Shown here: positions 1 through 64,000 of the stretch, one piece after another | Layout: every line of letters begins with the position of its first letter | Position numbering within the stretch: position 1 is the stretch's first letter | Virus record (IMG/VR): IMGVR_UViG_3300042673_002211 | Span: 1-64,000 of that record | Reading direction: 5' to 3' (one strand) | DNA length: 64,000 nt | Source of the DNA: a virus | Position numbers and translations under genes: made by a program | The notes under the pieces: generated by a model | Told to the model about the DNA's origin: nothing | The model's input: only the letters and a program-made list of their open reading frames with translations | Database searches by the model: none

Positions 1-2
1 CC

Positions 3-2645
3 ACAGGTGGGCTCCCTCAATATCTACTTAAAAAAATACAACTACTCAGAAACGAGTACGATATCTACTTGGTTGAATGGTCTAATCATAGTGGAGGTTT
101 TTTTGTTGTACAGCGAGATCAACTAATTGAACTTTTAGGAGATAAATTCTTTGAGATAGGAGAAGATAAAGGGAATTTATTTTACATAATCTCCTCAATT
201 AGACCCGATATTATTCATTTAGAAGAATTTCCTGAATTTTTTATGGATTCTTTTATAGCTAAACAACTCTATAAACAAAATAGAACGTATGCTATAGTAG
301 AAACGTCTCATGATAGTTCGTTTACTCCCGAACAAAAACAGTTCTTCCCCGACCATTATGCATTCATATCGGAATGGCATATGAACCAGTATAGAAACGA
401 TACTATACCAAAATCCACTGTATACTATCCCATAGAATATAAGAAACGACCAAATAGAGCAGAAGCTTTAAAGGAGCTAGGACTTGATCCTTTAAAAAAA
501 CACGTGTTGCATGTTGGATTATTTACCCCTAGAAAAAACCAAGCAGAGTTTTTTGAATACGCCCGTAAATTCCCTGATGTAGAATTTCATTGTTTAGGTA
601 ATCAAGCAGGCAATTTCCAGCACTACTGGCAACCTCTAATGGAAAAGAAACCTATAAATGTTTACATTTGGGGAGAAAGAAAAGACGTAGATAATTTCTA
701 CAGGGCAGTAGATCTGTTTTTGTTTACCTCTAAGGGTACCATTAACGATAAGGAAACAATGCCTTTAGTTATTCGTGAGGCCTTATCTTGGAGACTACCT
801 ACTCTAATCTACAATCTCCCAGTTTATATGAATTACTGGGATCAGTTTAAAACTATAGAATATTTAGATTTTGCTAGCTTTAACAGCAACGTAGCTAAAA
901 TCGCTAAAACACTAGGGATAGAAGAAAAACAGATAGATATTAGCAAAGAAGCATTTATAATTTCTACTTACCCCCTAACAGATTCTGTAATACAAACCAC
1001 TAAAGAATGTATTAGGGCAGTTAAACAAACTGGTCGTAAGGTTATCTTGACATCTCATATCCCAATCCCACTTGAATTAAGCAACGAGGTAGATTATTGT
1101 ATAAATGATAATAATAATATTTTAACAAAACATACCTTCTATAGTAATTCATGGATGCAAACCTCCAATTATAAGGCTAATGTTAACCTAAGAGGAGAGA
1201 ATAACGACGTTTACCATGGCCCAGCATGCTATACTAATTACTATAACGGAACTGCTTTAGCTAAAAGTTTAGGTTTTAAAAAAGTATACTTACTTAACTA
1301 CGACTATATCTTAAAAGATGCTACCTACATTGATAGGATAAGCGGAGTTTTAGATAAAAAAGATGCATTTTTAGGGACTGATGAGGCCCTAGAGGGTAAA
1401 CAAGTTGTAACTTGGTTTGCAGCATTCAAACCTGATTTATTTTTAGATTTACCTAAAGTAGAGGTAGCCCAAGATTATGATAGTTTGATGCAATTGTGGG
1501 GTGCTGAATCAAACGGGTACGAAAATCTAATGTATCATGCCTTCAAAAACACAGATAATATACATTGGGAACCCAAAGAAAATTTTTACAAGTATACCCA
1601 AGAAACATTTACTCATAAAGACTATTCAAGGGTAGAATATTTTACAGTACTACCTAGTACACGTAAAAACGAAATAGTACCATTTGTTCAAATATCAAAC
1701 AGCAACGACAGTAGAACAATCAAGTATATTTTAGAAAAAAATGGTGAAGTTATAAAACAGCAAGAATATGCTGTTATTAATAAATTCCACACTTACGATG
1801 CTATACCCTACTTAGAAGAAGATGAATTTAAAGTTATCTTTGAAGTATATGATTTACATACCGGAGACTTTTTAGAGAGTAAAGAAATTTTTATAGACAA
1901 ATACTATAGAGATACTAAATTACATAACAATGGTTTGTTTGAATGGTTTGAACCTAAAATCAAACTAATGCATTTGGTAACTGAACCTCAAACAAATCCA
2001 AAAGAAATCCGTTCAATCGAAAACGTAAAAGATTTTTGTGAAAAAACTGGTATTGTGTATGAGCAACGTGTAAACGAGATTTGGAAAGAAATCCCACCAA
2101 CAGAAAACTGTGCGCGACCCTCTGAGGTACAAGACAAACCAGGATACTATAAACTAGCTCCGGGCCATTATGGATGTTATCTAGCTCATAAAAACGCGTT
2201 ATTAGCGCAAGACAATCCCCAATACGACTACATCCTAATATTTGAGGGTGACGTTATTATAGACAGTGACTACGCGGAATTGTACGAGTCACTTAAGCGC
2301 TTTACACGATTATCTAAACAAACAGACATGGATATTATCGGATTTGGCAATCCATGGCAAAACAGGAATTTAAACGGACCTAAAGTAGAAGACATTTACA
2401 CTGATACTACTCCCTTTATACCAGCTCAATCCTATCTTATAAACCAAGATAAAATAGAAAAGATAGTAGATCTAATTAATTCAACACCTTGGGATGCTTT
2501 TGATCTATGGGTTTGTAATGTAGCTAAATTGAGGGTAGGAATAGCAGAAAAAATCTACACTAAACACCTTCCGGGATTCAGCATAATAGAGCAAGAGTTT
2601 AAAGGAACAGATGAGAATAGTCCCTTAATATACGCGGCTGAATGA
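3..2645 (+). CDS. multidomain glycosyltransferase (GT4/GT-B N-terminal, GT25-like C-terminal), 5'-truncated by window edge
   Basis: Frame open from nt 3 (TGGLPQYLLKK...), so the true start lies upstream of the window; GT4 motifs HVGLFTPRKNQ and ETMPLVIREAL; C-terminal GHYGCYLAH...LIFEGDV is GT25-like. Confidence 0.8.
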   Translation, partial: TGGLPQYLLKKIQLLRNEYDIYLVEWSNHSGGFFVVQRDQLIELLGDKFFEIGEDKGNLFYIISSIRPDIIHLEEFPEFFMDSFIAKQLYKQNRTYAIVETSHDSSFTPEQKQFFPDHYAFISEWHMNQYRNDTIPKSTVYYPIEYKKRPNRAEALKELGLDPLKKHVLHVGLFTPRKNQAEFFEYARKFPDVEFHCLGNQAGNFQHYWQPLMEKKPINVYIWGERKDVDNFYRAVDLFLFTSKGTINDKETMPLVIREALSWRLPTLIYNLPVYMNYWDQFKTIEYLDFASFNSNVAKIAKTLGIEEKQIDISKEAFIISTYPLTDSVIQTTKECIRAVKQTGRKVILTSHIPIPLELSNEVDYCINDNNNILTKHTFYSNSWMQTSNYKANVNLRGENNDVYHGPACYTNYYNGTALAKSLGFKKVYLLNYDYILKDATYIDRISGVLDKKDAFLGTDEALEGKQVVTWFAAFKPDLFLDLPKVEVAQDYDSLMQLWGAESNGYENLMYHAFKNTDNIHWEPKENFYKYTQETFTHKDYSRVEYFTVLPSTRKNEIVPFVQISNSNDSRTIKYILEKNGEVIKQQEYAVINKFHTYDAIPYLEEDEFKVIFEVYDLHTGDFLESKEIFIDKYYRDTKLHNNGLFEWFEPKIKLMHLVTEPQTNPKEIRSIENVKDFCEKTGIVYEQRVNEIWKEIPPTENCARPSEVQDKPGYYKLAPGHYGCYLAHKNALLAQDNPQYDYILIFEGDVIIDSDYAELYESLKRFTRLSKQTDMDIIGFGNPWQNRNLNGPKVEDIYTDTTPFIPAQSYLINQDKIEKIVDLINSTPWDAFDLWVCNVAKLRVGIAEKIYTKHLPGFSIIEQEFKGTDENSPLIYAAE

Positions 2646-3604
2646 AAATTTGCCAGGTACACCCAGCATGTGGGATAGATGTTCCACCAAAAGATTGGGG
2701 TGCAATCGAAAAGATTGTATGGGAACTACATTTAAACTTTTTAGCGCAAGGACATGAGTCAGAAATCAAATTCGCAACTGAGATTAACCCTGGTGACTTT
2801 GATATTGTTCACTGTCATGTTGGTAATCTAGCAACCATGCTCAGGGAACAAAACGTTCCCTATGTTTTCCAATTACACGATCATCATGCTTATCATTATG
2901 GAAAGGATAGTTATGTTTTTAAAGAAAACATGGAAGCTATAGAGGGTTCTATAATGTCTTTAGTTCCCGCTCGTTATTTGGTAGATTATTTTGACCATCC
3001 AAAAGTACAATACTTTGCTCACGGGGTTAACACTAAAGAATTTTACCCTGTAAAAAAGTCTAAACCCACAGAACCTAAACTACTAATGATAGCCAATAAC
3101 GGATTAGCAGGCAATCCAGGCTTTGATAGGAAAGGATTTACATACGGGATAGCTTTAGCTCAATCTCGTAATTTACCTATAACTGTAGCTGGTCCCTCAA
3201 ACAATAAACATTTTTTTAATAATCATTTATGGACCTTGGCTTACCCAAAGCTTAATATTATATTTGATTTACCAAATAGTAAATTATTAGATTTGTACCA
3301 CCAACACGATATATTTATACATCCTACAATGTTGGAAGCAGGCCACCCAAACCTAACCATGATTGAAGCAGCATCGGCAGGTCTACCAGTTATAGCAGAT
3401 TGGGAATCTAAAACAGATTTTCATGGTGGTTGGAGATCACCCCGCGATATATTTGAAATGGCTAAAGGATTAGACGATATAATAAGTAACTGGGATAGCT
3501 ACAGGCAAAGATGTTCAGATACATCTAAAGAGCTAGATTGGTATAATAGAACAAAAGAATTAGTAGAGTTATATGAAAGAAGTTTTGAAGGAAATTTACA
3601 ATAA
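2642..3604 (+). CDS. GT4 family glycosyltransferase
   Basis: VPPKDWGAIEKIV N-terminal motif; EAGHPNLTMIEAASAGLPVI acceptor/donor motif. Confidence 0.85.
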   Translation: MKICQVHPACGIDVPPKDWGAIEKIVWELHLNFLAQGHESEIKFATEINPGDFDIVHCHVGNLATMLREQNVPYVFQLHDHHAYHYGKDSYVFKENMEAIEGSIMSLVPARYLVDYFDHPKVQYFAHGVNTKEFYPVKKSKPTEPKLLMIANNGLAGNPGFDRKGFTYGIALAQSRNLPITVAGPSNNKHFFNNHLWTLAYPKLNIIFDLPNSKLLDLYHQHDIFIHPTMLEAGHPNLTMIEAASAGLPVIADWESKTDFHGGWRSPRDIFEMAKGLDDIISNWDSYRQRCSDTSKELDWYNRTKELVELYERSFEGNLQ

Positions 3605-4766
3605 TGTAAAGATTTTAGGGTTACCTTACAAGGAATCCAAGAATAGTTTTATATGTCACTTTCTTGAGGGTGCTTTTTTAGAAGTTTTAGGTTCTGAAAA
3701 AGGAGAATATACTGTAAAGTTTATAGATCAAGATAAAGATGAAGTAGTACATGAAAACACTTTTTCAAATAATATGTGGACTCGAACTAACCGTAAATAT
3801 TTTACTAATTGGTTAGTTCAAGTATATGAGGATGACGAATTGGTTTTTGAACACAAATATAACGCTAAAGGTAAACGAGTATACATCCATTTAGATTCAT
3901 CAGCCATTGGGGATACGTTAGCTTGGTTTCCATATTTAGAGGAATTTAGAAAAAAACATAATTGTGAACTTATAGTATCTACATTCCATAATGAATGGTT
4001 TGCTAAAACATATAAAGATATTGAATTTGTAAAACCTAGTACTGTAGTTCATGATTTATATGCAATGTACACTATAGGGTGGTTTTATCAAGATAATCAT
4101 GTAGTTGATTTAGACCGTAATGTACGTGAGTTTAAAAATCTACCTTTAGCCCAAACTTCATCAGACATTTTAGGTTTAGAGTATACTGAAATAAAACCTA
4201 AAGTATATCTAAAGAAAAAACCAAAGTCAATCAAACAAAAATATGTTGTAATAGCTCCACATGCTTCAGCCCACGCTAAATACTGGAACCATCCAGGTGG
4301 GTGGCAACGTGTTATAAACTGGTTAAATGATAATGGTTATAAAGCCGTTATGATTACTAGCGAACCCCTGAACGATGAATGGCATGATTCTAAACTAGGA
4401 GGCACCCTAAAAAATGTAGTCAATAAAACTGGTAATTTACCACTTGAGGATAGGATGAACGATATTATACATGCTTCCGCTTTTATTGGTGTAGGTAGCG
4501 GTTTAAGTTGGTTAAGTTGGGCATTAGGACAAAAAACAGTACTCATTTCAGGATTTTCAGAAACATACAGTGAATTTAAAGATTGTGAACGTATTTTCAC
4601 CCCACCCAATTTATGTTCAGGGTGCTTTAACCGTGAATGGCTAAATCCCGGTGATTGGGAATGGTGTCCTGAACATAAAGATACACCACGCCAATTTGAA
4701 TGTACTAAATCAATCACACCAGATATGGTGATAAAATCTTTACAAAAAGTATTAGATATTTATTGA
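3573..4766 (+). CDS. TibC/Aah-like protein O-heptosyltransferase (GT9-related)
   Basis: SAIGDTLAWFPYLEEF, FIGVGSGLSWLSWALG, LISGFS and the C-terminal CSGCFN...WCPEH...FECTKSI four-Cys motif. Confidence 0.75.
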   Translation: MKEVLKEIYNNVKILGLPYKESKNSFICHFLEGAFLEVLGSEKGEYTVKFIDQDKDEVVHENTFSNNMWTRTNRKYFTNWLVQVYEDDELVFEHKYNAKGKRVYIHLDSSAIGDTLAWFPYLEEFRKKHNCELIVSTFHNEWFAKTYKDIEFVKPSTVVHDLYAMYTIGWFYQDNHVVDLDRNVREFKNLPLAQTSSDILGLEYTEIKPKVYLKKKPKSIKQKYVVIAPHASAHAKYWNHPGGWQRVINWLNDNGYKAVMITSEPLNDEWHDSKLGGTLKNVVNKTGNLPLEDRMNDIIHASAFIGVGSGLSWLSWALGQKTVLISGFSETYSEFKDCERIFTPPNLCSGCFNREWLNPGDWEWCPEHKDTPRQFECTKSITPDMVIKSLQKVLDIY

Positions 4767-4828
4767 ATGTAAATAGTTCTGTTTTTTTAAGGTTGCGTTT
4801 ATTAAGCTGATTTTTGAATAGAGGCTTG

Positions 4829-4837
4829 ATATTTATA
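4829..4837 (+). promoter_or_regulatory. ATATTTATA putative late promoter (tail sheath)
   Basis: Same 9-mer precedes at least 10 genes at 7-60 nt from the start codon. Confidence 0.65.
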
Positions 4838-4860
4838 ATAAAATATAACCTATTACCAAA

Positions 4861-6969
4861 ATGGCAGAAACTTTAGTATCACCCGGTGTTTTAGCAAGAG
4901 AAAATGACCAGTCATTTCTAACTCAATCTCCAGCTACAGTTGGAGCAGCTATCATAGGACCCACTACAAAGGGCCCAGTTGAGATTCCCACAATTGTAAC
5001 CACCTATTCAGATTACATCAATAAATTTGGTGGTGCTTTTATTAGTGGTGGAGATTCCTACTCATTTTTTACAGCATTAACAGCTTATAACTACTTTGTA
5101 AACGGAGGTACTTCACTTTTAGTTGCTAGAGTAGTAAGTGCTTCTGCTACTTGGGCTCCTGCTACTACAGCTGGAACTGGAACTTCAATCACTAATGGAA
5201 TTCTAGCAACGACAGCATCTGTTACAGTTAGTAGTGCTAGTTTAGCTCCTTTTATTACTCCTACTGGATCATTTTCAATTAGCGGAATCACTATTGCTGT
5301 TACTGGAAGTACACCACCTGCAAATACAGCAACAACTATATTTGTAGCTTCAGGTTCAACACCTGCTAATACTGTTACAGCAATTACAACAGCATTTAAT
5401 TTTAGCTCTTCTATAGCTCCTTATAGCTCATCTTTACAATTTATTGTAGCTAGTGCTTCTGGATCTACTGGTTTATTATTTAACACTACATCTTCACAAG
5501 TAGGAACTGCTTTTTTAGCATCAACTTTAAATAATTTTACTTATGTATCTGGAAGTACTACTACTAATTTTAGTGGAGCTACAAATGCCGAATCCCTTGT
5601 TTTAGAAACCCTTTCAGAAGGTGTTATTATGAATAGTTCGGGATCGTTAGATTCTTCTGGAGCTTTAACCAATGGTACTTCAGATAATGTTAGGTGGTCT
5701 ATCCAAAACTCAAACACCTCTTCGGGCACATTTACTTTATTAGTAAGACAGGGTAATGATAATACAAATAACCAAATTGTATTAGAGACTTGGACTAATT
5801 TATCATTAGATCCAACTCAACCAAACTATATTGCCGCAGTAATTGGTGACCAAACTCAAAATTACAACCCATCAACCATCCAGCTTACAACTTCCGGTTC
5901 TTATGCTAATAGATCGAATTATATTAGAGTAAAATCAGTTACCTCTCCAACCCCAGATTACTTTGATAATAATGGTGTAGCTAAATCTTCTTTTACAGGT
6001 TCAATCCCTATAAATGCAAGTAGTTCTTTTGGAGGTGCTACTGGTAACCCCGTAGCAGCAGGTGGAAATAAGTATTACGATACAATTAGTAATACAAACA
6101 CTCAAGGTCTAATAGCAGGTGACTATACTAACATGATTAATTTGTTGGCTAACCAGGATGATTATAGATTTAATTTAATAACAACTCCAGGTTTAGTAGA
6201 TGCTTTCGCTAGTAACACTTCAGCTATTACAAGTATTGTTACAAATACTCAAAATAGAGGAGATAGCATTTACATTCCCGATCTAGTTGGGTATGGTTCA
6301 ACTGTAGGAGCTATAACTTCACAAGCTGCTTCTAGAGATACTTCGTATGCTGCTGCTTACTGGCCATGGTGTCAAGTCATTGACCCAGAAACAGGTAAAA
6401 ATGTTTGGGTACCAGCTTCAGCCCTAATCCCAGGTGTTTATGCTTTCAATGATAGAGCAGCTGATCCTTGGTTTGCTCCTGCTGGAATTAACCGTGGTGG
6501 TTTAGGTCAAGTAATTAGAGCAGAACAAAAACTCTCTCAAGCTAACCGCGATACATTATATACTGGCAAAGTCAACCCACTTGCAACATTCCCAGGAACT
6601 GGAGTTGTAGTGTACGGACAAAAAACATTACAAACTAAGTCATCTGCTCTTGATAGAGTAAATGTACGTAGATTATTAATTCAACTTAAGAGCTTTATTT
6701 CTCAAGTTGCTAATAACTTAGTATTTGAACAAAATACTTTAACAACAAGAAATAATTTCTTATCGATTGTAAATCCATATCTAGAGTCAGTACAACAGAG
6801 ACAAGGTTTATACGCGTTCAGAGTAATTATGGATGATTCCAATAATACTGCGGATGTAATTGATAGAAACCAGCTAATTGGGCAGATCTTCATTCAACCA
6901 ACTAAGACAGCTGAATTCATTTATCTCGACTTCAGTATCTTACCAACTGGTGCAACATTCCCAGCGTAA
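4861..6969 (+). CDS. contractile tail sheath protein
   Basis: SPGVLARENDQS start, AYWPW, PWFAPAGINRG, GQKTLQ...SALDRVNVRRLL, IQPTKTAEFIYLDF. Confidence 0.95.
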   Translation: MAETLVSPGVLARENDQSFLTQSPATVGAAIIGPTTKGPVEIPTIVTTYSDYINKFGGAFISGGDSYSFFTALTAYNYFVNGGTSLLVARVVSASATWAPATTAGTGTSITNGILATTASVTVSSASLAPFITPTGSFSISGITIAVTGSTPPANTATTIFVASGSTPANTVTAITTAFNFSSSIAPYSSSLQFIVASASGSTGLLFNTTSSQVGTAFLASTLNNFTYVSGSTTTNFSGATNAESLVLETLSEGVIMNSSGSLDSSGALTNGTSDNVRWSIQNSNTSSGTFTLLVRQGNDNTNNQIVLETWTNLSLDPTQPNYIAAVIGDQTQNYNPSTIQLTTSGSYANRSNYIRVKSVTSPTPDYFDNNGVAKSSFTGSIPINASSSFGGATGNPVAAGGNKYYDTISNTNTQGLIAGDYTNMINLLANQDDYRFNLITTPGLVDAFASNTSAITSIVTNTQNRGDSIYIPDLVGYGSTVGAITSQAASRDTSYAAAYWPWCQVIDPETGKNVWVPASALIPGVYAFNDRAADPWFAPAGINRGGLGQVIRAEQKLSQANRDTLYTGKVNPLATFPGTGVVVYGQKTLQTKSSALDRVNVRRLLIQLKSFISQVANNLVFEQNTLTTRNNFLSIVNPYLESVQQRQGLYAFRVIMDDSNNTADVIDRNQLIGQIFIQPTKTAEFIYLDFSILPTGATFPA

Positions 6970-6984
6970 AAGTTTCAAACACTA

Positions 6985-6993
6985 ATATTTATA
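6985..6993 (+). promoter_or_regulatory. ATATTTATA putative late promoter (tail tube)
   Basis: Recurrent intergenic 9-mer. Confidence 0.65.
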
Positions 6994-7015
6994 ATAAAAT
7001 AAATAACACAGCAAA

Positions 7016-7504
7016 ATGGCAGTATTAGGTATAAACGATATTTTCTTCACCCCCTTCGAACCTAAAGTTCAGAATAGGTTTATCTTCTCGATTACAGGCA
7101 TCCCCGCCTTTATGATTAAGGGCTTATCAGCGGTAGGCTTCGAACAAGGTGAAATTAAATTGAACCACATCAACATCTATCGTAAAGTAAAAGGTAGAAC
7201 TTCTTGGAATGATTTAACCATGACATTATATGATCCGATCACTCCTTCAGGAGCTCAGGCCGTAATTGAGTGGCTTCGTTTACACCACGAATCAGTAACT
7301 GGTAGAGATGGCTATTCCGACTTCTATAAGAAAGATCCAACTATTCAGATTTTAGGTCCAGTAGGCGATATCGTTTCAGAATGGGTAATCAAAGGAGCTT
7401 TTATTAAAAATGCTAATTTTGGTGAATATAACTGGGACACTGACGCAGGTGCTGTAAACCTTACTGTAACATTAGGAATGGATTACTGTGTATTAAACTT
7501 CTAA
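7016..7504 (+). CDS. tail tube protein (T4 gp19-like)
   Basis: FEPKVQNRF, KVKGRTSWNDLTMTLYDPI, GYSDFYKKD; directly follows sheath. Confidence 0.9.
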   Translation: MAVLGINDIFFTPFEPKVQNRFIFSITGIPAFMIKGLSAVGFEQGEIKLNHINIYRKVKGRTSWNDLTMTLYDPITPSGAQAVIEWLRLHHESVTGRDGYSDFYKKDPTIQILGPVGDIVSEWVIKGAFIKNANFGEYNWDTDAGAVNLTVTLGMDYCVLNF

Positions 7505-7530
7505 TAAAAGTTTACATAAAATTAAATTTA

Positions 7531-7557
7531 AGCTTGGCTATGCCAGGCTTTTTTTTT
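7531..7557 (+). terminator. intrinsic terminator overlapping a TTG-N20-TA promoter
   Basis: AGCTTGGC-TAT-GCCAGGCT followed by a T run. Confidence 0.8.
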
Positions 7558-7572
7558 ACCTTATAGTCTAAT

Positions 7573-7923
7573 CTATAAAGGACAGGTTTTTTAACATCTA
7601 ACACTACTCAAAAATATGGAAACAATATCATTTCTTTTAGGTGTAGCTGCTGTTATTACTGCTGTAATAGTTGTGGTTACGTTTATGAACTATGTGACAA
7701 TCAAAAATCTCATTAAAGATATAAGAAATCTTGAACAGGTTGAACAAAGGTTATACGATCATTCTAACAATCTAGACCAAACCTTCAGGCAGGAACTAGA
7801 AACTATCTACCGTCATATCGACAGTAGGGTGGATAAGCTTGAAGAAAAAACAAAAAACCAGTTAAAGGACATTACTTTAACTAAATCTAATTAATTAACC
7901 CGTTAGAAAACCTCCCTTTATAG
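7573..7923 (+). repeat. imperfect inverted repeat (7573-7595 / 7902-7923) enclosing the 92-aa gene
   Basis: CTATAAAGGACAGGTTTTTTAAC pairs with GTTAGAAAACCTCCCTTTATAG: 21 pairs including one G-U, with one 2x1 internal loop. Confidence 0.85.
7616..7894 (+). CDS. small membrane-anchored coiled-coil protein
   Basis: N-terminal hydrophobic helix then heptad-rich region; has its own promoter-like site. Confidence 0.7.
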   Translation: METISFLLGVAAVITAVIVVVTFMNYVTIKNLIKDIRNLEQVEQRLYDHSNNLDQTFRQELETIYRHIDSRVDKLEEKTKNQLKDITLTKSN

Positions 7924-7959
7924 TATTTATAAACATATAACCGTTATAACAAATAATTT

Positions 7960-8697
7960 ATGAGCGAATTTAAATTCCCAACCGAAATGGTTGAACTACC
8001 CTCAAAGGGTTTCTTTTATCCAACAGATCATCCTCTAAAAGAAGGCAAATTAGAGATGAAATATATGACAGCTAGAGAAGAAGATATCCTAGCTAATGCT
8101 AACTACATTCAACAAGGTATAGTTTTAGATAAATTACTAGAATCCCTTATTGTTAGCCCTAAATTTAATTTAGATGACTTGTTAATAGGCGATAAGAATG
8201 CTTTATTGGTGGCCGCCCGCATTTTAGGATACGGTTCAAATTATACGGTATCTTACGGGAAAAATACACAAACTATTGATTTATCTAAGTTAGAAAATAT
8301 TAATAATGATTTTACTAATTTAACTGAGGAATTAAATGAATTTTCTTACGTGATGCCCGCTACTAGCACTCACATTACTTTTAAGTTATTAACAAGTAAA
8401 GACGAAAAATCCATTGATAAAGAATTAGAAGGTCTTAGAAAAGTTAATCCTAATGCAGGTGAGTTAACTACTCGCTTTCGCTTTATTATCACCTCAGTTA
8501 GTGGTAAACGAGACATGAGTAGTATAATTGACTTTATTGATAATTATTTTTTAGCTACAGATTCAAGAGCATTTAGAGAACACTATAAAAATACTATGCC
8601 AGATGTGGATATGTCCTATGAGGGGGAGGACGGTCGATTTCGTACGATTCCCATTGGACTTGACTTTTTTTGGCCTGACGTCGCAGACCGTCTCTAA
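7960..8697 (+). CDS. tail assembly chaperone / baseplate hub assembly protein (gp26-like)
   Basis: VELPSKGFFYP, MTAREEDIL, LLIGDKNALL, C-terminal DFFWP; between tube and tape measure. Confidence 0.8.
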   Translation: MSEFKFPTEMVELPSKGFFYPTDHPLKEGKLEMKYMTAREEDILANANYIQQGIVLDKLLESLIVSPKFNLDDLLIGDKNALLVAARILGYGSNYTVSYGKNTQTIDLSKLENINNDFTNLTEELNEFSYVMPATSTHITFKLLTSKDEKSIDKELEGLRKVNPNAGELTTRFRFIITSVSGKRDMSSIIDFIDNYFLATDSRAFREHYKNTMPDVDMSYEGEDGRFRTIPIGLDFFWPDVADRL

Positions 8698-8980
8698 TTT
8701 TAGAGCAGCTTTATTTAACGAGATACATGAAATAATATTTCATGGCAATGGTGGTTATGATTACTACACAGTCTATAATATGCCTGTATGGTTAAGAAAG
8801 TTTACATTCAATAAACTCCAGGAATATTATACAAAACAAGCTGAATCTCAAAAACAGCAAACCAAATCCGGAAACACAACTAATGTCATCAATGAAGATG
8901 GTACAGTAAATGCTCCTGAGTTTGCTAGAGTAAGTACTCAATATAATAGTAAAGAACAGAAGGCTCCAAAGTATAATTAA
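8665..8980 (+). CDS. frameshift extension of tail assembly chaperone (+1 frame; ORF track 8603..8980)
   Basis: T7 run at 8665-8671 (TTT TTT TGG) links ...DFF to GLTSQ...; YNMPVWLRKF region typical of the pre-tape-measure product. Confidence 0.7.
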
Positions 8981-8995
8981 ACTTTAGGGCTTTCC

Positions 8996-9004
8996 ATATT
9001 TATA
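8996..9004 (+). promoter_or_regulatory. ATATTTATA putative late promoter (tape measure)
   Basis: Recurrent 9-mer, preceded by an imperfect hairpin at ~8959-8994. Confidence 0.6.
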
Positions 9005-9019
9005 ATATATAATTGAATA

Positions 9020-11449
9020 ATGGATGATACTACTCAAATAATAAAAAATATTAAAGATCTTCTTAAGACATTAGGACCTGAAGGTGAAGGTTACCAAGGT
9101 CAATTAGATGCTTTAAACCAAAGTAAAACTAATACTAAAGTTGCAGCCTATAATCAACTCTTAAAGGATGTTCGAAACACTGTAAGAGAGTTAAACAATG
9201 ATTTAAAATTTACTTATGATTCTTGGACTAGTATTATAAATGAAGTTACTAAAGCTAACGTAATATTAGGCAATACTAAAAAAGGTTTTAGGGAGTTTCA
9301 AAATATCTCTAACCAGTTGTTATATAGCCAAGAAAATATAACAAAGACTTCTGAAAAAGAAATTCAAAATCTTCAAAAAAGATCTGAAAAAAGTAAAATT
9401 CTTTTAGAACAGCAACAAAGACTATTACAATCTCAAAGAGTTAAAACAGATGAAGAAAAAGCAGCTTTAATTAATTTAAAAGGAGTTTTAAAAGAAAATG
9501 TAGGTGAAGTTGCAAAAACTAATCAAGCTTTAGAAAGTCAATTATTAGATTTAAAAGCTATTAATGCTACTATAGGATTAACTGGTGCTATATTAAAAGG
9601 TATTGGTAATATCCCAGGCCTAAGTAAAATAGGCAATATGCTTAAAGTTGATGATGCTGTAGACTCAATGCGTGAGTATGCAGCCGAACAACTTAATCTA
9701 GAAAAAAATACAGATGAGTATCAAAAGAAATTAGCTAGAATAAATAAAGAACTAGAAAATACTGGGTCTCCCGCGAAGCAAAGAAGATTAATTCAAGAAA
9801 GAGAAGATTTAGAACAAGAGGCTCGTAATAAATCTTTAAATTTTGTTACTAAATTAAATACAGCTTATGTAGGTATTAGTAAGTTAATTGGAGGTTTTAG
9901 TAAAGCTTTAGTTGATCCTCTAACAATATTTACTGCTTTAGCTAAACAAGCCGGAAAAATTGATGAAGAATTAGTTGGATTCCAAAAGAATTTAATGCTT
10001 TCTCGCTCAGAAGCTATAACTCTTCGAAAGGAATTATTACAAGCTGCAAGAGCTACTGGTTCTAATTTAATTAACACTAGTGATTTAGCTAAAGCTCAAT
10101 CCAATCTTAATGAATTATTAGGAGTTCAAGGTAAAATTGATGCTGATAATTTAGTTGTTCAAACTAGACTTACTAAACTAGTAGGCATCCAGGCTACTGA
10201 GGCAGCTCAATTACAATTTTTTGCTGAAGCTACCGGAGAAGATTTTGATCAACAATATACCGCTCAATTAAAAACTACCCAAGAAGTTAGTAAACAATTT
10301 GGGGTGCAAATCAACCAAAGAAAAGTATTAGAAGAAGTTGGTAAACAGGGTGCTTTTGCTCTAGCTCAATTTAGAGGTTCCGTACCAGCATTAACAGAAG
10401 CTGTAGCTAAAGCTACTGCTTTAGGTACCTCATTAGGTGCAGTAAATCAAGTAGCTAGTTCTTTACTTAACTTTGAAGATTCAATTTCTAAAGAATTAGA
10501 AGCTGAATTATTAATTGGTAGAGAAATTAACCTAGAAAGAGCTCGTTATTTTGCTTTAACTAATGATATCAATGGTTTAATGGATGAGCTTAATAATGAA
10601 ATGGGTACATTCAGTGATTTCCAGGGTATGAATGTTATCCAGCAACAAGCATTAGCTGAATCATTAGGAATGAACGTAGGTCAATTAAGTGAAATGCTAT
10701 TAAAGCAGGAATACTTAAATGAACAAGGTGAAATAATTAAAGATGTAACAGACGAGGAACTAAGAAATAGACTTGAATCTTTATCTACCCAAACAAAGTT
10801 TAACCTAGCTATAGAAAAAATGCAAGGTTTAATAGGAGATTTAGTCCAGGGTCCCCTAGGTCATTTTATGAATATAATGGGTGCTATTTTAGAAAACTCA
10901 GTAGCTTTAGGTGCAATTTTAGGAGTTATAGCTACAGTACAAATAGCTAAAATGGTTAGTGGATTTGCTCAAGCCGCTATTGGACTTAGGGCAATGGCTA
11001 CGGCTGCTAAAGGTACAGCTATTGCTAATGCTGCAGCCTATGCTATTGCTAATCCTTTTAAAGCTCTTGCGGGTTTGGCTGTTGCTGGTATTGCTATAGG
11101 GGGCATTGCTGGGTTAATAGCAGGTGCTATCGGAAACGATATTCCAGGTGCTCAATTTGGCGCTGAGGTAACCGAACCTGGTTTTATTAAAGTAGGTGAA
11201 GTTGGTCCTGAAATTGTTCACCTTCCCGAAGGAGCAAAAACCACACCATTAAATGTAGCTGAACGTGGTGATCTAAGAGCTACTGCTACTCAAGTTGCCC
11301 CATTAGACTTAAAACCAATGTTGGATGAATTAAAGAGTCTTAGAGAAGGATTTAATCGCCTCCCCTTAGCTATATCAAACATTAAGATGGTTACAGATAT
11401 GAATCGCCTAGAGATAGGTAGAATGACAAATGGTGCACAAGTCCAATAA
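9020..11449 (+). CDS. tape measure protein
   Basis: Long helical Ala/Leu/Gln-rich protein with hydrophobic C-terminal segments and a VGEVGPEIV motif; position after chaperone. Confidence 0.85.
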   Translation: MDDTTQIIKNIKDLLKTLGPEGEGYQGQLDALNQSKTNTKVAAYNQLLKDVRNTVRELNNDLKFTYDSWTSIINEVTKANVILGNTKKGFREFQNISNQLLYSQENITKTSEKEIQNLQKRSEKSKILLEQQQRLLQSQRVKTDEEKAALINLKGVLKENVGEVAKTNQALESQLLDLKAINATIGLTGAILKGIGNIPGLSKIGNMLKVDDAVDSMREYAAEQLNLEKNTDEYQKKLARINKELENTGSPAKQRRLIQEREDLEQEARNKSLNFVTKLNTAYVGISKLIGGFSKALVDPLTIFTALAKQAGKIDEELVGFQKNLMLSRSEAITLRKELLQAARATGSNLINTSDLAKAQSNLNELLGVQGKIDADNLVVQTRLTKLVGIQATEAAQLQFFAEATGEDFDQQYTAQLKTTQEVSKQFGVQINQRKVLEEVGKQGAFALAQFRGSVPALTEAVAKATALGTSLGAVNQVASSLLNFEDSISKELEAELLIGREINLERARYFALTNDINGLMDELNNEMGTFSDFQGMNVIQQQALAESLGMNVGQLSEMLLKQEYLNEQGEIIKDVTDEELRNRLESLSTQTKFNLAIEKMQGLIGDLVQGPLGHFMNIMGAILENSVALGAILGVIATVQIAKMVSGFAQAAIGLRAMATAAKGTAIANAAAYAIANPFKALAGLAVAGIAIGGIAGLIAGAIGNDIPGAQFGAEVTEPGFIKVGEVGPEIVHLPEGAKTTPLNVAERGDLRATATQVAPLDLKPMLDELKSLREGFNRLPLAISNIKMVTDMNRLEIGRMTNGAQVQ

Positions 11450-11489
11450 AGGTTAATATTTATAATCAAAACCCTAAATCAATTTAGAT

Positions 11490-11819
11490 ATGTCATTATT
11501 AAATAAACTCCAATCACAAGGTTCAGATTTAACTTTCTGGGATGGTACTACACCTCCACCCCTTAAGAATACTGAAAAAACCCAAACTCAAATGCACTGG
11601 GCGGGTCCCACTGCAGCCACTGATGGTTATTCATTAGATGGTAGCCCTAACCTACAAATCCAAAAGTCAGATTACTTTAGGTACGATGGTCCACAAAAAG
11701 CAGCTACAATTGTTTTACCACCACCTTCACAATTAGACTTTTCTAATGGTGAATTAACCTCAGATAGATATAAATTAGGAGCTCCCGAAGGTAGAGGATT
11801 CTTAGTAAGCGGACTTTAA
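11490..11819 (+). CDS. hypothetical protein (probably structural)
   Basis: ORF with ATATTTATA at 11456-11464 upstream, inside the tail module. Confidence 0.6.
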   Translation: MSLLNKLQSQGSDLTFWDGTTPPPLKNTEKTQTQMHWAGPTAATDGYSLDGSPNLQIQKSDYFRYDGPQKAATIVLPPPSQLDFSNGELTSDRYKLGAPEGRGFLVSGL

Positions 11820-11837
11820 TAGTCTTAATGGTTAAGT

Positions 11838-13985
11838 ATGCCTTTAATAACCTCAACGACTAATCTTAAGTCTCTAAAGTATGAAACATACACCCAAGCC
11901 CCTTATGTAATTACACAAATTCCTGATGAACCTGAAAGTAACGGTTATCAGTTAATTAGTGGATTACCTCCTTTAGGTGGTGTTGGTGGTAATGTTACAG
12001 ACTTTTTTAGGGGTGGATTTGGTCTTCCTAGAGCTGTAATTCAGGATGAGGTTAGGATAGGTAAATTCTTAACATCCCCTCAAGGTCTTTTATTTATAGG
12101 AAAACAACAACTTTTGTCTCGTATTGGAGTTCGAGAACAAAACACAGTTGGTCCTTTAAATGATGGTTTATATAATCCTTTAAGTACACTAGCAAGTGTA
12201 GCCGGTATAGGTGTTGGGGCGTATTTTGAAAAACAAACTCAAAGAACTTATTTAGAAAAATTACAACCCGAATTCACAGCCGGTGATGATGGGGCAGAAG
12301 ATTATAATACAAATAGATTAGTACAACTACGTAATAGTAAAATTTTAACGGGTGTTGCCACTAATAATAGATCTCTTACGATTTCACCTTCAAATAATGA
12401 AATTTTATCATATACGGGTGGTCCCGGTGCTGAATTAGGTATAGGTAATACTGTTATAGGATTTGCTGGAAATCCTGGTGGGGGTTATTTAAGAACAGGT
12501 ATTAATAACAATAATGTTAAAAAATATCTATATGTTGCAGAACCCAATCCTGCATCCCCTGATTTAATATCTGCACTTTCAAGACTACAAAATTTACTTA
12601 TAGACGGAAAAGATACTAATAGTCAATCTTCCCTTTTATTTAATCCTGAATCAAAAGCATTAATCAAAACTCCTCCTGTTCTTAATTTAAGTAGAATAGT
12701 AGGTAATTATGGTGTTAGTAAACAATATGTTTTAAAAAAAGATACAAAATCAAGTATTTCAATTTTTAATGATCTTGAAAATGGAATAAATGTATTTGAT
12801 GGTTCACAAAATGTAACTAATGATAAACCATATAATAATAGAGCTACAGATGGTACCCCTAGTGGTGTATTAACTTACACTCAAGACCAACTTATTCAAG
12901 CAGGGAATAATACTCCTAATATACCTTCTACAACAACAGGTTACTCAACTTATGGAGCTAAGTTAAGAGATTTTAGACAAGAATTATATGCTTCTTTAAA
13001 AACAGAAAATGGTAGACGTATTTCCAATACTATATCGGCTGCCCCTGACTATACTGAAAAAAATATTGAAAAACGAGTCAATTTAGGAAATCCAGGCAGC
13101 CCCGCTTATAATAGATTTGATTATAGTAAAGGTATAGATTATAGCAATAATGGTAAAGGTATAAATGCTCTTGATACTATTACAGCATTCCCTATTTATA
13201 GGTCTACTAATGTTGATCCTAAACAGACTGATGTTGGGGGCCCTTTAAATGATTTAGTTAAATTTAGAATAGCTGCTATAAACAATGATAATCCTTCCTT
13301 AAAGGATTTTATGCATTTTAGAGCATTCTTAAACTCTTTTATAGATAATTATAACCCAGAATGGAATTCTATTTCTTATGTAGGTAGAGGTGATAAACTT
13401 TATACTTACTCTGGATTCACACGCCAAGTTACCTTATCTTGGACCATTGTAGCCCAATCAGTCCAGGAATTATTACCAATGTATAAAAAACTAAATTACT
13501 TAGCCTCTAATACTATGCCTGACTACAGCTCAGCAGGTTATATGAGAGGACCTTTAGTTGAATTAACTGTTGGAGCTTATTTATTTGACCAACCTGGCTT
13601 TATAAATAGTTTAACTTATACCGCTAATCTTGATGCGGGGTGGGAAATTGGTATAGGATCAGATGGTGAGAGTGCACAAACTACTGATTCAAACACTGAT
13701 TCTAACCCAGGAATATTTGAATTACCTAAAATGATAGATGTTTCAATGACCTTCACTCCAATCCCAGAATTTTTAGCTAGGAAACCTAAAGGAGTTTTCT
13801 TACCGTTCGATGCTTCACTAGATGAACAAAAAGATATTAAAGAATTTTCAGCAGCTAATAAGAGAGATGTTAACTTTTTACCACCGATAAATGCTGGATT
13901 AACAAACAATGAGGGATATTTAGTTCAACAAACTGAAAACTATATAGCGGTAACAAGAAAGGGTGACACATTTAGAAACTACTAA
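11838..13985 (+). CDS. baseplate / tail tube initiator-like structural protein
   Basis: C-terminal FRAFLNSFIDNYNPEWNSISYVGRGDKLYTYSGFTR...LPKMIDVSMTFTPI tube-fold-like region; context. Confidence 0.6.
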   Translation: MPLITSTTNLKSLKYETYTQAPYVITQIPDEPESNGYQLISGLPPLGGVGGNVTDFFRGGFGLPRAVIQDEVRIGKFLTSPQGLLFIGKQQLLSRIGVREQNTVGPLNDGLYNPLSTLASVAGIGVGAYFEKQTQRTYLEKLQPEFTAGDDGAEDYNTNRLVQLRNSKILTGVATNNRSLTISPSNNEILSYTGGPGAELGIGNTVIGFAGNPGGGYLRTGINNNNVKKYLYVAEPNPASPDLISALSRLQNLLIDGKDTNSQSSLLFNPESKALIKTPPVLNLSRIVGNYGVSKQYVLKKDTKSSISIFNDLENGINVFDGSQNVTNDKPYNNRATDGTPSGVLTYTQDQLIQAGNNTPNIPSTTTGYSTYGAKLRDFRQELYASLKTENGRRISNTISAAPDYTEKNIEKRVNLGNPGSPAYNRFDYSKGIDYSNNGKGINALDTITAFPIYRSTNVDPKQTDVGGPLNDLVKFRIAAINNDNPSLKDFMHFRAFLNSFIDNYNPEWNSISYVGRGDKLYTYSGFTRQVTLSWTIVAQSVQELLPMYKKLNYLASNTMPDYSSAGYMRGPLVELTVGAYLFDQPGFINSLTYTANLDAGWEIGIGSDGESAQTTDSNTDSNPGIFELPKMIDVSMTFTPIPEFLARKPKGVFLPFDASLDEQKDIKEFSAANKRDVNFLPPINAGLTNNEGYLVQQTENYIAVTRKGDTFRNY

Positions 13986-13987
13986 AA

Positions 13988-14287
13988 ATGAATCGTTATC
14001 AAACTATCCCAACTACTAAAACTACCTCAGGTAGAACTATTTACCGAACAGTTAAATATCCTGAGATTCCTTTAAATCCAAATGACATTTATGTTATTGC
14101 CAATAAAGGAGATAGGTATGATATTTTAGCTAACCAATACTATAGCGACTCATCCCTATGGTGGGTTATCTCTACGGCCAATAATAATGTAATCCAAAAT
14201 AGCCTATACCTACCAGAAGGAACTCAAATCCGAATTCCCTCAGACGTTACTTTAGCAATAGATAATTTTGAAGTTATTAACTCATGA
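13988..14287 (+). CDS. LysM / tail X-like baseplate protein
   Basis: GDRYDILANQYYSDSSLWWVISTAN...GTQIRIP. Confidence 0.85.
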   Translation: MNRYQTIPTTKTTSGRTIYRTVKYPEIPLNPNDIYVIANKGDRYDILANQYYSDSSLWWVISTANNNVIQNSLYLPEGTQIRIPSDVTLAIDNFEVINS

Positions 14288-17200
14288 ATTTAATAGGTGA
14301 AAGTTTTGATGATTTTGTAGGGACTCAAGTTAATCTTAGACAAAAATTTTATGGGTCATCAACCACAGTTCTTGAAGGTAGAGAACAATATCTCTATAAT
14401 AAACAACCCTTTATTAAACTAGTCTCTAGTGTTAATATAGAAGCTGCAAAACTAAAAAAATTAGGTTTACCTGAAAGTTTAGCAGGTTCTAATTTAGCTA
14501 AATCTTTTGTATTATTTGCTGGTACTTCTGAATTTAAAGGCCTTAATAATGATGGTCAAGACCAATTTAGTTTTAAAGCAGGTTTAAATAATGATCAATC
14601 TATTTTAGGGGGTTCAGTTTATGGTTTAGGAGGCCTTGAATTTGGTCAAGTACCTATGCCTGGTATAACTTCAGCTACAGTCAGTTATAAAAACAGAGGT
14701 TCATTAAAAACTGCTACTATTAATGTTAAAGCTTATAACACAACTCAATTAAATATAATTGACGCTCTTTATTTAAGATTAGGTTACACTGTTTTATTAG
14801 AATGGGGGTGGGGAGCTAACTATTTAAATAATAAGGGTGAAGTAGTCCCTCAAATAAGAAGAACTTTAGCTAATGAATTTTTAGATGGTACATTAGATAG
14901 TGGAAATATTTTACCTGCAATTACAAGGAGTAGAAGAAATCTAAGTGGCAATTATGATGCTCTTTATGGTACAATAACTAATTTTAATTGGTCATTCAAT
15001 CCAGACGGCACTTATGATATTACTATAAGTTTGGTTAGTGTAGGCAATATTATTGAATCTTTAACTATAAATGATTATATTGGTAAAGGTAATCTTTTAA
15101 CCTCGGATGATTTTCAAGAAGTACTTGATAATGTTAAAAATCAATTAAGTAACCTTCCACAAAATAGATCTATTAATATTAACGGAACTCAAGTTCCAAT
15201 TACTGTAAATTTTCAATCTTATGGTGGAAGTTCTTATGGTGGGGGTGAATATGTAACTATAACTGATAATAATGGTAAACTCTTAGGCTCAGGCCCCTCT
15301 CTTACAGGTCGTTTTACATATGAGGATGAAGCAATCTCAGCCCTCATAACCCTAAATACAGGTTTAGTTTCTCAAACTGAAATAACTGGCTCAGAAATAG
15401 GAGTTGTAGGAGGTAATGCTGGGCTTAATTCTTTAACCTATTATTTATATAAAAACATCCAATTAGAGTTAGATAATCCTAATAAAGCTATAATTCTTTC
15501 AAAAAGAAAAGGACAAATTGATTCAGTATTATCTGTTTTAAAAGATGGTAGCACAACTTATGCTTGTAGAATTAATTGGGAAGGAAAAAGTGCAGTTAAC
15601 GATTATATAAAATTTAGAACACTATTAAGATGGATTCAAGATAATTTAATATATGATAATGTTAATGGTGCCAAAAAATCAAAAGCTATAACTTTTGATT
15701 TAAATGTAGGTGATAATCTTATTTATAAAAATAAATATTCTGTAGCTACTGATTTTACTAAAGTAGTTACTCGTAATATAGGTTATCCTGATTTAAATAC
15801 TGGAGAAAATACTTCAGATACTATTGATCTATTAAACCTTCCACCTGATGTTGAGTTTACTAGTGATAAAAACCCAAATGCGGGTAAATTAATGAATGTT
15901 TTTTTAAACTTAACTTGGTTAGTAGAAACTTTAAAATCTAATGTTGATGACGAAGGTAATATATCATTATTTAGGTTTTTGCAAGGTATATGTCAAGGTA
16001 TAAACTCATCTTTAGGGCATGTTAATAGTTTAGATGTAGTAGTGGATGAAGAAACTAACCAAATTAAATTTATTGATGATAAACCTATCCCCGGTATTCT
16101 AAAAGATTTTAATAAAAATACCACCCCAACTAAATTTCAAGTATATGCTTTTTCTCCAAATGGGGGTAATTTAAGTGGTAGTTTTGTTAGAGATTTTAGT
16201 ATTAGAACAGAGATAACTAATAAATTAGCAACTACTTTAGCAGTTGGAGCACAAGCATTAAATGCCGTTGTAACTGAAAATGCTACAGCTTTACAATCTT
16301 GGAATGAGGGTTTAACAGATAGAACCGCTAAAATTAAACAAGAGGCTACAGATGCCCCAAAATTAGCCTCAACAGAATTTGGAAAATTCAACGAGGCTGG
16401 GTTAAACCCAACTGCTTACTCAAAACTAACCTTATCCCAACAACAAGCTCTTTTACAATCTGTTCAACAAACTCTTCAACCCTCTTCATCTCAAACTGCA
16501 CTCGAAAAATACAAAAATGAGATAGTAGCTTTTGTTACACTACTTGAAAAATATGATGATAAAACTTTAAGTGTAGATGACCTTAGTCAACTAAATAACT
16601 TAAATAAAAACTGGCAAAAATTCTGGTCTCAAACAATAGCCGAAGCAGAACAAAAGGCATCACCCAATGGTGTTGGATTTATTCCTATTAACCTAAATTT
16701 AACAATGGATGGTTTATCAGGTATGAAAATTTACCAAACATTTATCATTGATAGTAAATTTTTACCCTTAAACTATCCCGAAAAACTCCAATTTCTAATT
16801 AAAGGTATTTCACATAATATTGATAGAAATAGTTGGACTACTCAAATTGAAACTTTTAGTATACCTAAAGAAATAACTTCAAATAGCTCACAGGGTACAC
16901 CAGAACCCCAAACCCCAGATACCACAAAAACTGAAAAAGAAATAGGATTCCAAATTAAAGAATCTAATATAAAATACGAAGATAAAGATTCAACTCGTAA
17001 ACCAATTAAAGAATTAACTTATAGTAATAATGCTATAATTTTAATTAAACGTTTTGAAGGACTTAGACTAGAAGCTTATAAACCAACTCCAAAAGATAGA
17101 TGGACTATTGGTTACGGTAGTACATTTTATAAAAATGGAAAAGCAGTTGGTCAAGGAGATAGGTTAGGTTCTGAAAAAGTAGCTACAGAACTTTTAAAAG

Positions 17201-17466
17201 TTTCACTTAATAAATTTGAAAATATTTTAAAAACTAACCTTTCAACAGTTAAACTTAATCAAAATGAGTTTGATGCTTTAACTGCTTTTAATTACAATTT
17301 AGGTCCTAAATGGTCTATAAACAGTGGTCTAAGAGATTTATTAGTAAGTAATAATTACACTGGGGCTGCTAATAAATTACTAGAATACAATACACAAGAT
17401 GGTGAAGTATTAAGAGGTCTAACTAGGCGTAGAAAAGCAGAAAGATTTTTATTTACCAAAATTTAA
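14284..17466 (+). CDS. baseplate hub protein with C-terminal GH24 lysozyme
   Basis: PMPGITSA...LRLGYTVLLEWGW hub-like N-terminus; C-terminal IKRFEGLRLEAY...WTIGYG...QNEFDALTAFNYNLG...GLTRRRKAE. Confidence 0.8.
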   Translation: MNLIGESFDDFVGTQVNLRQKFYGSSTTVLEGREQYLYNKQPFIKLVSSVNIEAAKLKKLGLPESLAGSNLAKSFVLFAGTSEFKGLNNDGQDQFSFKAGLNNDQSILGGSVYGLGGLEFGQVPMPGITSATVSYKNRGSLKTATINVKAYNTTQLNIIDALYLRLGYTVLLEWGWGANYLNNKGEVVPQIRRTLANEFLDGTLDSGNILPAITRSRRNLSGNYDALYGTITNFNWSFNPDGTYDITISLVSVGNIIESLTINDYIGKGNLLTSDDFQEVLDNVKNQLSNLPQNRSININGTQVPITVNFQSYGGSSYGGGEYVTITDNNGKLLGSGPSLTGRFTYEDEAISALITLNTGLVSQTEITGSEIGVVGGNAGLNSLTYYLYKNIQLELDNPNKAIILSKRKGQIDSVLSVLKDGSTTYACRINWEGKSAVNDYIKFRTLLRWIQDNLIYDNVNGAKKSKAITFDLNVGDNLIYKNKYSVATDFTKVVTRNIGYPDLNTGENTSDTIDLLNLPPDVEFTSDKNPNAGKLMNVFLNLTWLVETLKSNVDDEGNISLFRFLQGICQGINSSLGHVNSLDVVVDEETNQIKFIDDKPIPGILKDFNKNTTPTKFQVYAFSPNGGNLSGSFVRDFSIRTEITNKLATTLAVGAQALNAVVTENATALQSWNEGLTDRTAKIKQEATDAPKLASTEFGKFNEAGLNPTAYSKLTLSQQQALLQSVQQTLQPSSSQTALEKYKNEIVAFVTLLEKYDDKTLSVDDLSQLNNLNKNWQKFWSQTIAEAEQKASPNGVGFIPINLNLTMDGLSGMKIYQTFIIDSKFLPLNYPEKLQFLIKGISHNIDRNSWTTQIETFSIPKEITSNSSQGTPEPQTPDTTKTEKEIGFQIKESNIKYEDKDSTRKPIKELTYSNNAIILIKRFEGLRLEAYKPTPKDRWTIGYGSTFYKNGKAVGQGDRLGSEKVATELLKVSLNKFENILKTNLSTVKLNQNEFDALTAFNYNLGPKWSINSGLRDLLVSNNYTGAANKLLEYNTQDGEVLRGLTRRRKAERFLFTKI

Positions 17467-17471
17467 GTATT

Positions 17472-18092
17472 ATGGCTTTATATTACCCTCCTAATCAAAT
17501 AAAACCTAATTTATTCGCCAATAGTGGTGAATTTGTATTTTCTTCTAATACTTTACCATTTAGTGGTTCATATCACCAACTATCAAATGGTAGATACTAT
17601 ACCGGAGCTTTACATTCAAATGATAGTTTGGAAATTATCCCTATTACTTCTCTAACTCAACCTAGTAGTATATCAAATAATCCTAGAGTTAATGTTACTT
17701 TAGTGGTAATAGATGATACAAATACTGTAAATAATACTTATTCTAGATTAACTAACCAAAATACTTCACCCAAAGAACTTCCAGTTAACCTTCAAAACTT
17801 ACCAACCCTACAAGATTACCAGATAGGAGAATTTACAAGATATTTTGCTAAAAAAATTAACCAAGACCTCTATATTGAGTTTACCCAAGATTTATATGAT
17901 AGGTTAATTTCTCAAAATCCTTCAATATATTACGAACAATATACAGCATTTAAACTTCCTTGGAGATTAATAGGAGATAAACAACAAGTAGCTCGTACTA
18001 ATAAAAACATAGTAGATTTAACATCTCAACAATTTAATTTATCTAAATTTGGAAGATACCTAAAGGATGATTACCTTAAGTACTACAAATAA
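17472..18092 (+). CDS. hypothetical protein (tail/baseplate region)
   Basis: ORF track; PTLQDYQIGEFTRYF region; context. Confidence 0.6.
   Translation: MALYYPPNQIKPNLFANSGEFVFSSNTLPFSGSYHQLSNGRYYTGALHSNDSLEIIPITSLTQPSSISNNPRVNVTLVVIDDTNTVNNTYSRLTNQNTSPKELPVNLQNLPTLQDYQIGEFTRYFAKKINQDLYIEFTQDLYDRLISQNPSIYYEQYTAFKLPWRLIGDKQQVARTNKNIVDLTSQQFNLSKFGRYLKDDYLKYYK
18049..18079 (+). promoter_or_regulatory. TTG-N20-TA host-type promoter upstream of PolA-like gene
   Basis: TTGG at 18049, TACCTTAA at 18072, same spacing as the other sites of this class. Confidence 0.55.
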
Positions 18093-18103
18093 AGGGTAAA
18101 TAA

Positions 18104-19372
18104 GTGTTTTGGTTAATAGAAAATAAAGGTCAACTAGAGGAGTTTTGCTATAAGGGTTTTAAAGAAGCGTTTGTGGAGATAATCCCATACTCTCCATTTA
18201 TTCACCCAATCCAAAATTCCATCTGTGCTATCTACATCCGTCCAATAAGGGATGTAAAGGGGTATTTGCTACCCATTTTTCACACAGAGGTAGAAGAAAA
18301 TTTATTTGAGGATAAGGTATTTAAGTTTATAAAGGGGTTAGATAAAATATATTGTAGGGATAAAAAAGAATTTCTCCATTATTTTCCTCTTAAGCAGCTT
18401 ATTGACATAACCCTATCCTCCACTACGTATATACAACCCACTTCGGCTCACGAATTTATATATAGAAAATACCATGATAGACCGGATGTAAACATATTAG
18501 TTCCAATAGTTAAACATTATGAATATTGTGAATCTATTTTTGAGGAATTAGAGCATTTGATAGATGAGCCTGTTAACGAGTTTTATAATCATAAAGTAAG
18601 TTGGATGCTATACGGTATTGAGCAAGCGGGATTAACCGTTGATACCGCGCTATACGAGCAGTACTTTGAGCAAAGCACGGAGGGCGTGGTCTATACTCAA
18701 TATAACTTTAAAACGCTAACAACACGCCCATCAAATACATTCAATAAAATAAATTATGCCGCACTTAGTAAAGAGAACGGGTGTAGGAAAGCTTTTATCC
18801 CGCGTAATTCTTCGCTTGTTGAGCTCGATATTGCAGCTTATCATCCTACTTTGTTGGCTAAGTTGGTTGATTATGATTTTGGTAATGAGGATATTTATAG
18901 TCACTTTTCGCAAATTTACGGATTGGATAGACAAAATGCGAAAATTCTAACCCTACAACAACTATATGGGGGGATTTTACCACAATATGAGGAGCTTGAA
19001 TTTTTTAAAAAGGTAAAAGTATATGTAGATGATTTATGGGAGGTGTTCAATAACTCTGGGCAAGTTATCGTGCCAATTTCAGGATATTGCTTTAAAAAGG
19101 ATAAGCTGGAAAACATGAACCCACAAAAACTGTTAAATTATTTGATTCAAAACTTGGAGACAGCATATAACGTTAATATATTGTGGGAAGTATTCAAGAT
19201 ATTAAAAGATAAAAAAACTAAACTTGTATTATATACATTTGATTCGTTTTTGTTTGATTGGAGCGACGATGAGCGCGAAGTTTTAACAGAGATTCAAAAA
19301 GTATTTAAAAAGTATAAATTAAACATAAAAGTTGCGCATGGAACCAGTTATGACTTTCGACCTACCATATGA
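18104..19372 (+). CDS. short divergent family A DNA polymerase-like protein
   Basis: TTRPSN, RKAFIP, motif A ELDIAAYHP, motif B RQNAKILTLQQLYG, NYLIQ, motif C LYTFDSFLFD. Confidence 0.75.
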   Translation: MFWLIENKGQLEEFCYKGFKEAFVEIIPYSPFIHPIQNSICAIYIRPIRDVKGYLLPIFHTEVEENLFEDKVFKFIKGLDKIYCRDKKEFLHYFPLKQLIDITLSSTTYIQPTSAHEFIYRKYHDRPDVNILVPIVKHYEYCESIFEELEHLIDEPVNEFYNHKVSWMLYGIEQAGLTVDTALYEQYFEQSTEGVVYTQYNFKTLTTRPSNTFNKINYAALSKENGCRKAFIPRNSSLVELDIAAYHPTLLAKLVDYDFGNEDIYSHFSQIYGLDRQNAKILTLQQLYGGILPQYEELEFFKKVKVYVDDLWEVFNNSGQVIVPISGYCFKKDKLENMNPQKLLNYLIQNLETAYNVNILWEVFKILKDKKTKLVLYTFDSFLFDWSDDEREVLTEIQKVFKKYKLNIKVAHGTSYDFRPTI

Positions 19373-19796
19373 TATTTATGGGGTAGACAACCCCATAAAC
19401 TTCACAGATTTGAATAATAAGTTATTTTGTACATTTACCACATTAGAAGGTGTAAATGATTTGGTAGACTCTATTCAAAGAAGTTATACTGTAATGTACA
19501 GTAAGATATTTGTATTAGAGGTTAAAAATAACAATGAGTATGTTTTAACGTACAACATTGAGATGGCTAACATAGCTAGTATCCCAGAAAACACGATTTT
19601 GGTTCATCGTAAAAAAGAATCAAACACTCTATATACAATTAACGCCCTGAACGAGCTTATTAAAAGCTTAAATGGTGGGGTGGTAGATACGCGTTTCCAG
19701 ATTGACTGGCAACACTATAAAAACACCATTTTGCTAACTCAACAAAACGAGTTAAAGCAGCTAAGAACTAAAATCCACGAGATTATTGAACTGTAG
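19350..19796 (+). CDS. hypothetical protein
   Basis: ORF track 19332..19796; start uncertain (ATG 19350 or TTG 19410). Confidence 0.65.
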   Translation: MTFDLPYDIYGVDNPINFTDLNNKLFCTFTTLEGVNDLVDSIQRSYTVMYSKIFVLEVKNNNEYVLTYNIEMANIASIPENTILVHRKKESNTLYTINALNELIKSLNGGVVDTRFQIDWQHYKNTILLTQQNELKQLRTKIHEIIEL

Positions 19797-19813
19797 TAAA
19801 AATTTGTATATTT

Positions 19814-20273
19814 ATAATAAATAATTTAGACACAATGGACAATTTTGATTTTAAAAAATACTTAGTAGAGAATAAACTTACTTTAAATTCTCGTTTAAGT
19901 GAAACTACAACAGATAATGTTAGCGATTATGATGATGGTATATACATTGCAATTAATAAGAAACCAACCCCCGAAATGCAAGCACAGATCGCGAAAGCAG
20001 CTAATGAAGAGTTTTTTGTTGATGAGGAAGAAATAAAATTTGGAGAAAATCCAAACACTGGAGAATATTCAGTATATATACCATTTGCTGGAGATTATTC
20101 TAATATGATGGATGTTTTAAAAAAATTTAAAATAGGGAAACGACCTTACACCAGCCCACATCTTAGGTAAAAGATACATAGGGATAATAAATAATTTAGA
20201 CACAATGGACAATTTTGATTTTAAAAAATACTTAGTAGAGAATAAACTTACTTCTAACTCTCGTTTAAATGAA
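19814..20273 (+). repeat. direct repeat, 70 bp exact (19814-19883 / 20184-20253) extending to ~90 bp with mismatches
   Basis: ATAATAAATAATTTAGACACAATGGACAATTTTGATTTTAAAAAATACTTAGTAGAGAATAAACTTACTT occurs twice, 370 bp apart. Confidence 0.95.
19835..20170 (+). CDS. hypothetical protein with shared MDNFDFKKYLVENKLT leader
   Basis: ORF track; ATATTTATA at 19808-19816. Confidence 0.75.
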   Translation: MDNFDFKKYLVENKLTLNSRLSETTTDNVSDYDDGIYIAINKKPTPEMQAQIAKAANEEFFVDEEEIKFGENPNTGEYSVYIPFAGDYSNMMDVLKKFKIGKRPYTSPHLR

Positions 20274-20720
20274 GATAAACAAGAACTTTTAGATTTTATA
20301 AAAGCTAACAGTAAAGAAATTGCCCAAGCAGTTAGAGCTACAAATCTAAAAAATATCTCATCTGATAGTATGGGAGATATTTCAGCTACTCCACTATTTA
20401 TAGATTATGAAATGGTATCCTCAACATCAGCCCCAAAAGCAACAATTGAGTTAAATGGAGAAACTTTTACAATTCAAGATGTTGTTTCTAACCCATCTAT
20501 GTTTTTAAATAAAAAAGTAGTTTTCCAACGTAATGATGCATATTATCCTGAAAAAAGAATAATAGGAGTTATTGAAGATGATAGTATTGGGTTTAATGAA
20601 GGACCAAGCTCAAAGGGATCTGATATTTCATTTTCTGAAACCCCAATTACAGATGGTGAAGAATCAGGTAAGGTTAATGTTGGAGGAAAAACAATATACT
20701 ATACAATGTATAATGTTTAA
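20205..20720 (+). CDS. hypothetical protein with shared MDNFDFKKYLVENKLT leader
   Basis: ORF track; duplicated leader and upstream region. Confidence 0.75.
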   Translation: MDNFDFKKYLVENKLTSNSRLNEDKQELLDFIKANSKEIAQAVRATNLKNISSDSMGDISATPLFIDYEMVSSTSAPKATIELNGETFTIQDVVSNPSMFLNKKVVFQRNDAYYPEKRIIGVIEDDSIGFNEGPSSKGSDISFSETPITDGEESGKVNVGGKTIYYTMYNV

Positions 20721-20760
20721 TATTCTACATATAGTCGCCCCAATTAAATAAACAACATAT

Positions 20761-20794
20761 AAAATAAAAAGCCCTTCAAAAGAGGGCTTATTTT
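20761..20794. terminator. intrinsic (possibly bidirectional) terminator
   Basis: A-run, AAGCCCTTC-AAAA-GAGGGCTT, then ATTTT. Confidence 0.7.
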
Positions 20795-20797
20795 AAC

Positions 20798-20828
20798 TTG
20801 GCTACCCCAAATCAAGTTCGTACATTTA
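20798..20828 (+). promoter_or_regulatory. TTG-N20-TACATTTA host-type promoter (SSB operon)
   Basis: TTGG at 20798, TTCGTACATTTA with TA at 20821. Confidence 0.65.
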
Positions 20829-20855
20829 GTATCAAATATAAATAAGTTATAAAAA

Positions 20856-21674
20856 ATGGATTTAGAAGCAATCAAATCGCGTTTAAACGCAATGCAAAAA
20901 ACCTCAAATGGTAAAAATGGAGGTGATCGTGCCTCAATGTTCTGGAAGCCTACCGTAGGCAAACAGACAGTTCGTGTTGTACCCTCAAAGTATAACTCAT
21001 CAATGCCCTTTAGTGAAATTTTCTTTCACTATGGAATTGACAAACCCGTAATGGTATCTCCCATCAACTGGGGAGAAAAAGATCCCATTGTAGAATTTGC
21101 AGCTACACTAAAGAAGACTAACGATAAGGAAAACTGGCGTTTGGCTAAAAAAATCGAACCAAAAGCTCGTTACTTTGCTCCCGTAATTGTACGAGGTGAA
21201 GAAGATAAAGGTGTTCGCTTGTGGCAGTTCGGTAAAGAAATTTACGAAACATTCCTACAAATGGCTGTTGACGAGGAAGTTGGTGATTACACTGACTTGA
21301 TGGAAGGTCGCGACATCAAACTCACTACAGTGGGTCCCGAAGCAACTGGTACACCTTACAACAAAACTACAGTTGCCCCATCAATGAAGAACACTCCATT
21401 GGGTGATGCTGATCAAATCCTATTGTGGAAAGACAATCAACCAAACCCTAAAGAGACATTCAAACCATTTACTTTTGATGAGATGAAATTGGCTCTACAA
21501 AACTGGTTGACTCCCGAGTCTACAGAAGGTAGCATTATCGATGACGAGAAGGAAGTAGAAGAAGCACCAAAAACCAACTACTCAGTAAACACTTCAACTG
21601 CTGCTGTAAAGCAAAGCAAGCTTGATAAGTTTGATAGTTTGTTTGAAGATGAATCTGACGGTCTACCTTTCTAA
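20856..21674 (+). CDS. single-stranded DNA-binding protein (gp32-like)
   Basis: FWKPTVGKQTVRVVP, GVRLWQFGKEIY, EGRDIKL, acidic tail ending DESDGLPF. Confidence 0.85.
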   Translation: MDLEAIKSRLNAMQKTSNGKNGGDRASMFWKPTVGKQTVRVVPSKYNSSMPFSEIFFHYGIDKPVMVSPINWGEKDPIVEFAATLKKTNDKENWRLAKKIEPKARYFAPVIVRGEEDKGVRLWQFGKEIYETFLQMAVDEEVGDYTDLMEGRDIKLTTVGPEATGTPYNKTTVAPSMKNTPLGDADQILLWKDNQPNPKETFKPFTFDEMKLALQNWLTPESTEGSIIDDEKEVEEAPKTNYSVNTSTAAVKQSKLDKFDSLFEDESDGLPF

Positions 21675-21676
21675 GC

Positions 21677-22756
21677 ATGGCTAAAAAACGTAGTGAATCA
21701 CTTTCGGCAGCAGTATCTGCCGAGATTAGATCAGGATTTAGTCTTGATAAATTCAAGGATAAAAAAGGTCTATCAGGTTCGGTTAAATTCAAACCCCAAC
21801 AATGGGTACCCCTTGCTCCTGCTTTTCAAGAAGTAACGAGCATACCTGGTATTCCTACTGGTCATATTGTTCTCCTCCGGGGCCATAGCGACACAGGTAA
21901 AACAACCGCACTTATTGAGGCAGCAGTCAACGCTCAAAAAGCAGGTATTCTACCAGTGTTTATCATCACCGAGATGAAATGGAACTGGGAACACGCCACT
22001 CAAATGGGCCTCCAATTGGAGGAAGTGTGGGACGAAGAAACAGGTGAATTGGTCAATTATACAGGATTTTTCCTATATGCTGACCGCGAAACCATCCATA
22101 CCATTGAAGATGTAGCAGCCTTTATTTTAGATTTGCTTGATGAACAGAAAAAAGGTAACCTACCATACGATTTAATGTTTTTGTGGGATTCAATTGGTTC
22201 AGTACCTTGTGAGTTGTCGGTTCGTTCTAATAAAAACAATAACGAATGGAATGCTGGAGCGATGTCAACTCAATTTGGCAATGGTGTAAATCAAAAGATT
22301 ACACTATCGCGTAAAGAGTCTTCAAAGCATACTAATACTTTAGTTTGTATCAATAAGGTATGGACCGCTAAACCCGAAATGCCTATGGGTCAACCCAAGT
22401 TGATGAACAAAGGTGGTTTCGCTATGTGGTTTGACGCTACATTTGTAGTAACCTTTGGTAATATTGCAAATGCGGGTACCAATAAGATTAAAGCAATCAA
22501 GGACGGCAAGCAAGTAGAATTTGCTAAACGCACTAACGTTCAAATTGATAAAAACCACATCAATGGCATTACCACTAAGGGTAAGATTATTATGACACCC
22601 CACGGGTTTATTAATGATACTGATAAAGCCCTTAAGGATTATAAAGATTCACACGCTAAAGAGTGGAGTAGGATCTTAGGTGGTGGAGATTTTTCTATAG
22701 TAGAGGAAGTTGATACTTTCGAAGCTCCAGAAATATACACTCAGGAACCAGAATAG
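21677..22756 (+). CDS. RecA/UvsX-like recombinase
   Basis: GIPTGHIVLLRGHSDTGKTT Walker A; FLWDSIG Walker B; KGGFAMWFDA. Confidence 0.85.
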   Translation: MAKKRSESLSAAVSAEIRSGFSLDKFKDKKGLSGSVKFKPQQWVPLAPAFQEVTSIPGIPTGHIVLLRGHSDTGKTTALIEAAVNAQKAGILPVFIITEMKWNWEHATQMGLQLEEVWDEETGELVNYTGFFLYADRETIHTIEDVAAFILDLLDEQKKGNLPYDLMFLWDSIGSVPCELSVRSNKNNNEWNAGAMSTQFGNGVNQKITLSRKESSKHTNTLVCINKVWTAKPEMPMGQPKLMNKGGFAMWFDATFVVTFGNIANAGTNKIKAIKDGKQVEFAKRTNVQIDKNHINGITTKGKIIMTPHGFINDTDKALKDYKDSHAKEWSRILGGGDFSIVEEVDTFEAPEIYTQEPE

Positions 22757-22757
22757 G

Positions 22758-23798
22758 ATGGATGCTAAAGATCTATTATCACTCCTCAACAATGTAGTTG
22801 AGGAGAATGAGACAGAATCCCTTAATAAACATGACCGTGTTCTTTTAATTGATGGTCTAAATTTATTTTTTCGTAATTTTGCAATGCTGAACTTTGTCAA
22901 TGAAGACGGAGTTCACGTTGGAGGGTTAGGCGGGTTTCTTCGTTCACTAGGAACTTTAATAAATCGAATCCAACCCACCTCAGTTTATGTAGTATTTGAT
23001 GGAGTTGGTTCTACGATTAATCGCAAAAACCTTCTCCCCGAATACAAATCTAATCGCAACATAACCCGTATTACAAACTGGGATATTTTTGAGAGTTTGG
23101 ATGACGAACACGCCGCTAAGGTGGACCAAATTGTGCGTTTAATCCATTATTTACAGTGCTTGCCTGTTAAAACGTTGTCACTGGATAAAGTAGAGGCTGA
23201 CGATATTATAGCGCATTTAGCCACAAAGCTATCCTCTGATTATGGTTCAAAAGTATTTATAGTCTCAAGCGATAAGGATTTTATTCAATTGGTAAACGAG
23301 AATATTATCGTATATCGCCCCATTGAAAAAGACTACTATACAACAGATACTGTAATTGAAAAATTTGGTATTTCTGCTGCTAACTTTATTTTATATAAAG
23401 TACTAATGGGCGATGCTTCAGATAAAGTAGCAGGTGTGAAAGGTTTAGGCGAAAAGAAACTAATGAAATTGTTTCCTGAACTCTCTCAGCGTATATTAAC
23501 GCTGCAAGATATTTTGGACATAAGTGAGGTAAAACTCAAAGAAAACATTATATACGCTAGAGTATTAGATATGCAAGACCAGCTTGAAAAAAATTACCGC
23601 ATTATGAATCTGCATAATCCTATGTTAGATGATATTGAACAAGAGTTTTTAGATGCTATTATTGAATATCCTTTACCTGAACTTGATAATATGAAATTTC
23701 TTAAGTATTATCACGAGGATGGTTTGAAACATTTAATCAAGAATATTGATTATTGGATTCAAAACACATTTAAAGATTTAATCAGTTATAATAAATAA
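22758..23798 (+). CDS. 5'-3' exonuclease / RNase H (T4 rnh / FEN-like)
   Basis: LLIDGLNLFFR, VVFDG, EYKSNR, EADDII, SSDKDFIQL, GDASDKVAGVKGLG. Confidence 0.9.
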   Translation: MDAKDLLSLLNNVVEENETESLNKHDRVLLIDGLNLFFRNFAMLNFVNEDGVHVGGLGGFLRSLGTLINRIQPTSVYVVFDGVGSTINRKNLLPEYKSNRNITRITNWDIFESLDDEHAAKVDQIVRLIHYLQCLPVKTLSLDKVEADDIIAHLATKLSSDYGSKVFIVSSDKDFIQLVNENIIVYRPIEKDYYTTDTVIEKFGISAANFILYKVLMGDASDKVAGVKGLGEKKLMKLFPELSQRILTLQDILDISEVKLKENIIYARVLDMQDQLEKNYRIMNLHNPMLDDIEQEFLDAIIEYPLPELDNMKFLKYYHEDGLKHLIKNIDYWIQNTFKDLISYNK

Positions 23799-23803
23799 GT
23801 TAC

Positions 23804-25162
23804 ATGACACTCACAAATATTAATCAATACGGACCTGGATTTCAGGTTAAAGTATTAGCTGCTCTTTTGAGCCATAAAGAATTTTTGATTAATATTCACG
23901 ATATTATCAGTGAAGAATACTTTGAATCACAAGCCCATAAATGGATTATCAAAGAGATTTTAAAATACTATGGTAAGTATCATACGACCCCATCATTGGA
24001 GGTTTTAAAAGTAGAAATTAAAAAATTACAAAATGAAGTTTTACAAATTGCCGTTAAAGAACAACTTCGCGAAGCATATAAAGAGTCAGACGATTTGGCT
24101 TATGTTGAAGAAGAGTTTTCTGCGTTTTGCAAAAATCAGATGCTTAAGAAAGCGCTGCTGCAGTCAGTAGATTTACTGCAAGCCGGAGATTACGATTCAA
24201 TCAAATTTATGATTGAGTCTGCTATGAAAGCCGGTCAAGATAAAAATTTAGGTCATGAATATAATAAAGATATTGAAACACGCTATCGCGAGGAACACCG
24301 AGTTATTGTTCCAACCCCTTGGACTGAGTTTAACAACATACTTCAGGGAGGCCTCGGAAATGGAGATTTTGGTCTTATATTTGGTAATCCAGGAGGTGGT
24401 AAATCTTGGGCTCTAGTAGCCCTAGGAGGTCATGCCGTTAAAATGGGTTACAATGTAATCCATTATACTCTGGAGCTAGGTGAGGATTATGTTGGTAGAC
24501 GATATGACGCTTACTTTACTCAAATCCCAGTAAACGTAATCTCAACACATAAAGATAAAGTAGAAGAGGTTATGGACAGTCTACCAGGACAACTAATCAT
24601 TAAAGAATACACGCCAGGTAAAGCATCCATATCTACGCTTGAATCTCATATTCAAAAATGTATTGATTTAGATTTCAAACCCGATTTGATTATTATTGAC
24701 TACGTTGACCTGCTTCGCTCAAAGAAGCTGAATCGTGAGCGTAAGGAAGAAATAGATGATATTTATGTGGGCACTAAAGGATTAGCACGCGGATTGAATA
24801 TCCCAGTTTGGAGCGTCTCACAGGTCAACCGCGCAGGTGCCAAGGACGATATCATTGAGGGAGATAAAGCCGCAGGTTCTTATGATAAAATCATGATTAC
24901 CGATTTCGCTGCTTCTTTAAGTCGTAAACGCCAAGACAAAGTCAACGGCACAGGTAGATGGCATATTATGAAAAATAGATACGGAATGGATGGTTTAACT
25001 TATGGCGCTAAAATCGACACCTCTATGGGATTGTTCGAGACAATTAGCGATGATGAGCTAGAATCAATTACCCCAGCCGATACTAAACAAAGCTATGGCC
25101 AAGTGTCTGATTCCGAAAAAGAACAATTACGACAGCACCACAACTTTTTCCTAAATAACTAA
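23804..25162 (+). CDS. DnaB/gp41-like replicative helicase
   Basis: GNPGGGKS Walker A, YTLEL, IIIDYVDLL, SQVNR, KNRYG. Confidence 0.9.
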   Translation: MTLTNINQYGPGFQVKVLAALLSHKEFLINIHDIISEEYFESQAHKWIIKEILKYYGKYHTTPSLEVLKVEIKKLQNEVLQIAVKEQLREAYKESDDLAYVEEEFSAFCKNQMLKKALLQSVDLLQAGDYDSIKFMIESAMKAGQDKNLGHEYNKDIETRYREEHRVIVPTPWTEFNNILQGGLGNGDFGLIFGNPGGGKSWALVALGGHAVKMGYNVIHYTLELGEDYVGRRYDAYFTQIPVNVISTHKDKVEEVMDSLPGQLIIKEYTPGKASISTLESHIQKCIDLDFKPDLIIIDYVDLLRSKKLNRERKEEIDDIYVGTKGLARGLNIPVWSVSQVNRAGAKDDIIEGDKAAGSYDKIMITDFAASLSRKRQDKVNGTGRWHIMKNRYGMDGLTYGAKIDTSMGLFETISDDELESITPADTKQSYGQVSDSEKEQLRQHHNFFLNN

Positions 25163-25172
25163 TAACCCTACA

Positions 25173-26159
25173 ATGGCAAAGAAATTAAATCTGTTGCATG
25201 AGAGAATCATCTACAAACCTTTTGAATACCCTCAAGCTTACGAATACTGGCTAAACCAACAACAGGCACACTGGCTTCATACTGAAATCCCAATGATGTC
25301 TGACCTAAATGATTGGAACTCTAATCTAAATAAAACAGAAAAAAATATTATAGGCTCAATCCTAAAAGGATTTGCCCAAACCGAAACTATTGTAAACGAT
25401 TATTGGTCTGGATTAGTAACTAAATGGTTTAGAAAACCCGAAGTTATAATGATGGCTACAACATTTGGCGCATTTGAAACAATCCACGCCGAAGCTTATT
25501 CTCTATTAAATGAAACACTTGGACTCGATAACTTCTCAGAATTTCTTGAGGATGAAGCTACAATGGCAAAAATTGAAAATCTTATGTCTGTTAGGGATAG
25601 TTTCAATGGCGAAAAAAATGTCCCGGAAATTGCCAAATCATTGGCTATATTCTCAGCCTTTACCGAGGGCGTTAACCTATTCTCTTCATTCGCCATACTA
25701 CTCTCTTTTAAAATGCGAAACAAGCTTAAAGGAGTGGGTCAAATTGTTGAATGGTCTATTAGAGACGAGTCGATGCACTCAGAAGCCGGGTGCTGGTTAT
25801 TTAGAACCCTTATTGAAGAAAATCCGTACCTTAAAACAAAAGAATTAGAGGCAGCAATTAACGAGGCCGCTCTACTTTCACTTAAACTTGAACTTGACTT
25901 TATTGATAAAGTATTTGAGTTAGGTGATCTAGAAGGATGTTCAAAATACGATTTACAAAACTTTATTAAAAATAGAGTTAACACTAAACTTGGTGATTTA
26001 GGATACAACCCCATTATCACCGATATTGACCTAACAGCAGTTGAGCGTATGAAATGGTTTGATCACCTTTCAGCAGGTAAACAACACACCGACTTTTTTG
26101 CTAATAGAGTCACTAACTATTCTAAAGGAACTATGACATGGGACGAATCAATTTTTTAA
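25173..26159 (+). CDS. nrdB: ribonucleotide reductase class Ia beta subunit
   Basis: ETIHAEAY, EGVNLFSSF, RDESMH, HTDFFANRVTNY. Confidence 0.95.
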   Translation: MAKKLNLLHERIIYKPFEYPQAYEYWLNQQQAHWLHTEIPMMSDLNDWNSNLNKTEKNIIGSILKGFAQTETIVNDYWSGLVTKWFRKPEVIMMATTFGAFETIHAEAYSLLNETLGLDNFSEFLEDEATMAKIENLMSVRDSFNGEKNVPEIAKSLAIFSAFTEGVNLFSSFAILLSFKMRNKLKGVGQIVEWSIRDESMHSEAGCWLFRTLIEENPYLKTKELEAAINEAALLSLKLELDFIDKVFELGDLEGCSKYDLQNFIKNRVNTKLGDLGYNPIITDIDLTAVERMKWFDHLSAGKQHTDFFANRVTNYSKGTMTWDESIF

Positions 26160-26172
26160 TAACAAACAAATA

Positions 26173-27882
26173 ATGGACAGTAATTTAGTAGTAGACTACA
26201 CACAATGGGAACGAGGTAAAGACTATCCCGAATTTTTTGATGAAGTAGCCCTTAGTACTATCTCTAGAGGATACTTACTACCAGGTGAAACACCTAAAAA
26301 AGCATACCGAAGAGTAGCTCACGCTGTAGCGTTGCGTTTAAACCGCCCTGAATTAGAGAATAAATTTTTCAAATACATTTGGAATGGATGGATTGGTTTG
26401 GCTAGCCCAGTACTCAGCAATACTGGTACTGATCGTGGGTTACCTATTTCTTGTTTTGGGATTGATACCCCAGATAGTGTCCGAGGAATTGGACTTACTA
26501 ACGCTGAACTTATGCGCCTTACTTCGTACGGTGGTGGTGTGGGAATTTCCCTTAGCCGAATTCGACCAAGAGGTACCTCAATTACAGGAAACGGTAGATC
26601 AGAAGGAGTAGTACCTTGGGCTAAAATCTATGATTCTACTATCATAGCTACTAACCAGGGTTCAGTTAGAAGAGGAGCTGCTTCAGTAAATCTAGATATC
26701 AACCACAAAGATATTCACGAATTTCTTCAAATCCGCAGACCAAAAGGTGATCCTAATAGGCAATGTCTTAATCTACACCAATGCGTTGTTGTTGATGACG
26801 CGTTTATGAAGCGCTTAAATGATCGCGACAGCGATGCTATGTCACTTTGGTTAGAGGTGCTTAAATCACGCGTAGAGACCGGAGAACCATACATTATGTT
26901 TAGCGATAATGTCAACAAAGATAATCCATTGGCGTATAGGATGAATAATCTTGATGTTTCAATGACTAACATTTGTACTGAAATTACTTTACATACAGAC
27001 GAGGAACACTCATTCATTTGTTGTTTATCTTCTCTTAATTTAGCCAAGTATGATGAGTGGAAAGACACTGACTTGGTAGAAACATCTATCTATTTTCTAG
27101 ATGGTGTAATGGAAGAATTTATCCAAAAAACTAATGGTAAAGAATCTATGATTAGATCTCACCGCCATGCTAAAAAAGGTAGAGCACTAGGATTAGGGGT
27201 AATGGGTTGGCATACTTTTCTACAACAAAAGAATTTACCATTCAATTCAATTGCTTCAACAGCCTGGACACACACTATCTTTAGCCAAATCAAAACACAA
27301 GCCGAAGCTGCTTCTCGTAAAATGGCAGTTGAATATGGTGAGCCACTTTGGTGTAAAGGAACAGGTACAAGAAATACACACTTGCTAGCTATTGCTCCTA
27401 CTGTTTCTAACTCGCGCATCAATTCATGTTCAGCAGGTATTGAACCACAACCAGCAAACGTTTATGTTTTCAATGGTGCTAAAGGAACATTTATCGTTAA
27501 AAATCCCGAATTAGAGACATTACTTGAATCTAAAGGACATAATGTAAGTAAAGTATGGGACCAAATTCTAGCAGATAATGGTTCAGTACAGAATTTACCT
27601 AGTTCAATATTGAGTGATGAAGATAAAGAAGTATTTTTAACTTTCCCTGAAATTAACCAGTTAGCTTTAGTTCAACAAGCTGCGGCTCGCCAACGCTATA
27701 TTGACCAAACTCAATCACTTAATGTATCGTTTGACCCAACCGATTCACCAAAATGGATTAATCAAGTTCACATAGAGGCATGGAAACTAGGAATCAAAAC
27801 ACTTTACTATCTACGTACTGATTCAGTGATTAAGGGAGATCTTGGATCTCGCACCGTAGATTGCGTTTCTTGCGATGGGTAG
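26173..27882 (+). CDS. nrdA: ribonucleotide reductase class Ia alpha subunit (no ATP cone)
   Basis: ISCF, TNICTEI, AIAPTVS, KTLYYLR, C-terminal CVSCDG. Confidence 0.95.
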   Translation: MDSNLVVDYTQWERGKDYPEFFDEVALSTISRGYLLPGETPKKAYRRVAHAVALRLNRPELENKFFKYIWNGWIGLASPVLSNTGTDRGLPISCFGIDTPDSVRGIGLTNAELMRLTSYGGGVGISLSRIRPRGTSITGNGRSEGVVPWAKIYDSTIIATNQGSVRRGAASVNLDINHKDIHEFLQIRRPKGDPNRQCLNLHQCVVVDDAFMKRLNDRDSDAMSLWLEVLKSRVETGEPYIMFSDNVNKDNPLAYRMNNLDVSMTNICTEITLHTDEEHSFICCLSSLNLAKYDEWKDTDLVETSIYFLDGVMEEFIQKTNGKESMIRSHRHAKKGRALGLGVMGWHTFLQQKNLPFNSIASTAWTHTIFSQIKTQAEAASRKMAVEYGEPLWCKGTGTRNTHLLAIAPTVSNSRINSCSAGIEPQPANVYVFNGAKGTFIVKNPELETLLESKGHNVSKVWDQILADNGSVQNLPSSILSDEDKEVFLTFPEINQLALVQQAAARQRYIDQTQSLNVSFDPTDSPKWINQVHIEAWKLGIKTLYYLRTDSVIKGDLGSRTVDCVSCDG

Positions 27883-27915
27883 TAATATGTATAACAATAA
27901 CAAATAATATAAATA

Positions 27916-28113
27916 ATGGAATTTTTAAAAAAACTTTGGAACTGGTTACTAGGACAAACTACGGTAGATGAAAAAATTGAAGCTAAAGTAGTTGAAGTCA
28001 AAAAAGAAGTAGCTGAGGTAGTAGAAGCTGTTAAAGTCGTAGTCAAAGAAACTAAAGACGTAGTTAAAACTGTTAAACCCAGAAAACCTCGTAAGCCAAA
28101 AGCTAGTAAATAA
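27916..28113 (+). CDS. small Lys/Val-rich protein with amphipathic N-terminus
   Basis: ORF with ATATGTATA promoter variant at 27885 and a downstream terminator. Confidence 0.7.
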   Translation: MEFLKKLWNWLLGQTTVDEKIEAKVVEVKKEVAEVVEAVKVVVKETKDVVKTVKPRKPRKPKASK

Positions 28114-28136
28114 TTACATTTTTTATATAAACTTTT

Positions 28137-28161
28137 AAGGGCATCTTGTATGCCCTTTTTT
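28137..28161 (+). terminator. intrinsic terminator
   Basis: AAGGGCAT-CTTGT-ATGCCCTT plus T run, abutting ATATTTATA at 28162. Confidence 0.8.
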
Positions 28162-28216
28162 ATATTTATAATAGACCAAAAAGTTTTGAATTTATTAAAT
28201 CTTATAAAGAAAAATA

Positions 28217-29326
28217 ATGAAAAACTTATCCAAAGAAGAGTTATTAAATAGAATGGAGGCTATTAATCGTAGCAACGCTCTTATTTATTTTGATCTTAAT
28301 GGTTTTATTCTTGGAGTGAATTCTATCTTTTTAACAACAATGGGTTATAAAGAGGACGAACATGAAAAAGTTGTTGGTCAGCATCACAGTATTTTTGTTG
28401 CTCCTGAATATGCACAATCAGAAGAATATAAAAGGTTTTGGAAAAAGCTAGGAGAAGGTAACTTTCACGAAGGTGAATTTGAAAGAATAAAAGCAGACGG
28501 AAACATTATCTATCTCCAGGCAACTTATAATCCAATACTTGATGAAAATGGTGTTGTAACTAAGGTAATGAAGGTTGCTTCTGATATTACTACAACTGTA
28601 ATAGCAAAAAATGCAATTAGTGCAATAAATAAAAGTAATGCTATTATATATTTTGATTGTGATGGTTATATACTAGATGCAAACTCCATATTTTTAGAAA
28701 CAATGGGGTATAACAAAAACGATTTAGATAAAATTGTTGGGAAGCACCATAGTATTTTTGTAGGTTATGAGTATGCTAAATCCGAAGAATATAAAGGATT
28801 TTGGCAAAAGCTAAAAAGTGGTAAATTTTTTGAGGGTGAATATGAAAGGATGAGAGTAGATGGTTCTTCTATTTATTTAAAAGCATCCTATAATCCCATA
28901 ATTAGCAACGATGGAACTTGTAAAAAAGTAATGAAAATTGCTACTGACATTACTGATACGATTACTATTAAAAAGCAAGTAGAAGAACTTTCTAAAAATT
29001 TACAGGTTGAATTAGATAATTCAAATAAACTTAAATTATCAATAGAAATAGAAAAAAATAATGCACTAGAAGACTTAGATGCAACTATAAAAAAAAGCCA
29101 AAATGAACTAATTAAAACTATTGTTAAATCAGCTCTATTTGTAATCATGAGTGTTGGGTTTATTACCACTATTATGTACTCATTTGCAATACTTAATGAT
29201 AGAGATACTCAAATAATTGGTTCAACCTGGAGTAACATGTTTAGCGTACTTTTAACGAATGCATTTTCAATTGTAGGCACAATTATGGGTATTAAATATG
29301 CAACACAAGAAGATAAAAAAACTTAA
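28217..29326 (+). CDS. tandem PAS/PAC domain protein with coiled coil and two C-terminal TM helices
   Basis: Two repeats SNA(L/I)IYFD..G.IL..NSIFL.TMGY...VG.HHSIFV...FW.KL..G.F.EGE.ER...DG..IYL.A.YNPI...KVMK.A.DIT; no MCP or kinase output domain. Confidence 0.85.
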   Translation: MKNLSKEELLNRMEAINRSNALIYFDLNGFILGVNSIFLTTMGYKEDEHEKVVGQHHSIFVAPEYAQSEEYKRFWKKLGEGNFHEGEFERIKADGNIIYLQATYNPILDENGVVTKVMKVASDITTTVIAKNAISAINKSNAIIYFDCDGYILDANSIFLETMGYNKNDLDKIVGKHHSIFVGYEYAKSEEYKGFWQKLKSGKFFEGEYERMRVDGSSIYLKASYNPIISNDGTCKKVMKIATDITDTITIKKQVEELSKNLQVELDNSNKLKLSIEIEKNNALEDLDATIKKSQNELIKTIVKSALFVIMSVGFITTIMYSFAILNDRDTQIIGSTWSNMFSVLLTNAFSIVGTIMGIKYATQEDKKT

Positions 29327-29334
29327 AATATATA

Positions 29335-29359
29335 GAAAGGATATTTTATATTCTTTTTT
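29335..29359 (+). terminator. probable intrinsic terminator
   Basis: AAAGGGATAT-TTT-ATATTCTTT plus T run, abutting ATATTTATA at 29360. Confidence 0.55.
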
Positions 29360-29416
29360 ATATTTATAACAAATGTTTTATCCAATAGTTGTATTTAACT
29401 AACTTAAATTTAAATT

Positions 29417-29656
29417 ATGACATTTTCAGATATTTTCAAAGACAAGAGTGATTTTAACGAAAAAACTATCGTAGGATTTTTATCATTCGCGGTAATGGCA
29501 ATTTTTGCCGGAGCTGACGTAGTAACGGGTATTATGGGTAATCATCTCGTAATCAGTGATACAATTTTTAATTCATTTGTAATCATTACTCTTGGTGCTT
29601 TCGGTATTGCTGAAGCAGGTAAGATTTTTGGTGGAAATAAAAAAGGAGAAGAATAA
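29417..29656 (+). CDS. small two-TM membrane protein (holin-like)
   Basis: Two hydrophobic helices, charged C-terminus, TAATG-coupled to endolysin. Confidence 0.6.
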   Translation: MTFSDIFKDKSDFNEKTIVGFLSFAVMAIFAGADVVTGIMGNHLVISDTIFNSFVIITLGAFGIAEAGKIFGGNKKGEE

Positions 29657-30267
29657 TGAGTTTAAAAAGTTTACAAGAGAAGATCGGAGTAGGCGCAGAT
29701 GGTGCTTTCGGTCCTGGTACAATGAAAAAAGCTATGGAGTTTTATAAACTAACTCCAGTAAGAGCAGCACACTTCTTTGCTCAAACAGCTCACGAGACAG
29801 GTGGTTTTAAAGCATTTTCAGAGAACCTAAACTACTCCGCCCAAGGCCTGCAAGGTATCTTTGGAAAGTATTTCCCAGGTACTCTAGAAGAATCTTATGC
29901 TCGCCAACCTGAAAAAATCGCTAACCGTGTTTACGCATCTCGTATGGGTAACGGAGACGAGACTTCAGGTGATGGTTGGAAGTTTAGAGGTAGAGGAGCT
30001 CTACAATTAACAGGTAAAGCCAACTACGAGGCATTCGCAAAGTACTTAGGTAACGATGAAGTTTTAAAAAATCCAGATACAGTTGCTACAAAATACGCTT
30101 TTGAATCAGCAATGTTCTTCTTTGAAAGAAATAAGCTATGGGCAATTTGCGATAAAGGTATCAACGATGCTGCTATCTTAGAACTTACAAAACGTATCAA
30201 CGGTGGTACTCATGGTTTAGAAGACAGAAACGCCAAAACTAAAAAGTATTACGAATACGTTAAATAA
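29656..30267 (+). CDS. GH19 (chitinase-like) endolysin with short PG-binding N-terminus
   Basis: ADGAFGPGT, HFFAQTAHETGGF, ENLNYS, FRGRGALQLTGKANY, TKRINGGTHGLEDR. Confidence 0.92.
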   Translation: MSLKSLQEKIGVGADGAFGPGTMKKAMEFYKLTPVRAAHFFAQTAHETGGFKAFSENLNYSAQGLQGIFGKYFPGTLEESYARQPEKIANRVYASRMGNGDETSGDGWKFRGRGALQLTGKANYEAFAKYLGNDEVLKNPDTVATKYAFESAMFFFERNKLWAICDKGINDAAILELTKRINGGTHGLEDRNAKTKKYYEYVK

Positions 30268-30273
30268 ACTACT

Positions 30274-30711
30274 ATGAAACTAAGCCTCCCACTACTAGCT
30301 ATCACATCATTTACCGCAGGTATAACCTTTATGTGTTCATATTTTATGAATCTAACAATGGCAAATTCTGATCAGTATCTAGCTATAGTGGGAGTAATGT
30401 TTTTAGATGGAGTATTTGGTATGATTGCTGGTACTAGAAGAGAAGGATTCCAAACACGTAAAGCAATTAAAGTACTAAGAAACACCGTTGCGTGGTTAGT
30501 TATTTTAACAGTTATTTTAATGGTTGAACAAGGCTTTGCTGGTACAGCTTGGCTTAGTGAAGTAATTGTAGTACCTTTTATGGTGTTCCAGCTCATAAGT
30601 GCACTTAAAAATGCATCTATGGCGGGATTTATCCAGATGAGTCTATTAAACCAAATCTTGGATAAAATAGATAAACATAAAGGTATAAGAGATGAAGAAC
30701 CTAAAGAATAA
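30274..30711 (+). CDS. phage holin (holin_4-like)
   Basis: Multiple TM helices, FLDGVFGMIAG, QLISALKNAS; follows endolysin. Confidence 0.7.
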   Translation: MKLSLPLLAITSFTAGITFMCSYFMNLTMANSDQYLAIVGVMFLDGVFGMIAGTRREGFQTRKAIKVLRNTVAWLVILTVILMVEQGFAGTAWLSEVIVVPFMVFQLISALKNASMAGFIQMSLLNQILDKIDKHKGIRDEEPKE

Positions 30712-31750
30712 AATATTTCCGCTTTTAATAGCATTATCTGCCCTGTCAGTTTCTGCTTCTGCCGCTTTCTATTCAGTTAGTGGCCTTAGCAAACTCTTTG
30801 CTGGTGCATCACTTGAGGTCATTATTATGGCTTCTTCGCTTGAGGTAGCTAAACTTGTAATTGCTTCCCTGCTTTATCAATATTGGGATTCCTTAAATAA
30901 AGGTTTAAGAGCATACCTAGCAGTAGCAACTTGTGTGCTTATATTAATCACCTCAGCAGGTATCTATGGTTTTTTATCGGGAGCGTATCAGGAAACAGCT
31001 AATAAAGAAGGTATTGTAACTCAACAAATCACTGCTTTGGAAACTAAAAAAGCATTATACGAGGAAACAAGAGATAATTTTTTAGCAGATAGAAAATCAA
31101 ACAACGAGCTTAGAGGTACACTCTCTAAAGGTTCAACTACCCAATTTACAGACAAAAATGGTAATCTAGTAGTTAAAACAAATAATTCAGCTATCCGAAA
31201 CATCGAATCAACAGCTAAAGAAAACGAAAGACTAGCCACTAAACTAGATGTTGTAAATGATTCTATATTTTCTCTTGAAACACAAATTCTAGAGGTTAAA
31301 GTAAATAGTGAAGCAGCAAGTGAACTAGGACCACTTAAATACCTTTCAGAGTTAACTGGGGTAGAGATGAACCGGATTATTAACTGGCTTCTTTTAATAA
31401 TCATCTTTGTATTTGATCCTCTAGCAATCGCTCTAGTTATAGCAGCAAACTTTGCTTTTAACCAATTACGTTCTAAAGAAGGATATGACATGTATAAAGA
31501 TACTCCATTAGAAGAACAAGTAGAAGATAATGAAGGAACTGATATCTATACTGAAACAGAATTAGAAGAATTAAAAGATTGGGATGTAACCTTAAATGAT
31601 GGTTTAGAAGATGAAAAACAACCAAACAATCCAGAACCCGAACCAGCTAAACTAGAGGACGATAAACTATTAAATAATTCAGGTATCTCATCTTGGCGTA
31701 AGAAAAAATTGCGAGATTATTTAGACGGAAATACAAAAACATATTTTTAA
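30692..31750 (+). CDS. membrane protein with extracytoplasmic coiled coil
   Basis: Three N-terminal TMs, coiled coil, ELGPLKY...IIFVFDPLAIAL TM, acidic tail. Confidence 0.7.
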   Translation: MKNLKNKIFPLLIALSALSVSASAAFYSVSGLSKLFAGASLEVIIMASSLEVAKLVIASLLYQYWDSLNKGLRAYLAVATCVLILITSAGIYGFLSGAYQETANKEGIVTQQITALETKKALYEETRDNFLADRKSNNELRGTLSKGSTTQFTDKNGNLVVKTNNSAIRNIESTAKENERLATKLDVVNDSIFSLETQILEVKVNSEAASELGPLKYLSELTGVEMNRIINWLLLIIIFVFDPLAIALVIAANFAFNQLRSKEGYDMYKDTPLEEQVEDNEGTDIYTETELEELKDWDVTLNDGLEDEKQPNNPEPEPAKLEDDKLLNNSGISSWRKKKLRDYLDGNTKTYF

Positions 31751-31753
31751 AAT

Positions 31754-31784
31754 TTGGAAGCCCGTAAGGGCTTTCGTATATTTA
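31754..31784 (+). promoter_or_regulatory. TTG-N20-TATATTTA promoter with embedded GNRA hairpin
   Basis: TTGG at 31754, TA at 31777; GGAAGCCC-GTAA-GGGCTTTC in the spacer. Confidence 0.65.
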
Positions 31785-31804
31785 CCCAAATAAAAAATCA
31801 AGTT

Positions 31805-31972
31805 ATGGACCAGAAGGAACAAATGCAATTGCTAGACGAACTAATGTCAGTTATTCAAATCATGGATGAGCTTTACCGCTACCATCCCGAAAACCCCAAC
31901 CAAGTAGATGTGGCATCAGAATTCAAGAGGCTGGCAGAACGCAAAGTCGAAATCGAAGAAAAACTGGGTTAA
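31805..31972 (+). CDS. hypothetical protein (55 aa)
   Basis: ATG at 31805 downstream of the promoter; the ORF-track TTG start coincides with the -33 element. Confidence 0.65.
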   Translation: MDQKEQMQLLDELMSVIQIMDELYRYHPENPNQVDVASEFKRLAERKVEIEEKLG

Positions 31973-31984
31973 TAAGATGCAAGC

Positions 31985-32022
31985 AGAGGAGTTGGTTAAC
32001 CACTCCTCTCTTCGTACCTTAC
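31985..32022 (+). promoter_or_regulatory. TTG-N20-TACCTTAC promoter with embedded hairpin
   Basis: TTGG at 31992, TA at 32015; AGAGGAGTTGG-TTAA-CCACTCCTCT. Confidence 0.6.
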
Positions 32023-32058
32023 GTGAAATATTAAAAAATAAACCAGGAACAATCGAGG

Positions 32059-32592
32059 ATGCCTTTTAATTGCTTTTTAGATACATTTATTACTCAACCC
32101 GAAGAGGTTGTCGATAAGGAACTATCTAAACTCAAACCACTCAATTATAACAAGTTTATGTGGTGGCGTACCCACTCTCAACCTGGTGTACCATTGGGTA
32201 AACGCGCTCCATTAAAAGATCGCATTTTAAATGGTGATTTTGATTTTTCATGTTACTATTGGCAAGCACAATCTGCTGCGATACAAGCGCGTAAAAAACT
32301 CAATTTAGACAAGGATGACTACCAGTCACAATACGAAAAAGTTACTGTTGACGTTGCTCGTTATCGTCGTTTGCTAGCTGATTTTGATAAGGAAGAAAAT
32401 TCTCGTATCGAGGCTTTACTTGATGCGTTTACTGTCTCGTTTAAAATCAGTCGCGAAGAGTTACTTGATCGGTTATGTAACTGGTCTTATGATTTGCTAT
32501 CGTTTTATGAATCGCTTGATGAGTTTGGTACTCCAACCTCAACTGAAATTCGTAAACGAGGTCGTCCAAAGAAACTTGCCTACCCCAAATAA
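32059..32592 (+). CDS. hypothetical protein with C-terminal AT-hook-like motif
   Basis: ORF track; ends in RKRGRPKK. Confidence 0.7.
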   Translation: MPFNCFLDTFITQPEEVVDKELSKLKPLNYNKFMWWRTHSQPGVPLGKRAPLKDRILNGDFDFSCYYWQAQSAAIQARKKLNLDKDDYQSQYEKVTVDVARYRRLLADFDKEENSRIEALLDAFTVSFKISREELLDRLCNWSYDLLSFYESLDEFGTPTSTEIRKRGRPKKLAYPK

Positions 32593-32606
32593 AATATTTA
32601 TATTTA
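32576..32606 (+). promoter_or_regulatory. overlapping host-type (TTG-N20-TATATTTA) and ATATTTATA promoters
   Basis: TTG at 32576, TA at 32599; ATATTTATA at 32594-32602. Confidence 0.55.
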
Positions 32607-32610
32607 AGTT

Positions 32611-33399
32611 ATGATTAAAGTATCTCACGAAACCCCCCTATGTTTACTAGGGGATAGTCGTTTATTTAACGACTATGATTATTGTCTCCCACATTTGCTC
32701 GATCAAGAGCAAGGATATAAAGACTATTTTACAACCTCTAAAGCACAAGGGCGCTATATTATAATGGATAATTCGCTTCATGAATTAGGTGAAGCATACG
32801 ATAGTGATCGTCTATTATACTGGATTGATCAGTTACGTCCTAATGAGTTTATTGTTCCTGATGTCTGGGAAAACCGAGACAAATCAGTGGTTAATGCCCG
32901 CCAATGGTCTCAGTATAAATTACCTAAAGGGGTAGAAAAAGTAGCAGTAGTTCAAGCAACCACAATTCATGAAGCATCTACTTGTTACCAAACCTATAAA
33001 GATTTAGGTTATAAAAAGATTGCATTCTCGTATGGCGCTTCCTATTACAATGATGTAGTACCTCACCCTAATAAAAATTTAGGTAAAGCACTTGGTCGCC
33101 TATCCGTAATTTCAGCTCTACATAGAACTGGAACTATTGATTCAAACGATCGTGTACATCTATTGGGATGTCAAGTACCACAAGAATTTGGGTGGTATCG
33201 TGGCTTCAATTTTATTGAATCTATTGATACATCTAACCCAGTAATGGCTGCTTTAGAGGGAATGCGTTATTCAAATTCAGGTTTGATTGAAAAACCTAAA
33301 GCAAACATGAACGACTATTTCTTTATGTTATCTGATCAAGTTGATTATGAACTTTTATCTTATAATCTTCTAAAATTCCGTGAAATCAACGATCTATAA
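32611..33399 (+). CDS. TGT-fold protein, putative DpdA-like 7-deazaguanine transglycosylase
   Basis: IMDNSLHE, IVPDV, VAVVQ, HLLG, SIDTSNP motifs in TGT order; directly upstream of queC. Confidence 0.7.
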   Translation: MIKVSHETPLCLLGDSRLFNDYDYCLPHLLDQEQGYKDYFTTSKAQGRYIIMDNSLHELGEAYDSDRLLYWIDQLRPNEFIVPDVWENRDKSVVNARQWSQYKLPKGVEKVAVVQATTIHEASTCYQTYKDLGYKKIAFSYGASYYNDVVPHPNKNLGKALGRLSVISALHRTGTIDSNDRVHLLGCQVPQEFGWYRGFNFIESIDTSNPVMAALEGMRYSNSGLIEKPKANMNDYFFMLSDQVDYELLSYNLLKFREINDL

Positions 33400-33429
33400 A
33401 CCCGACACATTTAAATATTTATAACAAAC

Positions 33430-34260
33430 ATGGCAAAACACGTAGTAGTTTCATTATCCGGGGGAATGGATTCCTCAACATTATTGCTTAGAGCACTAAG
33501 CGAATTTGATACTGTAACAGCAGTATCGTTTGACTACGGTCAAAAACACCGAGTAGAACTTGATCGAGCACGGACCCTAGTTAACTACTTACTTATTCAT
33601 AATAAAATAATTAATTATCAAGTAATTAAACTTGATGGGTTAGCTGATCTACTTAACTCAGCTTTAGTAACAGGTGGGGGTGAAATACCTGAAGGACACT
33701 ATGCTGAAGAAAACATGAAAGCAACAGTTGTTCCTAACCGAAACAAAATCTTCAGTTCAATCACTCAAGCGATTGCTTTATCTATTGCTACTGAGAAAAA
33801 AGAAGAATGTTCTATTGCTTTAGGTATTCACGCCGGTGATCACGCTATTTATCCTGACTGTCGTCAAGAGTTTCGTGACGCTGATGATCATGCTTTCCGA
33901 GTAGGTAACTGGGATAGTGAATTAGTATCATACTGGACTCCATATCTTGAAGGCGATAAGTTCACTATCCTGAAAGACGGAGAGAGATTATGTGAAGAAC
34001 TAGACCTTAATTTTAATCAAATTTATAAACGTACTAATACTTCTTATAAACCACTCCAACATACTATTGAAACACACCCTGGATGGACTGAACTAGTATG
34101 GTTTAGTGATTATAAGTCAGCTTCTTCAGTAGAACGAGTTGAAGCATTTATTAAGCTAGGACGTCCTGATCCTGCATCTTATGCAGATGAGACCGGTCCT
34201 GTAACTTGGGAACATGTAGTAACAGAAGTAACTAAAGTACTAGAAAGTCATGAGCGATAG
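33430..34260 (+). CDS. queC: 7-cyano-7-deazaguanine synthase
   Basis: SLSGGMDSST, FDYGQKH, VVPNRN, HAGDHAIYPDCR. Confidence 0.93.
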   Translation: MAKHVVVSLSGGMDSSTLLLRALSEFDTVTAVSFDYGQKHRVELDRARTLVNYLLIHNKIINYQVIKLDGLADLLNSALVTGGGEIPEGHYAEENMKATVVPNRNKIFSSITQAIALSIATEKKEECSIALGIHAGDHAIYPDCRQEFRDADDHAFRVGNWDSELVSYWTPYLEGDKFTILKDGERLCEELDLNFNQIYKRTNTSYKPLQHTIETHPGWTELVWFSDYKSASSVERVEAFIKLGRPDPASYADETGPVTWEHVVTEVTKVLESHER

Positions 34261-34480
34261 AGATAATTTATATAGAGATATCTTTAATGGTGCAAACAAA
34301 AAACACTGGAAAGAAGAACAAAAAAACAAAAAAATGAAAAAAATCGAAACTTTATTTTTAAAGTATGGACACTGGAGCTTTTTATTTAGCTCACTTTTTG
34401 AAGCATCAAGTAATAGTTGGTTAACAGCTGCTGCTCTTATGTTTCTTTTTATTAATTATCAATATTCAAACAAACAATGA
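34250..34480 (+). CDS. small hypothetical membrane protein
   Basis: ORF overlapping neighbours; hydrophobic C-terminal half. Confidence 0.5.
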   Translation: MSDRDNLYRDIFNGANKKHWKEEQKNKKMKKIETLFLKYGHWSFLFSSLFEASSNSWLTAAALMFLFINYQYSNKQ

Positions 34481-34752
34481 AACAATTATGGTATTTCTCA
34501 GCGGACTGGTGTGGTCCCTGCAAACAATTCGGTCCTTTAATGGACGAACTCGCTAAACCCTGTTTAGCTAGACCTCAAGGTATATCTATTAAAAGACTTA
34601 ATATAGATTACACCCCAGATGCAGCTAAAATTTATAAAATTCAAAGTGTTCCTACAGTTATTCTAGTGGAAGACGAACAAGAAAAAGCACGCTTTACAGG
34701 AACACGTACAATGCAACAAGTAATCGACTTTTATAACCAAAAGAATGGGTAG
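34477..34752 (+). CDS. thioredoxin
   Basis: FSADWCGPCK, IQSVPT. Confidence 0.92.
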   Translation: MKQLWYFSADWCGPCKQFGPLMDELAKPCLARPQGISIKRLNIDYTPDAAKIYKIQSVPTVILVEDEQEKARFTGTRTMQQVIDFYNQKNG

Positions 34753-35209
34753 TTTTAGATCCACTAAAGTATTTGATGGCTATTCTACAGTCTTCCGTCA
34801 GTGGAAAGCTGAAGGAACTCATTGTCGTTTCCTACATGGTTACGGGGTAAGCCTTAGAGTATGGTTTGAAGGTGAACTTGACGAACGCAATTGGGTTTGG
34901 GATTTTGGAGGCATGAAACGTGCTAAAAATACCATTGATGGTAAAAATCCTAAAGAATGGATGGATTATATGCTAGATCATACCACCATTGTAACGGAGG
35001 ATGATCCCGAACTAGAAGGATTTAAAGCAATGGAACGATTTGGAGTTATCCAACTTCGAATTCTCCCAGCTGTTGGAGCAGAACGTTTTGCTGAATATTT
35101 TTATAATAAACTAAATGATTTTGTTCAAATTGAAACAGAAGGACGCGTAAAAGTAGTTCAAGTAGAATTCCGCGAAAACGAAAAAAACACAGCATTTTAT
35201 AAAGGATAA
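34745..35209 (+). CDS. queD: 6-carboxy-5,6,7,8-tetrahydropterin synthase
   Basis: CRFLHGY, WVWDFG, LDHT, AERFAE, ENEKNTA. Confidence 0.9.
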   Translation: MGSFRSTKVFDGYSTVFRQWKAEGTHCRFLHGYGVSLRVWFEGELDERNWVWDFGGMKRAKNTIDGKNPKEWMDYMLDHTTIVTEDDPELEGFKAMERFGVIQLRILPAVGAERFAEYFYNKLNDFVQIETEGRVKVVQVEFRENEKNTAFYKG

Positions 35210-35211
35210 TT

Positions 35212-35994
35212 ATGGCAATAAAAAGAATAGAAGACTATAATAAAATTCTACCTATCGTAGAACTATACACTTGTATCCAATCAGAAGGTAGCCGTGCAGG
35301 TCGTCCTACTGTTGCTGTCCGCACCACGGGTTGTACCCACCGCTGTTACTTCGGTGAAGGTGGTTGGTGCGATTCATGGTACACAAGCATTCACCCTGAA
35401 AAAGGCAAATACAGCTTCCAGGATATTATTAATATTTACGATGCTAATCCTGAAATTAAGGAGATGATGCTAACGGGAGGTTCTCCTACTATGCATCCCA
35501 CTATTGTAAATGAACTAACCCATTTTGCAAATGAAAGACAAATCATCATTACTATTGAAACTGAAGGCTCTGCTTTCGTCGAAACAGATTACCCTCTTGG
35601 CCTTATTAGCTTCAGCCCTAAATTTAGTAATAGCATACCTGTTTTGGGGGCTACTACACCCTTAGGAAGTATTGTAGATCAACGCTTTATTGACACTCAT
35701 AATCGCTTACGTCTAAATAAAGATTCTATCAAGCAATCAATGGCTTATCACTCAGATTATCACATGAAAGTAGTAGTTAACCCTGTTGAGCGTCCAGATG
35801 TTTGGACTGAAATTAGAGCATTTATGGATGAACTGGAGGTACCAAAAGACAAGATCTGGATCATGCCCCCGGGTGATAATCGTGAAGAACTAATCCGTGT
35901 TTACCCTATGGTGATTAACTGGTGTACTGATAATATGTACAACTTCACAGGCCGTGAACACATCATTGCTTTTGATACTAAACGTGAAGTCTAA
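35212..35994 (+). CDS. queE: 7-carboxy-7-deazaguanine synthase (radical SAM)
   Basis: IQSEG, GCTHRC...WCDS, LTGGSP, IETEG, SPK. Confidence 0.9.
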   Translation: MAIKRIEDYNKILPIVELYTCIQSEGSRAGRPTVAVRTTGCTHRCYFGEGGWCDSWYTSIHPEKGKYSFQDIINIYDANPEIKEMMLTGGSPTMHPTIVNELTHFANERQIIITIETEGSAFVETDYPLGLISFSPKFSNSIPVLGATTPLGSIVDQRFIDTHNRLRLNKDSIKQSMAYHSDYHMKVVVNPVERPDVWTEIRAFMDELEVPKDKIWIMPPGDNREELIRVYPMVINWCTDNMYNFTGREHIIAFDTKREV

Positions 35995-36173
35995 TGCCCT
36001 ACATAATTCTAAAACACACTACTATACAGGATACCCCCCGTACTATTTTAGTAAATGATAGCGAGGGTATTGCTATGGAATTTGATTCACTAGATTATGC
36101 TCTTAAGCTAACTGAATTATTTCAGGCTAATACTGCCTCAGGTAATATTTACGAAGTAAAAGAAATAAAATGA
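35994..36173 (+). CDS. hypothetical protein (59 aa, not in ORF track)
   Basis: MPYIILKH...YEVKEIK; TAATG-coupled to queE and ATGA-coupled to the next ORF. Confidence 0.65.
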   Translation: MPYIILKHTTIQDTPRTILVNDSEGIAMEFDSLDYALKLTELFQANTASGNIYEVKEIK

Positions 36174-36352
36174 TACCACACGGATACCTACAAAACCTAC
36201 ATCAACTTTGGGCTCTTAAAGTTCTTGAACCAGCTGGAGTTATAGCCGCTATTTATCCTTATGGATATAAGTTAAGTTATCTTAGTTTAGATGGGATAGG
36301 GATAGAAAAAGAAAATGAAAAATTTGAATTTCTTTATGGCAAAAGAATCTGA
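36170..36352 (+). CDS. hypothetical protein
   Basis: ORF track; overlaps neighbours on both sides. Confidence 0.55.
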   Translation: MIPHGYLQNLHQLWALKVLEPAGVIAAIYPYGYKLSYLSLDGIGIEKENEKFEFLYGKRI

Positions 36353-36470
36353 AAATATAGTTTGCCACAACTGTTTAGATACTGTGGCTTTTAAAACAGC
36401 ATTTAGAGTAGAGAGGAATAACTTTGGTATTCCTCACTTTGTTTGGATTTGTAAAAAATGTAAAAAATGA
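36336..36470 (+). CDS. 44-aa zinc-finger protein (not in ORF track)
   Basis: MAKESENIVCHNCLD...WICKKCKK, two CxxC pairs; ATGA-coupled to hpt. Confidence 0.65.
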   Translation: MAKESENIVCHNCLDTVAFKTAFRVERNNFGIPHFVWICKKCKK

Positions 36471-36991
36471 TAGAATTATATTCAGCACACGATATAGATA
36501 TTAAAACTAAAATTATCGCCCAACAAATCTCTCGAGAACACCAATCCGATTCCACCCCAGTAGTGATGGTAGGGGTATTAAACGGAGCATTTATGTTTTA
36601 CTCTGATCTAGTTAGCAACATGGACATTGATGTAGAATGTGACTTTATTCGAGTTAAATCATATTCAGGTAAAGAACGAGGTAGCATCCAACTAACTAAA
36701 GACGTTGAAACATCAATACATGGTAAACACGTTTATCTAATAGATGATATTTTCGATTCAGGAGCTACTATGAAATTTTTAGCTAAATATTTTAATTTAA
36801 AAGGAGCTAAAACAATTCATATCGTTACTTTAGTAAAACGAGCTAAAAATGAATTTAAACCTATTGAATCACATAGCTATGTAGCTTCATTTAGGCATGC
36901 TTTCGAATGCGAAGACGAATGGTTAATTGGTTATGGGATGGATTCAACCGGAGGTTATAAAAGAAATTTGAAGTCAATTTTTGCTCTGTAA
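36467..36991 (+). CDS. hpt: hypoxanthine/guanine phosphoribosyltransferase-like
   Basis: GVLNGAFMFYSDL, DFIRVKSY, LIDDIFDSGAT PRPP loop, WLIGYGMD. Confidence 0.9.
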   Translation: MIELYSAHDIDIKTKIIAQQISREHQSDSTPVVMVGVLNGAFMFYSDLVSNMDIDVECDFIRVKSYSGKERGSIQLTKDVETSIHGKHVYLIDDIFDSGATMKFLAKYFNLKGAKTIHIVTLVKRAKNEFKPIESHSYVASFRHAFECEDEWLIGYGMDSTGGYKRNLKSIFAL

Positions 36992-37025
36992 AGATTGTTT
37001 CGTACATTTACGTAAAATAAGTTAT

Positions 37026-37730
37026 ATGGAAAACATTGAAAATAAACGTCGTAAGAAGTACGACAATATAGAGTGTGTTCAACCCGGCTTTGCCAATGGT
37101 GTTGCAGGAGATTTCCCACTCTCGGATGAGCAAAAACAACAGATGGTAGAAGAGGCAACCGAGCATTTTGGTAAGTTTCTTGATGCTTTAAAATGCGATT
37201 GGAGAAACGACCCTAATTCAATGGAAACCCCCCGTCGCGTAGCTAAAGCATACGTTTACGATTTGTGGAAGGGCCGCTACGAAAAATTCACTGAGATTAC
37301 TTCATTCCCCTCAGATGGTTATGATGGGATTGTTATTGAACGTAACATACCTCTTACCTCTATGTGTTCGCACCATCACCAAACTATTAATGGTGTAGTT
37401 CATATAGGATACATTGCAGGTGAAAACGGACGAGTTATTGGATTAAGTAAACTAAACCGCATTGTAGAACATTTTGGACGTAGAGGAGCTATTCAAGAGC
37501 AACTTACAACAGCTATTCACCAAGCAGTAGATAAGGTTTGCGAAGATAATCGGGGTGTAATTGTAACTGTGGTTGCTACTCACTCTTGCGTATCTTGCCG
37601 AGGTGTAAAACACCAAGGAGCAGCAATGGTAACTACTAAAGCCTCTGGAGTGTTTATGGACAATAATAACCAAGCACGTAAAGAATTCTTCGACTCACTT
37701 AAAATCAACAACGGACATGTCTCAATTTAA
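37026..37730 (+). CDS. folE: GTP cyclohydrolase I
   Basis: ETPRRVAK, SMCSHH, IGLSKLNR, IQEQLT, HSCVSCRGV; promoter-like site at 36980-37010. Confidence 0.93.
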   Translation: MENIENKRRKKYDNIECVQPGFANGVAGDFPLSDEQKQQMVEEATEHFGKFLDALKCDWRNDPNSMETPRRVAKAYVYDLWKGRYEKFTEITSFPSDGYDGIVIERNIPLTSMCSHHHQTINGVVHIGYIAGENGRVIGLSKLNRIVEHFGRRGAIQEQLTTAIHQAVDKVCEDNRGVIVTVVATHSCVSCRGVKHQGAAMVTTKASGVFMDNNNQARKEFFDSLKINNGHVSI

Positions 37731-38334
37731 AGATTTAATCACTATTGAACTAATTAATAGTTTAGGTAAACTTCGCTCATTCAATGATCGAGATGAAGCC
37801 ACTCGTAATCCTGAAATGGATTGGGCTGAAATTACAGCAGAAAGAATCGCAAATTTATTTAATTCACAATATGTACCATTCGTCAGCGAGGTTGAAGAGT
37901 TCAATAGCTTAATGAATAAACCAAACAACTATGAACCAGTTATACCAGCCAAACATGAATGGGATTTTATCTACAACTTCATTCTGGAAGAACTTGAGGA
38001 GTATAAACATGCTTGCGAAACAGAAAACATCGTGGAAGTTTTGGATGCACTGTGTGACATTGCTTACGTATCCATTGGGAATGGTGCTATGCTTCATGGT
38101 CTTAAGGATAAAATTTGGCCAGCCTATATGGAAGTTCAGGCATCAAATCTTTCAAAAGCTTGCTCTACACAAGACGAGGCACAAAAGACTGTTGAAATCC
38201 GTTCACAAGAACAAGGCGAAGGCTGTCACTATGAACAGGTTGTTGACAAGTATATTGTATATCGTACTCGAGACAGAAAGGTAATGAAATCAGTAAATTA
38301 CTTCAAACCAGATTTGAAGCAATTTTTTAGCTAA
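37717..38334 (+). CDS. MazG-like / all-alpha NTP pyrophosphohydrolase
   Basis: ILEELEEY...EVLDALCDIAYV...EVQASNLSK...KVMKS. Confidence 0.85.
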   Translation: MSQFKDLITIELINSLGKLRSFNDRDEATRNPEMDWAEITAERIANLFNSQYVPFVSEVEEFNSLMNKPNNYEPVIPAKHEWDFIYNFILEELEEYKHACETENIVEVLDALCDIAYVSIGNGAMLHGLKDKIWPAYMEVQASNLSKACSTQDEAQKTVEIRSQEQGEGCHYEQVVDKYIVYRTRDRKVMKSVNYFKPDLKQFFS

Positions 38335-40172
38335 TGAGTTATAAATCTTGTTTTGTTCAACCCCTTAAGGATAAAAACTATAAAGTTCACTTATGGGATG
38401 ATGGTGGTTATCAAACATTTACGTGGCAATACTCTGCTTATCTAGAGTGCGATAGTCATGATGCTGATAAAAACATTAGAGGACTTAAACAAGAATCTCT
38501 TCGTAAAATAAACGGATGGGATAAAGACAATCCTAAATTACATTTTCACGATATGAGACCTTACCAAAGGTTTTTAATCGATATGTACGGGACAAATGAC
38601 GAGCCTTCCGTAACCCACCAAGAAGTATTCTTTGATATCGAATGTGAAATGGGAGGAGCGCTTACAGAAGACTATATTCGAAGTGCTCCAAAACCAATCA
38701 CCTCAATAGCTTGGTGGCACAAGCAAAAAGACGAATGGAAAATTCTTATTTTAGATAAAAAAGGTGAGCTACAACAAGATAAAGAGGGTAACAGAGAGAT
38801 TATTCCTGTTAAAACAGAAAAAGCCTTACTTGAGGCATTCATAACACACCTCCGCGAAATTAATCCGGATATACTAGTTGGTTACAATAGCGATTACTTT
38901 GATATTCCTTACCTATACTACCGTATTTGTAATGTATTTGATAAAGAAGTAGCAAACATGCTGTCTCCAATCGGAATTGTAATGGATGAATCCGAATGGA
39001 ATAGAGACGGTTGGCTTAAAATTGCGGGTATCGAGTCTTTAGACTACATGAAATTCCATAAAAAGTTTAGCTTTAAGGACGAACCATCATATAAGCTAGA
39101 TGCGTTAGGAAAAAAGTACGTAAACATGGAAAAAATTACGTACGAGGGTAGTTTGGATCGTTTATTCAAAGAAGATAAACAAAAGTTTATAGCCTATAAC
39201 TTTAGGGACGTAGAGATTTTAAAGGCATTGGACGAGAAATTCCAATACCTACCTTTGATAAAAAACCTAGCACATAAAGGTAAAATCAACTATTCAGACG
39301 TCTATAAAAATAGTATGATCCATGACGGAGCTATTTCAGCTTACTTATTATCTCAAGGTATTATACCTCCTCCAAGAGATAGAAACCCTATTATTAAAAA
39401 GAATTACGCAGGTGGTTACTTGTTTTGCCCTAAAGCAGGACTATATAAGTATATGTTTGACGAGGATTTAACCTCGCTATACCCTTCTATTATTAGGTCT
39501 TTAAATATTGGTAAGGAAACGTTAGTGGCTCGGATTTTAATTCCGGATGAGAAAGTAGTAGTAGAAAATAAAGAGATTTTTAATTGCAGGTACGGGTTAA
39601 ATGATCTAATGAAAATGGATCCTAATCTTGAGTTTACGGTTCAAAATGCTAAACGTAAAACCATGCAGATGAAAGTCTATGAGATTATAAATCTAATTAG
39701 GGAATCTGGATTAGCGGTCTCGGCAAACGGGGTTTTATATAGAACAGATTTTGATTCGGTACTTAAAACGATTTTGGCAAAATGGTTTGACGAGAGAGTC
39801 GTCTACAAAGATAAAATGAAGCAAGCCTACAAAGCGGGCAACAAAGCAGACGGTGAAAAATTTCACTTGATGCAACATACCATGAAAATCCTTTTGAACT
39901 CTCTATACGGGGCTACAGCTTTGGGTTCATTTAGATATGGTAACGTAATTTTGAGTGAAAGTATTACTTTATCTGGTCAACGGATTATCCAGGAATCAGC
40001 TTTGTTTGCTAACACTCATATGAATAAAGTAATGAAGGGAGAAATAGAATTTTCTCAATCCCCCCAACCCAAATATCAAGAATCTGGTTCAATTCCAAAT
40101 GAATTAAAAGAAACAATTTGGGATGAGAATAGTAAAAATTTTAGAAATTTAGCAACACACAATTTTGGATAA
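38334..40172 (+). CDS. family B DNA polymerase, N-terminal part (3'-5' exonuclease, motifs A and B)
   Basis: FDIECE, GYNSDYFDIPY, YNFRDV, DLTSLYPSII, KILLNSLYG; lacks motif C. Confidence 0.92.
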   Translation: MSYKSCFVQPLKDKNYKVHLWDDGGYQTFTWQYSAYLECDSHDADKNIRGLKQESLRKINGWDKDNPKLHFHDMRPYQRFLIDMYGTNDEPSVTHQEVFFDIECEMGGALTEDYIRSAPKPITSIAWWHKQKDEWKILILDKKGELQQDKEGNREIIPVKTEKALLEAFITHLREINPDILVGYNSDYFDIPYLYYRICNVFDKEVANMLSPIGIVMDESEWNRDGWLKIAGIESLDYMKFHKKFSFKDEPSYKLDALGKKYVNMEKITYEGSLDRLFKEDKQKFIAYNFRDVEILKALDEKFQYLPLIKNLAHKGKINYSDVYKNSMIHDGAISAYLLSQGIIPPPRDRNPIIKKNYAGGYLFCPKAGLYKYMFDEDLTSLYPSIIRSLNIGKETLVARILIPDEKVVVENKEIFNCRYGLNDLMKMDPNLEFTVQNAKRKTMQMKVYEIINLIRESGLAVSANGVLYRTDFDSVLKTILAKWFDERVVYKDKMKQAYKAGNKADGEKFHLMQHTMKILLNSLYGATALGSFRYGNVILSESITLSGQRIIQESALFANTHMNKVMKGEIEFSQSPQPKYQESGSIPNELKETIWDENSKNFRNLATHNFG

Positions 40173-40193
40173 TAAAAATAAAATAACACTATA

Positions 40194-40457
40194 ATGGAAA
40201 ATAAAATTTCAAAACAAACAATCAGATCAGGAGTATCTATTTTTTTATTAGATGAAAAACTTGATAAAGATACTATCATCAGTAAATCTGAAAAATGGTC
40301 AGATAAAGAGATATTATTCTTTAGGAAAATGCTTAGACAAGGGGGGCGCTTTAGTATTAAAGGAGAAAAATTCTATATTACTGTTCCCGAACAAATCTAT
40401 AACCAAAAAGGTGAGATTGAAGGAGTATTCCATAATGAAGAGGAAAGCAACTCTTGA
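40194..40457 (+). CDS. hypothetical protein between polymerase halves
   Basis: ORF track; A-rich leader. Confidence 0.65.
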   Translation: MENKISKQTIRSGVSIFLLDEKLDKDTIISKSEKWSDKEILFFRKMLRQGGRFSIKGEKFYITVPEQIYNQKGEIEGVFHNEEESNS

Positions 40458-40659
40458 TCTACACAGAGTTAAACACGCTGATGTTGAGGATAAGTTGATT
40501 GATTTTTTCTTTTGGCAAAAATTTGATTTTAAAGGGATAAATATTATAACCGGTAATTCTAAAAAAATGCAAGAAATAGTTATGGATTTCCTTGACAAAT
40601 ATGAATTTAAGTATTATATTTCGTCTCATAATTTAGGAGAAATAGTAGTAGTAGGATGA
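40435..40659 (+). CDS. stand-alone Smr-like domain protein
   Basis: TLDLHRVKH...INIITGNS...NLGEIVV matches the Smr LDLHG / IITGxG / NxG layout; ATG at 40435. Confidence 0.65.
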   Translation: MKRKATLDLHRVKHADVEDKLIDFFFWQKFDFKGINIITGNSKKMQEIVMDFLDKYEFKYYISSHNLGEIVVVG

Positions 40660-41585
40660 TTAATTTAGAAAGTACACCTTGGTTTATTTGCAAGGAAGGG
40701 GACACTAACTATTGTGCCTACGTTGATACAGACTCCAATTATTATAATGCCGAGCCTATACTTAGACATCTTTATCCTAATTTTGATGAAATGGGTGAAG
40801 AGGAAAGAGACAACAAGCTTGAAGAAATTGCCCTTAAATATCAAGACTTAATTACGGATTATTATTCCGAAATGTCTACAGACGTATTTAACGTTCCTGT
40901 TCATCATTTTGATATGAAGACCGAATGTATAATTCGTTCGGCTTACTTTAGAGCGACTCGAAGATATGCTCAATGGATTACTAAAAAAGAAGGTGAAGTT
41001 AAAAACGAGCTAGATATTAAAGGTCTGGAGTTTATGAAAGCTAACTTCCCACCAATTTTTGGGAAATTTTTTAATAAGATTTTAAAATCTGCTCTTACAG
41101 GTACCCAACAAGGTGAAATTGATAAATGGCTTTTAGATTTTAGAAAATATATAATGTCTAAAGAATGCGATATTGCAATTTTAGGTAACCCAACTTCGGT
41201 AAAAACCCTAAATGCTTATATTCAAAGTGCACCTAAACCTGGAGAAATGTTTTCTTTAATTAAATCAAAAGCACCAGCTCCAGTTAAAGCAGCTATTAAA
41301 TATAATGATTTATTGTCGTTTTGGGGTCTAGATAAACAACATTCTCGTATTGTACAGGGTGATAAGATTAAATGGATTTATTTAAGAGACAATCCATATA
41401 GAATTGAAGCACTTGCATTTTTAGATTTTGATATGCCAGAAAAGATTCGTATATTATTGGATGAATATGCAGATAAACACAAATCATTTGAATCGATTTT
41501 GGAAAGTAAGCTAGAAGGTTTTTACCATGACCTGGGTTGGTCATTAAATTTGAACCCATATAGAAATATGTTTTTTAGTTTTTAA
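40656..41585 (+). CDS. family B DNA polymerase, C-terminal part (motif C, thumb)
   Basis: YVDTDS, RRYA, LDIKGLE, GDKIKWIYL. Confidence 0.92.
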   Translation: MINLESTPWFICKEGDTNYCAYVDTDSNYYNAEPILRHLYPNFDEMGEEERDNKLEEIALKYQDLITDYYSEMSTDVFNVPVHHFDMKTECIIRSAYFRATRRYAQWITKKEGEVKNELDIKGLEFMKANFPPIFGKFFNKILKSALTGTQQGEIDKWLLDFRKYIMSKECDIAILGNPTSVKTLNAYIQSAPKPGEMFSLIKSKAPAPVKAAIKYNDLLSFWGLDKQHSRIVQGDKIKWIYLRDNPYRIEALAFLDFDMPEKIRILLDEYADKHKSFESILESKLEGFYHDLGWSLNLNPYRNMFFSF

Positions 41586-41588
41586 AAT

Positions 41589-42326
41589 ATGATAAATAAA
41601 GGAGAACTACAGTCAACTATCTCAAAATATAATTTGGGAGGAATGATTGATGCTGTAAAATGGACAGTTCAAAATAAACATCTTACAATTAAATTTAACG
41701 CACCCACTAAGGATATGATTGGGGAGATAACGCATACTTCTTTTGATATAGAGGATTGCGAAATTGCTATTTATAATACCTCTCAGTTAGATAAACTGTT
41801 AGCTATTACCTCGGGTGATGTTAACCTACAATTAGAAAAAATAGGTAAAATATTTGGTAGATTAGTAATCGAGGATACAAATTATAAACTTAATTACTCA
41901 CTATCTGATCTTTTATTAATCCAAAAACCAGGTACAGTAATGGACCCAGACAACTATATTGTTGAAAGTGTCCTCGAATCAGATGCTATTTCGGCTGTTA
42001 TTAGGGCTAAAAATGCTCTACAAAGCGATAACGTAAACTTTACTATCACCACAAATTTTGATGGTGAGCAGGTATTAACAATGATATTTGGTGATAACTC
42101 AACACACACACATAAGGTGGAGTATATCGTTCCTAATACGGTTATAACGGGCAACCAATATAATTTCAACACCCCATTCAATTCTGAAATGATCCGCGTT
42201 ATATTCGCAAATAACAAAGATGCGAATAAAGCCTATATGAGCTTAAATATAAATGGATTGCTTAGACTTATATTTGAGGGTGATAAATGGAAAAGTACTT
42301 ACTATATTATAGGAACCACTAATTAA
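41589..42326 (+). CDS. sliding clamp (gp45/PCNA-like)
   Basis: Size, position after PolB, IAIYNTSQL and C-terminal GLLRLIFEG...STYYI pattern. Confidence 0.7.
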   Translation: MINKGELQSTISKYNLGGMIDAVKWTVQNKHLTIKFNAPTKDMIGEITHTSFDIEDCEIAIYNTSQLDKLLAITSGDVNLQLEKIGKIFGRLVIEDTNYKLNYSLSDLLLIQKPGTVMDPDNYIVESVLESDAISAVIRAKNALQSDNVNFTITTNFDGEQVLTMIFGDNSTHTHKVEYIVPNTVITGNQYNFNTPFNSEMIRVIFANNKDANKAYMSLNINGLLRLIFEGDKWKSTYYIIGTTN

Positions 42327-42386
42327 TAATATTTATTATGGACATAAAATTGTAGCTAGGGCACAAAGTTATGTTAATGTTTAACC

Positions 42387-42403
42387 GCTGATCTTCGGAC
42401 AGC
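42387..42403 (+). promoter_or_regulatory. cUUCGg tetraloop hairpin in hsp20 5' UTR
   Basis: GCTG-A-TC-TTCG-GA-CAGC. Confidence 0.65.
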
Positions 42404-42419
42404 ACAAATTTAAAATGAT

Positions 42420-42851
42420 ATGAGTACATTATTTTTTGAGAGACATATCTCACCATTTGATCTCTTATTTAGAGATTTCTTTAAGTCTGAACTAGACTTT
42501 CAACCGGCTAATGAAGCCAAAATTTCCCACCCTGTAGATATTTACGAAAATAAGGACGGACTGCATTTCGAAATTGCATGTACGGGTCTTACTAAATCTG
42601 ATATTGAAATCAATATCGAAGGGGATATCCTTAAAATCAGTTATAATAAATCAAAGGACGAAACATGTTGTGAAGTAGATGATTGCAAATACATTCACAA
42701 AGGAATTGCAAAGCGTTCTTTTAATTTAGGTTATAAAGTCGCTTCCAAGTTTAATCTCCCAGAATCATCAGCTGAAATGAAAGATGGACTTCTTAAGATT
42801 TCAGTACCGTTTGCTGAAGAATCAAAACCAAAATCACTTAAAATAAAGTAA
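42420..42851 (+). CDS. small heat shock protein (Hsp20/IbpA-like)
   Basis: HPVDIYE, EIACTGL, YIHKGIAKRSF, AEMKDGLLKI. Confidence 0.93.
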   Translation: MSTLFFERHISPFDLLFRDFFKSELDFQPANEAKISHPVDIYENKDGLHFEIACTGLTKSDIEINIEGDILKISYNKSKDETCCEVDDCKYIHKGIAKRSFNLGYKVASKFNLPESSAEMKDGLLKISVPFAEESKPKSLKIK

Positions 42852-42921
42852 TAGTTTTCGATTAAAAACGTGCCCTAGCGCAATTTTGGTCGTATATTCA
42901 CGTTATAATTAAATAAATGTT

Positions 42922-43205
42922 ATGAGGACAAAAGAATCCAAACAGTACACTCGCTATATCAAAGACCCCCTAATTGAACCATACTATATTCAATTAGATG
43001 ACTATTGTTATGCGGTGCAAAAAGGTATTACCGCTGGAGAAAGCGGTAAAGAATACCAACAAACCCTTGGATATTATACTAGTCTAAGCAATGCGCTTGA
43101 AGCCATTGCTCGAGATGAAGCTATGAGTGTCAGCTATGACACGATCCAAGAATTTATCAACACCTATAATCAAATCATGAATCGTTTAAGTAAAATCATT
43201 AAAAT

Positions 43206-43209
<4 letters not shown>
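42922..43209 (+). CDS. hypothetical protein
   Basis: ORF track; promoter-like GTG-N20-TATATTCA at 42870-42900. Confidence 0.7.
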
Positions 43210-45173
<1,964 letters not shown>

Positions 45174-45174
<1 letters not shown>

Positions 45175-45434
45175 TGGAATCCCAACAAGTAGAAAGAAAT
45201 ATTCAAATCGCTGAGAGAGTTCCACCTGGTGACAGGTGGAAACTCCTTAACGGTGAGAAAATTTATGATTCATTAACTGAGGTGTTAAATGCTTGGTACC
45301 AACAAGCAACCTCTAAACCTCAAGCATTTAGGCTTGAGCCTATTAATGGGAAGTTGTATATTATTACAACCGAAGAAATAGAAATTCCAAAACCTGAACC
45401 CAAGAAGTACGACCTATATGGTGATTTCGAATAA
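45174..45434 (+). CDS. hypothetical protein
   Basis: ORF track; TAATG-coupled to groEL. Confidence 0.65.
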
Positions 45435-46335
45435 AGAACATACTCTATTAGTTGAAAAATATAGATCTACTAAACTAGAGGATTATGTAGGTAACGAAAA
45501 TATTAAGGCAACTATATCGAAATATTTATCACAGAACGATATACAAAACCTAATATTCTATGGCCCACCTGGAACTGGTAAAACTACTCTTGCTAAGCTC
45601 ATTGTTAATAACCTTAACTGTGACCATCTTTATATCAACGCCTCAGACGAAAGGGGAATTGAAACAATTAGGGACAAAGTGTCGGGATTTGCTTCATCGG
45701 CTTCGTTCAAACCTCTCAAGGTAATTATTTTAGATGAGGCTGATTTTTTAACTATTCAGGCTCAGGCATCACTTCGAAATGTAATCGAAACATTCTCTCG
45801 TAGTACTCGTTTTATTTTAACTTGTAACTATATTGAGCGTATAATTGACCCTTTACAGTCAAGATGTCAGGTACTCAAAATTGTACCTCCTTCTATGAGA
45901 GAGGTAGCATCTCATATAGCAGGTATTTTAGATAATGAAAATATTGAATGGACTAAGGAAACACTAGGACCTATTGTTAAGCAATATTACCCTGATATCC
46001 GTAAAATCTTAGGTACAGCTCAGTTATCTACCATTGATAATAAACTAGTTTTAGACAAGTCAATACTAGTATCAAATAACTATATTGAGCAAGTAATAAA
46101 CGAGCTTAAAACCGGAAAAAACTGGAAAACTATCCGTCAGATAATAGCTGACTCCAATATCAATGATTATGATGAATTATTTAAAGCGCTTTACGATAAT
46201 GTTTCTACTTATGCTCCTCAGTCCGAAGGAATGGTTACGATATACATTAATGAACATTCGTACCAAGCTAATTTTAGGATCGATAAAGAAATAAACATGA
46301 TGGCTTGTATAGCCCAAATTATACAAGTGCTATGA
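45418..46335 (+). CDS. clamp loader ATPase subunit (gp44/RFC-like)
   Basis: VEKYR, GPPGTGKTT, INASDERGI, ILDEAD, LQSRC. Confidence 0.93.
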   Translation: MVISNKEHTLLVEKYRSTKLEDYVGNENIKATISKYLSQNDIQNLIFYGPPGTGKTTLAKLIVNNLNCDHLYINASDERGIETIRDKVSGFASSASFKPLKVIILDEADFLTIQAQASLRNVIETFSRSTRFILTCNYIERIIDPLQSRCQVLKIVPPSMREVASHIAGILDNENIEWTKETLGPIVKQYYPDIRKILGTAQLSTIDNKLVLDKSILVSNNYIEQVINELKTGKNWKTIRQIIADSNINDYDELFKALYDNVSTYAPQSEGMVTIYINEHSYQANFRIDKEINMMACIAQIIQVL

Positions 46336-46517
46336 ACTACCAGGTTATAACTACTAATGATAAATTATTTAAAGTAGTTAGAATTTTAAGAGAAGATAAA
46401 GAATGGGATTTAGATATCCTAAGACAACTTTGGCATTGTAGTCATACCTTTAAAAAAGAAGGAATTATATATTTTGTAAGAGAAATAGAAGACGTAGAGT
46501 ATGAAACACTTCCTTAA
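46332..46517 (+). CDS. hypothetical protein
   Basis: ATGA-coupled start at 46332. Confidence 0.6.
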   Translation: MNYQVITTNDKLFKVVRILREDKEWDLDILRQLWHCSHTFKKEGIIYFVREIEDVEYETLP

Positions 46518-46707
46518 GTATACTGTAATTTGGATTAGCCAAAACCTTTCCATACCTTTCTGGATGGTTGGACACGTACACTTAAGTGTAAATATCTACC
46601 AAGACCTACACGAAATAATCGCTAGTGTAGGTATGAATTTAATAGTAGCGATTGGTTTTATAATAGATTATCTAGAACAAAGAAAAAATGGATCAACAAA
46701 CCCCTAA
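46501..46707 (+). CDS. small membrane protein
   Basis: Two hydrophobic segments. Confidence 0.6.
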   Translation: MKHFLKYTVIWISQNLSIPFWMVGHVHLSVNIYQDLHEIIASVGMNLIVAIGFIIDYLEQRKNGSTNP

Positions 46708-46927
46708 ACTAAACATCGACCTTAAAAACACAGAAAAAGTAGAAACACCAGACGGTAACTACGTAGTGGCTGAAGGTATTATCCTTCGTAAAGCATCTCG
46801 CTTTGCTGTGGGTACCGATAAGGATGCTCTCATCCCTATTCCAATATTTTATGATGTTAAAACCGGCGCAATTTTAAAAGAAACTCTACCAGGTGACATC
46901 AAAGACGACTACCCGGACGCTATTTGA
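46688..46927 (+). CDS. hypothetical protein
   Basis: ORF track. Confidence 0.7.
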   Translation: MDQQTPKLNIDLKNTEKVETPDGNYVVAEGIILRKASRFAVGTDKDALIPIPIFYDVKTGAILKETLPGDIKDDYPDAI

Positions 46928-47330
46928 TTGGCTGGAGGAAATAACAGTTAAAAAAACTCTTCCGAACGATTTCAGCGAAGAGTCATGGGACTCATTCAAC
47001 TCTTATATGGTTCATAGATATTTATCGATGGATATAAATTACATAGAAATTGTAAATTATGTTCAAAAGATAAATCCACAGAATAAAAAACAAATTTATA
47101 CCATTTACAGAGAAATGATCCCAAAGAAAAAAGTTTGGTTAAAATATATCAAACCTAGTAAGAAACAAAGACCACCAAGTATAGCAGAATACATAGCAAA
47201 ATATTATGAATGTAGTTTAGGCGAAGCCGATCACTACATTGATATAATTCGAGAACCGGGTGTTCGACATATTTTATGGCAAATGGGAATTGATCAAAAA
47301 GAACAAGATAAATTAGTAAAAACTCTCTAA
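46893..47330 (+). CDS. clamp loader small subunit (gp62-like)
   Basis: LFDWLEEI, FNSYMVHRYLSM, IAKYYECSLGEADHY; near gp44-like gene. Confidence 0.75.
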   Translation: MTSKTTTRTLFDWLEEITVKKTLPNDFSEESWDSFNSYMVHRYLSMDINYIEIVNYVQKINPQNKKQIYTIYREMIPKKKVWLKYIKPSKKQRPPSIAEYIAKYYECSLGEADHYIDIIREPGVRHILWQMGIDQKEQDKLVKTL

Positions 47331-47693
47331 ATGGAAGAACAAGTAGGTTACGGAAACAACAAAGCAGTTACAGATTTCGAAAAAACATACCCTGAATTAG
47401 CATATGAATTTCAACAGATTCAAAAAGAACAATATGAATTGTTTGCTAGTAAAATGATGGACTATGGTCTTTCAAATATTTCTTTAGGTTCTACCTTAGA
47501 AAAAGAAGAAGACATTAGTCTATCTATTACAGGTATTTGGCTACGATGTAATGATAAGATTAATCGTTTAAAAAATATGCTTCAACGTAATGGAAAAAAT
47601 TACGTTAAAGGAGAAGCAATGATTGATAGTTTTATAGACATTTCTAATTACGGGATTATAGCCCAGTTAGTTATGAAAGGTAAGTGGAAATAA
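47331..47693 (+). CDS. DUF1599 / nucleotide-modification-associated domain protein
   Basis: KMMDYG, LRCNDKINRL, DSFIDISNYGII. Confidence 0.75.
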   Translation: MEEQVGYGNNKAVTDFEKTYPELAYEFQQIQKEQYELFASKMMDYGLSNISLGSTLEKEEDISLSITGIWLRCNDKINRLKNMLQRNGKNYVKGEAMIDSFIDISNYGIIAQLVMKGKWK

Positions 47694-48269
47694 ATGGAAC
47701 CCTGGAATAGAACAATTGTAGAAGAAAAATACCATTATCTTCGGAATACCCCTTCAGATATAAATGAACATTTTCCTATTATAAAATGTTACACTGAAGA
47801 ATGTGAATCAGTTTTAGAATTAGGAGTTAGATGGATAGTTGCTTCTTGGGCTTTTTTAGCTGGTAAACCTAAAGTTTATACAGGTTTTGATGTTGAACAT
47901 CCATCTAAGTTTGGAGCTAGTTTAGATGAATTAAAAAAAGGAGCTGAACAACAAGGAACCCAATTTGATTTTATCTTAGGGGATGACTTAAACCCTGAAA
48001 TATACAATCAATTACCCAATTTCGATCTTATTTTTATTGATACAGATCATACCTACCAGCAAGTAAAAAATGAGTTAGAAGTATATCATTCAAAAGCAAA
48101 TAAATACCTTATGCTTCATGATACTGTTTCCTTTAGAAATGGTGGGTTTGGAGGAGATGAAAAAGGTATTTGGGCTGCTATTATGGAATTTTTATTTTAC
48201 CACGAAGAATGGGAGTTGTGGGAATCATTTGCTAATAATAATGGTTTAACTATTTTAAAAAGAAAATGA
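47694..48269 (+). CDS. class I SAM-dependent methyltransferase (Methyltransf_24-like)
   Basis: VLELGVR, DLIFIDTDHTY, LHDT. Confidence 0.8.
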   Translation: MEPWNRTIVEEKYHYLRNTPSDINEHFPIIKCYTEECESVLELGVRWIVASWAFLAGKPKVYTGFDVEHPSKFGASLDELKKGAEQQGTQFDFILGDDLNPEIYNQLPNFDLIFIDTDHTYQQVKNELEVYHSKANKYLMLHDTVSFRNGGFGGDEKGIWAAIMEFLFYHEEWELWESFANNNGLTILKRK

Positions 48270-48901
48270 TTAGTTTTATAATCCCTACTATCTATAAATC
48301 TCCTAGATTAATTCAACTACTTTATGATTTAAATAGTTGTAATTATGTAAATGAAGTATTAGTTATAGAAGATGCTCCTAGCAATGGGATGTTAAATAAT
48401 TTTGTTTTAGAAAAAGTTAAAATTATTCCTTTTACTGAAAAAAGACATTGTAATGGATCTTGGAATTATGGGATAACTCAAATTAAAAATTATTATTATG
48501 CCTTATGTAATGATGATATAAATTTTAACTCTAAAATTATCATTGATGTTATAAATTTCTATAAACAACATCCCCAAACTGGTTTTATAGGAATGCACCC
48601 CAGTCAATTTGAAACACAAATTGAACCCTTTATTTATGGTTTTGAAAGAAAACTAGGTATAGAAACAGTTAATGGTTGGGGGTGTTTAATTTTTAATCAT
48701 AAGTTAAATGATGTTATAATACCTAATGATTTAAAACATTGGTGTGGTGACACTTATTATTTAAACTATAGTAAATTTCCTAATTATAGCTATTTAGGAG
48801 AAAAAATTTATACAGAAATGTCAACTTCTTTATCTTCTGAAGTACTTAAAATTGGAGAACAAGACCAAAAAACTTATATTGAAAAATACTTAAATAAATA
48901 A
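48266..48901 (+). CDS. GT2 family glycosyltransferase
   Basis: ISFIIPT, SWNYG, LCNDDI, WCGD. Confidence 0.75.
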   Translation: MISFIIPTIYKSPRLIQLLYDLNSCNYVNEVLVIEDAPSNGMLNNFVLEKVKIIPFTEKRHCNGSWNYGITQIKNYYYALCNDDINFNSKIIIDVINFYKQHPQTGFIGMHPSQFETQIEPFIYGFERKLGIETVNGWGCLIFNHKLNDVIIPNDLKHWCGDTYYLNYSKFPNYSYLGEKIYTEMSTSLSSEVLKIGEQDQKTYIEKYLNK

Positions 48902-48904
48902 GTT

Positions 48905-49855
48905 TTGGCTAAAAAGAAAATACCCTCCATAGTTAAGGAAGTACAACGATTCACACCTCCTGAAATTAACTATAGCTTTCAAAAGCAAATCTCATTTAGT
49001 CAGTTCTCTATGTTTGAGAGCTGCCCCCATAAATGGTCACTGCAATATAGAGATGGGCATTATACGTCGGAAGTATCGATTCATATGACATTTGGTACAG
49101 CAATGCACACGGTATTGCAAGACTATTTAACTGCGTTTTATAACGTGAGTAAAACAGCAGCGGATCAAATTAATTTAGAGGAGCAATTTGAAGAAAAACT
49201 TAGAGAAGGATATAAAGCTGATTATGAACGAAATAAAAAGGAACATTTTTCATCGTCTAAGGAAATAAGAGAATTTTATGAAGATGGTTTAAGTATTCTT
49301 TCTTGGTTTAAGAAAAATAAGGGTAAATATTTTAGTAAAAGAGGTTGGTGGCTAGTAGGGATTGAAGTACCTATTATTCTTCAACCAAACCCTCTTTACC
49401 AAAATCTATATTATAAAGGATTTTTAGATGTTGTTTTGTATAATGAAACACTAAATAAAATAAAGATTATAGATATTAAAACTTCAACTCGAGGTTGGAG
49501 AGATAAAGAAAAAAATGACGAGGTAAAAATGATGCAGCTAATTCTCTATAAGAAATTTTTTAGTGAATTATACGGGTTTCCCATTGATGATATTAATATC
49601 GAATATTTTATTGTTAAACGAAAATTACACGGGAACCCTGAATTCCCAGACCCTAGAGTACAAACTTACATACCAGCTTCTGGTAAAATAAAACTTAATA
49701 AAACAACAAAACGTTTTCAAGAGTTTATAGAAATGGCTTTCAATAAAGATGGTACCCATAATATGGGACCTCAATTAAAAAATCCCTCAAAATACAATTG
49801 CACATACTGTTTATTTAAAAATAATAAAGAATTGTGCGATAAAGGATTATCTTAA
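48905..49855 (+). CDS. PD-(D/E)XK nuclease (Cas4/RecB-like)
   Basis: SFSQ...CP, FGTAMH, GFLDVV...IIDIKT, QLILY, CTYC...C. Confidence 0.85.
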   Translation: MAKKKIPSIVKEVQRFTPPEINYSFQKQISFSQFSMFESCPHKWSLQYRDGHYTSEVSIHMTFGTAMHTVLQDYLTAFYNVSKTAADQINLEEQFEEKLREGYKADYERNKKEHFSSSKEIREFYEDGLSILSWFKKNKGKYFSKRGWWLVGIEVPIILQPNPLYQNLYYKGFLDVVLYNETLNKIKIIDIKTSTRGWRDKEKNDEVKMMQLILYKKFFSELYGFPIDDINIEYFIVKRKLHGNPEFPDPRVQTYIPASGKIKLNKTTKRFQEFIEMAFNKDGTHNMGPQLKNPSKYNCTYCLFKNNKELCDKGLS

Positions 49856-49903
49856 ATAATCCCAATATATTTATATATGTTATATTAATTAAAAAACAAT
49901 GTT

Positions 49904-50089
49904 ATGAGTAAAAAGGACATGACACTTACGAGTGTAAAAATCCAAGGTGACTTATTTGATGAATTCAAAATTTCTTGCGTTCGTCACAAATTTTCGTTTC
50001 AAAAACTTGCCGACCGCGCAATTCATTTGTACCTTACAAATGAAACGTTTAGAAAACAAATCCATAGTCACAACGATTTAGATATTTAA
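49904..50089 (+). CDS. small ribbon-helix-helix-like DNA-binding protein
   Basis: LTSVKI strand followed by two helices (DLFDEFKI; FQKLADRAIHLYL); ATATTTATA at 49867. Confidence 0.6.
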   Translation: MSKKDMTLTSVKIQGDLFDEFKISCVRHKFSFQKLADRAIHLYLTNETFRKQIHSHNDLDI

Positions 50090-50094
50090 AATTT

Positions 50095-51528
50095 ATGAAA
50101 GAAGGTTATTTACCAAAAGATCAAAGGAAAAAAATTCTTTTGATGTGCGATGATATTAGAATGCCATCAGGTATTGGAACAGTAGGAAAAGAATTAATAA
50201 TTGGGACATCCCATAGATACAATTGGGTAAATATTGGAGGAGCTATCCAACACCCTGATGCTGGTAAACGTTTAGATTTAAGTGTTGATACTAATATAAA
50301 TGCTGGGATTGAAGATTCAAGTGTATTTCTTTACCCAGTAAATGGTTATGGTGATGCTGCTCTTTTAAGAAATATTATTAGTATTGAAAAACCAGATGCT
50401 ATTTTCTTAATTACAGATCCACGTTATTGGGTTTGGTTATTTTCTATTGAAAATGAAATTCGTAAAGAAATTCCTATTGCTTACTTAAATATTTGGGATG
50501 ACCTCCCAGCCCCATATTATAACCAGGCATTTTACGAATCATGCGATGCTTTGTTTGGAATCTCAAAACAAACAGTTAATATTAATAAACTTGTTTTAGG
50601 TGATAAAGTTAAAAATAAAATTATTAAGTACGTTCCTCATGGTTTAAATCCTAAAGTATATTTTCCAATTGAGAATAAAGAACAAGATAAAGAATTTATT
50701 GAATTTAAAAAGCAATTATTTAAAGGTAAAGAATATGAGTTTGTAGTATTTTTTAACTCTAGAAATATCCGTCGTAAACAAGTACCTGATACTATATTAG
50801 CTTTTAGACAATTTGTTGAGGAATTAACCCCTGAACAAAGGGAAAAAGTAGTACTAATGCTTCATACTGAACCTATTTCGGAACATGGTACTGATCTTTT
50901 AGAAGTAATCCAAACACTTTGCCCTTCTTATTGTAATATTATCTTTACAGAAGGTAGATATGATAACAAACGAATGAATTATTTATATAATTTATCAGAT
51001 GTTCAAATTCTACTTACATCAAATGAGGGGTGGGGTTTATCACTTACAGAAGCACTTTTAGTTGGTAATCCTATTATTGCTAACGTAACAGGTGGAATGC
51101 AAGACCAAATGCGCTTTGAATTTGAAGATGGTACTTGGATTGATTTCGATGCGGATTTCCCTTCAAACCATAGAGGTACCTATAAAAAACATGGTAAATG
51201 GGCCTTTCCAGTTTATCCTACGAATAGTTCAATCCAAGGTTCTCCTCCAACTCCTTATATATTTGATGATAGATGTAGTTGGGAAGATGCATCTGAATGT
51301 ATTAAAGAAGTTTATAACTTATCCTCTAAAGAAAGAAAAGTAAGAGGTAAAGCTGGTAGAAAATGGGCTTTATCTAATGAAGCCGGATTCACTCAGGAAC
51401 ACCAAGCAAATCGTATTATTGAAAGTATGGATAAGTTATTTTCTATTTGGACTCCTAGAGAAAATTTTGAACTTATTAATGCTAATACCTATCAAAAACC
51501 AATTCTAAACCATAAATTAATCTACTAA
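50095..51528 (+). CDS. GT4 family glycosyltransferase
   Basis: SGIGTV, YVPHG, NSRNIRRKQ, NEGWGLSLTEAL. Confidence 0.88.
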   Translation: MKEGYLPKDQRKKILLMCDDIRMPSGIGTVGKELIIGTSHRYNWVNIGGAIQHPDAGKRLDLSVDTNINAGIEDSSVFLYPVNGYGDAALLRNIISIEKPDAIFLITDPRYWVWLFSIENEIRKEIPIAYLNIWDDLPAPYYNQAFYESCDALFGISKQTVNINKLVLGDKVKNKIIKYVPHGLNPKVYFPIENKEQDKEFIEFKKQLFKGKEYEFVVFFNSRNIRRKQVPDTILAFRQFVEELTPEQREKVVLMLHTEPISEHGTDLLEVIQTLCPSYCNIIFTEGRYDNKRMNYLYNLSDVQILLTSNEGWGLSLTEALLVGNPIIANVTGGMQDQMRFEFEDGTWIDFDADFPSNHRGTYKKHGKWAFPVYPTNSSIQGSPPTPYIFDDRCSWEDASECIKEVYNLSSKERKVRGKAGRKWALSNEAGFTQEHQANRIIESMDKLFSIWTPRENFELINANTYQKPILNHKLIY

Positions 51529-51529
51529 T

Positions 51530-52837
51530 ATGAGTAAAAATACGTTTTATATAAGTTGCCCGTTTGACACATATAGTGGTTATGGGGCCCGCTCTAGAGA
51601 TTTAATTAAAGCTATTATAGAATTAGATAAATACGATGTTAAATTAATCTCACAACGTTGGGGAAACACACCCTGGGGATTTATCAAAAATAATCCTGAA
51701 TGGTCATTTTTAAATAATCATCTACATAACCACCCTCAATTAACTGAACAACCCGATATTTGGATGCAAATTACAGTTCCAAACGAATTTCAACCCGTTG
51801 GTAAATTCAATATTGGTTGTACCGCAGGTATGGAAACTACTTTGGTAGATGGGAGTTGGGTAGAAGGAATTAATAGAATGAACATTAATTTAGTCTCCTC
51901 AGAACATTCAAAACAATCTTTTCTTAACTCAACTTATGAAAAAAAACACACTAATGGGCAATCATTGGGTCAGATTAAAGTAGAAAAACCAATTGAAGTA
52001 TTATTTGAAGGAGCTAACATTGATATTTACAAGGTATTAGATATTTTACCTAAAAATGAATTACATAATTCAATTACTTCTCTTCCTGAATCATTTGCTT
52101 ATTTGTTTGTAGGACATTGGATGCAGGGTGATTTAGGTCAAGATAGAAAAAATGTAGGTTTGTTAATTAAAGCTTTCTATGAAACCTTTAAAAATAAAAC
52201 CAAAAAACCAGCACTCATTTTAAAAACAAGTGGTTCTGGTGCTTCCTATATGGATCGAAATGAACTTTTAAAAAAGATAAATCAAATTAAAAAAACTGTA
52301 GTTTCAACTAATTTACCTAACATTTATCTTTTACATGGTGAGTTTACTGATATTGAAATGAATCAGTTATATAATCATCCTAAAATAAAAGCTATGGTTA
52401 GCTTAACTAAAGGTGAAGGATTTGGCAGACCACTTCTTGAATTTAGCTTAACTAAAAAACCAATTATAACTTCGGGATGGTCAGGACATATTGATTTCCT
52501 AAACTCAGAATTCACTTCTTTACTCCCTGGTAGATTGGAAAATGTTCATGATTCCGCGGCTGTACCTAATATGATTCTAAAAGAAAGCCAATGGTTTTCA
52601 GTAGATCATGGGGCAATAGGACATTACCTAAAAGATGTATTTGAAAACTATAAAAAGTATACTAATGGGGCTAAACGTCAGGCATTTAAAAATAAAAAGG
52701 AGTTTAGTTGGGAAGCTATGAAAAATAAAGTAAATGAATTATTTACTCAACATATTCCTGATTTACCTAAAAAGGTAGAACTTAAATTACCTAACTTAAA
52801 AAAAATTGAATTACCTAAAAAACTAAAAGTAGAATAA
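51530..52837 (+). CDS. GT4 family glycosyltransferase
   Basis: SGYGARSR, DRKNV, GEGFGRPLLEF. Confidence 0.88.
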   Translation: MSKNTFYISCPFDTYSGYGARSRDLIKAIIELDKYDVKLISQRWGNTPWGFIKNNPEWSFLNNHLHNHPQLTEQPDIWMQITVPNEFQPVGKFNIGCTAGMETTLVDGSWVEGINRMNINLVSSEHSKQSFLNSTYEKKHTNGQSLGQIKVEKPIEVLFEGANIDIYKVLDILPKNELHNSITSLPESFAYLFVGHWMQGDLGQDRKNVGLLIKAFYETFKNKTKKPALILKTSGSGASYMDRNELLKKINQIKKTVVSTNLPNIYLLHGEFTDIEMNQLYNHPKIKAMVSLTKGEGFGRPLLEFSLTKKPIITSGWSGHIDFLNSEFTSLLPGRLENVHDSAAVPNMILKESQWFSVDHGAIGHYLKDVFENYKKYTNGAKRQAFKNKKEFSWEAMKNKVNELFTQHIPDLPKKVELKLPNLKKIELPKKLKVE

Positions 52838-53397
52838 TGGCTCACCCATCACAACAAATATTTTTCCAATCAGTTAAAGAAAAATATCCTTCATTTTTTT
52901 CAGATGTAAAAGTATTAGATATTGGATCTTTAGATATTAATGGTAGTATTAAACATTTATTTAGTGCCCCTTATTATTATATAGGTGTAGATTTATTTGA
53001 AGGGAACAATGTTGATGTAGTATGTCCTGGTCATTTATATGACAGTGGATTCCAGTTTGATGTTGTTACATCAGCTGAATGTTTTGAACATGATTTTTAT
53101 TATGCTAGAACTATTAATAATATGATTAGGTTACTAAAATCAGGTGGGTTAATGATATTGACTTGTGCTTCTACTAATAGAGCAGAACACGGTACTTTAA
53201 GAACAACACCATCTGATGCTCCTTTTTTACAACATATGAATGAAAAATGGGCTAATTATTATAAAAATTTAACCGAAGATGATATAAGAGCAGTTATTGA
53301 TATTGATAAACATTTTGAAACTAATGAATACATGTTTATAGAACAGCCTTGTGGATTTGGAGGAAATGATTTATACTTTTACGGAATTAAAAAATAA
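52837..53397 (+). CDS. class I SAM-dependent methyltransferase
   Basis: VLDIGSLDING, GVDL, ECFEHD. Confidence 0.85.
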   Translation: MAHPSQQIFFQSVKEKYPSFFSDVKVLDIGSLDINGSIKHLFSAPYYYIGVDLFEGNNVDVVCPGHLYDSGFQFDVVTSAECFEHDFYYARTINNMIRLLKSGGLMILTCASTNRAEHGTLRTTPSDAPFLQHMNEKWANYYKNLTEDDIRAVIDIDKHFETNEYMFIEQPCGFGGNDLYFYGIKK

Positions 53398-53409
53398 AAA
53401 AATAAAATA

Positions 53410-53856
53410 ATGGATAATTTAATAACATGTGAACGTTGCGGGTCAGATGCCTGCTATTGCCAAGAAGTAAATTCTGAAATTAAACTCTATCATTGCTATG
53501 GTTGTGGATTTATGGCTAACACCGCTATGGTTAGTGGTTCAGAATTTTTAGAACAACAAATGACTGTACTCCCTGAACTCTATAAAGAATTAATGGGTGA
53601 AGACGATAACGGAACTATTTGGATGCCATCAGTAGTAAACCTTCCAGATAAAGGAATGGTATTTGCTGATGGTCCTAATGGACAAAATTGGAATTGGGGT
53701 GCTGTAAAAGCTACTCTTATGTCAGATAAAGAAAAAGCTAAATTTAAAGCTAAAGGAAAAGAGTACGATTATAAAATGGATATGACTACGCTAAAACATT
53801 TTCCTGAACGTGAGTATATGGAAGCCCTTTCGTACATTGGCGTATTGCCTGAATGA
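53410..53856 (+). CDS. zinc-ribbon hypothetical protein
   Basis: CERCG...CYGCG. Confidence 0.7.
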   Translation: MDNLITCERCGSDACYCQEVNSEIKLYHCYGCGFMANTAMVSGSEFLEQQMTVLPELYKELMGEDDNGTIWMPSVVNLPDKGMVFADGPNGQNWNWGAVKATLMSDKEKAKFKAKGKEYDYKMDMTTLKHFPEREYMEALSYIGVLPE

Positions 53857-53857
53857 T

Positions 53858-54484
53858 ATGAAAATAAGTTACGCATTAACGGTCTGTAATGAGCTAGTAG
53901 AGATACAGCGACTGCTTCCTTTCTTGATTGAAAATAAGAGGAAAGAAGATGAGATTGTTATTTTCTATGATTCCAATAATGGAACTAAAGCAGTAGATGA
54001 ATATCTAAGAAGTATATCATCCGATACCTTTGCCCAATTCCGTTTTATACATTACCACTTTGATGGGCATTTTGCTAATATGAAGAATGCTTTAACTGAA
54101 GCATGCTTAGGTGATTACATATTCCAGATTGATGCTGATGAGGTACCTAACACACACCTACTTCAATCCCTACCCACCCTTCTAGAGGCTAACCAAATAG
54201 AGGTACTTAGAGTACCTAGAGTAAACACAGTTCATGGTTTAACACCAGAACATACCCAAAAGTGGGGATGGACTGTTGATAATCACGGAAGGGTTAACTG
54301 GCCTGATTTACAATGGAGGATCTATGCTAATAACGGAAAGATCAAGTGGAAAAATAAAGTACATGAAGTGTTAGAAGGATACCAAACTTATGCTATATTA
54401 CCTTTAGAAATAGAGTTTAGTTTAAGCCATCATAAAGATATTAAGAGACAAGAAAAACAAAATTTATATTATAATACACTATGA
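53858..54484 (+). CDS. GT2 family glycosyltransferase
   Basis: ISYALTVCNE, IFQIDADE, KVHE. Confidence 0.85.
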   Translation: MKISYALTVCNELVEIQRLLPFLIENKRKEDEIVIFYDSNNGTKAVDEYLRSISSDTFAQFRFIHYHFDGHFANMKNALTEACLGDYIFQIDADEVPNTHLLQSLPTLLEANQIEVLRVPRVNTVHGLTPEHTQKWGWTVDNHGRVNWPDLQWRIYANNGKIKWKNKVHEVLEGYQTYAILPLEIEFSLSHHKDIKRQEKQNLYYNTL

Positions 54485-54894
54485 GCGACCGAAAATATCT
54501 ACCAACATTAAGTGAATTAATCGATAGATTAAGTATTACACAACTAAAAGAAGTATTTATTATAGAACACAAAGCAGAATATGCAGCTGAAATAGCTGAC
54601 ATTGTGCATGATATTCAGTTACATCTTAACGAAAGTAAAGAACCAATTACAGCTGATACAATCAGAGCAATTGTAGTATTATCTCAAATGAACTTACACA
54701 TTTGGCATAACGAATCAAATGTAAGAAGTGGTAAATCTGGGGCAAATGCTTTAGTATTAACTCATGGTTTAAACGGTATTCGCAATACTGCTAAAAACCA
54801 AATTCAAGAGGTAATGGGTGGACGTAAAGACTATAAAATTGATTGTTTAGCAGCAGATTTTAAAGATTGGGAAATTTCTTGGAAAAACAAATAA
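54481..54894 (+). CDS. hypothetical helical protein (DUF4254-like)
   Basis: TLSELIDRLSI...NLHIWHNE...NGIRN. Confidence 0.6.
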   Translation: MSDRKYLPTLSELIDRLSITQLKEVFIIEHKAEYAAEIADIVHDIQLHLNESKEPITADTIRAIVVLSQMNLHIWHNESNVRSGKSGANALVLTHGLNGIRNTAKNQIQEVMGGRKDYKIDCLAADFKDWEISWKNK

Positions 54895-54897
54895 ACA

Positions 54898-55779
54898 ATG
54901 AAAGTATTTTGCGACTTTAAAACACCAGGATATTTTGATTATTATATTGAAAGATATAAAAATTATCCTATTGATTTATATGTTGATTATACTAATATCA
55001 CAAATTTAGATAAAGATAGAATAAATATATTTTTATTGCATGAACCAAATGAATTCTTTGGTATTCATACTTGGGTATGTCATAATTATCATCACTTCCA
55101 CGCTATTATATCTTGGAATAAAGATGTATTAAATTATTGTTCTAACGCAATTGAATTTCAGTGTAGTTGGAGAGAAAATGATAATCGTGCTTTTGAATTT
55201 TTAGGTAAAAAAAAGTTTGAAGTATCCTATTTATGTGGAACTAAAAACTTAACTGAAGGACATCAGCTTAGACAAAAAATATACACTCAATTAAAAAATA
55301 AAATTAAAATTCCTAATAAGTGGTATTATGTATTAGATGATTTTGATCATAAAACAGGTACACGCCCGGGATATGCTGAATATTCTAAAGACTTATCCCA
55401 TGTTCCTATTGAATACAAAAATGACCCTCTATTTTATGGTAAAAAATTCCTATATAAAAATACGATGTTTAGTATTGGGGTTGAAAACCTAAAACAAGAA
55501 AACTGGTTAAATGATAGAGGATGGTCGTGTTTTGCTTCTAAAGTTATTCCAATATACTGGGGATGCCCTAATTTAGAAGAATTTGGATATGATGAGAGAG
55601 GTATTATTAGGTTTAATAATGTAGAAGAATTATCATATATACTAGATAATTTAACCGAAAAAGACTACTATGATAGGTTACCTTATATTGAATATAACTA
55701 CCAGGTAAATAAACAAGATACTATCCAAAATAAATTAAATTACATCCTAGATGAAATAATTAAACTAAATAACATATGA
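54898..55779 (+). CDS. GT10 (alpha-1,3-fucosyltransferase-like) glycosyltransferase
   Basis: FSIGVEN...VIPIYWGCPN. Confidence 0.75.
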   Translation: MKVFCDFKTPGYFDYYIERYKNYPIDLYVDYTNITNLDKDRINIFLLHEPNEFFGIHTWVCHNYHHFHAIISWNKDVLNYCSNAIEFQCSWRENDNRAFEFLGKKKFEVSYLCGTKNLTEGHQLRQKIYTQLKNKIKIPNKWYYVLDDFDHKTGTRPGYAEYSKDLSHVPIEYKNDPLFYGKKFLYKNTMFSIGVENLKQENWLNDRGWSCFASKVIPIYWGCPNLEEFGYDERGIIRFNNVEELSYILDNLTEKDYYDRLPYIEYNYQVNKQDTIQNKLNYILDEIIKLNNI

Positions 55780-55852
55780 TAGTTAAAAACAATATTTTAA
55801 TTAGAGATAGGCATATTAATATAGAAATCTTAAACCCTATAACCCATTGGTA

Positions 55853-56335
55853 ATGATATTTCCTGAAGTAAAAATATATGCACCAGATGTTTACACTGAT
55901 TTTAGGGGTGACTTATGGACGTTATGGCATAAAGATAAATTTGAACCTAAATTAGATTTTAACCACGATAAAGTATCTACATCAAGACACAATGTATTAA
56001 GAGGAATCCACGGCGATAATAAATCGTGGAAATTAATTACTTGTTTATATGGTGAAATGTATTTTGTAGTCGTTGATAATAGACCTGAATCACCAAACTA
56101 TTTAAAATGGGATTGGATAATATTAGATGATAGAACTAAAAAATCAGTATTAGTACCTCCTATGTTTGGAAATGGATTTCTAGTGTTAAGTAACCATTCA
56201 GTATTCCATTATAAATGGGCTTATGATGGTGAATATGCTGATGTAGGTCAACAATTTACATTAAAATGGAACGATTCACGAATAGGAATAGATTGGCCTA
56301 TTAATAATCCAATTTTACAAAAACGTGATAAATAG
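55853..56335 (+). CDS. RmlC/RfbC-like NDP-sugar 3,5-epimerase
   Basis: DFRG, NVLRGIH, VVDNRPESP, GNGFLVL, WNDSRIGIDWP. Confidence 0.9.
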   Translation: MIFPEVKIYAPDVYTDFRGDLWTLWHKDKFEPKLDFNHDKVSTSRHNVLRGIHGDNKSWKLITCLYGEMYFVVVDNRPESPNYLKWDWIILDDRTKKSVLVPPMFGNGFLVLSNHSVFHYKWAYDGEYADVGQQFTLKWNDSRIGIDWPINNPILQKRDK

Positions 56336-56380
56336 TTGGAAATACAAAATAAATTAATTATATTTAACAAAAATAACAAT

Positions 56381-56932
56381 ATGAAAAAAGCACTTATTAT
56401 TACTTGGGAAAAATTCCAAGATCATGAATTGATTTACCCTTATTATAGTTTAAAAGAAGCTGGTTACGAAGTAACATTAATGGCTAATAAAGTAGGTAAA
56501 ATCTGGGGTTCATTAGGTACACACATGCCTTGTGATGTTGAAACATCTATCTTCTTAGACGAAACAACAAGACAACAATACTTAAATGAATATGAAATCC
56601 TACTACTACCAGGGGGAGTTAAAGCACTTGAAAAAGTAAGACAAGAACAAGGTGTACTACAGTTTATTAGAGAATGGAATACATCTAACAAAACAATATT
56701 CTCAGTATGTAATGGGGCCCAATTATTAATATCAGCTAAAATATTACAAGGTAGAACATTATCTGGGTATTATAGTATTGATACTGATATCGAAAATGCG
56801 GGTGCAACCTACAGTAGAGGTCCGGTAGTAGTAGACGGTAATATTATCTCATGTCCACACTATGACTTTATGGGTGATTGGATGAGAACAGCTTATCAAG
56901 TACACAACGAAAGAAAAGCAACAAATGAGTAA
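56381..56932 (+). CDS. DJ-1/PfpI family protein
   Basis: FQDHELIYPYY, LLPGG, SVCNGAQLL, VVVDGNIIS; promoter-like site at 56336-56366. Confidence 0.88.
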   Translation: MKKALIITWEKFQDHELIYPYYSLKEAGYEVTLMANKVGKIWGSLGTHMPCDVETSIFLDETTRQQYLNEYEILLLPGGVKALEKVRQEQGVLQFIREWNTSNKTIFSVCNGAQLLISAKILQGRTLSGYYSIDTDIENAGATYSRGPVVVDGNIISCPHYDFMGDWMRTAYQVHNERKATNE

Positions 56933-57590
56933 TTACAATACAAATATAGTTAAGAAGCCTTGGGGTTATGAATATCTCGCTTACGAAAACGAATATGTCG
57001 CTATCTGGTTTTTATATATTAAACATAACCATTCTACCTCTTTTCATTGTCATCCTAATAAAACAACAGGATTAATATTATTGGATGGACAAGCTGAAAC
57101 GTCATTCTTAAACAATACAAATAAGCTCAATCCAACTAATAAGATAATGATTCGTAAAGGATTATTTCACTCAACAAAGGCAACTGATGAAAGAGGTGCT
57201 TGGATATTTGAAATTGAAACACCAGTTGATAAGCAAGATTTAGTTAGATTTAAAGACAGCTACGGCAGAGAAGGTAAACCATACGAAGACGAAACGTTTG
57301 AAATACCTAAAGCCGAAGATTGCTTATGGATTAAAAACACACCAGAGATATATAACTTTGCTAACTGTATACTTGACGTTAAAAATATTACTGACGTAAA
57401 TGAATTTACAGATATAGATGATTTATTAAACGTGATGTTTCTAAAAGGTGGGTTAGTAACTGACTACGATCAAAAAGTAGCAGGACCTGGAGATATTGTA
57501 TTATCTTCAACGATTAAAGAATTAACTGAGGTATTTAAGAAAGTAGATCCTAGTACATTAATAATGATAATAAAACAACAAAATGGCTAA
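56925..57590 (+). CDS. cupin protein (mannose-6-phosphate isomerase type II-like)
   Basis: KKPWGYE, TSFHCHPNK, FH, EIETP...DLVRFKDSYGR. Confidence 0.75.
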   Translation: MSNYNTNIVKKPWGYEYLAYENEYVAIWFLYIKHNHSTSFHCHPNKTTGLILLDGQAETSFLNNTNKLNPTNKIMIRKGLFHSTKATDERGAWIFEIETPVDKQDLVRFKDSYGREGKPYEDETFEIPKAEDCLWIKNTPEIYNFANCILDVKNITDVNEFTDIDDLLNVMFLKGGLVTDYDQKVAGPGDIVLSSTIKELTEVFKKVDPSTLIMIIKQQNG

Positions 57591-57969
57591 TTTTTATCCT
57601 CCTGGATATAAAAACGACAGAATAGTAGTTGCCGTTGATTTTGACGGTGTATTACACAATGCTGATCAAGGTTGGGGTGATGGTACATGCTATGGAAATC
57701 CAATTCCTGGATCTATAGACGCTATTAAAAAACTATCTGAAACCTATGATGTAATCATATTCACAGCTAAAGCAAAACCAGATCGCCCTTTAGTAGACGG
57801 TAAAACCGGTACTATGTTAGTAACGGAATGGTTTCAAAAATATGGTATTATAAATTGTATTAAAGGTATTACTAGCGAAAAACCAAGAGCAGAATTATAT
57901 ATTGATGATAATGGATATCGTTTTCAAAATTGGGATGATACTTTAAAATTTGTAGAAAATGAGTTATAG
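57583..57969 (+). CDS. HAD-superfamily phosphatase
   Basis: VDFDGVLH, IFTA, EKP...YIDD. Confidence 0.85.
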   Translation: MANFYPPGYKNDRIVVAVDFDGVLHNADQGWGDGTCYGNPIPGSIDAIKKLSETYDVIIFTAKAKPDRPLVDGKTGTMLVTEWFQKYGIINCIKGITSEKPRAELYIDDNGYRFQNWDDTLKFVENEL

Positions 57970-58789
57970 ATTAGACGTTTTTAAAAAAGCATCATTTTGT
58001 AGACATTTTGAAAACCAAGTTTATCAAAATGCACAAAAGAAACACATTAAGTTTCCTATGTACCTATCAGCAGGACAAGAATATATTCCTGCAAGTATAG
58101 CTACTATATTAGAGAAAAAAGGTATTGAACCTAATATCTTCATTCAACACAGAGGACATTCAACATACCTTTCATTCAATGCTTCACCCATTGAATTGAT
58201 TGATGAATTACTAGGTAGAAAAACAGGATGTGCTGGTGGGATGGGAGGGTCAGCTTCAATTCATTCACACGAAAAGAATATATTTGGCCATGATGGATTA
58301 ATGGGTAGTCAAGTCCCTATTGCTGTTGGGCATGCTTATGAAACTCGTAAACCTACAGTTGTAGTAATGGGAGATGCTTCCGCGGAAGAAGATTATGTTA
58401 TGGGTGCTTTAGGTTGGGCTTCAACTAAAAACTTACCTATCCTATTCATAGTAGAAGATAATAACTTATCTATATTAACTGAAAAGAAAGTAAGACGTAA
58501 CTGGGAAATGGATGATATTGCTAAAGCATTTAAAATAAAAGCATTTAACATATCAGATGATCCATTAGTGATTAATATGCATCTTAAAGATTATAACTTT
58601 GAAGGCCCAATGCTATTAAACATTAATACAAACAGAAAATATTGGCATTCAGGTGCGGGTCAAGATGAAGATAATTTTGATCGTTACGAAAATGAACTCA
58701 AAGCATTAGGAGAAGAAGCAAACCAAATTGATTTAGAAAATAAACAATTAGTAGAAAAATTATGGCAACAACAGTTAGAGATACAATAA
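57959..58789 (+). CDS. TPP-dependent dehydrogenase/transketolase E1 alpha-like subunit
   Basis: GQE, HRGH, GMGGSA, GDASAEE...EDNN TPP-binding motif. Confidence 0.88.
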   Translation: MSYRLDVFKKASFCRHFENQVYQNAQKKHIKFPMYLSAGQEYIPASIATILEKKGIEPNIFIQHRGHSTYLSFNASPIELIDELLGRKTGCAGGMGGSASIHSHEKNIFGHDGLMGSQVPIAVGHAYETRKPTVVVMGDASAEEDYVMGALGWASTKNLPILFIVEDNNLSILTEKKVRRNWEMDDIAKAFKIKAFNISDDPLVINMHLKDYNFEGPMLLNINTNRKYWHSGAGQDEDNFDRYENELKALGEEANQIDLENKQLVEKLWQQQLEIQ

Positions 58790-59673
58790 AAGAAATTACC
58801 CGTAAACATCTTACTACAGATCAAGGTAAATGTTATGGTCAATGCCTTACTGCTGTAGGTTGGGTAGGTGGGACTTTACCTGAAATATATGAAGATGGAG
58901 GTATGGTTGAATTTTCAATGGCCGATGTTGCTGGTGGTGCTATTGCTACTGGTATTGCTTTAGCAGGCGGTAGACCTATTTATGTAGTTCGTTATCAAGG
59001 ATTTCAATGGTATAATTTAGCTTCAGTAGTTAATTATGCTGCTAAATCTAAAGAAATTTGGAATCGCCCCTGTCCTATCTTTGTAAGAAGTATTGCTATG
59101 GAAGGCGGAGTAGGTCCTGTAGCAGGTTCATCTCACCACTCAATGGCTCAACGTATGCCTGGAATTAAAGTTATAGCTCCTATGACACCAGGTGAATACC
59201 AATCTGCTTATGATTCTTTTATGCTTGATGATGATCCTTACTATATTTCAGAACATAGAAAATCCTATGACAACACTGAAGAATTAGAAAATACAATCCA
59301 CCCAGTAGCTGATTTTACTATATTTCCTATTTCTATAACTCGTTTAGAAATGAAAAAGCTAGTTCAATTAGCTGAACAAGAAGGGATTAAATTAAATATT
59401 ATTCATCAACTTTGGATTAAACCCTTTATAGTAGAAAATAGTTGGAAAATAGCTTTAGATAATTCTAAATACGGTGGTTTAGTTACAGATGATGATTATG
59501 TAGAAGGAACAGCTAGCAGTATAGCTAATGAGTTAAGCTTGGCAACTAATAAAAGAGTTTATACATTAGGCCTAGAACCACGGACTGCTGGATTTCACCC
59601 ATCAGTAGATAATTTACCCCCAACAGCTGAAAAAATACTTGAAAAACTAAAACAAATAAAAAATGGAATATAG
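58762..59673 (+). CDS. TPP-dependent dehydrogenase/transketolase E1 beta-like subunit
   Basis: GIALAGGRP, GSSHH, MPGIKVIAP, SEHR, adjacent to alpha. Confidence 0.85.
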   Translation: MATTVRDTIKEITRKHLTTDQGKCYGQCLTAVGWVGGTLPEIYEDGGMVEFSMADVAGGAIATGIALAGGRPIYVVRYQGFQWYNLASVVNYAAKSKEIWNRPCPIFVRSIAMEGGVGPVAGSSHHSMAQRMPGIKVIAPMTPGEYQSAYDSFMLDDDPYYISEHRKSYDNTEELENTIHPVADFTIFPISITRLEMKKLVQLAEQEGIKLNIIHQLWIKPFIVENSWKIALDNSKYGGLVTDDDYVEGTASSIANELSLATNKRVYTLGLEPRTAGFHPSVDNLPPTAEKILEKLKQIKNGI

Positions 59674-60826
59674 TTGGCCTCTTATTAATGATAATATCAC
59701 TCAAGGTGATAGAAAAGTATTAGCAGATTTTTGTTTACATGGTGAACGTTTTACAAACGGAGCTAAAGTAAAAGAATTTGAAAAGATTTGGTCTGAATGG
59801 TTAGGTGTTAAGCATTCAGTAATGGTTAACTCAGGAGCATCTGCAAACTATATTTCAATTGCGATGGTTAAAGAGTTAAAAGGTTTAGGTGAAGTAATTG
59901 TTCCTCCTATTGGTTGGGTTTCTGATTTGGCTTCAGTAGCTCAACTTGGAATGACTCCTGTAATTGTAGATGTTAGTTTAAATGATTTTAACATTACAGC
60001 TGAAAATATTAAAAACGCTATTACTCCAAAAACAAAAGCAATTGTATTAGTTCATACTTTAGGATTTCCAGCTATTAATGATGAAATTATTAAGTTAGCT
60101 AAAGAACATGATTTAATTTTAATTGAAGATTGTTGTGAAGCACATGGTGCTACTTATAAAGATAAAAAAGTAGGTTCATTCGGAGATATTTCACTATTCT
60201 CGTTTTATTTCGGTCACCATATCACTACTATTGAAGGTGGTACTGTTTGTGTAAACGATGATAAATTATATGATTTAGCTAAATTGTTCCGTTCACACGG
60301 AATGACTCGTGAAGCTTCCCAAGAACTACAACGTGACTACCAGTTAATGTACCCCAACCTAAACCCATTGTTTACTTTCGCTGTAGCCGGGTTTAATATG
60401 CGCTCAACCGAATTGAATGCTGTATTGGGTATAGAGCAAATGAAGCGCTTAGACAGCAATATAGAAATAAGAACTCGTAATCTCCATTCTTGGTTAGATA
60501 ATCTTGATAATTCTAAGTTTATGACTTCATTTCCAACTCAGGGCAGTAGTAATTTTGCTTTACCCTTAATGATGCAAAGCATTATTCGTGATAAACTTAA
60601 AGATGTTTGTCACATCTTAGAAGAAGAAGGAGTTGAATATCGTTTAGGTACTGCTGGTGGTGGTAACCAAGCACTTCAACCTTACCTTAAAAAGTTTCCT
60701 CATCGTATAAGTGGAGCTTTAGCTCATGCCGACTATGTTCACTACAATGCTTTGTATGTAGGTAATCATCCAGAATTAACTGAGGAACAAATTATTAATC
60801 TTTGTAAAAAACTAAATAATGTTTAA
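59663..60826 (+). CDS. PLP/PMP-dependent NDP-4-keto-6-deoxysugar 3-dehydratase (ColD-type, DegT fold)
   Basis: VNSGASAN, EDCCEAHG, SFYFGHHITTIEGG with His in place of the aminotransferase Lys, RSHGMTR. Confidence 0.8.
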   Translation: MEYSWPLINDNITQGDRKVLADFCLHGERFTNGAKVKEFEKIWSEWLGVKHSVMVNSGASANYISIAMVKELKGLGEVIVPPIGWVSDLASVAQLGMTPVIVDVSLNDFNITAENIKNAITPKTKAIVLVHTLGFPAINDEIIKLAKEHDLILIEDCCEAHGATYKDKKVGSFGDISLFSFYFGHHITTIEGGTVCVNDDKLYDLAKLFRSHGMTREASQELQRDYQLMYPNLNPLFTFAVAGFNMRSTELNAVLGIEQMKRLDSNIEIRTRNLHSWLDNLDNSKFMTSFPTQGSSNFALPLMMQSIIRDKLKDVCHILEEEGVEYRLGTAGGGNQALQPYLKKFPHRISGALAHADYVHYNALYVGNHPELTEEQIINLCKKLNNV

Positions 60827-61781
60827 AAATCAAAAAGTTTTAGTAACAGGAGGGGCGGGGATGATTGGTCGTCAACTAGTAGATTTATTACTAGAAAAAG
60901 GAGCTAATGTAACCATAGCCGATTTAAATAAACCAAATGATCTTCCTGAAAATGTAAATTTTGTTCAAGCAAATTTATTGTATTTTGATCAATGCCAAAA
61001 CATCTGCCAGGGTCAAGATTATATTTTTAATTTAGTAGGTATTAAATGTTCACCCAAAGTAACAATGGAACAACCCGCTGATATTATGGGACCAATGATG
61101 CAATTTAATACTAATATGTTAGAGGCAGCTATGAAAGCTAATGTTAAATGGTATTTGTATACAAGTACTGTTGGTGTTTATACTCCTGCTGAAGTATTTT
61201 ATGAAGATGATGTTTGGGAAGGTTCTCCATCACCAAATGATTGGTATGGTGGTTGGGCTAAGCGAATGGGGGAATTACAATGTGAAGCTTATGAAAAACA
61301 AAGTGGTGAAGGTAAATGTTCAATCGTAAGACCAGCTAATGTTTATGGTCCTTATGATAATTTTGATTTAAAAAATGCTATGGTTGTTCCTTCACTTATT
61401 AGAAAAGCAAACGAAAATAATATAATTGATGTTTGGGGAGATGGTTCACCAATTAGAGATTTCATTCATGCTAAAGATGTTGCTCGTGGAATGATGTTTG
61501 TAGTTGAAAACAAAATTACTAAACCTGTTAATTTAGGTTCAGGTACAGGAGTAACAATTAAAGAACTATCAGAAATTGTAGCTAATTATTTTAGTAAACC
61601 TATTCAATATTCACCTGAAAAACCATCTGGGGATGCTAAACGTATTTTTAGTATGGAAAGAGCTAATTCGTATGGTTTTTATCCTGAAGTTTCTATTAAA
61701 GAAGGTATAGAAAGTACAATTGAATGGTTCCTATCCAACCCCGATAAAATAGATAAGAAATTTAATGCCCTTAACAAATAA
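60819..61781 (+). CDS. NAD-dependent epimerase/reductase (GDP-fucose synthase-like)
   Basis: VTGGAGMIG, YGGWAK, RPANVYGP, VWGDGSPIRDF. Confidence 0.88.
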   Translation: MFKNQKVLVTGGAGMIGRQLVDLLLEKGANVTIADLNKPNDLPENVNFVQANLLYFDQCQNICQGQDYIFNLVGIKCSPKVTMEQPADIMGPMMQFNTNMLEAAMKANVKWYLYTSTVGVYTPAEVFYEDDVWEGSPSPNDWYGGWAKRMGELQCEAYEKQSGEGKCSIVRPANVYGPYDNFDLKNAMVVPSLIRKANENNIIDVWGDGSPIRDFIHAKDVARGMMFVVENKITKPVNLGSGTGVTIKELSEIVANYFSKPIQYSPEKPSGDAKRIFSMERANSYGFYPEVSIKEGIESTIEWFLSNPDKIDKKFNALNK

Positions 61782-62356
61782 TGGATAAAATTCTAATCAC
61801 AGGAGCAAATTCAGGTCTAGGTAAACATTTAGTATCTAAGTTTAAAAATAGTGGATATGAAGTATTTGAACATAAAGGTAGTAAACATTATGATTTATCC
61901 AAACCAGATGAAGTAAAAAAATTAGCAGATGATGCTAAAGATTTTGGAGTAAATATTTTGGTAAATAATGCTGCTATAGTTTGCCCAAGTAAAGAATTAT
62001 TATTATATTCCGACAACGAAATTAAAAATATGATAGAAGTAAATTTAACTTCTCCTATATTATTAACATTTTATCTATTAGATCAATTAACAGATATAAT
62101 TAATATTAATTCAATGGTTGGACTCGAAACTAAATCCCTACGAACATTATACTCAGCAACAAAATGGGGATTAAGAGGATTTGCTCAAAGTTTAAAGGAA
62201 GAAAATAAAAATATAAATGTTTTAGATGTTTACCCTACTAATATTAAAACAACTCCTGATAGGCAGAATGCTATGGATGTTGGTTTTGTAGTAGATAGTA
62301 TATATAATTCATTTTCAAATAAAGAACAAACACTTATACTAGATGGAAGAAAATAA
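61781..62356 (+). CDS. short-chain dehydrogenase/reductase
   Basis: ITGANSGLG, LVNNAA, YSATK. Confidence 0.88.
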   Translation: MDKILITGANSGLGKHLVSKFKNSGYEVFEHKGSKHYDLSKPDEVKKLADDAKDFGVNILVNNAAIVCPSKELLLYSDNEIKNMIEVNLTSPILLTFYLLDQLTDIININSMVGLETKSLRTLYSATKWGLRGFAQSLKEENKNINVLDVYPTNIKTTPDRQNAMDVGFVVDSIYNSFSNKEQTLILDGRK

Positions 62357-63302
62357 AACAATATTAATTTGTGGAGCAACAGGTTTTATTGGTAGAAATT
62401 TATTAGATTTTTATTACAAACAAGGAAAATACAAAATTAAAGCTACTCATTTCAAACGTCCTCTAGTTGATGGGTATGATGGAGTAGAATGGGTTAATTG
62501 TGATTTGCGTGATCCAAACCAAGTTAAAAAAGTTATAGAAGGAGTAGACATTATATTACAATTTGCAGCTACTACTACAGGAGCTAAAGATATAGTTTCT
62601 AAACCTTACATTCATGTTACAGACAATGCTGTTATGAATTCTTTATTACTTAGAGAAGCATTTGAACAAGGGATAGAACATTTTATTTTCCCTAGTTGTA
62701 CTATCATGTATCAAAAATCTGAAATAGCTATTAAAGAATCCGATTTCAACCCTTCAGAAGAAATACAATCATTTTATTTTGGAGCAGGATATACTAAAAT
62801 ATATTTAGAAAGAATGTGTGAGTTTTATTCTCGCTTAGGTAAAACAAAACACACAGTTATTAGACATTCTAACATGTATGGCCCTTATGATAAATATGAT
62901 TTAGAAAAATCCCATGTATTTGGAGCTACTATTACTAAAGTAATGACATCACAAGATGGAAAAATAAATGTGTGGGGTACAGGAGAAGAAAAACGTGATT
63001 TGTTATATGTTGAAGATTTAGTAGATTTTATAGATATTGCTATTAATAAACAAACTACTCCATATGAATTACTTAATATTGGTTTAGGTGAAGGAATTAA
63101 AATTAAAGATTTAGTCCAAAAAATCATTACTCACTCAGAACGTGATTTAGAAATAGTTCACGATTTGTCAAAACCAACAGTTCCAACTTCTTTATTTTTA
63201 GATTGTTCTTTAGTAAAAGAAAAATTAGATTGGGAACCAAAACACACCTTGGATGAAGGTATTATTAAAACTTTAAATTGGTATAAAAATAATATTAAAT
63301 GA
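62343..63302 (+). CDS. NAD-dependent epimerase/reductase (GDP-fucose synthase-like)
   Basis: CGATGFIG, SNMYGPYD, SHV, VWGTGEEKRD. Confidence 0.88.
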   Translation: MEENKTILICGATGFIGRNLLDFYYKQGKYKIKATHFKRPLVDGYDGVEWVNCDLRDPNQVKKVIEGVDIILQFAATTTGAKDIVSKPYIHVTDNAVMNSLLLREAFEQGIEHFIFPSCTIMYQKSEIAIKESDFNPSEEIQSFYFGAGYTKIYLERMCEFYSRLGKTKHTVIRHSNMYGPYDKYDLEKSHVFGATITKVMTSQDGKINVWGTGEEKRDLLYVEDLVDFIDIAINKQTTPYELLNIGLGEGIKIKDLVQKIITHSERDLEIVHDLSKPTVPTSLFLDCSLVKEKLDWEPKHTLDEGIIKTLNWYKNNIK

Positions 63303-64000
63303 AAGATATAGCTGTTATAATTCAATCAAGAGATAGAGTTGAGGAATTTATTAATACTATTAATATGTTATATACTACTTGTTATGATCAAAAAAATTTT
63401 GACATAATAGGAGTTATTGATGATGATCAAATACAATTATATTCACAAGTTAAAAATATTTACCCTGATATTATTTGGTTACATCCTAAACATACTCCTG
63501 GTAGTTGGGTTAATTTAGTAAAAATTCAACATAATTTTATAAAAAATAATGATTATTACTTTATATGGGCGGTATGTGATGATTTTTTTGATGTAAGTAA
63601 GAATTGGGATTTTTCTATAATAACTCAAAAGAATAAATATCCTGATGATTTATTTACTATTCATTCTTCTAATAAAAAAGATTTATTAGCTGAAGAAGTT
63701 AGAAAAAATGCGTATATTTGTAATGACAATAATCTTGATAATATAGGGTTCGGAATCTACCATAACTACTGTGAACGATTACCGGTAAGTACTAAAAAAT
63801 GGATTGAGTTCATGTCACCAATTGTATCAAATCCTAAATTTTGCACACAGCATGAATTAATCACAGCTAGTTTAATAATGTTATTAAAATACCACTATGG
63901 TATAAATAGATTAGTAACAGTTAATGAATTTTATTGGGGGGGTTTAATAGATCAAGGAGGAAGTAATATTTGTGATAGAAAAAAAAATTATCTTGATTTA
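63299..64000 (+). CDS. GT-A fold glycosyltransferase-like protein, 3'-truncated by window edge
   Basis: ATGA-coupled start MKDIAVIIQSRDR...VIDDD...AVCDD, apparently open to the window end. Confidence 0.6.
   Translation, partial: MKDIAVIIQSRDRVEEFINTINMLYTTCYDQKNFDIIGVIDDDQIQLYSQVKNIYPDIIWLHPKHTPGSWVNLVKIQHNFIKNNDYYFIWAVCDDFFDVSKNWDFSIITQKNKYPDDLFTIHSSNKKDLLAEEVRKNAYICNDNNLDNIGFGIYHNYCERLPVSTKKWIEFMSPIVSNPKFCTQHELITASLIMLLKYHYGINRLVTVNEFYWGGLIDQGGSNICDRKKNYLDL

Follow-up and report, generated by a model that had tools for sequence, protein, structure and literature searches.

The window, the whole 64,000-nt stretch of viral DNA analysed here, carries all of its long ORFs on the + strand. These include a myovirus tail module with genes for the sheath, the tube, a baseplate-hub-like protein and a protein of tape-measure size, and a gene for a 92-aa protein lies between those for the tube and the hub (Table 1). 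The closest named relative is Flavobacterium phage immuto, with ~70% nucleotide identity over the tube region, and the same DNA as in the window was also found in lake-water metagenomes. The host is probably a member of the Bacteroidota that does not use Shine-Dalgarno pairing, the absence of such pairing being a property of that group. Directly upstream of the sheath gene stand three glycosyltransferase-like genes (69–4766; GT1, GT1 and GT9 heptosyltransferase-like), and positions 14284–17466 encode a tail or baseplate protein of 1060 aa that has a phage lysozyme domain at its C-terminus (residues 922–1053, 9.4e-30). The 91-aa ORF that adjoins the lysozyme in immuto was considered as a counterpart of the 92-aa gene and found to be unrelated.

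Table 1. Positions of the genes, RNA elements and signals at the two helix-closed genes and in their neighbourhood.
Feature	Position	Strand	Remarks
Tail sheath gene	4861–6969	+	Pfam Phage_sheath; myovirus tail module
Tail tube gene	7016–7504	+	
Intrinsic terminator of tail-tube gene	7530–7557	+	9-bp stem, 3-nt loop, T run; stem 7530–7550
Candidate −10-like element TTATAGT	7561–7567	+	Putative promoter of the cassette
Left arm, outer helix (9 nt)	7573–7581	+	Partner 7915–7923; C7573-G7923 through G7581-C7915
2x1 internal loop	A7582 and C7583, facing C7914	+	
Left arm, inner helix (12 nt)	7584–7595	+	Partner 7902–7913; A7584-U7913 through C7595-G7902, including U7591-G7906
Unpaired A-rich stretch (39 nt)	7596–7634	+	−20 to +19 around AUG; unpaired in MFE and centroid
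Gene for 92-aa protein	7616–7894	+	N-terminal membrane helix, then long helix
Coding-region hairpin (21 bp)	7635–7688	+	Within the part coding for the membrane helix; starts at +20
Right arm, inner helix	7902–7913	+	
Right arm, outer helix	7915–7923	+	Overlaps upstream half of next gene's extended late promoter
Late-promoter motif TATTTATAA of baseplate-hub gene	7924–7932	+	
Baseplate-hub-like gene	7960–8697	+	phrog_150
Tape-measure-sized gene	9020–11449	+	
Late-type promoter motif, one mismatch	42329–42339	+	Directly before hsp20 left arm
hsp20 left arm	42341–42364	+	Pairs with 42870–42891
hsp20 gene, 143 aa	42420–42851	+	phrog_432, 4.9e-16
hsp20 right arm	42870–42891	+	TCGTATATTCAC motif follows at 42890–42901

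The 92-aa protein belongs to a family of proteins of 87–132 aa in which the motif R-x-x-DSR-x-DK-x-E is invariant. Its AlphaFold model is one long helix (residues 2–91; pLDDT 88.6). A total of 2657 metagenome homologues were found at E ≤ 1e-3, none with a Pfam domain and all with automatic names only. Pfam and PHROGs searches with the protein itself gave weak or unnamed matches, and the Atlas matches were hypothetical viral clusters together with a 0.85 lead to Mu releasin. Neither this protein nor the hsp20 protein had a match among named phage records. The gene contains no embedded second ORF, so that a reading as a spanin is unsupported, and a role in lysis timing or exclusion would be a guess.

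The initial annotation had described a pairing of 7573–7595 with 7902–7923 (21 bp, with one U-G pair and a 2x1 loop) that encloses a single gene. The pairing can be read directly from the sequence, and 7616–7894 is the sole + strand ORF of at least 20 aa between the arms. When positions 7565–7930 were folded, the helix was present in both the MFE and the centroid structure. The MFE was −78.2 kcal/mol, as compared with −61.9 ± 4.8 kcal/mol for 100 shuffled sequences (z −3.4), none of which was as low.

The energy of the duplex is not in itself exceptional: in a seed scan covering all inverted pairs with a spacing of at most 3 kb, many pairs within coding regions had −25 to −30 kcal/mol. What is exceptional is its position. 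Among 190 intergenic pairs, representing all combinations of the window's 20 intergenic regions of at least 25 nt, the best two compact duplexes each flank one gene, hsp20 at −33.3 and the 92-aa gene at −24.7 kcal/mol, followed by the next pair at −20.1 (mean −9.1, sd 4.05). These energies were taken on windows of 26–32 nt, since whole-region RNAduplex values are inflated by long interior loops. In an ungapped repeat search the arms were split at the internal loop and ranked low. No third helix-bracketed gene was seen in the remaining 9 kb of the contig. Rfam covariance models gave only two sub-threshold matches of chance level at 7490–7581 and none at hsp20, and the inner-arm word GTTCTTTGACA was not enriched (20 found, 25.7 expected).

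The second of these genes, hsp20, had been annotated as having the same architecture, and this was confirmed. Its helix (42341–42364 with 42870–42891) is found in both the MFE and the centroid structure of the window sequence, with a z-score of −4.2. Of 80 hsp20 loci found, 33 complete ones at ≥65% identity were examined, corresponding to 29 distinct flank sets, of which 28 were refolded; this count excludes loci L161–L201, at ≤34% identity, and the truncated L123, L154 and L156–L160. The helix occurs in the MFE of all 28 refolded homologues. The arms comprise many unrelated sequences around a TAGGG/CCCTA-like core, the duplex was better by more than 2 kcal/mol on the + strand in 12 cases and on the − strand in three, and a late-type motif precedes the left arm in the hsp20 loci.

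Homologues of the 92-aa gene were collected to examine whether the pairing was conserved. Protein-based searches returned 18 viral and 22 metagenome loci. With the window these made up 41 records, seven of them without a stop codon; the other 34 comprised 19 distinct flank sets, in one of which the flank was too short for evaluation. Pairing was seen in each of the remaining 18, at −24.6 to −37.2 kcal/mol and with four unrelated arm sequences. A profile search provided 61 more loci, of which three truncated ones were dropped, leaving 58 complete and 48 distinct, and 47 of the 48 pair at −18 kcal/mol or better. When the sets were pooled, complementarity was far from lacking at homologous loci: 62 of 63 distinct cassettes carry the helix at −20 kcal/mol or better, built from at least seven arm sequences. 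Helix size ranges over the 63 sets from 13 to 29 bp (<18 bp in 7, 18–21 bp in 27 and ≥22 bp in 29). The MFE structure of the full transcript contains the helix in each of 17 representative cassettes.

Covariation was analysed in a MAFFT alignment of 17 distinct cassettes. Across the inner 12 pairs, 99.0% of 203 cells were standard pairs, and both sides change in six of the 12. None of 500 shuffles reached the observed values, sliding the partner by 1–3 columns left 31–57% paired, and RNAalifold predicted the same helix unprompted. Because MAFFT leaves the outer helix out of register, this part was tested by comparing cognate with non-cognate duplexes. Cognate duplexes averaged −13.5 kcal/mol, and 212 non-cognate combinations, each joining arms of different type, −6.6 kcal/mol (sd 2.5). 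A control with non-cognate flanks discriminates poorly, 23 of 48 cases reaching −18 kcal/mol, as a result of sequence conservation in the inner helix; the comparison of outer helices does discriminate.

The non-Watson-Crick pairs also carry strand information. In the helices of the 63 sets they number 122 of 1373 pairs, and on the coding strand all are G-U or U-G; in the 17 representatives 38 cells are G-U and no 1x1 mismatch is A-C. The duplex of the + strand is better than that of the − strand by 4–12 kcal/mol in nine of the 17. Within one arm type, A/G and U/C variation in the right arm faces a constant U or G. As all wobbles are G-U on the coding strand, selection is indicated on the sense RNA, not on a double-stranded DNA site. 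Selection on the + strand transcript, first suggested for the window, is thus supported by the covariation and by 122 G-U pairs against no A-C pair across the 63 cassettes, and we consider it very probable that the helix is real and selected at the RNA level.

The position of the helix relative to the gene is also conserved. In 54 of 63 sets, pairing of the left arm ends 15–22 nt upstream of the ATG (in the window, 20 nt), and in 60 of 63, pairing of the right arm begins 5–11 nt past the stop codon (in the window, 7 nt). The coding-region hairpin (7635–7688) is likewise a conserved structure, with 96.9% of 357 cells paired in the 17 cassettes, both sides changing in 11 of its 21 pairs and none of 500 shuffles matching it. 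The long-range helix and the hairpin at +20 bound the region between them, and 7596–7634 is therefore left unpaired from −20 to +19, about the span of the footprint of an initiating ribosome. Nearly all untranslated RNA of the cassette is either double-stranded or within the stretch that a ribosome would cover, an arrangement to be expected of a nuclease shield and equally of a start-site 'frame' in a host without Shine-Dalgarno pairing. The listed ORFs of the cassette include no leader ORF on the + strand. The nucleotides of 7635–7688 are near-invariant even between proteins at 67–77% identity.

The promoter originally placed at 7534–7564 needs correction: its '−35' lies within the terminator, and only the −10-like TTATAGT (7561–7567) is left as a candidate. 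Sigma-70-like matches were not enriched in the region (11 found, 11.1 expected from shuffles). In the other arm types inspected, yTTATAkT words occur 6–10 nt ahead of the left arm. With these words, or the late-type motif in the case of hsp20, standing before the left arms, a transcript start at the left arm is plausible.

On the other side of the gene, the right arm does end at the next late promoter, as annotated, with the motif starting at 7924 directly after it. The motif ATATTTATAAT was matched 27 times with at most one mismatch (13.7 expected). It is taken as the late promoter because six exact copies (4829, 6985, 8996, 11456, 19808 and 28162), all on the + strand, stand 15–30 nt before structural genes. 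The TCGTATATTCAC motif showed no enrichment over the window (7 copies, against 6.4 expected). No canonical terminator was found downstream of the right arm. The word TTCGTATATTCAC probably represents another promoter class; it recurs intergenically before several small genes at the far end of the contig (68312–72133, beyond the window) and also stands immediately downstream of the right arm of hsp20.

The 92-aa gene was present in contigs from four lake metatranscriptome runs. RNA-library contigs cover 7585–7963 in pieces and, as contigs, show neither strand nor ends. A single contig, from run X16, begins at 7585 right after the Illumina adapter, 1–2 nt 3′ of the internal loop; this may be a processing site, a start site or a random fragment end. 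A contig from a close relative spans 7820–7963 and crosses the right arm into the next gene, so that some of the RNA may continue past the helix. Positions 7510–7580 are nearly uncovered in the four runs, which, being seen in contigs only, carries no weight for the terminator.

Comparison with relatives suggests that the gene, its helix and its signals move together. The cassette was found in uncultivated freshwater phages, in at least three genomic contexts and always at terminator|promoter junctions. Immuto and most relatives lack the gene, and in them the order from tube through terminator and late promoter to hub is uninterrupted; the terminator at 7530–7557 is the upstream boundary of the module, and a homologous terminator is present in the empty sites. 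Of 80 tail-tube loci, most have an empty tube|hub spacer of 80–130 nt that consists of terminator and late promoter, and 17 have a longer one. Four of the longer spacers hold a distant family member (26–54% identity) with the helix present in all four (−22 to −30 kcal/mol). The other 13 hold unrelated ORFs or none, and their duplexes reach only −10 to −18 kcal/mol.

Exchange of the module was visible in one locus (L002), in which the small protein has 96% identity to that of the window, as against 64% for the sheath, 69% for the tube and 53% for the hub protein. Nucleotide identity is 0.94–1.0 over 7500–7960 and 0.36–0.88 in the flanking genes, indicating that terminator, cassette and next promoter were exchanged as a block. 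In L011 and L012 the cassette lies between homologues of the window genes at 17472–18092 and 18104–19372. In L006–L010, L013–L016 and L119 it is the only + strand gene amid − strand genes, and is flanked by a − strand terminator and a − strand late-type promoter. These antisense contexts indicate that the module is its own transcription unit and that the helix does not serve, in general, for excision from read-through tail transcripts, a role that had been proposed and that also sits poorly with the strong terminator preceding the cassette. The cassette is present in a single copy in the 73-kb (73,230 nt) contig, and a search of genome contigs returned no relative and hence no prophage copies.

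A bounded accessory gene that is exchanged between phages resembles the PeSL cassettes of T4-type phages, in which accessory genes lie between composite terminator/promoter sequences and are swapped among related myoviruses by recombination within these flanking sequences, as the sources describe them (PMC4122927; PMC2839356). Here, too, the gene is bounded by a composite terminator and promoter (7530–7557 and 7924–7932) and exchanged between relatives. The PeSL elements described there, however, are direct repeats of a local stem-loop plus promoter that act as DNA homology, whereas the repeat here is an inverted one, pairing at the RNA level across the gene. A direct stem-loop-plus-promoter repeat on both sides of the cassette is absent; there is only a near-direct repeat of 9–10 nt, and the long repeat is inverted.

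The best reading of these results is that the two arms pair in the sense mRNA to form a conserved long-range helix, and that the one-gene expression module to which this mRNA belongs is self-contained and mobile. As to what the helix does, we tentatively suggest, at close to an even balance of probability, that it stabilises the message by shielding it and frames ribosome loading, by analogy with the hbs mRNA of Bacillus subtilis. Transcription would begin at the left arm or no more than a few nt from it, and the helix would close the message into a loop in which each untranslated part is either double-stranded or ribosome-covered. Such a loop would be shielded from end-dependent and single-strand-specific RNases, as in hbs. 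The helix would also leave a ribosome-sized open window on the start codon, which would be relevant for a host without Shine-Dalgarno pairing, and expression would thereby become independent of the site in which the module lands. Conservation of the inner helix in sequence is unexplained by shielding and hints at a sequence-specific partner; it may reflect binding of a specific protein.

An extension of this reading, which we consider unlikely, is that the stop codon, 7 nt from the helix, is brought beside the start window, 20 nt from it, so that finishing ribosomes are handed back to the AUG. If true, this would be a prokaryotic 'closed-loop' message that boosts Shine-Dalgarno-less initiation and travels with the gene, and phages would be adding a portable module for translation and stability to accessory genes such as the membrane-protein gene and hsp20.

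[quoted passage not shown] In the features that this account gives, the two systems are alike: a short monocistronic mRNA in which segments of the 5′ and 3′ UTRs pair over the whole length of the ORF, leaving the start site open. They differ in that the hbs pairing is of 14 bp and the phage helices are mostly of 20–26 bp, and in that the phage helix lies at the predicted 5′ end and has no terminator hairpin after it. In contrast to hbs, the phage helix covaries across a whole gene family and travels with a mobile module. As in a 5′/3′-UTR interaction, complementary segments lie upstream of the start and downstream of the stop codon in the sense strand. The compensatory changes come here from natural covariation instead of mutants, with at least seven arm types all of which pair.

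We rank shielding and framing first, followed by an RNase III site, a split terminator, a translational switch and a DNA-level element. RNase III processing stems are known from rRNA precursors and phage T7 early mRNAs, which are matured to a short paired end, and the icaR message of Staphylococcus aureus is destroyed by RNase III. A cut near the internal loop could similarly mature or destroy the phage message, and we regard this as possible, if on the unlikely side. The helix resembles such stems in its length of about two helical turns and its internal loop, and the rRNA duplex is likewise formed by the flanks of a long insert. Helices of at least 18 bp in 56 of the 63 sets, and of at least 22 bp in 29, are consistent with this role, as is an interruption after 12–14 bp that recurs in most arm types. 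The single RNA-library contig that starts at 7585, 1–2 nt 3′ of the internal loop, would mark a cut at the expected place, but this end may have arisen by random fragmentation. Here, however, the stem encloses a translated ORF, and seven of the 63 helices have just 13–17 uninterrupted bp, which is short for RNase III judging by E. coli substrates. In addition, with a terminator upstream and with the cassette antisense to its neighbours in some contexts, there is little read-through RNA to be cut.

It is improbable that the helix is instead a split intrinsic terminator or insulator, in which the right arm and the U-rich stretch stop the polymerase on pairing with the 5′ arm. A device of this kind would define the 3′ end and prevent reading into neighbours, read-through being antisense RNA in the antisense contexts. 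The 8 nt after the helix include at least five T in 34 of the 63 sets, and at hsp20 the right arms finish with a G+C-rich stem and then T runs, to which A runs in the left arms correspond. The T-rich stretch, however, doubles as the promoter motif of the next gene, the contig 7820–7963 bridges the site, and closure of a hairpin over 300–450 nt within a pause would be kinetically unfavourable.

In hok mRNA, 5′–3′ pairing is a hallmark, and it underlies the fold-back inhibition (fbi/tac) of these type I toxin-antitoxin loci. The phage message is similar in that its two ends pair and its product is a small membrane protein, and it might accordingly be thought inert until processed or opened, as the initial annotation had envisaged in its 'silenced until processed' option. 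It is quite improbable that the helix is such a switch. It ends 20 nt before the AUG, 7596–7634 is unpaired in the fold from −20 to +19, and this spacing is conserved. The start codon is therefore not sequestered as it is in hok, and a block of the hok or icaR type is disfavoured. The product, about twice as long as a hok-type protein, has 87–132 aa with a long conserved soluble helix, unlike type I toxins of ~50 aa, and hsp20, which shares the design, is not a toxin. In S. aureus icaR, the 3′ UTR pairs with the 5′ UTR of the same message, with involvement of RNase III, and blocks translation (PMC3868564). The icaR pairing, as reported there, covers the ribosome-binding site and represses translation, whereas the start region of the phage gene is free.

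That the arms act as DNA, as terminal inverted repeats, recombination or inversion sites, or paired operators, is very improbable: the module is mobile, its inner arms are conserved in sequence and it has a near-direct repeat of 9–10 nt (CCTTATAGT and CCTTTATAGT, at 7559–7568 and 7915–7924), but every wobble is G-U when read on the coding strand, with no A-C, the arms are wholly different between lineages yet complementary, there is no transposase or recombinase in the module, all 10 distinct tube|hub sites holding the family have the gene in one orientation, and the exchanged segment takes in terminator and next promoter beyond the arms. A DNA transposon or MITE was rejected on the strand-asymmetric wobble, the one copy in the 73-kb contig and an exchanged segment larger than the arms.

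To our knowledge, long-range pairing of 5′ and 3′ UTRs has been described for a few individual bacterial mRNAs (hbs, icaR, hilD and hok). Such a design in a DNA phage was not found reported in the literature searched, most subscription journals and supplements being outside the search. New here are the family-wide covariation, the mobile phage module, the occurrence at two unrelated genes in one phage and the framing hairpin; 5′/3′-UTR pairing as such is known. In this widespread group of freshwater phages, the helix is a covarying, family-wide trait of two accessory genes that are unrelated to each other, and it travels together with the gene. The cassettes amount to dozens of natural 'compensatory mutants' with which the effect of mRNA closure in bacteria can be asked, and the results point to an expression module, compact and independent of context, for hosts that lack Shine-Dalgarno pairing.

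Some further observations were made at these loci. The tube|hub junction (window 7505–7959; L020–L099) is an insertion hotspot, with spacers of 415–1348 nt that contain unrelated ORFs. These encode a recurrent 167–169 aa protein, proteins of 205–288 aa and one of 236 aa, none of them flanked by a helix. In L005 (3001–3261) and L103 (2501–2761), the last codons of the small gene run straight into the interior of the hub gene. This variant has lost the right arm, the promoter and the hub start, and may be an assembly chimera. In the hsp20 leader, a small hairpin with a CUUCGG loop (42374–42403) lies between the left arm and the start codon, ending ~16 nt before the ATG. A similar CUUCGG hairpin is present in divergent hsp20 homologues, and it could be a thermometer or a framing element.

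Follow-up and report, generated by a model that had tools for sequence, protein, structure and literature searches.

Class II holins and pinholins, such as S107/S105 of phage lambda and S71/S68 of phage 21, are proteins of 70–110 aa that carry no sensor, and their antiholin isoform arises from an alternative start codon. In staphylococci, the two-component system LytSR is tied to the holin-like and antiholin-like proteins CidAB and LrgAB; it is encoded by the host and acts on transcription, LytR being a DNA-binding protein. T4 RI senses in the periplasm via a small globular domain and T4 RIII is a small cytoplasmic protein. RI and RIII are phage antiholins through which a sensed signal reaches the holin and shifts the time of lysis (PMC11413866, PMC8385771). 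As is proposed for the protein described here, they are accessory to a core holin/endolysin pair and couple a signal to lysis; however, they lack PAS or GAF domains, a coiled-coil stalk and a 2-TM hairpin and have no sequence relation to our protein, and the sensors of the type described here, in contrast to that of RI, lie in the cytoplasm, and a kinase/receiver relay can take their place.

The stretch of DNA that we analyzed (64,000 nt, positions 1–64,000 of IMG/VR record IMGVR_UViG_3300042673_002211; hereafter the window, to which all coordinates refer) belongs to a freshwater phage related to Flavobacterium phages. We propose, with a probability of roughly 0.5, that one of its genes encodes a signal-gated regulator of lysis timing, which would be the one-component form of an undescribed phage signaling system (table 1).

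Table 1. Features of the PAS-PAS gene and the adjoining lysis genes in the window.
Feature	Position	Strand	Basis
Terminator-like hairpin closing the preceding small gene; T run merges into promoter motif	28137..28157	+	terminator scan; MFE -10.5 kcal/mol, z -2.88
Late-promoter-like motif ATATTTATAA, 46 nt before PAS-gene ATG	28162..28171	+	8 copies in window
PAS-PAS / coiled-coil / 2-TM hairpin protein, 369 aa	28217..29326	+	translation, Pfam, AlphaFold2
PAS-A, residues 21–123	28277..28585	+	Pfam PAS_3/PAS/PAS_4; AlphaFold2 PAS fold, pLDDT >90
PAS-B, residues 142–244, DIT motif at end	28640..28948	+	Pfam PAS_9 at 148–247; AlphaFold2
Single long helix, residues 246–326: cytoplasmic coiled-coil stalk continuous with TM1	28952..29194	+	AlphaFold2
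Invariant 34-residue stretch 331–364: outer loop, TM2 (polar stripe, GxxxG), juxtamembrane KYATQ	29207..29308	+	alignment
Weak A/U-rich hairpin and T run between PAS gene and lysis genes	29335..29357	+	MFE -8.6 kcal/mol, centroid -5.8, z -3.16
Second late-promoter-like motif copy, 48 nt before 2-TM gene	29360..29369	+	motif search
tm79: 79-aa two-TM protein, charged C-terminus, holin-like by shape only	29417..29656	+	translation
GH19 endolysin	29656..30267	+	Pfam Glyco_hydro_19 9.8e-9; phrog_181 (endolysin) 9.6e-63
Four-TM holin	30274..30711	+	Phage_holin_4_1 1.9e-6, 28.4 bits vs cut-off 22.2; phrog_199
352-aa multi-TM / coiled-coil protein	30692..31750	+	sole profile match phrog_4525, 1.3e-4

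The original prediction, made from the letters of the window, had described this protein as a PAS-PAS sensor with a coiled coil and a 2-TM hairpin as its sole other part, lacking any MCP, kinase or cyclase output, and both Pfam and AlphaFold2 bear this description out. The PAS_3 profile scores 85.2 bits (cut-off 25.6) over two stretches of the 369-aa protein, PAS_9, PAS_4 and PAS also lie above their Pfam cut-offs, and each of the four motifs named in that prediction is present twice (HHSIFV at residues 56–61 and 177–182, FW..L..G at 74–81 and 195–202, YNPI at 104–107 and 225–228, K.A.DIT at 119–125 and 240–246). The AlphaFold2 model (mean pLDDT 85.7) consists of two PAS folds (residues 21–123 and 142–244, pLDDT >90), an unbroken helix (246–326), a loop of five residues (327–331) and a helix that forms TM2 (332–364), such that profile and fold together place the protein in the PAS superfamily. 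MCPsignal (up to E 0.1), HisKA/HATPase and GGDEF had no Pfam match in the protein. The protein is not a methyl-accepting chemotaxis protein, the name given by public pipelines, since the MA domain is absent and residues 246–369 are stalk helix and hairpin; nor is it a sensor histidine kinase, since HisKA/DHp and HATPase_c are absent. The public names in its protein clusters are "methyl-accepting chemotaxis protein" and "PAS domain S-box-containing protein."

Tandem PAS structures are matched by the model down to 1e-15 (Foldseek); the fold search returned only PAS proteins, the closest being MmoS, DosP, LOV-HK, NifL and FixL. By sequence, the closest solved relatives are the FAD-PAS proteins MmoS (3ewk, 2e-8) and Aer (8dik, 3e-5), a relationship that does not reveal the cofactor; the heme or flavin binding and the oxygen or redox sensing to which the original prediction pointed for such PAS domains are not supported for this protein. 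In the 8dik alignment, VRHPD of Aer lies opposite FVGYE and KNRR opposite ERMR, the Trp after the F-helix being kept; the residues that we take to be the FAD contacts of Aer are thus mostly replaced. The protein has the same PAS_3-type tandem as Aer and MmoS and, presumably, as the chemoreceptors BdlA and AerC; in contrast to these, it is viral and its output would be a membrane hairpin rather than an MCP domain, kinase or phosphodiesterase. PAS-B is 49% identical to PAS domains of phage histidine kinases.

The motif ATATTTATAA occurs in eight copies in the window, each just upstream of a plus-strand gene, and the genes behind it include those for the tail sheath (4861) and tail tube (7016); the copies at 28162 and 29360 precede the PAS gene and the 2-TM gene, respectively, and the 14-mer TTTTATATTTATAA at the PAS-gene promoter motif recurs exactly at 29356. 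The late-type promoter of the original prediction was therefore recovered as a motif common to the PAS gene, the tail genes and the 2-TM/endolysin unit, and it suggests that the PAS gene is expressed late. Contigs of at least 95% identity from each of the four lake-water metatranscriptome runs examined cover the PAS-gene ORF, which shows its presence in RNA libraries only. The hairpin at 29335–29357 was absent from the terminator-scan list, whereas that at 28137–28157 was listed.

Downstream of the PAS gene, the predicted order of a two-TM protein, GH19 endolysin, holin and further membrane protein was confirmed, tm79 itself having no match in Pfam or PHROGs. The cluster of the 352-aa protein recurs in 22 of the 168 loci and sequences analyzed, in most cases directly behind either the module gene or the holin. 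The original prediction had also held that a weak terminator separates the PAS gene from the lysis genes, making their linkage positional only; the weak hairpin is there, but the association with lysis genes is conserved across 80 viral loci encoding relatives with the PAS input (PAS-form), and goes well beyond position alone. Within 3 kb, 67 of these 80 loci have an endolysin and 72 have an endolysin, holin or tm79, counts that come from related loci and are not independent events. Of the 36 loci whose flanks both extend for 3 kb or more, 30 have an endolysin or holin, and tm79 homologs lie within 3 kb in 55 of the 80. A lysis-type gene is the immediate same-strand neighbor in 49/80, mostly within 40 nt, and lysis-type genes enclose the PAS-form gene in 11/80. 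Endolysin synteny, which the prediction had proposed as a check, is thus conserved even though local gene order is reshuffled (32 different orders) and the endolysins belong to four unrelated families (GH19 in 42 loci, Peptidase_M15_3 in 16, PG_binding_1/phrog_3000 in 10 and GH24 in 6).

It is conceivable that the protein is a membrane effector that answers to a signal but has no part in lysis, and that it lies near lysis genes only because the region gathers late accessory membrane genes; examples of such a role are superinfection exclusion, defense or counter-defense signaling, and control, late in infection, over the host's respiration, proton-motive force or gliding/secretion machinery. 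Eight of the 80 PAS-form loci lack a recognized lysis gene within 3 kb, four of them with ~6 kb on both flanks, as do 28 of the 79 loci of the short-form relatives considered below. In two of those four (L062 and L069), the downstream genes cluster with the 5'-3' exonuclease of the window and a helicase-sized protein. An invariant hairpin beside variable phage holins (see below) would likewise suggest a conserved host target, and genes for YceI-like, patatin-like phospholipase and PPK2 proteins beside the kinase/receiver genes of some loci could also be accommodated. We nevertheless consider a role outside lysis somewhat unlikely, as linkage persists through 32 gene orders and four endolysin families, three sensor architectures keep the same lysis neighborhood, and the PAS-form gene is often within the lysis operon, at gaps of 1–13 nt.

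The hairpin is the most constrained part of the protein. In an alignment of 56 distinct proteins (61–99.7% pairwise identity), all 34 columns of residues 331–364 are invariant, against 112 of the 335 columns elsewhere, and the next longest invariant run is eight. The codons of the hairpin vary normally (2–6 synonymous codons per position; synonymous difference rate 0.40, as elsewhere in the gene), and hence the invariance acts at the protein level; purifying selection is strong over the whole PAS-PAS protein and strongest on the hairpin. The distance from DIT to TM2 is also fixed, at 106 residues in all 56 distinct PAS-form homologs. Because residues 331–364 are invariant despite normal synonymous variation, we infer that the hairpin is the functional output, an effector and not just an anchor. 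Its invariance beside a variable tm79 (38–72% identity to the window copy) and holin (55–66% in loci that are not near-identical) is more readily explained by self-assembly or a conserved host target than by co-evolution with a holin, a point against the regulator reading.

Like class II holins and pinholins, the protein has a small-loop hairpin with a probable N-in/C-in topology, polar TM residues, a charged C-terminus (a K-rich tail) and an endolysin alongside; it differs in carrying sensors and, at 369 aa, in exceeding the small size of holins. No holin or antiholin family of Pfam or PHROGs matches the hairpin, the best match of module-only relatives being Phage_holin_9 at E 0.041, which leaves the holin or antiholin identity put forward in the original prediction unsupported. 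One reading is that the PAS-PAS protein is itself the hole-former, a holin, pinholin-like or ion-conducting hairpin gated by PAS, with tm79 or the four-TM holin secondary. In favor of this, polar residues form a stripe along TM2 at i+3/i+4 spacing (S336, N340, S343, T347, S351, T355), a GxxxG motif is present (G354–G358), full invariance of TM2 would suit a tightly packed homo-oligomer, and many loci show only tm79, the PAS-form gene and an endolysin, a Phage_holin_4_1 gene lying within 3 kb in just 20/80. The layout is also like that of cytoplasm-gated channels such as CorA, in which a cytoplasmic sensor domain precedes a long stalk helix continuous with TM1, a short outer loop and a C-terminal TM2; the same order of parts in the AlphaFold2 models, an analogy only, offers a picture of how a pore might be gated by a cytoplasmic domain, whereas sequence and fold searches gave no match to CorA and its signature motif is absent. 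Such a role seems to us distinctly unlikely, given a length far above that of known holins and the lack of a holin family match, and given that tm79, in size and shape what one would expect of a class II holin, accompanies endolysins more constantly. Furthermore, Flavobacterium phage immuto, the nearest cultured relative, has tm79 (preceding the endolysin), GH19 and the holin and lacks the PAS gene, which is therefore not needed for lysis as such.

Under the regulator reading that we prefer, the gene product would be a late-expressed signaling protein anchored in the inner membrane, with two cytoplasmic PAS domains as input, rigidly coupled by the coiled-coil stalk running on into TM1 to a hairpin output that would influence the lysis step from within the membrane. 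The hairpin would most likely restrain or trigger the holin(s), by direct contact or through altered membrane energization, and the timing of lysis would then follow the condition of the infected cell. That lysis is the target process is an inference, as are the direction of the effect, whether delay or trigger, and the nature of the signal.

Full-length relatives are encoded by 227 viral stretches. In a set of one genome for each of 185,579 species, the only carriers were four short MAG contigs, and in three of these tblastn placed phage lysis genes next to it. This distribution bears on the suggestion that the gene is a passenger, a host-derived PAS chemoreceptor or kinase fragment that is simply anchored in the membrane and serves no particular function, as the public names might imply and as its PAS-PAS part, common to bacterial proteins (47% identity to a Pseudoalteromonas protein over residues 2–264, 33% to one from a Cytophagales MAG), would allow. 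In addition to the viral predominance, the absence of an MCP domain and the strong purifying selection along the whole length, strongest on the supposed anchor, already disfavor this view, which we regard as highly improbable. No cultured phage was found to carry the module: tblastn of a short form, described below, against 50,697 GenBank phage records gave no match, and the full-length protein as a query against phages gave PAS-only matches. The stalk and hairpin module is undescribed: neither the Pfam and PHROG families nor the GenBank phages include a match to it; a literature search also found no account of the system, in line with the original prediction.

Using residues 250–369 as a query, we retrieved 96 cluster representatives, and the module is matched in at least 594 viral stretches. 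We define the module family as proteins of viral contigs that begin with an input domain of variable type, continue as a coiled coil and end in a C-terminal ...STWSN.F..LLTN.FSI.GTIMG.K.A... hairpin; these columns are invariant across 29 PAS-form and short-form sequences. Among the representatives, the module is preceded by PAS-PAS, by one PAS domain alone, by GAF or by a novel N-domain of ~35–70 aa, the last arrangement being the short form. The idea that the C-terminal part might occur alone as a holin-like gene mostly failed, as it is fused to other N-domains and M-starting proteins of ~97 aa account for only 2 of 29 relatives; by contrast, the proposed gating of a membrane output by a sensor was strengthened by finding the same hairpin module behind GAF and behind a phage histidine kinase/receiver pair. 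All three full-length GAF-form loci adjoin tm79 or GH19, and an endolysin or holin lies within 3 kb in 50 of the 79 short-form loci.

A receiver-like gene is found at most four genes upstream in 73 of the 79 short-form loci, joined by a membrane histidine kinase in 67. The kinases comprise HATPase_c and PAS, with or without GAF, and HATPase_c is above cut-off in all three scanned (1e-14). The receiver is a single domain of 145 aa with invariant D9, D10, D63, S94–96 and K116 (25 sequences); its profile matches the PDB response regulators 3ilh (1.2e-6) and 4zyl (6.6e-4) plus two de novo designs, and the one representative scanned scores 29.0 bits, below the Pfam cut-off of 30.2. By their sequences, these relatives, as distinct from the window itself, have the parts of a two-component system: a HATPase_c kinase and a receiver with acidic pocket, predicted phospho-acceptor Asp, Ser/Thr and Lys. 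Like LytSR, this would be a two-component system linked to holin-like membrane proteins; in contrast to LytR, the phage receiver has no DNA-binding part, and the relay is therefore probably protein to protein. Each of five large PAS-form virus records carries one module and no receiver and each of five short-form records carries a receiver and one module, and thus the two forms appear to be alternative architectures.

In the wider system, then, the same hairpin module would be driven by GAF, or by a phage histidine kinase and single-domain receiver acting on the small N-domain. More tentatively, at slightly less than even odds, we suggest that in large phages of aquatic Bacteroidota-type hosts the decision when to lyse is served by dedicated signal-transduction pathways that these phages themselves encode, with a hairpin that gates or triggers the holin and is driven either by fused PAS/GAF or by a kinase and a receiver docking on the N-domain. 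The joining of this hairpin to different sensors in related viruses points to the sensing of cell state in the timing of lysis as its candidate role. If so, these would be one- and two-component "lysis clock overrides" that read the redox, energy or metabolite state of the infected cell, the latter to our knowledge the first two-component system whose output is a phage membrane effector, not transcription.

The stalks of the short form are stepped by heptads: lengths of 84, 91, 98, 105, 112, 119 or 126 residues are found in 46 of 61 proteins (7 of the 12 distinct lengths, P about 0.0035), and the TM-proximal distance is fixed in all 61. In some loci, the kinase and receiver genes are adjoined by unrelated accessory genes, YceI-like, patatin-like phospholipase and PPK2.

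The PAS gene encodes a 369-aa product with two PAS domains above Pfam cut-offs and no other domain, and the four motifs quoted in the original prediction each appear once per PAS repeat in its translation. An AlphaFold2 model built from a 35-row alignment (mean pLDDT 85.7) has PAS folds at residues 21–123 and 142–244, a continuous helix (246–326), a five-residue loop and a second helix (332–364); as the first helix is unbroken, the coiled coil continues straight into TM1. Because the protein has no signal peptide, lysines at the cytoplasmic ends and an acidic or neutral loop, we infer an N-in/C-in topology with both PAS domains cytoplasmic. A fold search returned PAS proteins only and is uninformative on cofactor and hairpin, and a PHROGs search with the protein and ten relatives sharing its C-terminal module (coiled-coil stalk plus two-TM hairpin, residues ~250–369) gave no meaningful family; in the Pfam and PHROGs scans the protein is outside every holin, MCP and kinase family.

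A protein search yielded 5,327 matches among 8,000 scored candidates, and the best 120 of these are 325–386 aa long, 66–99% identical and contain PAS domains only; relatives are publicly named 'methyl-accepting chemotaxis protein' or 'PAS domain S-box-containing protein'. From 227 relatives in IMG/VR we retained 80 (62–100% identity). Among 185,579 species represented by one genome each, full-length copies were confined to four short MAG contigs, on three of which phage lysis genes lie beside the copy (tblastn), and two bacterial matches cover the PAS part only. The family in which the module follows PAS-PAS (the PAS form) is viral, and that the gene is a host-derived passenger, whatever its public names, is very improbable.

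The original prediction had placed the gene at the head of a lysis cassette, and its synteny with endolysins, assessed by calling and clustering ORFs in the 80 viral loci and naming the clusters with Pfam and PHROGs, proved conserved. Among these loci, which are related, include near duplicates (60 distinct proteins) and do not amount to 80 independent events, an endolysin lies within 3 kb in 67/80, a homologue of tm79 (the 79-aa two-TM protein that follows the PAS gene) in 55/80, a Phage_holin_4_1 holin in 20/80 and any of the three in 72/80; where at least 3 kb is present on both flanks, an endolysin or holin is found in 30 of 36. The immediate same-strand neighbor is a lysis-type gene in 49/80, the gap to it being mostly ≤40 nt, and in 11/80 the gene is sandwiched between two lysis-type genes (e.g., tm79, PAS gene and GH19, separated by 1 and 10 nt). 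There are 32 distinct local gene orders, and the endolysins belong to GH19 (42 loci), Peptidase_M15_3 (16), PG_binding_1 with phrog_3000 (10) and GH24 (6). A linkage that outlasts reordering and the swap to unrelated endolysins is a classic sign of a functional tie, and lysis is most likely the process served. A recognized lysis gene is absent nearby in 8/80 loci, four of which have ~6 kb on both flanks; that the protein is instead a membrane effector of another late function, as those loci would allow, we consider unlikely, if by no means negligible. The Flavobacterium phage vB_FspM_immuto carries tm79, GH19 and holin without the PAS gene, which marks the PAS gene as an accessory to lysis rather than part of its core.

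The hairpin is under extreme constraint. In 56 distinct full-length proteins (pairwise identity 0.61–0.997, median 0.76), residues 331–364, comprising the loop end, TM2 and a juxtamembrane KYATQ, are invariant in 34/34 columns versus 112/335 elsewhere, and the next longest invariant run is 8. Invariant positions use two to six synonymous codons each, W and M excepted, and the synonymous difference rate is 0.40 in this stretch versus 0.36–0.47 elsewhere; since synonymous variation is normal there, the constraint acts on the protein and not on the DNA. TM2 bears a polar stripe at i+3/i+4 spacing plus GxxxG, and such behavior would not be expected of a plain membrane anchor. That the hairpin and tm79 are paralogues, a holin/antiholin pair arisen by duplication, was considered and rejected (BLASTP E 0.18; profile–profile hhalign probability 1.4%). 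A complex prediction pairing residues 290–369 (29 rows) with tm79 (29 rows), run without controls, scored 0.00 and is evidence neither way, and the ESM Atlas gave no usable match to residues 250–369.

The stalk behaves as one expects of a signaling helix. In 56/56 PAS forms, TM2 lies 106 residues from the DIT motif of PAS-B, and the DIT junction is the usual coupling point of PAS domains to output helices in kinases. In short forms, proteins of 180–230 aa in which a small N-domain (motif LEGNILK...RxKRLxITKQ) precedes the module, the spacing from a TM-proximal LQKKxQ motif to TM2 is 60 in 61/61, and that from the N-domain motif to LQKKxQ is 84, 91, 98, 105, 112, 119 or 126 in 46/61 proteins, these heptad-step lengths making up 7 of 12 distinct lengths (naive P ~0.0035). 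Whole-heptad length steps combined with a fixed membrane register are expected if a coiled coil passes a conformational signal to the hairpin. The short form is modeled (pLDDT 89.1) with an N-domain of 35 residues, followed by a single helix of 120 residues that continues into TM1, then a loop and TM2.

Searching exhaustively with HMMER and residues 250–369 as the query, we recovered 96 cluster representatives, and the module is C-terminal in all 29 examined. The inputs ahead of it are PAS-PAS, GAF, one PAS (on a single short contig) and the small new N-domain; the unexpected N-termini of representatives P0128, P0132, P0149 and the single-PAS P0139 (one 1.6-kb contig), which may be assembly chimeras or fragments, were not counted as architectures. 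The GAF form is typified by P0133 (Pfam GAF 2.5e-17; seven cluster members), and its three full-length loci all lie beside tm79 or GH19, while an endolysin or holin, including an Amidase_2 type, lies within 3 kb in 50/79 short-form loci. The module has no family in Pfam or PHROGs in scans of the window protein and relatives. It is widespread and so far uncultured: an IMG/VR scan with the short-form alignment gave at least 594 stretches, a count of all module genes since the search pattern is common to the PAS form, and among 50,697 GenBank phage records the short form had no match and no module homologue was found, the PAS-protein search there giving PAS-only matches.

Up to four genes upstream of the short form, 73/79 loci carry a gene for a protein of 142–154 aa, preceded in 67/79 by a membrane protein of 277–718 aa. 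The larger protein combines HATPase_c, PAS and sometimes GAF domains and is a histidine kinase; its PAS is of the same subtype as the window PAS (49% identity to PAS-B). The smaller reads as a single-domain receiver: D9, D10, D63, S94–96 and K116 do not vary across 25 sequences, its profile matches the PDB response regulators 3ilh and 4zyl, and a representative reached 29.0 bits in one Pfam scan, just under the cut-off of 30.2. Judged by sequence, this three-gene set of uncultured large phages (membrane histidine kinase, receiver and short form) would be a virus-borne two-component system without a DNA-binding output. Each of five large PAS-form records (three of them ≥90% complete) carries a single module and lacks a receiver, as does the window's own viral record, and each of five short-form records carries a single module together with a receiver, a pattern that makes the PAS form and short form alternatives. 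Tentatively, we generalize that phages devote one- and two-component pathways of their own to the decision to lyse.

Taken together, these observations describe the PAS gene product as a one-component signaling protein with the hairpin as its output. In the mechanism that we prefer, with a probability of roughly 0.5, the PAS dimer would respond to a ligand or to redox state, and the stalk would relay this response to the hairpin and change how it packs against itself, against the holin(s) or against a conserved component of the membrane; hole formation would thereby be either restrained or set off. The hairpin shows no variation, unlike tm79 (38–72% identical to the window copy) and the holin (55–66%, in loci that are not near-identical), which argues against a co-evolving one-to-one holin contact; we favor hairpin self-assembly (a gated leak, with holins triggered by depolarization) or a conserved host target. 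Self-assembly could also describe a protein that is itself the hole-former; for a gene that the immuto cassette does without and a product outside the holin families, we judge this doubtful.

As to the signal, most positions that we presume to contact flavin are replaced in the window PAS domains when aligned with Aer, and both repeats retain a His-His pair. The solved relatives nearest by sequence are FAD-PAS domains (MmoS, 3ewk; Aer, 8dik), and those nearest by fold are tandem PAS proteins of mixed type (flavin, heme and LOV); the portion of PMC9769550 consulted yielded nothing on a BdlA cofactor. The sensor half resembles BdlA/Aer-type receptors, whose output is absent from the PAS protein, and antiholins or lysis regulators such as T4 RI, to which we liken the PAS protein in its proposed action, have no domain in common with it. 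At the level of titles and abstracts, we found no description of such a system. We class the product as a putative regulator of lysis that responds to a signal, or as a one-component system whose output domain is new. Across the family, standard bacterial sensors (PAS, GAF, kinase/receiver) are coupled to an extremely constrained hairpin inside lysis cassettes.

The timing of lysis determines burst size and phage fitness; to our knowledge only a small number of its regulators have been described (T4 RI/RIII, dual-start antiholins), in a few model phages. If control of lysis is the true role, intracellular signals would enter the phage lysis decision via dedicated signaling hardware, there would be a defined protein for asking which signal the virus of an infected cell reads, and the catalogue of one- and two-component signaling would gain a new output domain; as a ligand-controlled lysis switch, the module could have practical use.

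The late-type promoter predicted for the PAS gene is borne out by the motif ATATTTATAA, whose eight copies in the window each lie just upstream of a + strand gene, among them tail sheath, tail tube, the PAS gene, tm79 and QueC, and which may serve as a late-promoter element in this phage group. An exact 14-mer that includes ATATTTATAA lies 46 nt before the ATG of the PAS gene and again 48 nt before that of tm79, both copies being preceded by a hairpin and T run (−10.5 kcal/mol upstream of the PAS gene; −8.6 kcal/mol and A/U-rich between the PAS gene and tm79). Because each gene has the motif behind such a hairpin and T run, the PAS gene in this phage forms a separate late-type unit immediately before the lysis unit, in line with the original prediction. 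In relatives, the 120 nt before the transcription unit contain the exact 10-mer at only 7/70 loci and the 9-mer ATATTTATA at 19/70, so the late-promoter reading is solid for this window only. Four lake-water metatranscriptome libraries (14 runs sharing <0.2 of words, which carry no information on habitat, were left out of the comparison) hold contigs with ≥95% identity over the ORF, which signifies presence in RNA libraries and not transcription; two of these run from inside the PAS ORF across the weak hairpin. This reading excludes depth differences, uncovered parts and adapter-bearing ends. Such ends occur in RNA-library contigs at 27913–27917 and 28141–28142 (two runs each), coinciding with the start of the 65-aa ORF and the hairpin after it, and may mark an abundant short RNA, of which contigs are no proof.

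Features in the window and in related viral loci (L-numbers denote loci)
Feature	Position	Strand	Remarks
ATATTTATAA copies	4829, 6985, 8996, 11456, 19808, 28162, 29360, 33415	+	
1060-aa protein	14284–17466		
Two ORFs	25173–27882		read as putative ribonucleotide reductase subunits from translations, not a domain scan
65-aa ORF	27916–28113		directly ahead of PAS gene; Lys/Val/Glu-rich, basic tail
PAS gene	28217–29326	+	
tm79	29417–29656		downstream of PAS gene
GH19 endolysin, Phage_holin_4_1 holin			downstream of PAS gene
352-aa protein	30692–31750		downstream of PAS gene; several TM helices, central coiled coil, acidic tail
QueC and PTPS/QueD-like genes, weak radical-SAM match	33430–35994 (perhaps also 32611–33399)		directly after lysis region
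Three-gene sets	L088–L167, e.g., L096:3329–5561; L146:2433–5675		
Patatin-like phospholipase gene	L119:3000–3989; L121; L129		between kinase and receiver
PPK2 gene	L042–L044, L047, L051, e.g., L044:3453–4556	opposite to PAS-form gene	adjoins PAS-form gene
Possible spanin-like proteins	L063:7082–7549; L013:4629–5276		small; lipoprotein-like signal, or single N-terminal TM plus coiled coil; in the neighborhoods of the module gene, judged from sequence

The viral record carrying the window is 73,230 bp long and 45% complete (CheckV), and all large ORFs of the window are on the + strand. Its tail sheath is 47.7% identical over the full length to that of immuto (a 160-kb myovirus), the sole cultured phage with a full-length match, and at the DNA level the match to immuto among GenBank phages covers the lysis genes only (71.6% identity, from position 29414); the source virus is probably a large myophage of a Flavobacterium-like host. 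Genes around the PAS gene include gp32-like, RecA-like, 5'-3' exonuclease and DnaB-like genes.

The 352-aa protein, whose only family match is a weak one to phrog_4525, occurs in 22 of the analyzed loci and sequences, usually following the module gene or holin, and might be a further lysis component, for instance for the outer membrane. The region after the lysis genes encodes QueC (2.5e-37) and a PTPS/QueD-like protein (3.1e-16) and has a weak match to radical-SAM (27.8 bits; cut-off 29.5) that is possibly QueE-like, a set that suggests a 7-deazaguanine pathway for DNA modification; homologues of a 262-aa ORF ahead of QueC, which has no Pfam match, accompany QueC in related loci. In the related loci, the PPK2 and phospholipase genes match Pfam PPK2 (6.1e-72) and Patatin (3.6e-21), respectively, and in other loci a YceI-like protein (7.3e-42) is encoded just upstream of the kinase. 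The last ~150 residues of the 1060-aa protein match the phrog_7 lysozyme-type endolysin family (8.6e-38), and it is probably a virion-associated (tail) peptidoglycan hydrolase distinct from the GH19 endolysin of the cassette.

Follow-up and report, generated by a model that had tools for sequence, protein, structure and literature searches.

The virus record IMGVR_UViG_3300042673_002211 (IMG/VR) comprises 73,230 bp of linear DNA with a G+C content of 33% and an estimated completeness of 45%; its first 64,000 nucleotides are the stretch analyzed here (the window). A simple ORF call on the record yields about 100 ORFs, all of them on the + strand, and its genes include those of a tail sheath protein, a split family-B DNA polymerase, a sliding-clamp-like protein, the small heat-shock protein Hsp20, GroES, and GroEL. 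The GroEL homologs closest to that of the record in the phage collection belong to Flavobacterium phages (58% identity), and near-identical DNA is contained in metagenomes and metatranscriptomes of lake water. Flavobacterium phage immuto, whose GroEL (58%) is the closest among cultured phages, possesses GroES–GroEL, and hsp20 is absent from that locus. No cultured phage with the hsp20 helix described below was found, and hsp20 matches in the phage collection stay below 34% identity.

The region around hsp20 contains the following features:

42328–42339, + strand: promoter-like motif AATATTTATTAT 5' of hsp20, with two mismatches to TATATTTATAAT
42341–42364, + strand: 5' arm of a long-range helix, with an A/U-rich outer half and the G/C-rich inner core GCTAGGGCAC (from duplex, fold, and covariation)
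42387–42403, + strand: hairpin GCTGATCTTCGGACAGC of 17 nt in the 5' UTR of hsp20, with a UUCG loop and one bulged A (from fold and conservation)
42420–42851, + strand: hsp20, small heat-shock protein of 143 aa (ORF; Pfam HSP20, E 1.3e-11)
42870–42891, + strand: 3' arm of the long-range helix, starting 18 nt past the stop codon (from duplex, fold, and covariation)
42889–42901, + strand: promoter-like motif GTCGTATATTCAC of the next gene, overlapping the last three bases of the 3' arm

The two arms form 22 base pairs, including two G-U pairs and a perfect 10-bp core (GCTAGGGCAC/GTGCCCTAGC), with two bulged A residues that both lie on the 5' strand; the loop between them measures 505 nt and contains hsp20 as its sole gene. 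The pairing and the single enclosed gene had been read from the letters in a preliminary description of the window and are confirmed by the sequence, the arms-only duplex, and the Pfam assignment of the enclosed ORF. The arms-only duplex has a predicted energy of -33.0 kcal/mol as + strand RNA vs. -27.8 kcal/mol as minus-strand RNA. The helix is present both in the minimum-energy fold and in the centroid of positions 42329–42900, and the energy of this fold (-132.5 kcal/mol; z -3.40) was equaled by none of 100 shuffled sequences.

The position of the helix is unusual in this genome, although its strength is not. Among 2863 inverted seeds that are at most 1.5 kb apart, it ranks fifth, and a duplex of at least the same strength arose in 9 of the 12 dinucleotide-shuffled genomes, so that strength alone is not significant. 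It does rank first among the 600 duplexes obtained by ordered pairing of 25 intergenic regions. By a compact-helix score, it is third among 496 junction pairs, 23 of which enclose one or two genes, and a second gene-enclosing helix (7573–7923) is seventh.

The short hairpin in the 5' UTR is kept in alignments A1 to A3, and it is 92.9% paired in the formal count of pairs described below; relatives with GGTT...AACC or GTTG...CAAC stems retain the pairs through compensatory changes. A search of the Rfam families gave no match at gathering score.

Conservation of the helix among related phages

A search of IMG/VR with the Hsp20 protein yielded 80 loci, 39 of which are 65–98% identical to the query. 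Their gene order is sliding-clamp-like gene–hsp20–p95–GroES–GroEL. The three genes 3' of hsp20 are present in 38 of the 39 loci (the exception is L033; the sequence of L035 ends within GroES), and the sliding-clamp-like gene is found 5' of hsp20 in 27, most of the others having short or interrupted 5' flanks. The gene context was taken from the hsp20 loci because the sliding-clamp-like protein as a query gave only four loci. The proteins neighboring Hsp20 have diverged to 27–53% identity across the loci while the gene order was conserved, which argues for an ancient helix passed on by vertical descent.

Both flanks were adequate for comparison in 33 of the 39 loci, which gave 25 non-identical sequences with about 11 arm types (A–K, grouped by hand). 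The flanks are almost wholly different between loci, yet within each locus the 5' flank is still complementary to the 3' flank, as in the following pairs of arms:

ACGACCCAAGGGCGCA with TGCGCCCTAGGGTTGG
CTTTAGGGAGC with GCTCCCTAAAG
GACCTACGGGCACCCC with GGGGTGCCCGTTTAGGTT
GTGAAACCTTAGGGAAC with GTTCTCCTAAGGTTTCAC
GAGAGCAGGGACC with GGTCCCTGTTGCTCT

The helix is predicted in all 25 sequences, with a length of 15–31 bp (median 23). Cognate duplexes reach -30.8 ± 3.1 kcal/mol (n = 23) vs. -16.6 ± 5.4 kcal/mol for cross-type combinations (n = 462). When the type representatives were combined across types, 4 of the 110 non-cognate duplexes were as strong as the cognate one, and each of these four joined visibly related types. 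Such compensatory changes are the covariation across phage hsp20 loci that the preliminary description had proposed as a check.

RNAalifold recovered five long-range pairs from a MAFFT alignment of the 25 sequences, three of which had changed on both sides (in seven, five, and five sequences, respectively). Because MAFFT shifted the 3' arms out of register in seven of the 25 sequences (those of types A, E, and F, among them the type of the window), the formal count of pairs was restricted to the remaining 18. In these, 87.4% of the cells of a 14-pair helix are paired (78.5 ± 1.1% after shuffling), 34 cells have changed on both sides (12.2 shuffled), and the covariation score is 0.264 (0.126 shuffled), values that none of 500 shuffles attained but that are inflated by the kinship among the sequences and by the derivation of the structure from the same data. 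When the helix was slid out of register, only 34–53% of the cells were paired. Changes on both sides affect 7 of the 14 long-range pairs in this count. Neither the number of pairs changed on both sides (8 vs. 6.2 shuffled; 61 of 500 as high) nor that of further pair types (19 vs. 17.7; 155 of 500 as high) is significant in the 18 sequences.

The placement of the helix follows a regular pattern. In all 25 sequences, the 5' arm starts 0–8 nt past the promoter-like motif, in agreement with the preliminary description, which had the left arm of the window begin right after this motif, and ends 28–64 nt before the ATG, so that the start region is never covered. The 3' arm starts 1–18 nt past the stop codon; the gap is 1–6 nt in 17 of the 25 sequences, 17–18 nt in the type of the window, and 13–18 nt in types E and F.

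The possibility that the helix is a general feature of phage hsp20 genes is contradicted by the more distant homologs, in which no helix was detected: among 33 unique sequences (both flanks in 36 of 41 loci, ORF starts set mechanically), the helix score was 26.2 for cognate and 27.4 for non-cognate flanks. The helix thus belongs to this clade of phages and not to hsp20 as such. Since its members keep the pairing through matching mutations, the comparison indicates that the end-pairing of hsp20 is a real, selected RNA structure.

The relatives also carry a promoter-like motif, either TATATGTATAA or the exact TATATTTATAAT, at the site occupied by AATATTTATTAT in the window. With at most one mismatch, TATATTTATAAT recurs in seven intergenic copies on the + strand of the window, directly 5' of seven other genes; a second promoter-like motif, TTCGTATATTCAC, precedes the gene after hsp20 and a few others. 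The preliminary description held that the right arm doubles as the -33/spacer part of the next promoter. An overlap of three bases is indeed present in the window, but it does not stand as a design: among the 11 arm types, judged by eye, the next motif lies after or over the 3' arm in seven, lies before it in two, and is absent from two, which indicates that the relation between the two elements is not conserved. In one arm type, a start codon follows only 5 nt past the 3' arm. Because the motif is absent or precedes the arm in some types, transcription probably often runs past the 3' arm, and the helix is better understood as delimiting hsp20 within a chaperone transcription unit than as an end structure coupled to the next promoter.

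The hsp20 region is present as contigs in each of the four metatranscriptome runs compared. One RNA-library contig (42306–43306) includes the two arms together with the gene that follows, although contigs cannot prove a single transcript and carry-over of DNA is possible. A G>A variant at position 42880 in contigs of RNA libraries converts a G-U into an A-U pair, and the same change is found in locus L014. Contig ends near 42346, 42403, and 42869–42910 were considered as transcript ends but coincide with strain variants or adapter sequence. Should transcription start 6–8 nt past the motif, some arm types would have their outermost pairs outside the transcript from the hsp20 promoter.

A second gene-enclosing helix and its boxA-like arm

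The second helix consists of the following features:

7573–7595, + strand: 5' arm, whose inner end (7586–7596) is the boxA-like GTTTTTTAACA
7616–7894, + strand: gene of 92 aa with a hydrophobic N-terminal stretch (no Pfam family at cut-off)
7902–7923, + strand: 3' arm, 8 nt past the stop codon and abutting the next promoter-like motif

The existence of this element, which the preliminary description had likewise proposed, is upheld by the predicted energy of its duplex (-24.7 kcal/mol) and by covariation. Together with the window, 17 related loci provide six distinct sets of flanks with three very different arm pairs, all of which are still complementary. Its arms are unrelated in sequence to those of the hsp20 helix. 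That the two helices do not form one family of mobile elements, as had been suggested, agrees with the conserved gene order of the hsp20 loci and with the lack of an inverted copy among them.

At the inner end of this 5' arm, the window carries GTTTTTTAACA, L090 carries GTTCTTTGACA, and L085 and L092 share GTGCTTTGACA. The first two each differ by one mismatch from GYTCTTTAANA, the gamma-proteobacterial boxA consensus given in the cited passage of PMC5725501. The sequence GTTCTTTGACA is also one mismatch away from a box in the rRNA spacer of Flavobacteriaceae (GTTCATTGACA). No rRNA was detected in four MAGs, and the comparison was made with 23S loci from other genomes of the same family. Among six such loci fetched, GTTCATTGACATATTG is located in the 16S–23S spacer of four (L123 and L125 were left out of the spacer reading), and the spacer box constitutes the 5' strand of the 23S leader–trailer helix in all three loci that include the trailer. 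Because a boxA-like block forms the 5' strand in both cases, the second element looks like a miniature of the 23S leader–trailer arrangement.

The window as a whole shows no enrichment of the boxA pattern (20 occurrences vs. 25.7 expected). In the hsp20 leader, a conserved TGTTTAACC followed by the hairpin was considered as a boxA- or nut-like site and rejected; by eye, it matches the gamma-proteobacterial consensus at 7 of 11 positions and the Flavobacteriaceae box at 5 of 11, and it differs at a position mutated in the study cited above (PMC5725501).

Proposed role of the helix and alternative readings

The purpose of the hsp20 helix is probably to shield or to trim the message. Once transcribed, the 3' arm would pair with the first bases after the promoter-like motif, closing the entire hsp20 message into a loop. 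The 5' end would then be buried in a double helix and shielded from decay that initiates at this end, and hsp20 would be delimited as a separate unit within the hsp20–p95–GroES–GroEL chaperone transcript. The helix may also be cut by a double-strand-specific RNase such as the RNase III of the host, as in the leader–trailer stalks of rRNA. Circularization of the message, which the preliminary description also listed, is purely speculative. In either case, the amount and the lifetime of hsp20 mRNA would be set independently of its neighbors; the second helix may act likewise, with the addition of its boxA-like 5' strand. A probability of roughly 0.55 is assigned to this reading, in which end protection, processing, or both uncouple the amount of hsp20 mRNA from that of its neighbors.

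Processing of the RNase III type would need a host enzyme because no RNase III gene is encoded in the 45%-complete record (the same search found one in a Bacteroides control genome). Several arm types are only 15–19 bp long, which is short for classical substrates of RNase III. Such lengths are close to the minimum of 17 bp reported for the 16S stalk of Escherichia coli in the cited part of PMC11404451, which would count against cutting by RNase III in these types.

A more far-reaching version of the same proposal is that selected phage genes are packaged as rRNA-like precursors: a leader–trailer helix, in one case with a boxA mimic, would recruit the rRNA transcription and chaperone complex and the RNase III of the host and yield excised, long-lived, end-paired mRNAs from long read-through transcripts. 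This remains a tentative suggestion, considered possible but doubtful. If true, rRNA-like packaging would represent a general strategy by which phages express single genes independently of the surrounding operon.

Alternatively, the helix might serve translation, either by bringing the stop codon to the 5' UTR for re-initiation or by coupling its own opening to the passage of ribosomes. The footprint of a terminating ribosome reaches a 3' arm that starts 1–6 nt past the stop codon, as is the case in 17 of the 25 sequences, and small heat-shock proteins are needed in bulk. In the type of the window and in types E and F, however, the gap is considerably wider (13–18 nt overall), and the 5' arm always ends well before the ATG and never lies over the start region. 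Moreover, no bacterial precedent for the recycling of ribosomes by end-pairing is known to us, and a role as a translation device appears unlikely.

A device acting at the level of transcription would either recruit or mimic the antitermination and chaperone complex of host rRNA or form a long-range terminator or insulator between units. In favor of such a role are the boxA-like inner end of the second element, with its single mismatch to the gamma-proteobacterial consensus in the cited passage (PMC5725501), the equally close match between the homolog in L090 and the Flavobacteriaceae spacer box, and the position of this spacer box on the 5' strand of the 23S leader–trailer helix. In addition, at the place of the 3' arms, other genes of this phage have a hairpin terminator directly followed by a promoter. 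By contrast, the hsp20 leader lacks a convincing boxA, the best candidate being the TGTTTAACC discussed above; the boxA pattern is not enriched; and the flanks of the relatives show no consistent U-tract after the 3' arms. Overall, a function in transcription is considered rather improbable.

By definition, the arms are also an inverted repeat, and they might represent a feature of the DNA, such as inverted repeats at the ends of a gene cassette, a segment that can invert, or a pair of operators bound by a dimeric protein. In the window, each arm region is partly palindromic, with a CTAG center and local hairpin z values of -2.50 and -3.04. This local palindromy is not conserved across the 11 arm types (mean z -0.32 for the 5' arm and +0.30 for the 3' arm), and for the same reason an arrangement of kissing hairpins, in which the arms fold locally with their cores in or near the loops, was rejected. 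Synteny is maintained despite the divergence of the neighboring proteins, all 39 hsp20 loci are on one strand, and none contains an inverted copy, which speaks against the inversion of the hsp20 segment at the DNA level that the preliminary description had considered. The motif AGGG is always in the left arm and CCCT always in the right arm of the relatives.

The two kinds of mismatched pairs point in the same direction. The scoring of the arms was blind to strand, treating G-U and A-C alike, and G-U pairs still predominate over A-C pairs in the hsp20 helices of the 25 sequences (21 vs. 7; binomial p 0.0125), in one sequence per type (10 vs. 1 among 11; p 0.012), and in the six sequences of the second element (16 vs. 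4; p 0.012), although these p-values are optimistic because the sequences are related and not independent. An earlier, wider alignment that ran into the promoter-like motifs gave 47 G-U vs. 25 A-C pairs and was not relied on. An excess of G-U pairs is predicted for an RNA transcribed from the + strand, unlike for a repeat that acts as DNA. Given this bias, the fixed gene order, and the lack of inverted loci, the structure is best regarded as an RNA helix and not as a mobile or invertible DNA repeat; the covariation and the G-U asymmetry of the coding strand together support selection at the RNA level, as had been surmised, and a DNA-level function is very improbable.

An RNA thermometer or switch that releases the translation of hsp20 on heat, part of the preliminary proposal and suggested by the frequent presence of RNA thermometers (ROSE, fourU) in bacterial genes of the hsp20 family and by the ability of the 5' arm of the window to fold locally instead, is very unlikely. 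Between 10 and 75 °C, the minimum-energy fold is predicted to retain the helix, and at 75 °C the duplex of the arms alone still has -11.9 kcal/mol; the arms do not pair with the start region, and the alternative local hairpins are not conserved.

Comparison with known systems

End-to-end pairing of bacterial-type mRNA has been studied in few cases (hbs, icaR, and hok). In a clade of uncultured freshwater phages, the end-pairing of hsp20 is fixed and accompanied by abundant covariation. Gene-enclosing helices also occur twice in one genome with unrelated sequences, so that nature itself has supplied a series of compensatory mutants. Provided that the stability or the processing of the message depends on the helix, it would illustrate how phages with long transcription units on one strand tune single genes, and it would provide a compact and portable stabilizing module for Bacteroidota, in which tools based on Shine-Dalgarno sequences perform poorly. 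The boxA-like second element would, in addition, link the handling of mRNA to the rRNA machinery. Among published full texts (supplementary files not covered), bacterial cases of such pairing were found, and none of a DNA-phage mRNA closed by its ends; the following comparisons refer to the known systems as described in the cited passages.

The hbs mRNA of Bacillus subtilis, a short, highly expressed, monocistronic message, resembles phage hsp20 in that its 5' UTR pairs with its 3' UTR; this interaction modulates cleavage by RNase Y (Braun, Durand, and Condon 2017; PMC5737220). Whereas the interaction in hbs comprises 14 bp and lies partly over the RNase Y site, the phage helix has 15–31 bp, is located at the presumed 5' end, and shows extensive covariation.

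In the hok mRNA of plasmid R1, the tac/fbi stem stabilizes the closed full-length message (PMC9841398, citing Thisted 1995 and Franch 1997). As in the phage message, the two ends of the RNA are paired with each other, and the 5' arm of the window shares with hok a local alternative partner. The closed form of hok, however, silences translation by pairing of ucb with the Shine-Dalgarno region and is opened by trimming of the 3' end, whereas the phage pairing leaves out the start region and its local alternative lacks conservation. In the icaR mRNA of Staphylococcus aureus, initiation is blocked by the pairing of a UCCCC motif with the Shine-Dalgarno region, and the same pairing creates a site for RNase III (PMC3868564). 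As in the phage, intramolecular pairing between the UTRs creates double-stranded RNA; unlike in icaR and hok, the ribosome-binding region is not sequestered in any of the 25 phage sequences, given the distance of the 5' arm from the ATG.

The PeSL (promoter-early stem-loop) cassettes of T4-type phages are also small modules of promoter and RNA structure at gene boundaries (PMC2839356). They are terminators in the form of local stem-loops, occur in repeated copies, and rearrange genes by recombination at the DNA level, whereas each gene enclosed by a phage helix described here has its own unique pair of arms, a fixed place in the gene order, and a long-range pairing at the RNA level.

The leader–trailer helices of rRNA are cut by RNase III (PMC11404451) and also act independently of this enzyme (PMC11404451; PMC10250234). 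Both phage elements share with them the enclosure of an entire functional RNA in a long helix formed by its flanks, and the second element has a boxA-like block as the 5' strand of the helix, as in the 23S loci of Flavobacteriaceae. The cargo of the phage helices, by contrast, is a protein-coding gene, and the hsp20 helix is devoid of a boxA. On the basis of these comparisons, the hsp20 helix appears to extend the pairing of 5' and 3' UTRs known from bacteria to the message of a phage.

Leader and neighbourhood of hsp20

Between the 5' arm of the long-range helix that encloses hsp20 (42341-42364 pairing with 42870-42891) and the start codon, the leader contains two further features:

42380-42386, block TTTAACC, between the 5' arm and the UUCG hairpin
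42387-42403, UUCG-loop hairpin of the 5' UTR, with one bulged A, conserved at the equivalent place in the hsp20 loci of related phage contigs (L001-L035)

The pairing of the hairpin is kept across the stems GCTG/CAGC, GGTT/AACC, and GTTG/CAAC in the window and these relatives; some relatives carry a ATCTTAGGAG or ATCTAAGGA block instead, at Shine-Dalgarno distance from the hsp20 ATG. The block between 5' arm and hairpin (TGTTTAACC) is near-invariant among arm types that have no arm sequence in common. A reading of this block as boxA, the rRNA antitermination site, was not convincing.

The gene itself belongs to a conserved chaperone module (hsp20, a 95-aa gene, GroES, and GroEL; 42420-45174) that is present in all related contigs, among which hsp20 is more conserved (65-98%) than the neighbouring sliding-clamp-like protein (35-83%) and the 95-aa protein (26-90%).

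Upstream of the module, a family-B DNA polymerase (38334-41585) is encoded in two ORFs (38334-40172 and 40656-41585), separated by a 135-aa ORF (40252-40659) for which Pfam yielded no match. At related hsp20 loci, the 135-aa gene lies at varying distance or is absent, as would be expected of a mobile insert.

Promoter-like motifs, terminators, and ORF-free stretches

The promoter-like motif TATATTTATAAT (at most one mismatch) occurs on the plus strand at 4828, 6984, 8995, 11455, 19807, 28161, and 29359, where it immediately precedes structural genes. The motif comes straight after a hairpin and its T-run at 28138-28172 and 29340-29370, forming putative terminator-promoter units. A second promoter-like motif, TTCGTATATTCAC, precedes short genes by about 20 nt at 31773, 36999, and 42889 and, beyond the window, at 70630-70650 and 71100-71115 of the same record; its presence may identify a separate temporal class.

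A simple ORF call found no ATG-started ORF of at least 40 aa in 2646-3572, 8698-9019, 18093-18604, and 19373-19834; these long stretches may harbour RNAs, or genes that start at a codon other than ATG.

The second gene-enclosing helix and rRNA spacers

Just upstream of the promoter-like motif and 5' arm of the second element (7573-7595 pairing with 7902-7923 around a 92-aa gene) lies:

7531-7557, canonical intrinsic terminator, consisting of AGCTTGGC-TAT-GCCAGGCT and then eight T

In four Flavobacteriaceae 23S rRNA loci compared with this element (L124 and L126-L128), a box GTTCATTGACATATTG is located downstream of tRNA-Ala in the 16S-23S spacer. In the 23S leader-trailer helix the 5' strand is formed by the box itself, and its partner in the trailer is CAATATGTTAA, in a pairing that includes a G-U pair.
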